Assembly (NCBI GenBank): GCA_030614005.1
Contig: JAUWKS010000004.1
Coordinates: 18,840-50,839, forward strand
Origin: Candidatus Heimdallarchaeota archaeon
GTDB taxonomy: Archaea; Asgardarchaeota; Heimdallarchaeia; JABLTI01
DNA length: 32,000 nucleotides
Direction: 5' to 3'
In this document: piece by piece, positions 1 through 32,000 of the stretch
Numbering within the stretch: the stretch's first letter is position 1
Layout: each line of letters begins with the position of its first letter
Program-made: the position numbers and the translations under genes
The notes under the pieces: generated by a model
Database searches by the model: none
Told to the model about the DNA's origin: nothing
Seen by the model: the letters and a program-made list of their open reading frames with translations, nothing else

Positions 1-473
1 GCAACAGCATCACAAACAAGTCCGATCAACGAAGAAGCAAATAATCCTTTGATAATTGTCTCTTCAGATGCTTTTAGTTTCTCAGCTACAGTATAAACAA
101 CAGCAGGGACAACACCAGAGGATCCAGCAGTTGGAGAAGCAACTATAGTGCCCATTGAAGAATTAAATTCACCGACGCCAATTGCTCGAGATACCACCTT
201 AATAATTGTAGAACCTGTTATGGATTTACTTTTACGGTTTTTTAGCAGTATTACAGCATCTCCGCCACTCATACCACTTGGAGATCTTTGCTCAATTTTA
301 ATGCCATTTTTAATTGAACTTACCATTACTTTCCAGATTTTGCCCATAGCAGACATAATTTCCTCTCTGCTTACTTCTTGAATCTCCATTTCATGTTCAA
401 TCATAATTTCGCCTAATGATTTTCCTTCAGCCTCAGCTTGCAGTATAAAAGGTTCCACGCTTGTAAGGGTCAA
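1..473 (-). CDS. sdaAA: L-serine dehydratase (iron-sulfur type) alpha subunit, 5' part only; the gene runs off the left window edge
   Basis: Hand translation of the minus strand (codon frame 468-470) is open down to position 3. It reads ...SVEPFILQAEAEGKSLGEIMIEHEMEI...TIVASPTAGSSGVVPAVVYT...ETIIKGLFASSLIGLVCDAV. It is absent from the ORF track because there is no in-window stop. A possible TTG start at 473 overlaps the sdaAB stop (ATGTTTTGACC); GTG at 458 is the alternative. The exact start is uncertain. Confidence 0.75.
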   Translation of the reverse strand, partial: MTLTSVEPFILQAEAEGKSLGEIMIEHEMEIQEVSREEIMSAMGKIWKVMVSSIKNGIKIEQRSPSGMSGGDAVILLKNRKSKSITGSTIIKVVSRAIGVGEFNSSMGTIVASPTAGSSGVVPAVVYTVAEKLKASEETIIKGLFASSLIGLVCDAV

Positions 474-1159
474 AACATTTCTTCTCCTTCAGTTAATTTT
501 GGAAGTATGCGCACTAAATCCATGCCTTTGATTTTAGCTAATTTCGCTTCTAATTCAGCAGGTGCTTGTTCTTCGATTTCAATAGTAGTCATTGCAATAT
601 CTTCTCGAGGAATATCTTTACTACAAAGTGATACAATATTAAGATTATATTCAGAAATCAATCCCGTTATTTTTGATAATGTCCCAATAAAATCTTTATG
701 TCGTAAAATTAGCGTAACCTCATTACCAGTTATTTCAGTTGCAAAACCCAATATTTCCCTAATTACTATATCTCCACCACCCACAGATTCAGCAATTATT
801 TCAGTAGGTTGTTCTGGATCTTCAATAACAATTTTGATACTATTAGGATGGTAATTTGCGCCTAATCTTATCCGTTTGAATTGAATATCTATTTCTGCTT
901 TTTTGGCAAGTTCATCAGCTATTTTAATTCGTTCATCAAAAGTTTTGAAACCCAACAATCCACCAATTACTGCTTTGTCACTACCATGTCCTTTCCAAGT
1001 TTCAGCAAAGGAACCATGAAAAAAGACCGTTACTTTCTTTGGTTCTTTACCATAGAGTAACCTCGCTGTTCTACCAATTCTTACAGCACCTGCGGTGTGT
1101 GAACTAGATGGACCAGTCATAATTGGACCTAGAATTCTAAATGCACTATCATCAGCCAT
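470..1159 (-). CDS. sdaAB: L-serine dehydratase (iron-sulfur type) beta subunit with C-terminal ACT-like domain
   Basis: The N-terminal FRILGPIMTGPSSSHTAGAVRIG matches the SdaAB signature (GPSSSHTAG). The C-terminal ~80 aa look ACT-like. The gene lies directly upstream of sdaAA. Confidence 0.88.
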   Translation of the reverse strand: MADDSAFRILGPIMTGPSSSHTAGAVRIGRTARLLYGKEPKKVTVFFHGSFAETWKGHGSDKAVIGGLLGFKTFDERIKIADELAKKAEIDIQFKRIRLGANYHPNSIKIVIEDPEQPTEIIAESVGGGDIVIREILGFATEITGNEVTLILRHKDFIGTLSKITGLISEYNLNIVSLCSKDIPREDIAMTTIEIEEQAPAELEAKLAKIKGMDLVRILPKLTEGEEMF

Positions 1160-1249
1160 ATATCTTACCTACTTTCATCGACTTTATTGATCTTAAATTA
1201 TTACTATGAAAAAGTAATCTGCTGATAACAAAAACTTTCCTAAAGAAAA

Positions 1250-2581
1250 TTATTTTCCACCAGCAATGGATGCTTTACTAATTTTTACTGCAGGTGAAAT
1301 TGAGCCGGATTCATTTATCAAACTCTTTGAAACACCCTCTACGCTTTTGAGCAATTCAAATATTGTCGTACCAACCATAGTTTCTTTCAGAGGATAAGAA
1401 ATTTCACCATTTTCGATTAAAAATCCTTGATCAATTAAAACGGAAATATTCGGTGAACCTTCAGATGGTCCTAGCGCGCTATCTTTGAGGTATATTCCCT
1501 TTTTAGTTTCTGAAATCATTTCCTCAATAGTCCAAGTGCCAGCTTCAATTTGCACTTGAGTTAAATCTGGGTGAGGTTTACTCCCTAAATTGCTTTTTAG
1601 TGCATTTGCTGTGTTCTCAATTCCTAAAACATTTGCGCAATAGGAATTTGAGAAATAAGCTTTGGCAACTCCTTTATCAATTAGTGTCAATTCCTTATGA
1701 GGTACCCCTTCATCATCAAAAACTGCAGAGCCAACTCCGCCTTCATGGAGTGGATTATCCTTAATCGTTATCTCTTCAGAAGTAATTTCTTCCCCTAAAC
1801 GATCTTTGAAAAAAGCAGTACCTAGAATTACTTCATAAGCATCTAAACCAGCAGCAACAATTGAGGAAAATGTATCCATAGTGCTTCTATGATCAAGAAT
1901 TACTGGTAATTCATCACTCGAAATTTTCTTAGAACCTAGTAAAGAAATAGCATTTTTTGCAGCTACCTTTCCAATTTTATTTGGTTTGAAATCAGCTTTT
2001 GCTCGAACTTTTTGAAAATCCCAAGATGTTGCAATATCACCATTTACTTCAGCTTTAGCAAAAATGACTCCTGTTAAGGAACTAAAAGTTTGAGATACCT
2101 CTACACCTAAACTATTGAAAATAGTTTCAGTAACGCATAACCTTTTGAAATTACCACTAACAACTACTTCATCTTTTTCTATTGCTGAATCAATAGCTTC
2201 AATGGCCATTTCAGTTAAATTTTCTGCGGGCAATTCACTAATGGTTTTATCCTCTAATCCTTTCACCTTTGGATACTTTGTGAATGGACCAGGTAACGAT
2301 GAGAACAAATCATCAGGAGGGGATAATTTACTTAATTTCACTGCTTTGTTTACAGAATCTTTTATTGAATCTTTATCAAGCAGAGATGTTGTAGCAATTC
2401 CCAAGCCTTTTTTTGTGTAAGCTCTTACACCAAAACCAGTAATAGTTTTGCTTTCTGAAGCAAAGATTGCGTTCTTCTCTAATTGAGTGATATCTGAAGC
2501 TCCTTCGAGGACGAAAATCTCAACTTGGTCGGCACCCTTCTTGATGCCATGTTTTATACCTTTAATGAAAAAATCATTCAT
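1250..2581 (-). CDS. pmbA: PmbA/TldE-type partner subunit of the TldD/PmbA metalloprotease (no HExxxH motif)
   Basis: 443 aa with TldD/PmbA-family length and C-terminal Gly-rich pattern. Its start abuts the stop of the tldD-like gene (2581/2582), indicating an operon pair. Confidence 0.78.
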   Translation of the reverse strand: MNDFFIKGIKHGIKKGADQVEIFVLEGASDITQLEKNAIFASESKTITGFGVRAYTKKGLGIATTSLLDKDSIKDSVNKAVKLSKLSPPDDLFSSLPGPFTKYPKVKGLEDKTISELPAENLTEMAIEAIDSAIEKDEVVVSGNFKRLCVTETIFNSLGVEVSQTFSSLTGVIFAKAEVNGDIATSWDFQKVRAKADFKPNKIGKVAAKNAISLLGSKKISSDELPVILDHRSTMDTFSSIVAAGLDAYEVILGTAFFKDRLGEEITSEEITIKDNPLHEGGVGSAVFDDEGVPHKELTLIDKGVAKAYFSNSYCANVLGIENTANALKSNLGSKPHPDLTQVQIEAGTWTIEEMISETKKGIYLKDSALGPSEGSPNISVLIDQGFLIENGEISYPLKETMVGTTIFELLKSVEGVSKSLINESGSISPAVKISKASIAGGK

Positions 2582-3976
2582 TCACTTGAGTCCCCCTACA
2601 ACAATTTGCTTAACAGCTAAATGCGGACCTCCAGCGTGAACAGGGACCGATTGAGAAGCCTTACCGCAACTACCTGGAAAAGCAAATTCGAGATTCTTTC
2701 CAAGAGCAACAGTTCGTTCTAATACCTCGAGACAAAGACCACTCATACTTACATTTTGTATCGGTGCACCAAGTTCACCATTTTCAATAAGATGCCCTCC
2801 TTGAGCAGAGAAATAGAATTCTCCCTTAGCAGTGTCAACATAACCACCGTACGAATTCTCAAGATATACGCCGTTTTTAATTGTTTCAAGTAATTCTTCC
2901 AAAGAATGGTCACCAGCATCGATGTATGTATTTCCCATTCTTACTATAGGACGATGATTATAGTTCATTGCTCGAGCAGCACCATTTGGTTCAACACCCA
3001 TTTTTGCTGCAGTTTCCATTGAATGAAGATAACCGATTTGTTTTCCCCCTTTTACTAATTGCCTTTTAATGGTCTTCGTTCCCTCAGAATCATAACAGTA
3101 ACTTCCACGTAAACCAGGAATAGTAGGATCATCATAGATATTAATGAGCTCTGATCCTAATTGCTCGCCCATTTTTCCCTTGAGAATAGAATCATCAGCG
3201 AGAATACTATCTGCTTCTTCAGAATGCCCAAATGATTCGTGAACATATACCCCTACAAGTGAAGGATCCATAACAATATCTCTTTTTCCACTTGGTGGTT
3301 TTTCAGCATTAAGTAACAATAGAGCACGTTCAGCTAATTCAACACCTTTTTGCGTAATGTCAAGTCTCTCAATTTCTTCCCAACCCGAAGTGGTTCCTTT
3401 TAAGAAGTAAACATTTTGCATGGTATCCCCTTCACGCGCTGTAGCCATACATAAGATGTTCAAATTACTATATTCTGTGTAAACTTTCGTACCAAGAGAA
3501 TTAACAATAATTTCTTTCTGAAACCAATTCTTTATTGAAGCATTTGTTTTGACAATTTTATCTGAGTAGGTTCTCGCTGTTCTTTCGAATTCCTCTACGA
3601 TTTCATACTTTTGTTCTAATGGAACGTCTCTAGGATCGTTTTTGTACTTTACTTTATATGAACCCTCTACTACATGATCCTCAGTAATCATGCCTTTTTC
3701 TTTTGACTTTATTGCTGTTGCTTTTGCAATTTTTATTGCTTTAATCAATGCTTTTTCAATTTCATCTAGCTCGGTTCCAACAATTGAAACAAAACCCCAA
3801 CCGCCATCAATTAATGCTCGAACACCTACACCAATATCATGATCATAACTAATTTGCTCAGGTCTACCGTTTTGTATAGCAATTGAAATTCCTTTTCCTT
3901 TCTCAATTCTGATATCTGCGAAATCGCCCTTCTTAAAAGTGAACTTTTCCAATATTTTCTGGGTTTTATCCATCAT
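2582..3976 (-). CDS. tldD: TldD-type zinc metalloprotease
   Basis: 464 aa containing HESFGHSEEAD (the HExxxH zinc motif typical of TldD). It is paired with a PmbA-like gene immediately downstream. Confidence 0.88.
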   Translation of the reverse strand: MMDKTQKILEKFTFKKGDFADIRIEKGKGISIAIQNGRPEQISYDHDIGVGVRALIDGGWGFVSIVGTELDEIEKALIKAIKIAKATAIKSKEKGMITEDHVVEGSYKVKYKNDPRDVPLEQKYEIVEEFERTARTYSDKIVKTNASIKNWFQKEIIVNSLGTKVYTEYSNLNILCMATAREGDTMQNVYFLKGTTSGWEEIERLDITQKGVELAERALLLLNAEKPPSGKRDIVMDPSLVGVYVHESFGHSEEADSILADDSILKGKMGEQLGSELINIYDDPTIPGLRGSYCYDSEGTKTIKRQLVKGGKQIGYLHSMETAAKMGVEPNGAARAMNYNHRPIVRMGNTYIDAGDHSLEELLETIKNGVYLENSYGGYVDTAKGEFYFSAQGGHLIENGELGAPIQNVSMSGLCLEVLERTVALGKNLEFAFPGSCGKASQSVPVHAGGPHLAVKQIVVGGLK

Positions 3977-4220
3977 TTTTAATCACAGACATCAAACTAA
4001 AGCATTTTTATTTGCTAACCATTTTAATTTTATCTAAAGATTTCGTTTTCATTAAAAATTACTGGTTTTTCTTAGTTCAACTTTTTTTGAACTCCAAGTT
4101 CAAGTTTTCTTTAAATAAACGTTTAAATAGTAAGATGTTTATCTAATTAAATGGACTTAATCGTGAGATTTCCCGAACGACGCGATGAAGGTTATGAAAT
4201 AAAAGAGATGAAAGCTAAAA

Positions 4221-7200
4221 ATGACAAAAAATAGGATAGTTAAAGGATCAATAGTAATGATCATCACCCTTCTATTTATGGCTATGACTATTTCGACAGC
4301 ACAACTTAAAGCTACAACAGTAGACGAAAGTAAAGTACAAATTGCTGATGCGGAATATACAGGAAGCCAATACATAGAAGGAATTGATATCTATCCGCTA
4401 AAGGATACTGCTATAGGAGTTAATGTAGGATTCATTGGTGGAACTGTTGAATTGCCTTTTGATGTTACAACATATAGTAATTTAGAAGCTTTGAATTTGA
4501 TCGTTGCAAATCAAGCAGCCTGGCGAATGCATTCTCAAAGAAGATTCTGGGATGTTTCGGACGGAACATCACTGATGTTAGTCTTTAGAGGATTAACAAC
4601 CGGCGAATCCCTCACTCAAGGGAATGCTATTGCAGCAATGATCGAAACAGCTTATAATTTCTCATTAAGCCTAGTATTTGGTCAATGGGAAGCAGGACTC
4701 GAAATATCTATTCTCGTATATCAAGGAAGAATAGCTGATGAAAGTGTATTTGATTCATTCACAGATGACTTTACCAGTTATGTGTCTGACGATGGATTTG
4801 GCGAAGGAATTACTTCAAGTGTGCTAAACAATGCACCTGTTAAAGCCATGGGTGTTTCATTAGTGAAAGGTAGATATTTACTAATGCAACCTGCTTTAGG
4901 TCTTATTCCAGTACTTGAGTGTGCTTGGATTGATCCTGATGGATTAGAGAAAGATGGTACAGTTATTGATGTAAGCTTGCTCAATATTATGCCTGATTTA
5001 ACTGAAGTTAGTGGGGCAGCAAATGCACTTGCAAGTATAGTCAAATTGGATTTACCATATGTCGTTGATGTTTTAGTAGTTGACCCTGATACGGATAATA
5101 TGTATCCTCATCTCAAAGGTAAATTTGAATGGGTTGTAAAAGTTGATCTTCCTATTTGGCAACGAGATGAAACATATGATGATATTTTTGTCTCCTATGA
5201 TCTTAATTTAAGTGACATGCGTTCTTATCCCCAAGTTATTGGTGAATTATCTCTAAATGCAAGTTTACCATTTAATGGTGGACAAGATATTGAATATATA
5301 TTCACCTGGGAGAACGTTGGCGCTGAAACGGCATACAATGTAACTCTCTCTTATGGAGAGTTTGCTTATGATGAATTGGATGGTTTTTCACTTCTCGTTG
5401 AAAACCCTGATTTAACCTTTGATGAAAACAAAATTATTTATTGCAACACTACAGATGGATATATTTCAGAAGCATTGCTTATTGGTTCAGATATCTGTTC
5501 AATTGAAGGATGGTTCTATAATGACACATCTGCCTCTTGGTTAGGAGTTGGTGGATATTATCCAGGTGAGAATTTAGACTATCTCATAAGTTTAGCCTAT
5601 ACTGAACAAACATACTTGCATCTAGATGTTGGAGATTTCGAGAAAACAAATCTCACAGATATTGAAGACGCATTCACTTTAACAACAACAATAGACGAAT
5701 TAGCTCCTGGAGAGAATGTAACCAAGAGTTTTGCTGTTAGAGATTTACCAACAGGTACTGTTAATATCTATAATTCAACTACAGGAACAATAACAAACGC
5801 CACTATTTTCATACAAGATTCTCCAAACTGGGAAGAATATTTCACTCTCATGTTGAGAATGCATGGTTCTTCATTACATATTCCTGAAGATCAAGTTACT
5901 TGGACTAATTGGTTCCCACAAGAAGTTGTTGGGTCAGCTTATGTCTATACTGAAGCTGATGGCACAGAATACATGGGATTGACAAATGGCTTAGTAATAC
6001 AAATATATGATGACGAAGCAGTTTTGGTTGGGAAAGTTAGTTTAGACAAAGATGTTTATACATTTGGTGAGAACGTAACCTTCACTTTAGAGCTTGAAAA
6101 CATCGGCAATGCAAATGCAACAGATGTGGATTATCAATTCTATCATGCATTTATTACAGATGATTTAGAATTAGGTTATATTCACGAGATTCTTGGATCA
6201 GAAGGAACTATACCATTAATTAAACCAGGTGAAACTGTTACAGTAGAATACACTGAAACAGCTACAACTAACATTGGTTTACATCCAGTGTTCGCTGTCT
6301 TCGGATATACAAGCGATGAACCCGGCACTGACCCAAGAGATGTTCCCACACCTTTACCTTGGTATCTAACTGAAGGTCTGTCAGAAGCACAAGTCAATTT
6401 TATTGAGGCGTTGGTTTATGCCAATCCAATATTCAATACTACCAGACACAATGCTGTTATTAGTTCCATGGATTTTGGATTAGTTTTACCACCTCCAAGC
6501 AAAGAAGGTACAACACAACCAACTTATCCAACACCAGAAGTTGAAGTTACAACTGAACTTCTCGGTTTAACAAATGATACTACAATTGGAGATGAATTAA
6601 CTCTTAGAACAACGATTACCAATGTTGGAGATGAACCAACAAATATAATCTATTTACAGAGAATTCCATCTAGCTTAGGTTTCGTAGCAGATACTGATAG
6701 CGTTACCGTTGAAGGAGTTGCAGTCTCTTACGATAAAGCTTGGGTTAACCCTCCATATTTCGGTATGACTATGGGCATTATAGCAGGTGACTTAACTACT
6801 CCCGTTGGAGCAATCGGTGTTCCACTTGATGTAAATGAGACAATGGTTATTGAAGTAACACTAGAAGTCAAAACAAGTGGTGAAATCTTCATTCCATCCG
6901 CAGAGATTCGTTACAACAGTGCTTACGATATGACAACACGCAATGGAATAAATGATGATTCATCTGCTCCAACTAATGAAACACAAACTGCGATGTTGAA
7001 TGGGCTTTATGCTACAAGTAAATCTAGCGATATAACAGCGGATCTTTCCATAAATGACATAGGTGACGGATCAGATAGGGCATCCACAAATAGTTGGGGT
7101 TCCTATTCCGATAGTTTAACTTTTGCCATACAATCACTTAGTGACCTTAATCCTAACTGGCGTAACTTCATCTATATTGGTGTAGGACTTATCGCAGTTA

Positions 7201-7250
7201 CAGGTGTAGCAGTGCTTATCTATTTCCGTGCAAACGGCAAAAAGCATTAA
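4221..7250 (+). CDS. Large secreted, C-terminally membrane-anchored surface protein with CARDB/DUF11-like beta-sandwich modules; predicted glycoprotein
   Basis: The N-terminal region MTKNRIVKGSIVMIITLLFMAMTISTAQ has a positive n-region plus a hydrophobic core. The C-terminal FIYIGVGLIAVTGVAVLIYFRANGKKH is a TM helix with a basic tail. Three modules carry the signature xENVGxxxAxNV: WENVGAETAYNVTL near 5301-5350, LENIGNANATDVDY near 6089-6130 and ITNVGDEPTNIIYL near 6613-6645. I counted about 16 N-x-S/T sequons by hand. Confidence 0.65.
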   Translation: MTKNRIVKGSIVMIITLLFMAMTISTAQLKATTVDESKVQIADAEYTGSQYIEGIDIYPLKDTAIGVNVGFIGGTVELPFDVTTYSNLEALNLIVANQAAWRMHSQRRFWDVSDGTSLMLVFRGLTTGESLTQGNAIAAMIETAYNFSLSLVFGQWEAGLEISILVYQGRIADESVFDSFTDDFTSYVSDDGFGEGITSSVLNNAPVKAMGVSLVKGRYLLMQPALGLIPVLECAWIDPDGLEKDGTVIDVSLLNIMPDLTEVSGAANALASIVKLDLPYVVDVLVVDPDTDNMYPHLKGKFEWVVKVDLPIWQRDETYDDIFVSYDLNLSDMRSYPQVIGELSLNASLPFNGGQDIEYIFTWENVGAETAYNVTLSYGEFAYDELDGFSLLVENPDLTFDENKIIYCNTTDGYISEALLIGSDICSIEGWFYNDTSASWLGVGGYYPGENLDYLISLAYTEQTYLHLDVGDFEKTNLTDIEDAFTLTTTIDELAPGENVTKSFAVRDLPTGTVNIYNSTTGTITNATIFIQDSPNWEEYFTLMLRMHGSSLHIPEDQVTWTNWFPQEVVGSAYVYTEADGTEYMGLTNGLVIQIYDDEAVLVGKVSLDKDVYTFGENVTFTLELENIGNANATDVDYQFYHAFITDDLELGYIHEILGSEGTIPLIKPGETVTVEYTETATTNIGLHPVFAVFGYTSDEPGTDPRDVPTPLPWYLTEGLSEAQVNFIEALVYANPIFNTTRHNAVISSMDFGLVLPPPSKEGTTQPTYPTPEVEVTTELLGLTNDTTIGDELTLRTTITNVGDEPTNIIYLQRIPSSLGFVADTDSVTVEGVAVSYDKAWVNPPYFGMTMGIIAGDLTTPVGAIGVPLDVNETMVIEVTLEVKTSGEIFIPSAEIRYNSAYDMTTRNGINDDSSAPTNETQTAMLNGLYATSKSSDITADLSINDIGDGSDRASTNSWGSYSDSLTFAIQSLSDLNPNWRNFIYIGVGLIAVTGVAVLIYFRANGKKH

Positions 7251-7280
7251 ACTGATAGATATCTCCCCTCAAATATAAAT

Positions 7281-7322
7281 GGAAGTCGGCTTTTCTCGGC
7301 TTCCTTTTCATCTTATTTTTTT
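7281..7322 (+). terminator. Hairpin plus oligo-T terminator downstream of the surface-protein gene
   Basis: ggaagtcg-gcttttct-cggcttcc forms an 8-bp stem with one G-U pair at 7281-7304. It is followed by TTTT and a T7 run at 7316-7322. Confidence 0.5.
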
Positions 7323-7415
7323 CTGTAAAAAACTACCCTTTTATGCTTTATATTCACTTGTCCCTACCGAAATGATTTTGATATACTTATCCCACATCCT
7401 ATTGAGGATAAAAAA

Positions 7416-9356
7416 ATGTCAATGAAAGAAGTTAGTTCTGATTACTTACGGGCTCGCGGTTTAAGTGAATCTGAGATTTTGGTTTATTCCACAGTATTGG
7501 GTCTTGGTAATGCTACTATTGGAGAAATAAACTTAGCTATTAAAATGGAACTTCCTGAGATTTATATTCAAATTAAGCAATTAGAGGAGATTAGCTATAT
7601 CAAGAAACTCCCCGGTAAAGTCCCCCGCTACATTGCTATGGAACCCTTCTTGAAAGATTATGCACAGCTAAGTTCTGAAGTTAAACTAGGACTGTTAAGC
7701 ATTAAGGATAATTTTCATACTCAAGTAAATGAGTTTAATACAAAAATCAAAACTGTTGTTCCGCAATTAGCGGATTTTTGCGAGCTGGAAAAAAACACCA
7801 GAACTGATGAGTTAGCAAAGAAATACGATAAATTAGAGCACAGTTTGAATCAAATGGTTGATAACAATTTTCAGCAACTGAACCATTTGGGCGTAGCCCT
7901 TAGCACATGGCCCTCTGACAGTATTGAAAAAACATTACCTGCTTTTGAGGGAGATTTAGAGACAAGTAAGGATAATTTTGTTGGGGCAATTTCCAAATAT
8001 GCTGACTCTCTAGTTATAGATTCTAGAGAGATAAGAGATAAATTAGAGAAATCAACAATTCACCATAAAATTCTTGTTGCAGAAAGGCTTGAGAAATTAA
8101 AAAGAGATATTGAAGATTCTCTTGCCGAACTTCGTGACAATATAGTAAAACAAAATTTCACAATAACATCTAGCTATAGTGCAAATCTTGACGAGAAAGA
8201 TGTCACTGCAAGGGAAAACGCTGCTCAAATTATCAGCGATTTAATCAAGAACGTAGTTATTCTTGCACGTGATATGGAGGGTGATATTAGTAGTCATACT
8301 TCTCAAATGATAAATAATTCACTTGGCCCATTATTTAGGCAATTTGATTTTCTTCAAAGTGAAGTTAAAACTACACTTGGAACACTCCTCGAAGAGCACT
8401 CAGAAGAAGTAACAAAATTCGTTCGATATGTAAATCATACAGTTGAATCTACAGTACCGGATGTTTTGGAATTAGTAACCACTCATCTTGAAGAGAGCAG
8501 AGATGAATCAGCTAGATTTATTGACCAAAAAATAACTGATCCCTTCAAAGAACTTGAAAAAATGAAAGGTGATATTGCTCAAGATATTTCTCAATTTAAG
8601 GAAAACATCACTAAAGAAGCACATAAACAAGATGAAGTTGCTCGTGCTTCGATTACAGATAGGCTTGCAAAAATTGAGGAAAAAGTTGACCTAAGTAAAC
8701 TAGAAATCAAAGATATAATATCACTTTCAAGGATAGACACCGAAGATATCATTCAAAATCTTATTAAGAATATTATCAATGAAAATTCAGATAAAATTAA
8801 TGCAACGACAACAATAATGCAAGAAGCAGGAAACAAATTAGATAATACTCTCGGAAATACTATTTTCCTTCTTGATGATTCTGGAAAAACCTTTGATGGC
8901 ATTGTCAATATGTCTGAGAAAGTTATGCCTCTAGCAGATCTCGAAATCAGTCTAATTTATGGCAATGAATGTATAGTTCGTGCAATGAAAGATATGCTCT
9001 TACGTGCGAAAGAAGAAATCACTATTATCACCCCTGAAATACTCACCGATTTCCTTTATGAAATTGAGAAGCAACCACAGGTAACTAATTATCAGCTTGT
9101 TTCCAAAATTAAAGAAGAAGATGTAAGTTTACTGACCTCTTTGGTTAAACGAGGAAATGTCAACACGATGAATTACAAAGGAATGGATTATTGGATTGCA
9201 ATTAAAGACAACGAAGAAATTCTTTTTGCACCAAGAATACATCCTGAGAAAAATATTGCTTTTATCACCACAAATCCTAAATTATTCCAACTCTTCTTTG
9301 ATTTAACAAATCAGAAAGTCTTTTCACAAATGAAAGCTCAAGAATTTCAATCCTAG
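7416..9356 (+). CDS. TrmB-family winged-helix regulator with a ~400-aa helical/coiled-coil insertion between the N-terminal wHTH and the TrmB-type C-terminal domain
   Basis: The N-terminal LRARGLSESEILVYSTVLGLGNATIGEINLAIKMELPEIYIQIKQLEEISYIKKLPGKVPRYIAMEP fits the TrmB wHTH pattern. The C-terminal IYGNECIVRAMKDMLLRAKEEITIITPE...LVKRGNVNTM...AIKDNEEILFAP resembles the TrmB C-terminal (PLD-like) domain. The middle region is charged and helix-prone. A GAGGA Shine-Dalgarno sequence lies 8 nt upstream of the ATG. Confidence 0.6.
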   Translation: MSMKEVSSDYLRARGLSESEILVYSTVLGLGNATIGEINLAIKMELPEIYIQIKQLEEISYIKKLPGKVPRYIAMEPFLKDYAQLSSEVKLGLLSIKDNFHTQVNEFNTKIKTVVPQLADFCELEKNTRTDELAKKYDKLEHSLNQMVDNNFQQLNHLGVALSTWPSDSIEKTLPAFEGDLETSKDNFVGAISKYADSLVIDSREIRDKLEKSTIHHKILVAERLEKLKRDIEDSLAELRDNIVKQNFTITSSYSANLDEKDVTARENAAQIISDLIKNVVILARDMEGDISSHTSQMINNSLGPLFRQFDFLQSEVKTTLGTLLEEHSEEVTKFVRYVNHTVESTVPDVLELVTTHLEESRDESARFIDQKITDPFKELEKMKGDIAQDISQFKENITKEAHKQDEVARASITDRLAKIEEKVDLSKLEIKDIISLSRIDTEDIIQNLIKNIINENSDKINATTTIMQEAGNKLDNTLGNTIFLLDDSGKTFDGIVNMSEKVMPLADLEISLIYGNECIVRAMKDMLLRAKEEITIITPEILTDFLYEIEKQPQVTNYQLVSKIKEEDVSLLTSLVKRGNVNTMNYKGMDYWIAIKDNEEILFAPRIHPEKNIAFITTNPKLFQLFFDLTNQKVFSQMKAQEFQS

Positions 9357-9497
9357 CTTTCATTTACTCCCCTCTTTTTTCTTTAAATAGTGACATCTCA
9401 ATAACAAAATACTTTATTAACTAGTTCTAAAATTCTCTTTATTGAGAAAGCATAATAATATGAACGAGTATCAATTATTGCGTATGGAGAATCAAAA

Positions 9498-9839
9498 ATG
9501 CCTAAAAAGAATGATAAAACAGCTGAAGCAGCTAGCATAATGGCAGAGCTATATGAATTAAGCATTCCAGGTCAATTAATTGGCAAGGAAGTCATTGATT
9601 CTTCGGCTCGCAAAATCGGTGTAATACGAAATGTAAAAATTACTTTTCCACCAACCAAAGTCAATGTTATTATTAAGGGCTTAGATGTGGAATTTCAATT
9701 ATCTTTTGATTCAATAGCAACTATTGGTGGAGTTGTTCAATTAAAAGAAACAATTAAGCAAGCTGAAGAACTAGAGATTCGCGATGTTGCAAGATTACGT
9801 GAAGAAATTGCTAATGAAATAGCATCGTATCTTCGATAA
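9498..9839 (+). CDS. PRC-barrel domain protein with C-terminal helix
   Basis: LIGKEVIDSSARKIGVIRNVKITFPPTKVNVIIKGLDVEF...IATIGGVVQLKE fits the PRC-barrel pattern (L.G..V.d..G..iG.v.d...d). A GGAG sequence lies 8 nt upstream of the ATG. Confidence 0.6.
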   Translation: MPKKNDKTAEAASIMAELYELSIPGQLIGKEVIDSSARKIGVIRNVKITFPPTKVNVIIKGLDVEFQLSFDSIATIGGVVQLKETIKQAEELEIRDVARLREEIANEIASYLR

Positions 9840-10016
9840 ATAGTTTATACAAATCCTCCAACCATCTTTTTCCCTTTTTTTATTATTTCTTTTGTTTTAC
9901 CCTATTGACAAAGGATAAAAAGGGATATTCTCATTTATTACTAGAAGCGAACAATTTTCATCATTAATACGAATAGTGATGGTTAATTCATATTTTCGTT
10001 TGAGGAGGCATCAATA

Positions 10017-11306
10017 TTGTCCGGCGAGAATGAAAGAATGCTACGCGAAGAATTACGAGAAGCTGTTAACGAGAAAGATTATACGAGTGCAGTAGCGAAG
10101 GCTGAACAAGTGGCCATGCACTATGAGGGAACAGGCGATCAAGAAAAAGCTAAAGAAGCATGGATGGATGCTGCAAAGCTCTTTCTAGAATGGTCTCAAA
10201 CATTGCGTGATGGTAAAACACATAAAAATTCAGCAAAAGCTTTAGTGCATGCAGCAGATATTTTTACTAAATTAGGCATTGAAAATGAAGCCGCTCAGGC
10301 TATTTCTCTTGCTGCACAAGATTTGGTTATTGCAGGCGATGAATATATTGTTTGGAAGCAACCCGTTGGTGCTGGAGTGTGTTATGCTACTTCATCGATA
10401 TTATTCATACTAGTATCTCAAGATGAACAAGCACAACAGGTTATTGATCAAGTTCGAACACGTATTGATGCTTTGAGGCATGATTCAACAGCAAATGCAA
10501 TAGTGGACTTACCAATTCAATTAATGATAGCAAAAAATCAGCAAGACATTAGACTAATGAACAATGTAAAAACGTTGATTTATACCAGTCTCATTCCTGC
10601 ATTAACTAATAGTGGATTGTCAGAATTTACAGCCTATGTTGAACGAACTGTTCTTGGCGTAGAAAGTTTCATCAATGCATCACAAAAATATCCAGTATTA
10701 AATTATGAATTAAAATTGGAAGGAGAAGTAACCATCGACAATGGTTTTGATATTGAAGTTTTAATCACTAATACTGGTGAAGATACTGCTTATAATGTTG
10801 AATTGGAAATGGTTCCAAAGAAAGAAGTAACAATTGTAAGAGAATTTAGCAAATTGAAAGTCAAAGAAATTCCACCAAATTCGGCGACAGCTTTAACATG
10901 GCGTTGTATTGTTAAATCTCAAGATGTTTTAGAAGAAACTCAAAAATTGAATCTTTCTGCTCGATTAGCCTTTTCAGATTCTAAAGATATGCGCCAAACA
11001 ATTTCTATAAGTCCAATAGCATTTACTACAGTAAGCCCTAAAGAAACAGATCAATTACGTGTTGAACTTAAAGCAATAAAGGAGAACATACAAAAAACCA
11101 AGGAAAAGCTGATTGCTGTACCAGAAGATTCTATCAATTTAGTAATTTTAAAAATCTTTGAAATCATTAATCAAATCTTTGAACAAATTGAAGGATTTGT
11201 GGATGTTGGTGCAATTCAAAACGCAAAATCATGGGCTAAACTTTTACAATTGCAATTGGAATTAATGAAAGATATTCCTAATCAATTGCCAAGCAAAAAT
11301 GAGTAA
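10017..11306 (+). CDS. Hypothetical protein: N-terminal TPR-like helical region, CARDB-like beta-sandwich (aa ~226-338), C-terminal coiled coil
   Basis: A TTG start is preceded by a strong GAGGAGG at 10002-10008. The motif DIEVLITNTGEDTAYNVELEMVP matches the signature of the 4221-7250 surface protein. There is no N-terminal signal peptide. The segment VGAGVCYATSSILFILVS (aa 117-134) is moderately hydrophobic and could be a TM helix. Confidence 0.5.
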   Translation: MSGENERMLREELREAVNEKDYTSAVAKAEQVAMHYEGTGDQEKAKEAWMDAAKLFLEWSQTLRDGKTHKNSAKALVHAADIFTKLGIENEAAQAISLAAQDLVIAGDEYIVWKQPVGAGVCYATSSILFILVSQDEQAQQVIDQVRTRIDALRHDSTANAIVDLPIQLMIAKNQQDIRLMNNVKTLIYTSLIPALTNSGLSEFTAYVERTVLGVESFINASQKYPVLNYELKLEGEVTIDNGFDIEVLITNTGEDTAYNVELEMVPKKEVTIVREFSKLKVKEIPPNSATALTWRCIVKSQDVLEETQKLNLSARLAFSDSKDMRQTISISPIAFTTVSPKETDQLRVELKAIKENIQKTKEKLIAVPEDSINLVILKIFEIINQIFEQIEGFVDVGAIQNAKSWAKLLQLQLELMKDIPNQLPSKNE

Positions 11307-11350
11307 ATCACTCATTTTAATTTTTCTTTTTATTTTCACATTCTGATTAC

Positions 11351-12751
11351 TTAAACATCAATTAATTTTGTGCTCCAAGGATACCTTTCAAGTATTGTGT
11401 TTATCACTGAATTAACTTTCTTAGCTTCATATGTATCTTCGTAATAGAGAAAGATTCCATGCCCACCACGAATTCTTTTCAGTTGTTGGTACACTGTTTT
11501 TGTTGTTCTAACACAATCAAAAATAATCAATTTTTCTGCTTCGGGTAGATCAATATCGCGTTCCCCAACTGGGGACATTATCAGAGCTGCTTGACCATCA
11601 TAATTTCTAAATGCTTGTAAAACAGCATTTTTATCAAAAATTTGACCTGTAAGCAGAAATGATTTTATCTTTGCTTTTGTTAGAAAATTTACAACTGTTT
11701 TTGCCGTAGTAATATAAGAACATATGACAACTGTTTTTTTGGTAGATTGAGCAATTTCAACTACTTTTAGTATTTTCTGAGGAATCACGGATAAATTACT
11801 AACTTCTACATTAGGTAATTTCCAAAGGAATTTTTTCAATTGTTGTGGAACCATTGCAAATAGATATTTTCTAATCAAAGTTAATGATTGAGCTTTCCCT
11901 CTTACTTCTTCTGAAACAGGGGCTTGTAATAAAGCCTGTGGACCTATTTTTTGAACTTGTTTCAAATATGAAGGATTTTCTCTCTCGAGTTCCAATTGAA
12001 TTTCTTTATATGCTTCTCTCAATTGTCCACCTATAATACTAGATATTTCTGCTAATGAAGGATCGAATACCGGAACGGCTTCTACACTGGTTTCTTTAGT
12101 AAAATCACCAACATCAGTTCCAGCTAGATAATCCATGTAAATCAATTCAGTATTTGGTATGTACTCCATGAGAGTATCTAACTCTTGGCGCATTTCAATT
12201 TGATCTTGATCAAGAACATAATGTGAATCACGAAGAGTTCCACTCATTCCAATAACGAGTGATTTTTTTAATTTCTCAAAAATAGTTGTCCAAGGATATA
12301 CTAGAACTCTTTTGGAACCAACTCTTCGGATTAACTTATCTACTTCATTAATGATTACTAAATCAAAACTTTCAGCAATTGATGCAGGTGCTTTCTGTAA
12401 AATATTTGCCAATTTTTGTGGAGTACAGAGTATTACTCGAGAGTCTTTCAGCATCTTTTGAGCATATGAATTACCAATACCAGGACCTATCCAATTGAAT
12501 CCTTCAACTCCTCCATACTCATTAATGAGAAAGTCCTTAGTTTCAACAAGTGACGAAGATGAAAGGACAATTAACAAAATCTTCTTTTCAGGAAACAGCG
12601 AAGTCAATAATTCGTAAGTGATGACTCTTTTTCCCATACCACAATCTAATTCTAATATCACACTTTTGTCCTTATCTAAATGAAATTTTATTAAATCTAA
12701 AATTAGTTTTTGGTAACCTCTGGGCACAATTTTTCGATCTACTTTGCTCAC
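11351..12751 (-). CDS. Superfamily-2 helicase-like protein (Hef/MPH1 COG1111-like core) with non-canonical motifs I and II
   Basis: PRGYQ is a Q-motif-like element. Motif I is LDCGMGKR (12626-12646), motif II is IINEVD (12338-12352), motif III is MSGT and the motif VI-like sequence is YQQLKRIRGGHG. A GTG start has an in-frame TGA just upstream and GAGGA about 9 nt upstream. Confidence 0.7.
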   Translation of the reverse strand: MSKVDRKIVPRGYQKLILDLIKFHLDKDKSVILELDCGMGKRVITYELLTSLFPEKKILLIVLSSSSLVETKDFLINEYGGVEGFNWIGPGIGNSYAQKMLKDSRVILCTPQKLANILQKAPASIAESFDLVIINEVDKLIRRVGSKRVLVYPWTTIFEKLKKSLVIGMSGTLRDSHYVLDQDQIEMRQELDTLMEYIPNTELIYMDYLAGTDVGDFTKETSVEAVPVFDPSLAEISSIIGGQLREAYKEIQLELERENPSYLKQVQKIGPQALLQAPVSEEVRGKAQSLTLIRKYLFAMVPQQLKKFLWKLPNVEVSNLSVIPQKILKVVEIAQSTKKTVVICSYITTAKTVVNFLTKAKIKSFLLTGQIFDKNAVLQAFRNYDGQAALIMSPVGERDIDLPEAEKLIIFDCVRTTKTVYQQLKRIRGGHGIFLYYEDTYEAKKVNSVINTILERYPWSTKLIDV

Positions 12752-13031
12752 TGAATGACATCCTCAACCTACTACGTTAAACCTTCAATATAAAGCTACA
12801 ATTAAAATGAATGAAGGGGCGTGGGAAAAAGCCCCTTTTCATGGTAGCAAAGTATGTGCGAGGTGCACACAAGAAGACCACCTAATTTTTTATCTCTTGC
12901 CGAGGAGATGATATTGCCGAGGTATCAATCCAAAAGTTATGTGTTCTTCTTATGTATAGAACTATACAGATAGTGATATTAAAGAACCAACAATGGAGTT
13001 AACCGAAAGTATTCGGTGTTCTTTACTAAGT

Positions 13032-13066
13032 AAAAAAATTAGATTGAAAAAGGAATTTGAAGAAAA
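13032..13066 (-). terminator. Oligo-T termination region at the end of the rpo-rpl30e-nusA operon
   Basis: The minus strand directly after the nusA stop reads tgTTTTcttcaaattccTTTTTcaatctaaTTTTTTTa, giving T4, T5 and T7 runs. A 6-bp hairpin (accgaa/ttcggt, ~13001-13016) follows. Confidence 0.45.
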
Positions 13067-13068
13067 CA

Positions 13069-13476
13069 TTAATCGCTTAAGATAATGTTTTCTATATCAA
13101 AATGTCGTTTAGCTAATACTTTAGCACGCTCAATATTGCGACCTTCTTTACCAATAGCTAAACCTCTTTGATCACGTTTTACAGTAACAAAAGCTAATGT
13201 TGGTTTATCCTTTCTTCTAACAACAGCAACCTTTTCAATTGAAGCAGGAACCAGAGCATTCTGTATGAACCTCTCGGGTTGATCGTCATCCTCAACAATC
13301 TCTATATCTTTTCCAAAGACATTCTTGAGTTTCTTGATGTGTATTCCATTGCGACCAATTGCATTACCAACATATCCGCGTTTCACCAGAAAAATTATTC
13401 GATCGAGTTTTTTGTCTATTATACAATCTTTTGGACTGATTCGTGTTATACTCGAGAAGATATCCATAGTTTTCAT
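13069..13476 (-). CDS. nusA: Archaeal NusA-like transcription termination/antitermination protein (two KH domains)
   Basis: 135 aa with two GxxG KH motifs: GRNGIHIKKL and GKEGRNIERAK. It sits in the conserved position after rpl30e in the rpo operon. Confidence 0.85.
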   Translation of the reverse strand: MKTMDIFSSITRISPKDCIIDKKLDRIIFLVKRGYVGNAIGRNGIHIKKLKNVFGKDIEIVEDDDQPERFIQNALVPASIEKVAVVRRKDKPTLAFVTVKRDQRGLAIGKEGRNIERAKVLAKRHFDIENIILSD

Positions 13477-13547
13477 TTCATCAATGGTAATCTTTATGCC
13501 AGAAGACAGTTCACTACACGACCTATATTTTTTCTAAATTCCTAGTG

Positions 13548-13853
13548 TTATTTCTTCAACGCTTTCAATATTTTACTGTCACCAGTGTCATATACTGAAA
13601 TTGCTGAAACAACATGTTCCCTGCCACAAAGTGCGCCAAGTTCATATCCGTTTCCGTTGTATTCAACAATTGGAATAGAAGCTAAAGAACAGTAGTATTC
13701 TACATGGGTTCTCTGTGTAGCCATGCAATTTTTTGCAAGGATAACCAATTTTGCTCGACCAAGCTTTGTAGCTTTGATTGTTCGCTTTATACCATAATCT
13801 CTTTTACCAGTTCTAGCGATAATTTGTATTTCTCTATTTAAATCGTATGACAT
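13548..13853 (-). CDS. rpl30e: Ribosomal protein eL30 (L30e)
   Basis: 101 aa with TGKRDYGIKRTIKATKLGRAKLVILAKNC...IPIVEYNGNGYELGALCG, typical of L30e/L7Ae-fold eL30. Conserved operon position. GGAG lies 9 nt upstream. Confidence 0.9.
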   Translation of the reverse strand: MSYDLNREIQIIARTGKRDYGIKRTIKATKLGRAKLVILAKNCMATQRTHVEYYCSLASIPIVEYNGNGYELGALCGREHVVSAISVYDTGDSKILKALKK

Positions 13854-13955
13854 TTTACTTTACTCCAACATTTGTTAGTTATCTCAAAGTAACTTTTTGT
13901 TGTTTTAACATAGGGAATTTAAATCATTCCCTAATGTTGATTTGTTGTTTATTAC

Positions 13956-17889
<3,934 letters not shown>

Positions 17890-17902
17890 TCTTTTTTTCC
17901 TC

Positions 17903-20900
17903 CTAAGCCATATCCTTCAATATTAATTTTGGAGCCATACCAAGAGCTGTTAATTCTTGTAAAAGCAATTTGAATGCATAGCTCATTACTACATTTGATA
18001 CTTCAGACTCACCTTTGCATATTGGACAAAGGTATTTGTCTCGGTTTCTATCGTAAGTTGCGATTACACCACAGTTGCCACAAACATTGATATTTGTTTT
18101 ATCTGATTCTTCGAGTAAACGCTCTTTCAGAAGCAAAGCTGCTCCATGTCCTACTAAACAATCACGTTCCATTTCACCAAATCGCAAACCACCTTCTCTT
18201 GCACGACCTTCTGTTGGTTGCCTTGTAAGAATTTGGACTGGTCCTCTTGCACGAGCATGAGTTTTATCTTTTACTAAATGGTGAAGTTTTTGATAGTAAG
18301 CAATGCCCATAAAAATATCAACATCATATTTTCTACCAGTTATACCATTATACATTGCTTGTTTTCCATAGTAGTTCAAGCCTAATTTTTTCATTTCTTG
18401 AACTAAGTAGTCAGAAGTAATTCCTTCAAATGGTGTTGCATCAATCACTGTGCCAACTTTTGTTCCATACACAGCAGCCATAGTCTCAAGAATTTGACCA
18501 ATGGTCATTCTTGAAGGTATAGCATGGCAATTTACAATGATATCGGGAATAATACCTTCAGAAGTAAATGGTAAGTCTTCAGGTGGTGCGATTAAACCAA
18601 TTACAGCTTTTTGTCCATGTCGTGACGCAAACTTATCACCCACTTCAGGAATTCGCATATCTCTCATCTTAACTTTAACCAAACGATTACCATCGCTTGT
18701 TTCAGTTAAGATAACAGTATCAACAAACCCTTCTTCGCTATGACGCATACTAATACTGGTTTCATGTCTAATTGGAGCACGTACTTCAAATTCACTGTAT
18801 TCTTCAAGAAATCTTGGTGGAGAAGTTCTACCAATAATTACTTGATCTCCAGCAACTTGACTTTCTGGTTCAACAATACCATCAGAGCTTAAATGAACAT
18901 ACGCTTCAGGTGGTCTAAAACCTCTAACCTCTTTACTCATACGTTCAAATTTATCTTCTTGACCAGCTGGATATCGTCGTTCTTCTGCTTCATATCGTCT
19001 GAAGAATGCTGATCTAGCTAATCCACGTTCAATTGATTGTTTATTGAAGATAATAGCATCTTCCATGTTGTAGCCTTCATAGCTGAGTAAAGCTATTACC
19101 ATGTTTTGTCCTGCAGGACGTTTATCAAAATTGATAATGTCCATTCCATGAGTTTTAACAAGTGGTTTCTGCGGATAAAAGAGAATGTGTGAGCGAGTAT
19201 CAACTCTCAATCGATAGTTTGCTGCATACATACCTAATGCTTGTTTAGCCATTGCAGATTCGTAAGTATTTCTTGGAGATTGATTATGCTCTGCAAAAGG
19301 AATAAGTGAAGCACAAATGCCTAAGATTGAACTTGGTGCAATCTCTAAATGTGTATGACCAGTATCTTTTTCTAAATCCTCTATTTGCATTGCAATATAA
19401 GCGCTTTCTTCTTCTTCAGCATCGATATATTCTATGATTCCTCTTTGAATTAAATCATGCCAGCTCCAAGCACCTGAAATAATCTTTTCGACATGTTTTT
19501 TATCGAGTTTGATCTTTCCTTTGTCAACAACAATAATTGGTCTTCTTACTCTACCATGATCACTGTTAACTTGAATTTCTTGAATATCATCATAGAAGTT
19601 GATATTAACTTCAGAACTGATTAGATTTTTTCTACGCGCTTTTCGGACATCATTTACAAATCCTTTAGGATCTGGATGTGAACCTAGTAAACGACCATTG
19701 AGAAATACCTTTGTTGAATCTGTTGATTGTAGGTTTTGTAATCGATTTAGGCCGAGAGTATAAAGGAAATCTTCAATATTTTTTTCAATAGTACCAACAC
19801 TGATGTAAGCATCTAATGCAAGATTCTTTACTAAACCACAATTTGGTCCTTCTGGTGTTTCACTTGGACATATTTTGCCAAAATGAGTTGGATGCAAATC
19901 TCTTGCTTCAAAATGAGGTTGGTTTCGGCTTAATGGGCTTACTACTCTTCTCAGATGGCTCAAAGTTGAGAGATAATTAGTTCTATTAAGCAATTGACTA
20001 ACTCCGGCTTTTCCACCGACCCAATTGCCTGTAGCTAAAGCATGTCTTAATCTTTCGGTAATAACATCAGCTCTCACTGCTGTTCTAATGTTTGGAGTCC
20101 TTCCACGAACAGCTGTTCTTTCGAGTTGATATTTAATATCTCGACATAAGCTCATAAAAGCTACTCTGAATAGAGAGATAAGTGACTCTCCAGAGAGTTT
20201 AAGCCTCTTATTTGAATAATGATCTTTATCGTCTACCTCGCGTTTATCTAATTCAAGTTCAAGTAAACGTTGCGCCATTTGGCCCAGAAAGAATGCTTTA
20301 CCGATTCGATGTTCTTCTTTCGTACCGATATGTCTGAGAAGGTATCGATTTAATATTTCACGAGCTCTTTTAATTCTATAATCCATTGTTTGACCGACTG
20401 CAACTCGTTTGCCAATAAAGTCAAGAGCTCTTTCCTCATCAGTGATCTCAGAAGCTTCATCTAATGAAGGAATTAATTCTTTTCGAACATCGGTTTTATC
20501 TGAAACAGCTTCTACAATTAGTTTATCAGAAGATAAACCTAAAGCTTTCATTAATACTACAAAAGGAATTTTTCGAGGAACTGAGGGAAAACTTACGTTT
20601 AAACTACCATCACGAGAGCGTTCCATAGTAACAGGTGCACGTACTCCTTGAGCTGTGCTGAATACTTTAGCCATACTTGTTACGCTGCCTGTTTTCTTCT
20701 CAATCAAAATACGATTTGGAGCTAAATCTTCTTGAGTTACAAGAACCCTTTCGCTACCATTAATAATAAAATATCCACCAGGATCATTGGGATCTTCACC
20801 GGCTTTTATTAATTCCTCTTTCGTCATTCGACTAAGAGGGCAGACTTTGGATTTGAGCATAATTGGCATACGACCAACAAATACTCTGGAAGTTTCTCTT

Positions 20901-21244
20901 GGAATCTCGTTACCAGCTTCATCAACTCGAATTGGAGTCATATCGAGATATAATGGTGCTGTGTATGTTAGATTTCTTATTCTAGCTTCACTTGGAAAAA
21001 TGTTATTTAATGATCCATCAGCTTCTCTAATATTGGGAGGATCCATATCGATTTTATTGATCTTTACATAATAATTAGGAATTTCAGGCTTAATACTACC
21101 AATTTCTTTTACAACATTTTGCATCCCATTTTGAATAAATTCATTATAACTATCAAGATGCTGTCGTACAAGGCCAAGTTCCTTAACCATTGATTCAATA
21201 AGAATCCATCTGTCCTCAATTGTTATTTTTTCGGTCTCAGACAT
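17903..21244 (-). CDS. rpoB: DNA-directed RNA polymerase subunit B (Rpo2), unsplit
   Basis: 1113 aa with GDKFASRHGQKAVIG, PFTSEGIIPDIIVNCHAIPSRMTIGQ and the C-terminal zinc ribbon CGNCGVIATYDRNRDKYLCPICK. GAGGA lies ~9 nt upstream of the ATG. Confidence 0.97.
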   Translation of the reverse strand: MSETEKITIEDRWILIESMVKELGLVRQHLDSYNEFIQNGMQNVVKEIGSIKPEIPNYYVKINKIDMDPPNIREADGSLNNIFPSEARIRNLTYTAPLYLDMTPIRVDEAGNEIPRETSRVFVGRMPIMLKSKVCPLSRMTKEELIKAGEDPNDPGGYFIINGSERVLVTQEDLAPNRILIEKKTGSVTSMAKVFSTAQGVRAPVTMERSRDGSLNVSFPSVPRKIPFVVLMKALGLSSDKLIVEAVSDKTDVRKELIPSLDEASEITDEERALDFIGKRVAVGQTMDYRIKRAREILNRYLLRHIGTKEEHRIGKAFFLGQMAQRLLELELDKREVDDKDHYSNKRLKLSGESLISLFRVAFMSLCRDIKYQLERTAVRGRTPNIRTAVRADVITERLRHALATGNWVGGKAGVSQLLNRTNYLSTLSHLRRVVSPLSRNQPHFEARDLHPTHFGKICPSETPEGPNCGLVKNLALDAYISVGTIEKNIEDFLYTLGLNRLQNLQSTDSTKVFLNGRLLGSHPDPKGFVNDVRKARRKNLISSEVNINFYDDIQEIQVNSDHGRVRRPIIVVDKGKIKLDKKHVEKIISGAWSWHDLIQRGIIEYIDAEEEESAYIAMQIEDLEKDTGHTHLEIAPSSILGICASLIPFAEHNQSPRNTYESAMAKQALGMYAANYRLRVDTRSHILFYPQKPLVKTHGMDIINFDKRPAGQNMVIALLSYEGYNMEDAIIFNKQSIERGLARSAFFRRYEAEERRYPAGQEDKFERMSKEVRGFRPPEAYVHLSSDGIVEPESQVAGDQVIIGRTSPPRFLEEYSEFEVRAPIRHETSISMRHSEEGFVDTVILTETSDGNRLVKVKMRDMRIPEVGDKFASRHGQKAVIGLIAPPEDLPFTSEGIIPDIIVNCHAIPSRMTIGQILETMAAVYGTKVGTVIDATPFEGITSDYLVQEMKKLGLNYYGKQAMYNGITGRKYDVDIFMGIAYYQKLHHLVKDKTHARARGPVQILTRQPTEGRAREGGLRFGEMERDCLVGHGAALLLKERLLEESDKTNINVCGNCGVIATYDRNRDKYLCPICKGESEVSNVVMSYAFKLLLQELTALGMAPKLILKDMA

Positions 21245-21290
21245 TCAGTTTATCCTCGCTGATACGGTCTTCTAGGACTATCTTTTCATG

Positions 21291-21303
21291 CCAAAAATAT
21301 AAT
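21291..21303 (-). promoter_or_regulatory. Candidate TATA box for the rpoB operon
   Basis: The minus strand reads gattatatttttgg about 50 nt upstream of the rpoB ATG. This would give a short leader containing the GAGGA site. AT-rich context makes the call weak. Confidence 0.25.
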
Positions 21304-21761
21304 CATGAAGTGTGCTACTTTTTAGCTGGAAGAGCAATGAAATCAATGCGGAAACTTTTATCTTTTAAATCTTATGCAAGAAACGCCATTTTGTAAATTT
21401 TTTTTCTCTTATTTGTTAATTTGCTATTAATAATAATAATGCACCACGGTCTTTAACATAAAATAATCTGACTGTAATTCATTTTTTGCAAAAAGTGTTT
21501 TTTTAGTTAGCAGATTCTAAGATGATGTTCCTATTTTTCGATTCCCCTCAATATGATGACTTCTGGACATGATTTTTAATTATACAATATTTATTTATAC
21601 AAACTCCTTCAAAAATTTTTCTATTATGTGAAAAAATAAATTCGTGGTTTTTTAATGCTCTAATTTGAATTAAGTTATAGAATTCTTTAGCATTAGCAGA
21701 AATCAATTATTTGTGATCTAATGGTTAAAGAAAAAGCTAAAACAAATGAGATGAATCCCTT

Positions 21762-22721
21762 ATGCATACAGAACAAGAATTGGAGATGGAAATAGAAAAA
21801 GTTCTAATTGCTGGATTAGATAATGCCGGGAAAAGCTCAATTCAAGATATATTGAAATATATCCCAATTGAAGCTGCGCAGAGAAGAACACCGAGTAAAG
21901 ATCTTGAGATATCAGAAAAAAAATTCTTAAAAAAGAAGTATATCTTTTTCATTCCACCAGGACAAGAAGATTTACGGTTGAAAGAATTTCATGGTACAAT
22001 GAAAAATGAGTATTTTGAAAATGTTAGTACGTTCATTTTTGTTGTTGATTCATCTGAAATTGAAAGAGTAAATGAAGCTAGAGAAGAGTTACAAAGATCA
22101 ATTGAAGATCTAATGCTGCTTTCTCCTGAATGTAAAAAATTTATTCTTCTTGCTCATAAACAAGATCTAGACGAAGCTGAAAATGGGTTATCTCTCAAAA
22201 AGCAAATTCTCGATCCTTTAAATCATCTTTTTCCAAATATTATTTATCAATTCAAAATATTTGAAACAACACTCTTTAGTCCTGAGACAATTCATGAACC
22301 ATTTGTAAAAGTTATTGCTAAACATGTTGGTATAAATAGATTCGATTTTGATAAATTGGCTGAATGGGTTCGAAAGCAAACGAATGCTAAAATCGTTCTT
22401 GTTACTGACCCCAATGGGTTACTCATTGGAGAATCATTTACAGGTATTGAAAATTCCACTGTTTTTGCTGCTTATGTAGCAAAAATTTTCTCTGCTATTG
22501 AAGACTTTCAAGCAGATTTAGAAGTTGGAGGGATAAAAATTATTGTCCTTGAGGATGAAGATGAGTCAAATTATAGTATAGTATCCAGAATTAATTGCAC
22601 AAAAGATGATTATTTAGCACTTTTAATTGGATTTCCAAAAACGCAAATTGGGATGACGAGAATCATAAATCGCACAGGGTTAAGTCATTTGAAGGATGCT
22701 TATAATAGCTATAAGACTTAA
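21762..22721 (+). CDS. Arf-family small GTPase fused to a C-terminal Roadblock/LC7 (MglB-like) domain
   Basis: G1 is GLDNAGKS (21813-21836). FVVDSSEIERVNEAREEL closely matches my recollection of human ARF1 (FVVDSNDRERVNEAREEL). G4 is HKQD. The C-terminal ~120 aa (KIVLVTDPNGLLIGESF...GGIKIIVLEDEDESNYSIVSRI...DDYLALLIGFPKTQIG) fit the Roadblock/LC7 pattern. The start could instead be the internal ATG at 21786. Confidence 0.8.
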   Translation: MHTEQELEMEIEKVLIAGLDNAGKSSIQDILKYIPIEAAQRRTPSKDLEISEKKFLKKKYIFFIPPGQEDLRLKEFHGTMKNEYFENVSTFIFVVDSSEIERVNEAREELQRSIEDLMLLSPECKKFILLAHKQDLDEAENGLSLKKQILDPLNHLFPNIIYQFKIFETTLFSPETIHEPFVKVIAKHVGINRFDFDKLAEWVRKQTNAKIVLVTDPNGLLIGESFTGIENSTVFAAYVAKIFSAIEDFQADLEVGGIKIIVLEDEDESNYSIVSRINCTKDDYLALLIGFPKTQIGMTRIINRTGLSHLKDAYNSYKT

Positions 22722-22771
22722 TGAAGAAAATCAAATAAAAAAATCCAATTAATTAGACCTGGGTGTAGGTA

Positions 22772-23833
22772 ATGATTACAAGTACAAAGTTGGGCATAAT
22801 TCTTGTTGAATTTGATTCACTTAAAGGACCAGTTATTCGAAATAAAAATCCAAAGAATTTTCAAATTCCAAATGAAACAAATGATGAAAATTTACTTATG
22901 TGGATATTAAGAGCAAATGAGTTCTCTGTTCGAAAAATTGGAAAGCAAACAGCATTTGCAAAAGCTATTTCTTTGGATGACCCAAATTTTCCTAGAAAGA
23001 AAAGACAGTTTGGATTAGGATTAATAGCTCAACCAACTATAGATTTGATTGAAGCAGAGAAAATCTTAGATTTAATTATTTCTACAAGTAAAAAAATAAG
23101 TAATAATAAACCATACTTTAAGATGCTAAATGGATTATTAACTTCAATTGCTAATTTCATAATTCCAAGTGAATTCAGCAATAGTGAAACTCTATCACCT
23201 CAAGAAAGAAAACCAATGAGCAGAATTCAAAATGAAATTATTCTGAAGCAAGAAACACCACGTATGCTAATTAGTAACAAATTTAATGTATTTCAAAAAG
23301 TAGTCATTTCTTCAAAGCAATCAAATTATACCATTTCTATTGGAAACAAAGAAACCTCCCTTGAATTAGAAAGAAATACTTCACATAAAGAAATGAGCAT
23401 TTCTACAGAAAAAATGAAAATTGATGTTGTAGTTCAAAAAGATATTCCGGAGAACTTACAGATAGGGCTAGATATTTTTTCAAGAATACTAGATGTTGTA
23501 ATAGATATATCAAATATTGAGAATAGGGTAGTATCCAGTTTGGAGTTTTTGGATAGATTACTACTTGAAGATGTTGATATTCACTATTACATGCCTTTCT
23601 CACAATACCTAGTTGCAATGGAAGCATATACCATATCTGAATTTAAAAATGAAGAAATTGAAGATCAAATTGCTAATTTCAAAGATACATACGGAGAATG
23701 GGTAGAGTGTATAATTGGAAAGGAATTTGATGGAAAAAAATTAGCTGAATTTTTCACTGTAACAGGTATAACACGTGAGAGTTTAGAATTACTGATTGAC
23801 CTATTATTTGTGAAACTTGTTGCAATCTTTTAA
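22772..23833 (+). CDS. Hypothetical protein with longin-like (FLCN/DENN-type) N-terminal domain pattern; possible GTPase regulator
   Basis: LGIILVEFDSLKGPVIRNKNP, then the helix NDENLLMWILRAN, then TAFAKAISLDDPNFPRKKRQFGLGLIAQP, then the helix DLIEAEKILDLIISTSKKI. This gives a beta-beta-alpha-beta-beta-beta-alpha order. It lies 50 nt downstream of the GTPase gene, with GGTG upstream of the ATG. The domain call is by eye only. Confidence 0.4.
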   Translation: MITSTKLGIILVEFDSLKGPVIRNKNPKNFQIPNETNDENLLMWILRANEFSVRKIGKQTAFAKAISLDDPNFPRKKRQFGLGLIAQPTIDLIEAEKILDLIISTSKKISNNKPYFKMLNGLLTSIANFIIPSEFSNSETLSPQERKPMSRIQNEIILKQETPRMLISNKFNVFQKVVISSKQSNYTISIGNKETSLELERNTSHKEMSISTEKMKIDVVVQKDIPENLQIGLDIFSRILDVVIDISNIENRVVSSLEFLDRLLLEDVDIHYYMPFSQYLVAMEAYTISEFKNEEIEDQIANFKDTYGEWVECIIGKEFDGKKLAEFFTVTGITRESLELLIDLLFVKLVAIF

Positions 23834-23882
23834 GAATCACAATAATTACTAGAATAACTAGTAAGGAGGCATCTCCGAAAGA

Positions 23883-24743
23883 ATGACCCATTCCATCAAC
23901 GAGAAGAAAGCACAATCCAATTCGATAATTATTCCAGATACGCCCGCAATAATGTTTAATGAAAAGGAATATAATAAAACATTAATTGTTTCTGATTTAC
24001 ACATTGGATACGTTTATGGAAGAAACACAAAAGGAATCATCCTTCCTGAATCAAAACGACCAGAAGATGATATCATTCGATTGCTTGATGAAAAACAACC
24101 AGACACGCTAATATTTCTTGGGGATTTTAAAGACGATATTTATGGAACACCACATCCAATTGCTGGAAGGATTTGGAAGTTTCTTAAACAATTAATGAAA
24201 AAGACTAATGTCATAATAATTAAAGGAAATCATGATGGGAAAATTGAAGAAATCATTCCGGAAGAAATAACTCTTATTCAACCTGAAGGATTGCTATTAA
24301 CCCAAAAAGAAACAAATAAATCGATTGGTCTTTGGCATGGACATGCTTCACCAGCCTTAGATGCATGGACAGCAGACATAACTATTTCTGCACATGCTCA
24401 CCCAGCATATACTTTTCGTGATGAGATTGGATCCAAGATAACTCAAAAAGTTTGGGTAAAAGCAAAGTGGTTGAATGCCAAAGAAGGAAAACCGGATAGA
24501 ATTCATATTATCATTCCCCCATTCAACAGATATATTGAAGGATATTCTGTAGATAGTGATTATTTTAAAACAATAGTATTAATGAGAGATGCAATTGATT
24601 TTGATAATGCTGAAATATTTACTCTCGAGGGAATTTTAATTGGTACATTAAAAAATCTCCGAGAGAATAGAAGAGAACTAGAAAGGAGATTAAATACATT
24701 AAGAAAAGAAGTAAATGCTAGTAAAAAGAAAAGAAAATACTAG
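23883..24743 (+). CDS. Calcineurin-like metallophosphoesterase (archaeal SbcD/Mre11-related type) with Lys-rich coiled C-terminal tail
   Basis: Motifs in canonical order: VSDLHIG, FLGDFKDD, IKGNHDG, WHGHA and SAHAHP. AAGGAGG lies ~13 nt upstream. The gene starts 49 nt after the preceding gene. Confidence 0.8.
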   Translation: MTHSINEKKAQSNSIIIPDTPAIMFNEKEYNKTLIVSDLHIGYVYGRNTKGIILPESKRPEDDIIRLLDEKQPDTLIFLGDFKDDIYGTPHPIAGRIWKFLKQLMKKTNVIIIKGNHDGKIEEIIPEEITLIQPEGLLLTQKETNKSIGLWHGHASPALDAWTADITISAHAHPAYTFRDEIGSKITQKVWVKAKWLNAKEGKPDRIHIIIPPFNRYIEGYSVDSDYFKTIVLMRDAIDFDNAEIFTLEGILIGTLKNLRENRRELERRLNTLRKEVNASKKKRKY

Positions 24744-24767
24744 CAACTAAACAAAGTTCAGCACTAA

Positions 24768-26150
24768 CTATTTTTTGTTGGCTTTAGCCACAACAATTCC
24801 CGAAATAGCACTTTGCATAACACCTCGAGTAATTCCAGCACCATCTCCACAGAAGTATAGATTTTTGATATCCTTAGATTCAAGGTCTTTGGTGAGATCA
24901 ATTCGAATACTATAAAGCTTTATCTCAGGAGCGTAAAGCAGTGTATTTGGTCCATCAATTCCTGGCATTATAACATTCAAATGAGTTAGGAAATCTCGCA
25001 AGTCACTCATCACTCTACTTGGCATCGCAAAAGTAATGTCTCCTGCTATTGCGCTTTCTAGTGTTGGTTTAATCACTGAACGAGCTAATCTTTCGGGTGT
25101 TGAACGTCGACCATTCTTCAAATCTTCAAATCGTTGCACTAAAACGGAGTTTCCGCCTGAGAGCATGTTTGAAAGATATGCAACATGTTTTGCATATTGG
25201 ATGGGTTGATTGAATGGTTCGGTGAAATTACAAGTAACAAGTATAGCAAAATTTGTATTGGGGCTCTTAACATCAGTTCTACTTTCACCATTCACACATG
25301 TTGTTTCTTCATATCGTTCAGTTGTAACATATCCTCCTGGACAAACACAGAAGGTTCTAACAGAATCCTCATAGGTTTTCGTTGAGTATTCGATTTTAAA
25401 TTCATATAAATTATCTGTGTATTCAGCACAATATTCATTCAAGGTTTCAATGCGAACACCAATATCAACAGCATTGTTAGAGTATTTGATTCCTAATCTA
25501 TCACATTCTGCTTTAAGCCAATTAGTACCGCCACGACCAACAGCCATAACTACATTTTTAGCTTTGTAAATGTCACCTTTTGTTGTTGAAACGCCTATTG
25601 TTTTGCCGTTTTCAATAAGAATTTTATCAACAGAGGTTTTTAGAATGATGTTAATTTTATCTTTCAAAAATAGGTAAATATTATCCATTATCGCAGAAGC
25701 ATTATCAGTTCCCAAATGTCGAATGGGGTATGTGGTCAATTTCATATTTTCTGCTCTGCAGATACTTTTCTTTTGATCAACAAATTCAGGGTCAGGAGAA
25801 AAATACCGATCCCCACCATTGCTATAAGAAAGAATAACTTCATCAACATATTCAGTGTATTCTTCTAGTTCTTCGAGAGTAAGAAAATCACTCATCCATC
25901 CACCAACAGTGCCAGAGATATCTTTTGTAATCTTACCATCTGACCAAGCACCAGCTCCACCAAAACCACTTGTAATGTTACAAATAGTACAAGCTACACA
26001 TTCAATATTTCGCTCTCGACGAGGGCATTTCCTTTTGTATACTTCCTTACCTCGATCAATAAGGGTGATTTTTTTTATCCCTTGTTTAAGAAGTTCTAGA
26101 GCACAGAAAATTCCTGAAGGACCAGCACCAACGATAACATAATCATCCAT
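24768..26150 (-). CDS. FAD-dependent oxidoreductase, COG2509-like
   Basis: N-terminal YVIVGAGPSGIFCALEL (GxGxxG) followed by CPRRERNIECVACTICNITSGFGGAGAWSDGK, which I recognise as the COG2509 uncharacterised FAD-dependent dehydrogenase pattern. Confidence 0.75.
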   Translation of the reverse strand: MDDYVIVGAGPSGIFCALELLKQGIKKITLIDRGKEVYKRKCPRRERNIECVACTICNITSGFGGAGAWSDGKITKDISGTVGGWMSDFLTLEELEEYTEYVDEVILSYSNGGDRYFSPDPEFVDQKKSICRAENMKLTTYPIRHLGTDNASAIMDNIYLFLKDKINIILKTSVDKILIENGKTIGVSTTKGDIYKAKNVVMAVGRGGTNWLKAECDRLGIKYSNNAVDIGVRIETLNEYCAEYTDNLYEFKIEYSTKTYEDSVRTFCVCPGGYVTTERYEETTCVNGESRTDVKSPNTNFAILVTCNFTEPFNQPIQYAKHVAYLSNMLSGGNSVLVQRFEDLKNGRRSTPERLARSVIKPTLESAIAGDITFAMPSRVMSDLRDFLTHLNVIMPGIDGPNTLLYAPEIKLYSIRIDLTKDLESKDIKNLYFCGDGAGITRGVMQSAISGIVVAKANKK

Positions 26151-26238
26151 TTGACATTACCTTGCTTTACTTTTTTTTCTTAATAAAAAATTCTTCGCTC
26201 GTTATTATAAATAAAATAGCTTTTTTCATTCAAATTGA

Positions 26239-27522
26239 TTATAAATTAAATAATAATAGGGCAATGTTGCCATACAACAAATACTGAATATACCCTAAGA
26301 ACATTAGAGAAACAAAAGGTATTCCAGGTGTAACCCAAACTGATTTCTTGTGTTGTTTTCTTAGCTGCCAGAGAGTTCGCAATTGTCTTTGCTCCATAAC
26401 ATCATCTTCATCTAAGCCCATTCTTATTTTGAGTTGCCAATCTTGAGAGTTCTTTGTAGTGTTACCATTCATTTTTCCTTTTGATGACTGACCTTCAAAA
26501 TCGCCAGCTAATTTACCAATCATTTTTCCAGATAATTGACCTTCGAAAATTCCTTCAAGTGTACCAATAAAACATCCTTTAATTGGATGAGTATATCTAC
26601 CATCAATATTGATTAGATATTCATTGGGTTCCAAAGCTACCTCTTCGGTTTCTTCAAAAGTTCCACGATATTTCATTAAGAGAGCAGTAACCGTTTCATC
26701 GTCATCATCATCTTTTCTGAGCTCTAATGCTTTTGTAAGACGTTCAGCTTTTGTAATAGCATTCTCAAGAGTTAATTTCTCGAAATTTTCAGTATCAGCC
26801 AATTGAATTACTCCAATTACTTTTCCTGTAAATTCACCTATTAATTCACCATCGAAAATTCCAAGGAATTTCCCATCTAATCGACCTTCAAAGTTACCTT
26901 CAAAATTGCCCGAGAACTCCTTATCGGTGAATTCTTCTAGAAAATCAAAATGTAATTTTTTCTCATTAATTTTGCTTACAGGTTTCTTATATCCGAAGAA
27001 GAAGCATCTGATTTTTTGGGATGCAGTACCCCTTACTTCATTAAAGAGCGATTCCTTTGATGCAGAAATAGCATTTACTACCATAAGAATTAGTGGATAG
27101 AAAATAGCTATAAGACCAGCATTCAGTAACAATGAGAATACCATTGAGTCAATAATGTTTATTATCAATAAATCAGGTAAGTTGATGTTTACTAAATTAG
27201 TAGTAAGAGGATTAACAGGAGTAAGTATCGAGAGTGCCCAAAGTGCTTTGGTATCTGCTCCACCCCATACACCAAGATAAAATAAAATAAAGCCTATTAA
27301 AAATCCTAAAACAACAGTAATTAGGATGAGAAGCAGAGCATTATTTTGATCCTCGGCATTAATAACATACAAAGTATCCATTACTAATCCTATGATAACC
27401 ATAAGGACCCATACTATCTCTCTTCGAACCTCTCTGTGGAGAATATCTTCAATTCCTGCATAAAGTAAAGCAGCAAGAGTAACTGTGGGAACTATAATTG
27501 AATAAACAAGTTCGAATGACAT
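26239..27522 (-). CDS. A24-family prepilin/preflagellin-type aspartic peptidase with a ~235-aa soluble insertion
   Basis: First catalytic-Asp context is AGIEDILHREVRREI (D26, TM1). The second is GVWGGADTKALWAL (D89, GxGD-like). The protein has multiple TM helices and a terminal VWVTPGIPFVSLMFLGY helix. Residues ~156-393 are hydrophilic. Confidence 0.75.
   Translation of the reverse strand: MSFELVYSIIVPTVTLAALLYAGIEDILHREVRREIVWVLMVIIGLVMDTLYVINAEDQNNALLLILITVVLGFLIGFILFYLGVWGGADTKALWALSILTPVNPLTTNLVNINLPDLLIINIIDSMVFSLLLNAGLIAIFYPLILMVVNAISASKESLFNEVRGTASQKIRCFFFGYKKPVSKINEKKLHFDFLEEFTDKEFSGNFEGNFEGRLDGKFLGIFDGELIGEFTGKVIGVIQLADTENFEKLTLENAITKAERLTKALELRKDDDDDETVTALLMKYRGTFEETEEVALEPNEYLINIDGRYTHPIKGCFIGTLEGIFEGQLSGKMIGKLAGDFEGQSSKGKMNGNTTKNSQDWQLKIRMGLDEDDVMEQRQLRTLWQLRKQHKKSVWVTPGIPFVSLMFLGYIQYLLYGNIALLLFNL
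26464..26577 (-). repeat. Coding tetrad repeat block 2 in the peptidase insert
   Basis: aa 316-353 read G CFIG TLEG IFEG QLSG KMIG KLAG DFEG QSSKG KMNG. Eight Gly lie at exact 4-residue spacing, followed by two more. Confidence 0.85.
26812..26916 (-). repeat. Coding tetrad repeat block 1 in the peptidase insert: nine Gly at exact 4-residue spacing
   Basis: aa 203-237 read FSG NFEG NFEG RLDG KFLG IFDG ELIG EFTG KVIG. I verified the reverse complement of 26881-26916 as F S G N F E G N F E G R. Confidence 0.85.
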
Positions 27523-27561
27523 AATAGAACACTCATTACAATATTCTGTTTTAAATTATAT

Positions 27562-28539
27562 TTACTTACCATTCTTCTTTTTATTGGTGGAAGCACTTTT
27601 CTTCTTATTTTTTGGGAGATCTTCTTCATCTTTAGCCGGAGGTCTCAGACAACCAGAGGTAACTAAAATATTGCGTAATTTTTCTAAATCACTGCCAGAT
27701 AGTGGGAAAATGGGTTTACGTGGATTACCAACATTAACTCCAAGAAGGTTCAAACTGGCTTTTATTGCAGCAGGAAATGATCCAAGTTTTAAACCAATTT
27801 CAAGAGGGAGAAGTTTAGTTTGAATTTCTTCAAAACGTTCTTTCATTTCAACATTGAAAGCTTCATACAATTCAACGAGTAAATTTGGAACGACGTTTGC
27901 ACTTGGAATGATTGCTCCTTCTATTCCACCTTCTTTTAGAGCTTGAGGAAGCAGTAAACCTCTTCCAGTAAATACTCGAAAATCATCACTTACTTCTGAG
28001 CTTATTTGTGAGATTTTCTTGAAATCACTACTAAGCTCAATCATTCCAATGGTATGAGCAAATTTAGAGATTTTCCTAATAGATTCAACAGATAAATCTA
28101 TGCCACATCTATCTGGATTATTCACGAATAATGTGAAATTAGTTATGTTCTTACTTATTGATTCATAATGATTGATTAATTCAAGAGCTGAAAGTGTAGG
28201 TATTTTTGGAGGGTAAACTACAAAACCATCTGCACCCGCATCTGTAGCATATTTAGCAATTTCCAGTAACCTCGCTTTTGATTCTGAGGGAAGACCAATA
28301 TAAACCGGCACAGCTCCATTTACTTGATCAAGTATTGTATCAATTACTTGATGATATTCTTCATCACTTAAAGAATAGTGTTCTCCACTACTGCCAGTAG
28401 GTATTATGGCATTAATTTCAGAATTAATTAAAAAGTCAATTAACTCTCTTAATCCAATAAGATCTAAACTTTCGTCTTGATTGAAAGGGGTAATGCAGGG
28501 ACAACCGATTCCTTTGAATTTTTTACCCATTTTTTCCAA
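27562..28539 (-). CDS. DapA/NAL-family (class I aldolase fold) protein lacking the canonical Schiff-base lysine; Lys-rich C-terminal tail
   Basis: Family pattern ITPFNQDESLDLIGLRELIDFLINSEINAIIPTGSSGEHYSLSDEEY. By-eye alignment to E. coli DapA [26 protein letters not shown] gives HTIGMIELSSDFKKISQISSEVSDDF, which places Ile167 (codon 28039-28041) at the K161 position. Confidence 0.75.
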   Translation of the reverse strand: MEKMGKKFKGIGCPCITPFNQDESLDLIGLRELIDFLINSEINAIIPTGSSGEHYSLSDEEYHQVIDTILDQVNGAVPVYIGLPSESKARLLEIAKYATDAGADGFVVYPPKIPTLSALELINHYESISKNITNFTLFVNNPDRCGIDLSVESIRKISKFAHTIGMIELSSDFKKISQISSEVSDDFRVFTGRGLLLPQALKEGGIEGAIIPSANVVPNLLVELYEAFNVEMKERFEEIQTKLLPLEIGLKLGSFPAAIKASLNLLGVNVGNPRKPIFPLSGSDLEKLRNILVTSGCLRPPAKDEEDLPKNKKKSASTNKKKNGK

Positions 28540-28571
28540 CTCAGTATTTTCAGTTTGATATCAATATTGAT

Positions 28572-29021
28572 TCACTCTATAAGTTTTTCAGTACCACAAA
28601 TAATACAAAATTGTTCAGCGGAAAGGGGTTGGCCACATAAAGAACAAGTCATTCCTTGATACAATGTTGAAGAAGCTACTTCACCTGTTTCTTCATCAAA
28701 AAAAACTTTTAGTTTACCTTGACCACGTAGAGTTAGTATAAGTTCGCGCAAATCAGAAATTTCAATATTTAGATCTATTGAAAGTTTGGTCAAACTAATT
28801 CGCTCATTTTCCATTGTGGAAATATATTTCAAAAGCACTCTATCAGAAACTATACTATCAAAGATACCTAGTAAACCGATAACGACCAATATTATGCCTG
28901 GAATTATCATCCAAATATCACCAGGGATAAGAGTAAAACTGGGTGCAATTGAAGCCCAAATGATAAAAAGTATACCTAATACGCTGCTTGTAATGAACCA
29001 AATAAAGTGATTTTCACGCAT
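28572..29021 (-). CDS. Small membrane protein: two N-terminal TM helices, wHTH-like segment, C-terminal CxxC-x8-CxxC zinc ribbon
   Basis: The TM helices are FIWFITSSVLGILFIIWASIA and IWMIIPGIILVVIGLLGIF. The wHTH-like segment is ISLTKLSIDLNIEISDLRELILTLRGQGKLKV. The zinc ribbon is CSLCGQPLSAEQFCIICG. GGTG lies upstream of the ATG. Confidence 0.55.
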   Translation of the reverse strand: MRENHFIWFITSSVLGILFIIWASIAPSFTLIPGDIWMIIPGIILVVIGLLGIFDSIVSDRVLLKYISTMENERISLTKLSIDLNIEISDLRELILTLRGQGKLKVFFDEETGEVASSTLYQGMTCSLCGQPLSAEQFCIICGTEKLIE

Positions 29022-29159
29022 TATTTACACCATAATAATTGCAATAAACATTCAGTGTTCTGCATTGATACTACTTCTTTTAATTATCTTGATTTAAAGC
29101 ATTTTTCATTAACGAAGAATTATCTATTTAGGATGCTAAGAATAAAAGAACATAGAATA

Positions 29160-29831
29160 TTAGTTGAACATTGTATCTTCAGCGATTCGTGTAACTTCAA
29201 CAAGAGCAATTTTAGTTGCATTTTTGCCAGTTTCAGTCAATTCATAGACTTTGCGTTCTCGATCGCCTTCCCACTGTGATTTACCCACGATATACCCCTT
29301 CTCAACTAAGCGATGAAGTGAAGGATATATTGTGCCAAGTGCAATTTTCTGTCCAAAAAAATTATCTAATTTTTCAACAAGTTCGTATCCATGTAGAGGA
29401 GATAACTTAAGTATTAATAAAATTCTAAATTGAGCTAGACTTTTCAGCAACTCTATTCCGGGAGAATCATCATCTAGATTAGGAGCTTTATTAACGATGA
29501 TACAATTCAAGCTGTCCTGAGCATTATCCATCGCAATTCGACCTAAGCGAGTTACAACATAGGTTTTCCTTTTTCGACCAGATACTATCGTGGTTTTACT
29601 TTGAATATACTCTTTTGTTTTCATCCTTTGAAGTAATGGATAAATTGTGCCAGGTGAAAGTCTTCGTCCATAAATGGGTTCAAGCATACTTACAAGCTCA
29701 TACCCATGTTGCGGGCCTTTTTTAAGAATTAAAAGAACCAATAATTGCGTTAAACCTGATATTAATTCATGACCTATTTTAGAAACTGAATTTTCACTAC
29801 TACGATTAGTACTCTCACTTTTTCCAGGCAA
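29160..29831 (-). CDS. Tandem-PadR-domain transcriptional regulator
   Basis: Two PadR-like wHTH units are present. The first is LLVLLILKKGPQHGYELVSMLEPIYGRRLSPGTIYPLLQRMKTKEYI...RKRKTYVVTRLG. The second is ILLILKLSPLHGYELVEKLDNFFGQKIALGTIYPSLHRLVEKGYI...RERKVYELTETG. The track start is TTG, so the start is uncertain. Confidence 0.8.
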   Translation of the reverse strand: MPGKSESTNRSSENSVSKIGHELISGLTQLLVLLILKKGPQHGYELVSMLEPIYGRRLSPGTIYPLLQRMKTKEYIQSKTTIVSGRKRKTYVVTRLGRIAMDNAQDSLNCIIVNKAPNLDDDSPGIELLKSLAQFRILLILKLSPLHGYELVEKLDNFFGQKIALGTIYPSLHRLVEKGYIVGKSQWEGDRERKVYELTETGKNATKIALVEVTRIAEDTMFN

Positions 29832-29860
29832 GAAATCACAACTTTACAAAGATATAGTTA

Positions 29861-29880
29861 GATAACAATATATTGGTATC
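29861..29880. promoter_or_regulatory. Imperfect 20-bp palindrome upstream of the PadR gene; candidate operator
   Basis: gataaCAATATATTGgtatc has a perfect 10-bp palindromic core and 18 of 20 symmetric positions. It is flanked by tagtta on both sides and lies 30-50 bp upstream of the PadR start. Confidence 0.3.
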
Positions 29881-29943
29881 TAGTTATATGTATGTTTTCA
29901 ATTACTCATCAGTTAATTTGAATTAAAAAATCTTTTCCAGATG

Positions 29944-30003
29944 AATGAAAGAGAAAATAAAAATAAGAAAAAAGAGAATAGAATTTAGATTTCTATTCTT
30001 TTT
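29944..30003 (-). terminator. Hairpin plus T-rich terminator immediately after EF-1alpha
   Basis: A 9-bp perfect stem agaatagaa / ttctattct (29975-29983 and 29991-29999) has a 7-nt loop. On the minus strand it is followed by ctcTTTTTTcttaTTTTTaTTTT. Confidence 0.55.
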
Positions 30004-30004
30004 A

Positions 30005-31420
30005 TTATTCTTTTTTAGCTTTTATTGCTTTTTTTGCTTTTACGTCTGTAACAATTCCTACAGCGACTGTTTGTCCCATATCACGTGCGGCAAAACGTCC
30101 CAATGCGGGGAAGTCTGCGAATTTTTCGCAAATGAATGGTGCAAATGGTTGGAATGTAATCTCAGCAAAGTCACCTTGTAAGAGGTATATTTTTGGATCA
30201 TATTCACCTGTGGCTACTAGGGATTTACGTTGTGGTGATTTCTTCAAAACCTTCCAATCAACAATTTGGCATGCTTGTGCAGCTTGACCAAGATGGATGA
30301 TTGGTGCATACCCTTTAGCCATACCAGTTGGTTGTGAAGCTCCAGGTTTGGAGAGGTTCTTCAATACGAAGGTACGGGCTACAAAGGTTTCAACGATCTT
30401 TGGAGCATCTTTGGGATGACCAATGACATCGCCTTTGATGATTTCATTTCGAGCAATACCTTTTATGTTAAAGCCAACATTATCACCAGGAACTGCTTGT
30501 GTAAGTTGTTCGTGATGCATTTCAATGGATTGAACTTTAGCTTTTTGGTTTGAAATTGGGAAAACAACTTCATCGCCTGGTTTTAAGATACCAGATTCAA
30601 TTTTCCCTACTGGGACAGTACCTACACCTTTGATTGCATATACATCTTGAACAGGCATTCTAAGTGGTTTGCCAGTTGGTTTTTCTGGAGCTTTAAATTC
30701 ATTAATCGCATCCATTAAAGCTAAACCTTTATACCAAGGCATTTTATCGCTTTTGCCAACTAAACCATCGCCAGTCATTCCACTTGTTGGAACGAATTTG
30801 ATAGATTCAACACGTTCTTTTGAAACAAGACCGCTTTTAACAAAGCCGTTAAGTAATGCTGTTATTCTTTCAACAACACCAAGGTAAGCTTTTTCTTCAA
30901 ACTTTACTAGATCCATTTTATTTACTGCAACAACTATTTGGGTAATACCAAGAGTAATTGCAAGTGTTAAATGCTCAATTGTTTGACCACCAGGGATTCT
31001 TCTATCACCCTTTGGTGTCTTCTCAACTCGCTCTTCAGCAAGACCAGACTCAAGATCGTTCTTTTCAACAGAAACGACGAGAATTGCAGCATTGGCTTGA
31101 GAGGCACCAGTAATCATGTTCTTTACAAAGTCCCTGTGACCAGGGGCATCAATAATTGTAAAAACGCTACTTTTAGTCTCAAACTTAAAGAAAGAAACAT
31201 CGATAGTTAAACCTCTTTCGCGTTCTTCTTGGAGCTTTTGTAAGACCCACGCGTATTTCCATGAGGGCTTTCCGATTGCCTCTGATTCTTCTGCATACTT
31301 CTGGATCAACCTTTCGTCGACTGCCCCTGCTTTATAGAGAGCATGTCCAGTCATTGTACTCTTGCCATGATCAACATGACCAATGACCACTAAGTTCAAA
31401 TGGGGTTTATCGTCAGCCAT
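30005..31420 (-). CDS. tuf: Translation elongation factor EF-1alpha (aEF1A), long form with insertions
   Basis: G1 is GHVDHGKST, G3 is DAPGHRDF and G4 is NKMD. The N-terminus is KPHLNLVVIG. KYAWVLQKLQEERERGLTID and GRFAARDMGQTVAVG are also present. AGGTG lies ~9 nt upstream of the ATG. Confidence 0.9.
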   Translation of the reverse strand: MADDKPHLNLVVIGHVDHGKSTMTGHALYKAGAVDERLIQKYAEESEAIGKPSWKYAWVLQKLQEERERGLTIDVSFFKFETKSSVFTIIDAPGHRDFVKNMITGASQANAAILVVSVEKNDLESGLAEERVEKTPKGDRRIPGGQTIEHLTLAITLGITQIVVAVNKMDLVKFEEKAYLGVVERITALLNGFVKSGLVSKERVESIKFVPTSGMTGDGLVGKSDKMPWYKGLALMDAINEFKAPEKPTGKPLRMPVQDVYAIKGVGTVPVGKIESGILKPGDEVVFPISNQKAKVQSIEMHHEQLTQAVPGDNVGFNIKGIARNEIIKGDVIGHPKDAPKIVETFVARTFVLKNLSKPGASQPTGMAKGYAPIIHLGQAAQACQIVDWKVLKKSPQRKSLVATGEYDPKIYLLQGDFAEITFQPFAPFICEKFADFPALGRFAARDMGQTVAVGIVTDVKAKKAIKAKKE

Positions 31421-31883
31421 TATATTACACCTAGGTTTATCTCAAATTCATTTATTTGCAGTTTTTTCTTACCTTTAAGAATCTTTTGAATAGAATTCAA
31501 ATTGGTTACTATTTCTGCTGTTTCTTAATTTCTGGTTTTAATTATAAAATTTTTGTTTCTTTGTAAGGTTTTTCGCCATTTTTAGTCAAGAAATTTAATA
31601 ATGATGAAGAATATTGTTTACTGACTAGAGAGAGATGGACACTTAGTGTATAAATTTCTTCAGCAAAGATTTGCTGAATAGTTTTCTCTTTTCCCGAGAA
31701 GAAAATTGGAAACGGGCGGGGATTCTTTACCCCCGTCCTTCTCTTTGAAATAATAGCTAGGAAAAAGTCTAGTTTGTTACTAGAAGTAGTATAAATCACA
31801 ACATCCATTTTTTAGTTTGAAAAGGTTTTATAATATGAACACTTAAACAAATCTTAGTCTTATATTCAAGGAGAAAATAGTGA

Positions 31884-32000
31884 ATGCCTATATTCTGTCC
31901 TAATTGCGAAGCAGCAAACGAAGAATTAGCCCAATATTGTGCAAGTTGCGGTGATGATCTTTCAAGTGCTAGAGAGAAAAAAACTAAGAAAGGTCAAACT
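31884..32000 (+). CDS. Zinc-ribbon protein, N-terminal 39 codons only; runs off the right window edge
   Basis: The ATG at 31884 is preceded by AAGGAG. Hand translation gives MPIFCPNCEAANEELAQYCASCGDDLSSAREKKTKKGQT, with a CPxC-x11-CxxC motif. Confidence 0.5.
   Translation, partial: MPIFCPNCEAANEELAQYCASCGDDLSSAREKKTKKGQT

What the first reader, a model, noticed from the sequence alone, without database searches (positions are those of the whole stretch)
21762..24743. Tight three-gene unit: Arf-Roadblock fusion GTPase, longin-like orphan protein, metallophosphoesterase
The three plus-strand genes are separated by only 50 and 49 nt. The second and third have SD-like sites (GGTG, AAGGAGG), and all follow a 517-bp promoter region. 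The first gene fuses an Arf-family G domain to a Roadblock/LC7 domain, the fold of MglB-type GAPs and Ragulator/LAMTOR platforms. The second begins with a longin-like pattern, the fold of many eukaryotic GEFs and GAPs (DENN, FLCN, TRAPP, Mon1-Ccz1). A GTPase encoded next to a longin-domain partner resembles a minimal eukaryote-type GTPase regulatory platform. The phosphoesterase as third member has no obvious precedent. Asgard small GTPases and Roadblock/longin proteins are known in general, but I am not aware of a functional description of this trio.
Basis: partly seen in the sequence, partly recalled or inferred. Interest (0 to 1): 0.7.

Follow-up and report, generated by a model that had tools for sequence, protein, structure and literature searches.

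The report
Archaeal Rag-like GTPase with NPRL2-like partner
An Asgard (Heimdall-group) archaeon encodes, back to back, a Rag-type GTPase and a protein whose longin domain carries the catalytic signature of the eukaryotic Rag regulators NPRL2 and folliculin; the same two-gene pair recurs in other Asgard lineages, so it may be a minimal forerunner of the eukaryotic nutrient-sensing switch, while the third gene (a phosphoesterase) is only a local neighbour.

Summary
The three ORFs, their 50/49-nt spacers, the SD-like sites and the 517-bp upstream gap are all real. Gene 1 is a Rag/Gtr-type GTPase: G domain plus C-terminal Roadblock domain, Rag-type HKxD motif, and all top 25 fold matches are full-length Rag, Gtr or LokiRag. 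Its G3 motif lacks the Walker-B Asp. Gene 2 is not an orphan; about 50 clusters exist, all in one Heimdall clade. Its predicted N-terminal domain is a longin fold whose best matches are NPRL2/Npr2, then FLCN and Lst4. It carries the "GP motif", and its invariant Arg75 aligns with the NPRL2 Arg78 finger. Within the Heimdall clade the whole 16-kb block is collinear, so synteny there proves nothing. However, distant Rag-like GTPases (25–29 % identity), including one from Njordarchaeales, are each followed by a gene-2-like longin gene. These follow within 4 nt or overlap, and sit in unrelated contexts without a phosphoesterase. Adding these sequences makes the profile match to NPRL2 significant (z = 9.3). 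Verdict: a conserved two-gene module of Rag-like GTPase and GAP-type longin protein. The "trio" is not supported. No biochemistry or complex model was available.

The parts
21641..21658 (+). Conserved TATA-like block (TTCGTGGTTTTTTAATGC) about 105-120 nt upstream of gene 1; candidate promoter element of the unit
   Evidence: Near-invariant in 9 aligned relatives, while the centre of the spacer is not conserved. Function is inferred, not shown.
21762..22721 (+). Gene 1: Rag/Gtr-like GTPase, 319 aa. G domain is about aa 10-185 (nt 21789-22316); Roadblock C-terminal domain is about aa 196-318 (nt 22347-22715)
   Evidence: Pfam Arf 9e-16, Gtr1_RagA 5e-15, Robl_LC7 0.009. AF2 model has a confident G domain and a C-terminal a-b-b-a-b-b-b-a order. 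Foldseek top 25 are all full-length RagA/RagC/Gtr1/Gtr2/LokiRagO/LokiRagM, E 8e-18 to 6e-12.
21945..21965 (+). G3/switch II motif F62-F-I-P-P-G-Q68: catalytic Gln present, Walker-B Asp replaced by Ile/Val
   Evidence: Invariant in the family. Arf1 D67 aligns with I64. Partner-bearing distant relatives have FV[TF]PGQ.
22155..22166 (+). G4 motif H132-K-Q-D135 (Rag-type HKxD)
   Evidence: Invariant. Aligns with RagA H127-K-M-D, using a RagA sequence verified against PDB.
22761..22765 (+). SD-like GGGTG upstream of gene 2
   Evidence: An SD-like motif is present in 13/15 related loci.
22772..23833 (+). Gene 2: 353-aa longin-domain protein. Longin is aa 1-127 (nt 22772-23152), a disordered linker aa 136-162, a beta-rich middle module aa 164-241 (nt 23261-23494), and a helical C-terminal module aa 250-353 (nt 23519-23830)
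   Evidence: AF2 pLDDT 80.3, with b-b-a-b-b-b-a-a order at the N-terminus. Foldseek best matches are GATOR1 chains of NPRL2 size (2.6e-5), yeast Npr2 8adl_S, FLCN-FNIP2 complex chains, Lst4 and DENND10. 49 homolog clusters, and only 12 clusters among 1.84e9 representatives.
22808..22831 (+). E13-F-D-S-x-K-G19-P20: 'GP motif' at the b1-b2 junction of the longin domain
   Evidence: E13, F14, G19 and P20 are invariant across 16 sequences, including distant partners at 13-18 % identity. Aligns with NPRL2 E14-F-H-P-T-L-G20-P21. The motif is defined in PMC12290439.
22979..23014 (+). D70-P-N-F-x-R75-K-K-R78-Q-F-G81 hairpin; R75 (nt 22994-22996) is the candidate arginine finger
   Evidence: D70, P71, N72, R75, K76, R78, F80 and G81 are invariant in 41 sequences. 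hhalign places R75 on NPRL2 R78. By eye, an Arg at the R75 position is kept in the distant partners, whereas R78 is often Lys.
23863..23869 (+). SD-like AAGGAGG upstream of gene 3
   Evidence: An SD-like motif is present in 12/15 related loci.
23883..24743 (+). Gene 3: calcineurin-like metallophosphoesterase, SbcD/Mre11-related. Probably co-transcribed, but not part of the conserved module
   Evidence: Metallophos 3e-9; TIGR00024 SbcD_rel_arch 1.4e-20, below the curated cut-off; PdeM 9e-15. PDB matches only SbcD/Mre11 at 4.5e-4. All five metal-site motifs are present in 15 loci. Absent next to every distant GTPase-longin pair.

Best explanation
Genes 1 and 2 form a co-transcribed two-gene GTPase switch. 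Gene 1 is a Rag/Gtr-type small GTPase: an Arf/Rag-like G domain with a C-terminal Roadblock domain that, as in Rags, probably mediates dimerisation. Gene 2 is its cognate regulator, most likely a GTPase-activating protein. In this model the longin domain docks on the nucleotide pocket of gene 1 and supplies Arg75, positioned by the neighbouring Gly19-Pro20 motif. This is how NPRL2 (Arg78) acts on RagA and FLCN (Arg164) acts on RagC. Gene 1 lacks the Walker-B aspartate, so its intrinsic hydrolysis may be poor and strongly dependent on the partner. Gene 3, an SbcD/Mre11-related phosphoesterase, is probably transcribed with them in this clade but is not part of the conserved module. Shown here: domain architectures, motifs, fold similarity, and recurrence of the gene pair in unrelated contexts. 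Inferred: physical interaction, GAP activity, the identity of the finger residue, co-transcription, and the cellular process controlled.
For: (1) Gene 1 is Rag-like. All top 25 Foldseek hits are full-length Rag/Gtr/LokiRag. HKxD and a switch II that aligns to RagA without a gap. Roadblock secondary-structure order. (2) The gene 2 longin domain is of GAP type. Best fold matches are NPRL2/Npr2, then FLCN and Lst4. Using the broadened profile, hhalign against the NPRL2 longin scores 28.3 versus column shuffles of 10.8±1.9 (0/200 reach it, z = 9.3, E = 2.8e-4), and aligns GP with GP and R75 with R78. According to PMC12290439, the GP motif is specific to GAP-type longins and absent from FNIP2, NPRL3, DENND, TRAPP and adaptin longins. 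(3) Linkage independent of synteny. A gene-2-only longin HMM was run against 1227 neighbouring ORFs (1078 in the distant loci). Its five best hits outside the clade (four distinct loci: L053 1.5e-6, L065 1.8e-4, L046 5.7e-3, L061/L063 0.02) and one weaker hit (L043, 0.21) are the ORF immediately downstream of a Rag-like GTPase on the same strand. The chance product is about 1e-6. Genes overlap by 14, 11 and 1 nt. The contexts are unrelated. One of these lineages is Njordarchaeales. (4) These GTPases score best against Gtr1_RagA and share gene 1's Asp-less G3 and AHKQD motifs. All 7 loci (6 distinct) of the FV[TF]PGQ subfamily have the partner, against 0 of 14 NKxD-type GTPases. (5) Operon features are conserved in 15 loci.
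Against: There is no interaction model or biochemistry. The gene-2-only profile against NPRL2 is only marginal (7/200 shuffles reach it). The NPRL2 profile was vertebrate-only and of low diversity. No Pfam NPR2 or Folliculin hit. Similarity beyond the longin domain is unproven: TM-scores are 0.24-0.27 and there is no C-terminal sequence signal. Most longin proteins are GEFs or platforms, not GAPs. Eukaryotic GAP longins act as heterodimers (NPRL2-NPRL3, FLCN-FNIP), and no second longin partner was found. The choice between R75 and R78 rests on a low-confidence alignment. Within the Heimdall clade the whole block is collinear, so conservation there carries no information. Remote Freyarchaeota Rag-like relatives have no longin neighbour. 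The Roadblock domain of gene 1 is modelled with low confidence (pLDDT 40-68).
Confidence: 0.55

Rival explanations
1. Gene 2 is a genuine partner of the GTPase but not a GAP. It would act as a nucleotide-exchange factor, a docking platform or an effector, as most longin/DENN proteins do (DENN, Mon1-Ccz1, TRAPP).
For: DENND10, DENND1A and Mon1-Ccz1 are also among the fold matches. Liu et al. proposed a GEF role for an Asgard DENN module. Without the Walker-B Asp, nucleotide or Mg2+ affinity might be low, which would make exchange the regulated step.
Against: The GP motif plus a conserved Arg at the NPRL2 finger position is reported only for GAP-type longins and is conserved across all divergent partners. 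NPRL2/Npr2 and FLCN rank above most of the GEF longins.
Confidence: 0.25
2. A true three-component system in this clade: the phosphoesterase is functionally integrated with the GTPase pair, for example by hydrolysing a nucleotide signal or acting as the downstream effector.
For: Same strand, 43-67-nt spacer, SD-like motif in 12/15 loci, no T5+ tract between genes 2 and 3, and intact catalytic motifs in all 15 loci.
Against: It is absent from every distant version of the pair. It belongs to a general archaeal SbcD-related/PdeM-like family. Its conservation cannot be told apart from the collinearity of the whole 16-kb block.
Confidence: 0.1
3. The adjacency has no functional meaning: three unrelated genes that happen to sit together in a conserved housekeeping region.
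For: All Heimdall-clade loci are collinear from rpoA' to EF-1alpha, with RpoB 88-97 % identical. Tran et al. state that MK-D1 GTPases are generally not in operons with Roadblock or longin genes.
Against: The pair recurs with overlapping genes in at least four other, unrelated contexts at 25-29 % GTPase identity.
Confidence: 0.07

Closest known systems
GATOR1/SEACIT (NPRL2-NPRL3-DEPDC5; yeast Npr2-Npr3-Iml1) acting on RagA/Gtr1
   Same: A Rag-architecture GTPase (G domain plus Roadblock) paired with a protein whose longin domain has the GP motif and an Arg aligning with the NPRL2 Arg78 finger. NPRL2/Npr2 chains are the best structural matches for gene 2.
   Different: There is no NPRL3-like second longin subunit, no DEPDC5, and no detectable NPRL2-specific C-terminal domain. 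The two are encoded as a two-gene operon. The GTPase G domain is closest to Arf by sequence and lacks the G3 Asp. There is no TOR kinase context (Liu et al.).
FLCN-FNIP (yeast Lst7-Lst4), the GAP for RagC/Gtr2
   Same: A GAP-type longin with a GP motif and arginine finger acting on a Rag. Chains of FLCN-FNIP2 complexes and the Lst4 longin domain are among the fold matches. Gene 1's G3 'PPGQ' resembles, from my own knowledge, the RagC/Gtr2 'DFPGQ'.
   Different: No DENN domain was recognised in gene 2, no FNIP-like partner was found, and there is no Pfam Folliculin match.
Heimdallarchaeial 'FLCN/SMCR8-type' GP-motif longins (Traffic 2025, PMC12290439) and Asgard NPRL2-like proteins (Liu et al., 10.1101/2020.10.19.343400)
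   Same: The same class of Asgard longin, with a GP motif and Arg finger.
   Different: Those papers identify no GTPase partner; the first asks explicitly whether it is ArfR or Rag/Gtr. The only Asgard GTPase-regulator operon described (LAMTOR1-like + Rab-like + DENN) has a non-Rag GTPase. The gene 2 family carries no name or UniRef source and has an extra clade-specific C-terminal module. I could not check whether it is in their data sets.
Asgard Rag-like GTPases LokiRagO and LokiRagM (PDB 8yl2, 9m28, 8zla) and the RagGtr clade
   Same: Full-length structural and sequence matches to gene 1.
   Different: 20 % identity or less. Gene 1 and its partner-bearing relatives form a subfamily with an Asp-less G3. 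No regulator has been reported for the Loki proteins in the searchable literature.
MglA-MglB (bacterial Ras-like GTPase with a Roadblock GAP)
   Same: A prokaryotic small GTPase encoded next to a Roadblock/longin-superfamily regulator.
   Different: In MglA-MglB the Roadblock protein is the separate GAP and supplies no arginine finger (own knowledge). [quoted passage not shown]

Membership tests
Rag/Gtr GTPases | G domain followed by a C-terminal Roadblock domain | tested here: met
   Pfam Gtr1_RagA covers aa 13-215 and Robl_LC7 aa 205-264. The C-terminal secondary structure follows the Roadblock order. Full-length Foldseek matches to Rag/Gtr at E 8e-18. The C-terminal domain pLDDT is only 40-68.
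Rag/Gtr GTPases | G4 motif HKxD instead of NKxD | tested here: met
   H132-K-Q-D is invariant and aligns with RagA H127-K-M-D (RagA sequence verified).
Rag/Gtr GTPases | Canonical G3 motif DxxGQ | tested here: not met
   FF[IV]PPGQ in all members: the Asp is replaced by Ile/Val and the Gln is kept.
Rag/Gtr GTPases | Phylogenetic placement inside the RagGtr clade rather than Arf/ArfR | tested here: inconclusive
   By sequence the G domain is closest to Arf1 (5e-19) and then RagA (2.5e-15). By Pfam, Arf and Gtr1_RagA are nearly equal. Distant partner-bearing relatives score best as Gtr1_RagA. No tree was built.
Rag/Gtr GTPases | Dimerisation through the Roadblock domains | not testable with these tools
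   No multimer prediction was available.
GAP-type longin proteins (NPRL2 / FLCN / SMCR8) | Longin fold (b-b-a-b-b-b-a-a) | tested here: met
   AF2 model elements E7-15, E19-26, H38-47, E52-56, E59-70, E73-86, H92-110 and H115-127. Foldseek matches to NPRL2, Npr2, FLCN, Lst4 and DENND10.
GAP-type longin proteins (NPRL2 / FLCN / SMCR8) | GP motif at the start of strand b2 | tested here: met
   G19-P20 is invariant in 16 divergent sequences and aligns with NPRL2 G20-P21. Definition from PMC12290439.
GAP-type longin proteins (NPRL2 / FLCN / SMCR8) | Conserved arginine finger at the NPRL2 Arg78 position | tested here: met
   R75 is invariant and aligns with R78 in three hhalign runs. The per-residue confidence is low, and R78 of gene 2 is an alternative.
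GAP-type longin proteins (NPRL2 / FLCN / SMCR8) | Significant sequence-profile relationship to NPRL2 | tested here: met
   The gene-2-only profile is marginal (7/200 shuffles). The broadened profile gives z = 9.3, 0/200 and E = 2.8e-4 for the longin domain. Pfam NPR2 and Folliculin models do not match.
GAP-type longin proteins (NPRL2 / FLCN / SMCR8) | NPRL2-specific C-terminal domain or DENN domain after the longin | tested here: inconclusive
   Foldseek alignments to GATOR1 chains span 374-398 columns, but TM is 0.24-0.27. hhalign of the C-terminal halves gives no signal. Distant partners lack the gene 2 C-terminal module.
GAP-type longin proteins (NPRL2 / FLCN / SMCR8) | Heterodimeric second longin subunit (NPRL3 / FNIP / C9orf72) | tested here: not met
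   No second longin gene lies in the window or next to the distant pairs. The exhaustive profile search finds a single family. A very divergent paralog elsewhere in the genome cannot be excluded.
GAP-type longin proteins (NPRL2 / FLCN / SMCR8) | GAP activity towards the partner GTPase | not testable with these tools
   Needs biochemistry.
Calcineurin-like metallophosphoesterases (TIGR00024 SbcD_rel_arch) | Five metal-binding motifs (DxH, GD, GNH[DE], H, GHxH-type) | tested here: met
   All five are present in 15 loci. Pfam Metallophos scores 38.1 bits, above the 21.5 cut-off.
Calcineurin-like metallophosphoesterases (TIGR00024 SbcD_rel_arch) | Score above the curated TIGR00024 cut-off | tested here: not met
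   74.0 bits against a cut-off of 115.2, although the match covers profile positions 14-223 of 224.
Operon (single transcription unit) | Same strand, short spacers, internal SD sites, no internal terminator signal | tested here: met
   Transcript evidence cannot be obtained here.

The most novel reading that the evidence does not exclude
This two-gene module would be the surviving prokaryotic form of the Rag-GATOR1/FLCN axis. On this reading, the pairing of a Rag-type GTPase with an arginine-finger longin GAP arose in Asgard archaea before eukaryogenesis, as a self-contained operon. Eukaryotes then elaborated it by duplication (RagA/C, NPRL2/3, FLCN/FNIP, SMCR8/C9orf72) and wired it to TOR and the lysosome. 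The Asp-less G3 would mark a GTPase subfamily that depends obligatorily on its encoded partner.
Probability: 0.3. Interest if true: 0.85.

Novelty: new variant of a known kind. Interest (0 to 1): 0.7.

Why it matters
Asgard genomes encode dozens of small GTPases and Roadblock/longin proteins, but who regulates whom is an acknowledged open problem. Tran et al. say matching GTPases to GAPs or GEFs from genome layout is difficult. Zhu et al. found no native Arf regulators. The 2025 Traffic paper asks whether GP-motif Asgard longins act on ArfR or on Rag/Gtr GTPases. This locus and its distant counterparts give a concrete, genome-encoded answer for one family: the partner is a Rag-architecture GTPase. 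They also provide six divergent, small, soluble protein pairs that can be expressed and tested directly. If GAP activity through Arg75 is confirmed, the mechanism of the central eukaryotic amino-acid-sensing switch would be traced to a minimal archaeal module. The origin of the GAP-type longin family (NPRL2, FLCN, SMCR8) would then become experimentally tractable.

Tried and rejected
- Pfam and NCBIfam on gene 2, and Pfam on all 41 family members: nothing consistent. There were only isolated sub-threshold Afi1 and Folliculin hits.
- hmmsearch of the gene 2 profile against PDB sequences: noise only.
- hhalign of the C-terminal halves of gene 2 and NPRL2: no signal.
- I looked for broken synteny in 28 loci of the Heimdall clade, including the most divergent members (P0036, P0038, P0040, P0045, P0093, P0094, P0096). 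All are collinear, so that route cannot test linkage.
- The remote Freyarchaeota relatives of gene 1 have no longin neighbour.
- rpoH or another small gene or RNA in the 517-bp gap: none found.
- The bacterial sigma-70 promoter and terminator scan is at background and does not apply to archaea.
- I considered whether gene 3 could be a Vps29-like (retromer-type) phosphoesterase-fold scaffold. It is unsupported: PDB sequence matches are only SbcD/Mre11, and all catalytic motifs are intact.
- The apparent N-terminally truncated 311-aa gene 2 homologs, which would lack the GP motif, are a start-codon miscall. The N-terminus is encoded in frame.
- The supplementary list of Asgard longins in PMC12290439 is not held, so overlap with the gene 2 family could not be checked.


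Full report
**Observation.** The window (about 35 % GC) carries three + strand ORFs at 21762-22721 (319 aa), 22772-23833 (353 aa) and 23883-24743 (286 aa). They are separated by 50 and 49 nt. A 517-bp gap separates them from the divergently transcribed rpoB, and a convergent FAD-dependent oxidoreductase gene follows 24 nt downstream. GGGTG and AAGGAGG precede genes 2 and 3 at SD-like distances. The gap contains no credible ORF (in particular no rpoH) and no Rfam family.

**Gene 1.** Pfam gives Arf (9e-16) and Gtr1_RagA (5e-15, covering aa 13-215) almost equally, plus a weak Roadblock hit at aa 205-264.
- By sequence the G domain is closest to Arf1 (profile E 5e-19), then RagA (2.5e-15). The only full-length matches are Gtr1 and PDB 8yl2.
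- An AlphaFold model built on 32 homologs has a confident G domain. The C-terminal domain is low-confidence, but its predicted order a-b-b-a-b-b-b-a is that of Roadblock.
- Its 25 best Foldseek matches in the PDB are all full-length Rag-family proteins: RagA, RagC, Gtr1, Gtr2, and the Asgard LokiRagO and LokiRagM (E 8e-18 to 6e-12, about 310-320 aligned columns). Arf-only matches come after these.
- The G4 motif is an invariant H-K-Q-D. It aligns with RagA H-K-M-D in a BLASTP alignment to a RagA sequence that I verified against the PDB. Switch II aligns to RagA without a gap, whereas alignment to Arf1 needs a 6-residue gap.
- One feature is unusual. The G3 motif is FF[IV]PPGQ in every member, so the Walker-B Asp is replaced by Ile/Val while the catalytic Gln is kept.

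**Gene 2.** It has no Pfam or NCBIfam match but is not an orphan. There are 49 clusters in the 5.8-billion-protein collection, nearly all labelled Heimdallarchaeota or Asgard. An exhaustive profile scan of 1.84 billion representatives finds just 12 clusters, all at E ≤ 1e-12, with nothing in the twilight zone.

The alignment shows three regions: a conserved N-terminal part of about 125 aa, a variable middle, and a conserved C-terminal part of about 110 aa. The AlphaFold model (pLDDT 80.3) has the following layout:
- an N-terminal b-b-a-b-b-b-a-a module, which is the longin order;
- a disordered linker;
- a beta-rich middle module;
- a helical C-terminal module.

The best Foldseek matches are 360-370-residue chains of GATOR1 complexes (E 2.6e-5, probability 1.0, 374-398 aligned columns). 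After them come yeast Npr2 (8adl_S), DENND10, chains of FLCN-FNIP2 complexes, Mon1-Ccz1 and the Lst4 longin domain. 8adl_S is confirmed as Npr2, and the GATOR1 entries are confirmed to contain NPRL2. I did not establish which subunit each GATOR1 chain is. TM-scores are low (0.24-0.27), so only the longin domain is securely superposable.

**Motifs in gene 2.** A 2025 paper (PMC12290439) defines a "GP motif" at the start of strand b2. Together with the arginine finger, it distinguishes the GAP-type longins (NPRL2, FLCN, SMCR8, C9orf72) from FNIP2, NPRL3, DENND, TRAPP and adaptin longins. The paper reports this motif in some Heimdallarchaeial longins and leaves open whether their partners are ArfR or Rag/Gtr GTPases. 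Gene 2 has E13-F-D-S-x-K-G19-P20 at exactly that position. It also has an invariant hairpin D70-P-N-F-x-R75-K-K-R78-Q-F-G81. hhalign against an NPRL2 alignment pairs G19-P20 with NPRL2 G20-P21, and R75 with the NPRL2 finger R78. With the gene 2 family alone this alignment is only marginal: score 16.9 against column shuffles of 12.0±2.4, with 7 of 200 shuffles reaching it. The C-terminal halves give no signal.

**Gene 3.** It is a calcineurin-like metallophosphoesterase (Metallophos 3e-9). It lies closest to the archaeal SbcD-related family TIGR00024 (1.4e-20, below the cut-off) and to PdeM. Its only PDB sequence relatives are SbcD/Mre11. All five metal-site motifs are intact.

**Neighbourhood within the clade.** In 28 loci from relatives, including the most divergent gene 2 homologs, the whole region is collinear. 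The order is rpoA'-rpoB, then genes 1-2-3, then the FAD oxidoreductase, A24 peptidase, DHDPS, a hypothetical gene, PadR and EF-1alpha. RpoB is 88-97 % identical across these loci. The gene 2 family and this synteny block are therefore co-extensive, and conservation of the trio here cannot separate function from inheritance.

Operon-type features do hold in 15 distinct loci:
- spacers of 19-61 and 43-67 nt;
- no T5+ tract in any spacer;
- SD-like motifs in 13/15 loci (gene 2) and 12/15 loci (gene 3).

A TATA-like block about 105-120 nt upstream of gene 1 is conserved, while the centre of the spacer is not. A sub-group annotated as 311 aa, which would lack the GP motif, is a start-codon miscall. 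The N-terminus, including EFDSIKGP, is encoded in frame after a GGAGGT.

**Independent evidence for the pair.** A metagenome scan seeded with the gene 1 alignment returned about 70 loci encoding distant Rag/Arf-like GTPases. I screened all 1227 stop-to-stop ORFs of the 80 scan loci (1078 of them in the distant loci) with an HMM built only from the gene 2 longin domain.
- *Hits.* The five best hits outside the clade are L053 (1.5e-6), L065 (1.8e-4), L046 (5.7e-3) and L061/L063 (0.02), i.e. four distinct loci. Each is the ORF immediately downstream of the GTPase on the same strand, as is a weaker hit in L043 (0.21). One non-adjacent ORF (L092, 0.12) ranks between them. The product of 1/(ORFs per locus) for the five distinct loci is about 1e-6.
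- *Coupling.* The genes overlap by 14 nt (L061), 11 nt (L046) and 1 nt (L043).
- *Contexts.* The flanks are unrelated to each other and to the window. L061 has eIF2-gamma on one side and CopG-like and methyltransferase genes on the other. L046 has an M24 peptidase on one side and CGI-121, a GHMP kinase and RNase HII on the other. There is no phosphoesterase and no rpoB.
- *Lineage.* The L043-type longin protein is annotated from Candidatus Njordarchaeum guaymaensis and other Njordarchaeia MAGs.
- *GTPases.* They are 25-29 % identical to gene 1 and 28-56 % identical to each other. They score best against Gtr1_RagA (5e-17 to 4e-12). They share gene 1's peculiarities: FV[TF]PGQ without Asp, and AHKQD.
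- *Longins.* The longin partners are 23-37 % identical to each other. Three of them link to gene 2 by BLASTP at 1e-5 to 8e-4.
- *Counts.* All 7 loci (6 distinct) of this GTPase subfamily that have downstream sequence carry the partner. None of the 14 NKxD-type GTPases does. One canonical-G3 Rag-like GTPase (L101) has a GP-longin ORF 177 nt downstream, with a second-iteration E of 7.7e-4.

Across the 16-sequence alignment, E13, F14, G19 and P20 are invariant. By eye, an Arg at the R75 position is retained, whereas R78 is often Lys. With this broadened profile the match to the NPRL2 longin domain becomes significant: score 28.3 against 10.8±1.9, 0 of 200 shuffles, z = 9.3, hhalign E = 2.8e-4. 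The GP/GP and R75/R78 equivalences are unchanged. The distant partners are shorter (245-290 aa) and lack the gene 2 C-terminal module, which is therefore specific to this clade.

**Interpretation.** The conserved functional unit is the two-gene pair: a Rag-architecture GTPase followed by a GAP-type longin protein. The most likely mechanism is that gene 2 stimulates GTP hydrolysis on gene 1 through an arginine finger (R75) next to the GP motif, as NPRL2 does on RagA and FLCN on RagC. The missing Walker-B Asp suggests weak intrinsic activity and dependence on the partner. I put 0.55 on this reading, and about 0.8 on the broader claim that the two proteins are a cognate pair whatever the activity. 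Alternatives are a GEF, platform or effector role for gene 2 (0.25), true involvement of the phosphoesterase in this clade (0.1), and meaningless adjacency (0.07). Interaction, activity, co-transcription and cellular role are all inferred.

**Comparison with what is known.** The following are already known:
- Asgard RagGtr GTPases (and PDB entries);
- NPRL2-like longins in Thor and Loki, and FLCN-like DENN proteins;
- GP-motif longins in Heimdallarchaeia.

The following is also on record:
- the only described Asgard GTPase-regulator operon contains a non-Rag GTPase;
- MK-D1 GTPases are said not to sit in operons with Roadblock or longin genes;
- native regulators of Asgard Arf-like GTPases are reported as unidentified.

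Five literature searches found no description of a pair of Rag-like GTPase and GAP-type longin genes. The library is limited to open-access papers and bioRxiv, so I cannot exclude a report elsewhere. I classify the finding as a new variant of a known kind. Its components belong to known superfamilies, and the Rag-longin-GAP relationship is known in eukaryotes. The minimal operonic archaeal form, the Asp-less GTPase subfamily and the gene 2 family itself appear to be undescribed.

Noticed in passing
window 26239-27522 (-): The A24 prepilin-type peptidase (Peptidase_A24 + Arc_PepC_II) carries a long insert with two arrays of about eight 4-residue repeats G-x-[FLIM]-x (GNFEGNFEGRLDGKFLGIFDGELIGEFTGKVIG ... 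GCFIGTLEGIFEGQLSGKMIGKLAGDFEGQ), separated by an acidic stretch.
   Followed up: no
window 21245-21400 (rpoB-proximal part of the 517-bp spacer): About 55 nt next to the rpoB start, an invariant AGCTGGAAGAGC and an invariant TATA-like TCTTTTAAAT are conserved in 9 relatives. This suggests a conserved promoter and leader of about 100 nt for the RNA polymerase operon. No rpoH gene lies upstream of rpoB.
   Followed up: partly
window 21945-21965 (gene 1 aa 62-68); also L041, L043, L046, L053, L061, L065: A whole subfamily of Rag-like GTPases lacks the Walker-B Asp of G3 (FF[IV]PPGQ or FV[TF]PGQ) while keeping the catalytic Gln and HKQD. A second Asp-less group of about 277 aa ([YF][YF]V/IIPGQ; L044, L049, L050, L054) has no longin partner.
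   Followed up: partly
L027 6859-7000: Gene 2 homologs annotated as 311 aa (P0041-P0047) really begin about 43 codons upstream. The conserved N-terminus is in frame but has no ATG/GTG/TTG. An ATA codon lies 7 nt after a GGAGGT, which suggests a non-canonical start codon.
   Followed up: partly
L024 8175-9030; L038 4110-5145: In L024 the phosphoesterase gene is split into 68- and 153-aa ORFs, while a second contig with the identical gene 2 protein (L025) has it intact. In L038 gene 2 is split into two overlapping ORFs. These are frameshifts, assembly errors or strain-level pseudogenes.
   Followed up: no
L051 1019-1774 (+): Downstream of an Asp-less Rag-like GTPase (FEVFPGQ) lies a 252-aa ORF with an N-terminal transmembrane segment and a 'FFGVDSQIGPVF' motif near residue 150. 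It may be a membrane-anchored variant of the longin partner. The HMMs did not detect it.
   Followed up: no
L101 1889-3789 (+): A Rag-like GTPase with canonical DFGGQ/HKFD motifs (ORF only 185 aa, perhaps truncated) is followed 177 nt downstream by a 367-390-aa ORF with 'RFDDRLGP' and a second-iteration longin HMM hit of 7.7e-4. This could be a second type of Rag-longin pair.
   Followed up: partly
window 4221-7250 (+): A 1009-aa protein whose only domain hits are TRAP_beta (translocon-associated protein beta, 1.6e-8), CARDB and DUF11 around aa 600-684. It is probably a large surface protein with a domain better known from eukaryotes.
   Followed up: no
window 7416-9356 (+): A 646-aa TrmB-family regulator in which the N-terminal winged helix (aa 11-77) and the C-terminal TrmB regulator domain (aa 511-630) are separated by about 430 aa. 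The first part of that stretch (aa 61-243) gives an apolipoprotein-type, coiled-coil-like match.
   Followed up: no
window 30005-31420 (-): In EF-1alpha (470 aa) the GTP_EFTU domain spans 236 residues against a 188-position profile, which implies an insertion of about 50 aa in the G domain. Relatives range from 443 to 464 aa.
   Followed up: no

Follow-up and report, generated by a model that had tools for sequence, protein, structure and literature searches.

The structures of archaeal type IV filaments are all gated by class III signal peptidases, GxGD intramembrane proteases belonging to the family of presenilin, and to our knowledge no member of this peptidase class, or of the GxGD family, carries a long structured cytoplasmic appendage. 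In FlaK from Methanococcus maripaludis (PDB 3S0X; MEROPS A24B) the active site faces the cytoplasm and the cytoplasmic β domain is four-stranded (PMC4307647, PMC4985597), and a GxHyD variant of the GxGD motif has also been described (PMC4307647). The nearest insert-less relatives of the protein analysed here are short A24 peptidases with an Arc_PepC_II domain (about 235-258 aa), found in Methanosarcinales and in metagenomes (P0040-P0042).

Structures that recall its repeats come from further afield. Glycine zippers are helical motifs of short length found in membranes, while gp5C and VgrG form an extracellular triple β-helix, a trimer whose chains are parallel and intertwined, the odd positions of the gp5C octad pointing inward. 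Thin elongated β structures lacking a globular core, and the packing of Gly with aromatic residues across the strands of β-sheets ('aromatic rescue'), are also to be considered (OspA, SasG, cylindrin).

The window considered in this work is a stretch of 32,000 nucleotides from a Candidatus Heimdallarchaeota archaeon (contig JAUWKS010000004.1), in which a single gene encodes a 427-aa peptidase with an insert bearing two blocks of regularly spaced glycines (Table 1).

Catalytic core and placement of the insert

The 427-aa protein belongs to the FlaK-type A24 (class III signal) peptidases and keeps both catalytic Asp residues, the two of them in contexts located N-terminal to the insert. PF01478 is matched over aa 14-143 with 32.6 bits (cut-off 26.5), FlaK (3s0x) is retrieved by sequence search with an E value of 1.8e-7, and Foldseek superposes the TM core of the AF2 model on 3s0x_A (E 1e-3, probability 1.00, TMt 0.54). 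D26, G87, G88 and D90 are invariant across 34 sequences, with at least 90% conservation at A89. D26 aligns with the Asp of the FlaK 'VQDF', and GGAD (G87-D90) aligns with the FlaK GGGD, being of the GxHyD type instead of the GxGD one displayed by FlaK. The enzyme is predicted from sequence to be a catalytically intact class III signal (prepilin/prearchaellin) peptidase of a Heimdallarchaeial lineage. The FlaK equivalog model NCBIfam NF040695 scores 74.2 bits and does not reach its cut-off of 330, the protein being a relative of FlaK and not an equivalog. PF06847 (Arc_PepC_II) scores 29.7 bits for a cut-off of 29.9, with only profile positions 47-92 of 93 aligned (aa 376-419), and it is listed for nearly all homologues in precomputed matches; this domain is split by the insert.

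AF2 secondary structure and Foldseek indicate a six-TM layout in which the cytoplasmic β domain between TM5 and TM6 is hugely extended. The sequence-only reading had located the insert where FlaK-type enzymes have a small cytoplasmic domain, and this placement holds: in both enzymes the cytoplasmic β domain follows TM5 and precedes the last TM helix, and both show the conserved WVTPG(I/L)PF entering TM6, although about 27 FlaK residues stand where the Heimdall protein has about 200. Translation of the ORF also agrees with the earlier assignment of window positions 26344-27057 to aa 156-393. Nonetheless, this range, then regarded as the insert, corresponds to the whole cytoplasmic domain, and the segment that is extra with respect to FlaK and to the 254-aa homologues spans about aa 190-375, with stalk and tip at aa 192-349. 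The short A24 peptidases show about 30-36% identity over the core and the same Pfam domains, but they miss aa ~200-375 entirely, and tetrads were detected by regex scan in 0 of 68 such loci.

When a partner or substrate was sought near the gene, only housekeeping genes appeared, pilin, ATPase and platform genes being absent. In contrast to FlaK, the gene has no archaellum/pilus neighbourhood, and the window yielded no substrate genes. Among GTDB species representatives the insert is found in only about 11 Heimdallarchaeota/Promethearchaeati, with conserved synteny in every case, and this synteny mirrors lineage rather than function.

Table 1. Features of the peptidase gene, in window coordinates, and the evidence used to delimit them.
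Feature	Position	Strand	Basis
Complete CDS, A24 peptidase with insert, 427 aa	26239..27522	-	ORF list; PF01478, PF06847; FlaK 3s0x sequence and fold
TM catalytic core, aa 1-156, TM1-TM5	27055..27522	-	AF2 helices (3-29, 36-55, 59-82, 88-100, 119-139, 141-156); hydropathy; FlaK 15-173 alignment
Catalytic Asp 1, D26, cytoplasmic end of TM1	27445..27447	-	Invariance; FlaK alignment
GGAD G87-D90, GxHyD variant, catalytic Asp 2 = D90	27253..27264	-	Conservation; FlaK GGGD
Ancestral cytoplasmic domain, N-terminal part, aa 157-191	26950..27054	-	AF2 (helix 167-176, strand 178-181); FlaK alignment to aa 188
β-ribbon outgoing strand (predicted), aa 192-240	26803..26949	-	AF2; 49 aa without indels; Gly columns
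Tetrad block 1, aa 203-237, within outgoing strand	26812-26916	-	
Distal tip, aa 241-300	26623..26802	-	AF2 (helix 252-267, acidic low-confidence loop, helix 280-289 with conserved L282/Y285/R286); variability; conserved columns
DDDDDE, D271-E276, acidic loop of distal tip	26695-26712	-	
β-ribbon returning strand (predicted), aa 301-349	26476..26622	-	AF2; register i+j=541; 49 aa without indels
Tetrad block 2, aa 308-344, within returning strand	26491-26601	-	
Ancestral cytoplasmic domain, C-terminal part, aa 350-399	26326..26475	-	AF2; Arc_PepC_II; conservation, including conserved helix 373-389 (MExRQLRTLWQL)
TM6, last TM helix, aa 400-427, starting with conserved PG(I/L)PF	26242..26325	-	AF2 (helices 403-417 and 420-426); FlaK 200-228

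Glycine tetrads and their conservation

The pattern first noticed in the translated ORF, namely two blocks with Gly at 4-residue spacing and almost always F, L, V or M at position +2, was confirmed. Block 1 contains nine Gly at this spacing (205, 209, 213, 217, 221, 225, 229, 233 and 237), with F, F, L, F, F, L, F and V as +2 residues, while block 2 contains eight between 316 and 344, with F, L, F, L, M, L and F, and two additional ones at 349 and 353. The eight in-phase Gly earlier attributed to block 2 are retained, but not its limits (aa 316-353): the in-phase start is G308, and at position 312 this lineage has His, while 18 of the 31 homologues have Gly. DDDDDE is also present, as described, in the charged linker between blocks. 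When aa 156-393 were shuffled 100,000 times, no run of Gly at spacing 4 exceeded 7, a length obtained on two occasions, compared with the observed run of 9 plus a second one of 8. Tandem Repeats Finder detected no DNA-level tandem repeat in the tetrad region, where the Gly codons are mixed, and a regex scan of the window and 80 loci returned no tetrad ORFs outside the peptidase gene.

Orthologous peptidases do carry the insert, which is common to about 38 full-length homologues with 43-88% identity from independent assemblies, those with names corresponding mostly to Heimdallarchaeota/Asgard MAGs. Segments aa 192-240 and 301-349 are each exactly 49 aa long, with zero indels, in 31 of the 31 aligned homologues, and their mean identities to the window protein (0.59 and 0.53) make the ribbon strands about as conserved as the catalytic core (TM core 0.61), with a value of 0.27 for the tip. 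Gly columns are conserved at 96-100% in block 1 and at a mean of 97% (range 87-100%) in block 2, and the +2 column holds F/L/I/V/M/Y in at least 94%. The distal tip varies between 57 and 64 aa, with a net charge of -5 to -11 in 10 of 11 sampled homologues, and its poor conservation weakens a specific docking role for it.

As anticipated from the sequence, the repeat could not be assigned to any known family, be it by Pfam, NCBIfam, PHROGs, PDB sequence profiles or Foldseek structures. For the insert, scanning the protein against Pfam, NCBIfam and PHROGs, and 16 insert sequences against Pfam, yielded only noise (Jacalin at E 0.04, halo-CC-star, FliH). Sequence and profile matches in the PDB (GQMP in an ARID protein, NGHM in Plasmodium pyridoxal kinase) were discarded as low-complexity period-4 tracts and not homologues. 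Foldseek searches of PDB and BFVD with the full and soluble-domain models gave nothing beyond FlaK for the TM core, and no PDB analogue of the ribbon (best E 0.56, TM ≤ 0.14). The insert profile produced 390 matches among 1.84 billion representatives, those outside the family, that is, phage-fibre G[ND]V[TS] arrays and sporadic singletons, being rejected as compositional or due to periodicity. The weak match of one analogue (P0161) to β-flower Pfam families was also rejected, that fold being a short-stranded barrel (PMC10584680).

Both blocks keep a period of exactly 4 and no Pfam match supports a pentapeptide or hexapeptide solenoid, in agreement with the sequence-only reading, which had likewise set bactofilin periodicity aside. 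Bactofilin (PF04519) is also a cytoplasmic β repeat rich in Gly and hydrophobic residues, but it forms a parallel solenoid whose strands have about 6 residues and whose turns have 18, and it is not matched by the window protein at E ≤ 1. Some sporadic tetrad proteins do give sub-threshold bactofilin matches. Literature searches on inserts of Asgard/Heimdall signal peptidases, on repeats of four residues and on ribbons of Gly and aromatics retrieved no account of the feature. Proteins of the OspA/SasG/cylindrin type share with it long exposed strands and Gly placed beside aromatics on one sheet face, and we know of none with a strict 4-residue G/Φ ladder of 9-10 rungs, nor of any on an intramembrane protease.

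Strand prediction and cross-strand register

AF2 predicts the monomeric insert as two very long β strands (192-198 with 201-240, and 301-310 with 314-345), continuous and with pLDDT 85-95 both in the full-length protein and in the soluble domain alone. The sequence-only reading had noted that the blocks, as helices, would show a glycine-zipper stripe opposite an aromatic one. Neither aspect is supported: AF2 gives β strands, the charge scan an antiparallel register, and in strand geometry Gly and the +2 residue share one face. The β conformation is further favoured over the helical one because an exact 4.0 period over 33-37 residues fits a 2-residue β repeat and not a 3.6-residue helix.

In a register scan, whose input, a family alignment of about 31 sequences related to each other, was the one used by AF2 as well, the antiparallel register i+j=541 was the best, with 93 opposite versus 17 like charges (74 versus 40 for the runner-up), and it was also the highest in mutual information. 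Cross-strand pairs in this register include R214:E327, K218:E323, E208:K333 and D193:K348. Charge swaps are present in more than one clade, with 226:315 being EK in 11 sequences and KE in 6, and 212:329 being EK in 6 and KE in 4. The complementarity score is 101, versus 46.5 ± 8.8 (maximum 75) for 2000 permutations ignoring phylogeny.

Proposed architecture and alternative readings

The arrangement that we favour, with moderate confidence, is a fixed-length cytoplasmic two-stranded ribbon stalk that extends the FlaK β domain, with its ladder face probably buried, and that would act as oligomeriser, spacer or docking arm. The β domain between TM5 and TM6 would be lengthened by about 160 residues, with aa 192-240 leading away from the membrane, aa 301-349 returning in antiparallel pairing (i+j=541), and the variable, acidic and partly helical tip (aa 241-300) capping the ribbon. 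G:G rungs would alternate with Phe/Leu/Ile:Phe/Leu/Ile rungs in a ladder along the same face, and cross-strand K/R-D/E salt bridges would occupy the opposite one. If straight, the ribbon would reach roughly 12-16 nm (35-49 residues, about 3.3 Å each). Solvent exposure of about 18 hydrophobic side chains amid invariant Gly is implausible, and therefore the ladder face is probably buried, be it through self-association of at least two stalks, with Phe ridges entering Gly grooves, or against a partner protein. Burial would yield a rigid rod of fixed length, able to oligomerise the peptidase and/or to serve as a spacer or docking arm beneath the membrane, a scaffold role in which the stalk would have no part in catalysis.

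On an otherwise familiar enzyme, the repeats most likely build a stiff two-stranded β rod projecting into the cytoplasm, of a kind not described for the class III signal peptidase family. A fixed length, together with conservation at the level of the catalytic core, implies that the stalk has been selected for a mechanical or organisational task in Heimdallarchaeia, be it oligomerisation, spacing or recruitment beneath the membrane. The cell biology of these archaea is particularly relevant to eukaryogenesis. A two-stranded ribbon with a strict G/aromatic ladder would, moreover, be a new and very simple rigid β-rod building block, which could interest protein design whatever its function. We only tentatively extend this to an undescribed self-associating glycine/aromatic 'β zipper', a fixed rod (49+49 residues, about 12-16 nm) working as oligomeriser, ruler or docking arm and convergent elsewhere. 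The machine so served might be that of the type IV filament, or a different one under the membrane, in the lineage of archaea with the closest relationship to eukaryotes, and two-block hairpins in unrelated proteins (e.g., P0150, P0107 and P0075) would be cases of convergence.

Improbable, though the best surviving of the alternatives, is an obligate oligomeric β-solenoid or prism, an intertwined multi-chain β-helix like the trimeric T4 gp5/VgrG needle, with the AF2 hairpin being an artefact. AF2 monomer models can indeed be wrong for obligate oligomeric β-solenoids, and those of VgrG-type trimers are known to be so (PMC10584680). Hundreds of proteins with G-[ND]-[VLI]-[TS] tetrad arrays are also picked up by the insert profile; their matches include tail-fibre and 'baseplate hub' (gp5-like) profiles of PHROGs, together with a weak one to Pfam Gp5_trimer_C. 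These phage-type arrays and T4 gp5C/VgrG are β-rich rods that have in common with the insert the period of 4, Gly and a hydrophobic +2 residue, and the inward odd positions of the gp5-type octad fit alternating G/Φ. On the contrary, the window protein matches no array profile (E ≤ 1 in Pfam, E ≤ 1e-3 in PHROGs), PF22178 and PHROG 430 (octad VxGxxxxx) included, and its residues are F and charged ones in place of the V/T and N/D of the fibres. Covariation between blocks 1 and 2 is antiparallel, against the parallel sheets of gp5-type folds, and anchoring in the membrane at both ends obliges the chain to leave and return. Homology of the insert to the phage-fibre arrays is unlikely, and the resemblance looks like convergence on a simple repeat. 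Even a six-stranded tube formed by a trimer of hairpins would still include the proposed ribbon. The phage-type arrays match Gly-zipper Pfam families as well, through periodicity only.

It is also doubtful, rather more so, that the ribbon lies flat on the cytoplasmic leaflet or inserts in it, as an amphipathic outrigger or membrane-shaping element and not as a projecting stalk. One face being a hydrophobic/Gly ladder and the base being tethered through TM5 and TM6 are consistent with such a disposition; the block net charge (between about -6 and +4), the lack of a basic or Trp/Tyr belt and the strongly acidic tip argue against it.

There is very little to recommend a helical glycine zipper, in which the two blocks would be α-helices packed together through GxxxG stripes, on the model of the Gly-zipper helical hairpins known from small membrane lipoproteins. 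The Gly spacing of 4 is that of glycine zippers (GxxxGxxxG; Gly-zipper_Omp, Gly-zipper_YMGG, Gly-zipper_OmpA; SlyB), phmmer gives a weak match to SlyB 7ojf (E 0.24), and a helical hairpin would likewise produce antiparallel inter-block contacts. Nevertheless, the insert has 9-10 in-phase tetrads in a charged, soluble context, AF2 predicts strands in both runs, and Pfam Gly-zipper families (PF13488, PF13441, PF13436) are not matched at E ≤ 1. Blocks with 25% Gly in charged surroundings rich in F/I/V/T disfavour a helix by established propensities. On geometric grounds, over nine in-phase tetrads of period 4.0 the stripe would pass once round the axis of a 3.6-residue helix, so that two helices could not be zipped over 33 residues, and K/E/D/R at the x positions indicate that the blocks are not membrane helices.

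Equally hard to sustain is a flexible low-complexity linker or spacer lacking a defined fold, with periodicity arising from replication slippage. The tetrads are certainly simple in sequence and linker residues 271-294 are predicted disordered, but neither a DNA tandem repeat nor uniform codons accompany them, and the identical 49-aa lengths, free of indels down to 43% identity, the core-level conservation, the invariant Gly and Φ columns and the paired charge covariation all oppose it. Finally, an assembly or annotation artefact (chimeric contig or frameshifted fusion) has a negligible chance. Nothing was found in its favour, and misassembly is excluded because orthologues share the insert: about 38 proteins, taken from NCBI, JGI, ENA and Logan assemblies, agree in architecture and length, as a single uninterrupted ORF in conserved synteny.

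A FlaK-type peptidase with a phased glycine repeat

The Pfam Peptidase_A24 profile matches aa 14-143 of the 427-aa protein above threshold (32.6 bits against a cut-off of 26.5), and the archaeal A24 C-terminal domain type II profile is matched at aa 376-419 by its second half only, with 29.7 versus 29.9 bits. The sole solved relative found by PDB sequence search is M. maripaludis FlaK (3s0x, E 1.8e-7), so that the A24 identity proposed in the sequence-only reading is upheld. Residues D26 and D90 (in G87-G88-A89-D90) align with both FlaK Asp contexts, and the catalytic core is intact. The NCBIfam FlaK equivalog gives 74 bits, its cut-off being 330, and therefore the protein is a relative of FlaK and not FlaK itself. 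Its GGAD is a variant (GxHyD) of GxGD, the variant being reported in ~60% of archaeal genomes and the active site being placed on the cytoplasmic side (archaellum review, PMC4307647). When the full-length AF2 model was submitted to Foldseek, 3s0x was retrieved with a probability of 1.00 and a TM score of 0.54 on the target, nothing else being matched.

FlaK consists of six TM helices and a domain exposed to solvent that has four antiparallel beta strands (PMC4985597). In the 3s0x alignment ~200 residues of the window protein (aa 188-391) stand where FlaK has only ~27 (chain 173-200), confirming that the insert lies at the position of the FlaK cytoplasmic domain. The charge distribution, with three Arg in the loop after TM1 and K/R-rich segments on both flanks of the insert, agrees with a predicted cytoplasmic location.

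Features of the peptidase and other ORFs of the window (nucleotide positions in the window; residues in the 427-aa protein)
Feature	Position	Strand	Detail
A24 peptidase gene	26239-27522	(-)	single uninterrupted ORF, 427 aa
Insert-containing segment	26344-27057		aa 156-393 by translation
Block 1 Gly	aa 205, 209, 213, 217, 221, 225, 229, 233, 237		nine, spacing 4
Block 2 Gly	aa 316, 320, 324, 328, 332, 336, 340, 344		eight, spacing 4; then 349, 353
DDDDDE acidic run	D271-E276		
H312	26587-26589		His
TRAP-beta-matching ORF	4221-7250	(+)	1009 aa
Winged-helix ORF	7416-9356	(+)	646 aa
Small-GTPase ORF	21762-22721	(+)	319 aa
ORF without Pfam match	22772-23833	(+)	353 aa
ORF without Pfam match	28572-29021	(-)	149 aa

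In block 1, the residues at position +2 after each Gly are F, F, L, F, F, L, F, V; in block 2 they are F, L, F, L, M, L, F. In-phase Gly runs of nine and eight compare with a maximum of seven, reached twice, among 100,000 shuffles of aa 156-393; translation and shuffling thus bear out the tetrad phasing noticed earlier in both blocks. Tandem Repeats Finder detected no DNA-level repeat at the insert and the Gly codons of the repeat region are mixed (GGT, GGA, GGC, GGG), which rules out a recent slippage product.

Conservation, predicted fold and strand register

In the family alignment, conservation of the Gly columns is 96-100% in block 1 and 97% on average (range 87-100%) in block 2, whose in-phase start in the family is G308, while Phe occupies 57% (block 1) and 46% (block 2) of the +2 columns, the remainder being almost all L/I/V/M/Y. 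Segments 192-240 and 301-349 comprise exactly 49 residues each, with zero indels in 31 of 31 aligned homologues, and their mean identity to the window protein (59% and 53%, respectively) nearly reaches that of the TM core (61%). Such conservation and fixed length lead us to reject a disordered spacer. The tip (aa 241-300) shows 27% identity, a length of 57-64 aa, a net charge of -5 to -11 in 10 of the 11 homologues sampled, and a conserved L282/Y285/R286 motif. Strands of equal length joined by a variable tip suggest that selection acts on the rod itself. Position 312 is an in-phase block 2 Gly in 18 of 31 homologues and His in the window's lineage; Pro313 adjoins it, and the AF2 strand shows a short break at 311-313.

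AF2 predictions were obtained for the full protein (34-sequence alignment, mean pLDDT 81, pTM 0.70) and for the soluble domain by itself (27 sequences, pLDDT 80.6, pTM 0.75). Both display near-continuous strands at 192-198/201-240 and 301-310/314-345, with tetrad pLDDT values of 85-95, helices at 252-267 and 280-289, an acidic loop with pLDDT <50, and a small membrane-proximal domain formed by 167-181, 350-364, helix 373-389 and strand 394-399. The cytoplasmic domain contains, in summary, a conserved two-strand insert of fixed length with its tip. Since in a monomer a 40-residue strand can pair only with the other long strand, a two-stranded antiparallel ribbon is predicted, its base modelled at the membrane and its distal end at aa 240/301. 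We consider this architecture probable, the structural claim resting on prediction and on covariation from ~31 related sequences.

Every antiparallel register i+j=c was then scored across the family. Register c=541, with 240 opposite 301, yielded 93 opposite-charge versus 17 like-charge cells, the next best giving 74 versus 40 and most others being around zero or negative; mean mutual information was also highest at c=541. Its charge pairs are R214:E/D327, K218:E/D323, E208:K333 and D193:K348, and charge swaps are seen at 226:315 (EK 11, KE 6, KK 1; in at least two clades) and at 212:329 (EK 6, KE 4; in one clade). The complementarity score was 101, against 46.5 +/- 8.8 (max 75) in 2000 partner-sequence permutations, which ignore phylogeny. 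Charge covariation hence backs the predicted antiparallel register, AF2 and the register scan drawing on the same family alignment.

In register c=541, Gly faces Gly at 205:336, 209:332, 213:328, 217:324, 221:320, 225:316, 229:312 and 233:308, and hydrophobic residues (Phi) face each other at 203:338, 207:334, 211:330, 215:326, 219:322, 223:318, 227:314, 231:310 and 235:306, so one face would alternate G:G with Phi:Phi pairs. The opposite face would carry salt bridges and a few T/I/L pairs. With ~3.3 A for each residue, the laddered part would measure ~11.5 nm and the entire ribbon up to ~16 nm.

Similar repeats, competing folds and a possible role

The insert had no match in Pfam, NCBIfam, PHROGs, PDB sequences or profiles, or in Foldseek searches of PDB and BFVD, in agreement with the earlier failure to assign the pattern to a known repeat family, and no mention of it was found in the literature searched. 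The repeat therefore fits no described family among those searched, is structurally unusual, and can be tested on a soluble fragment.

Searching 1.84 billion representatives with the insert profile returned 390 matches at E<=1e-3, with two groups besides family members. The first consists of large proteins with G-[ND]-[VLI]-[TS] tetrad arrays and phage tail-fibre features (S74 chaperone domain, tail-collar regions, PHROG tail-fibre and gp5-like hub profiles). Very long arrays occur in P0043, P0044, P0045, P0054, P0057, P0063, P0070, P0073 and P0077 from these searches. Pfam gave only spurious, though above-threshold, Gly-zipper_YMGG/Omp/OmpA matches on the phage-type arrays, which seem to be without a repeat family of their own. 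The second group comprises sporadic singletons with charged F-type tetrads, often in two blocks with a short linker (GKLEGKFEGKLEG...GKFEGILIGKFEGKFLG is one such pair). Proteins P0150 (GKLEGKFEGKLEG...), P0107, P0075 and P0163 (a dinoflagellate transcript), with two blocks of charged G-x-F/L-x tetrads, share the hairpin-like layout of the peptidase insert but are otherwise unrelated, and no Pfam family matched them. We take both groups to have arrived convergently at a simple period-4 beta repeat, and do not regard them as homologues.

An obligate oligomeric beta-solenoid, mis-modelled by AF2 as a monomer, is a serious rival, raised by the retrieval of phage-type arrays; mis-modelling of this kind is documented for VgrG (PMC10584680). 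Considering, however, that (i) the covariation is antiparallel, (ii) an out-and-back topology is forced, and (iii) the window protein is without any profile match to it, we favour the ribbon, an oligomer of such hairpins being fully possible. A ribbon lying on the membrane surface is a further rival. The helical glycine zipper put forward in the sequence-only reading is not supported: both AF2 runs gave strands, the window protein matches no Gly-zipper Pfam family, 25% of the residues are Gly in a segment that is soluble, charged and rich in F/I/V/T, and the exact period of 4.0 over nine or ten repeats fits a two-residue beta repeat. Moreover, by geometric argument rather than computation, the stripe on a 3.6-residue helix would turn ~40 degrees per tetrad, and two helices could therefore not stay zipped over 33-37 residues.

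With ~18 Phe/Leu/Ile exposed among invariant Gly, the antiparallel ribbon would probably not be stable by itself. Invariant Gly within a strand is usually a sign of direct packing against the backbone at that site. In the simplest reading, the Phi:Phi ridges of one stalk would fill the G:G grooves of a second stalk or of a partner protein, and the resulting rigid rod might dimerise or oligomerise the peptidase, or set a fixed distance below the membrane for something held there. Such an oligomerisation or scaffold function is proposed only tentatively.

Distribution, gene neighbourhood and other ORFs

A word-indexed search retrieved 42 proteins, ~38 of them of 417-491 aa, 43-88% identical over the full length and carrying the insert; three relatives of 254-258 aa are without it. 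Source labels of the long form are Heimdallarchaeota or 'Asgard group' MAGs, with one Thorarchaeota and one Bathyarchaeia. When each GTDB species was represented by a single genome, only Heimdallarchaeota/Promethearchaeati (loci L001-L012) had the long form, the next relatives being Methanosarcinales enzymes of ~235 aa, ~30% identical and without the insert. The gene order EF-1alpha, PadR, hypothetical, DHDPS-like, peptidase, FAD protein, metallophosphoesterase, hypothetical, Arf/Gtr1-like GTPase, RpoB is common to all long-form loci. Locus L008 (DATKZI010000039.1, labelled Candidatus Bathyarchaeia) shows this ten-gene synteny, and its RpoB shares 90% identity with that of the window; it is therefore probably mislabelled. 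The recurrence of insert and gene order excludes misassembly; the insert is genuine and conserved, and elaborates a known enzyme family in a lineage-specific way. The genes around the peptidase are housekeeping ones, with no pilin, ATPase or platform gene found in the neighbourhood.

Two family members, P0018 (491 aa) and P0037 (455 aa, with a 22-aa N-terminal extension in the alignment), exceed the usual 417-433 aa, which may reflect start-codon miscalls or real extensions. The 319-aa ORF keeps its synteny with the peptidase at every long-form locus. Its matches are to the Arf, Gtr1/RagA and SRP-receptor-beta small-GTPase families, and it is eukaryote-like, as is typical of Asgard genomes. 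Among the ten Heimdall loci compared, nine keep the 149-aa ORF and seven the 353-aa ORF beside the peptidase, with identities of 37-84%. The only Pfam match of the 1009-aa ORF is a weak one to TRAP-beta (translocon-associated protein beta; E 1.6e-8, aa 600-678), and it may be a eukaryote-like signature protein. In the 646-aa ORF, a TrmB-type winged helix at the N-terminus precedes a long stretch matching only apolipoprotein-like helical repeats, and the ORF may represent a coiled-coil transcription-regulator fusion.
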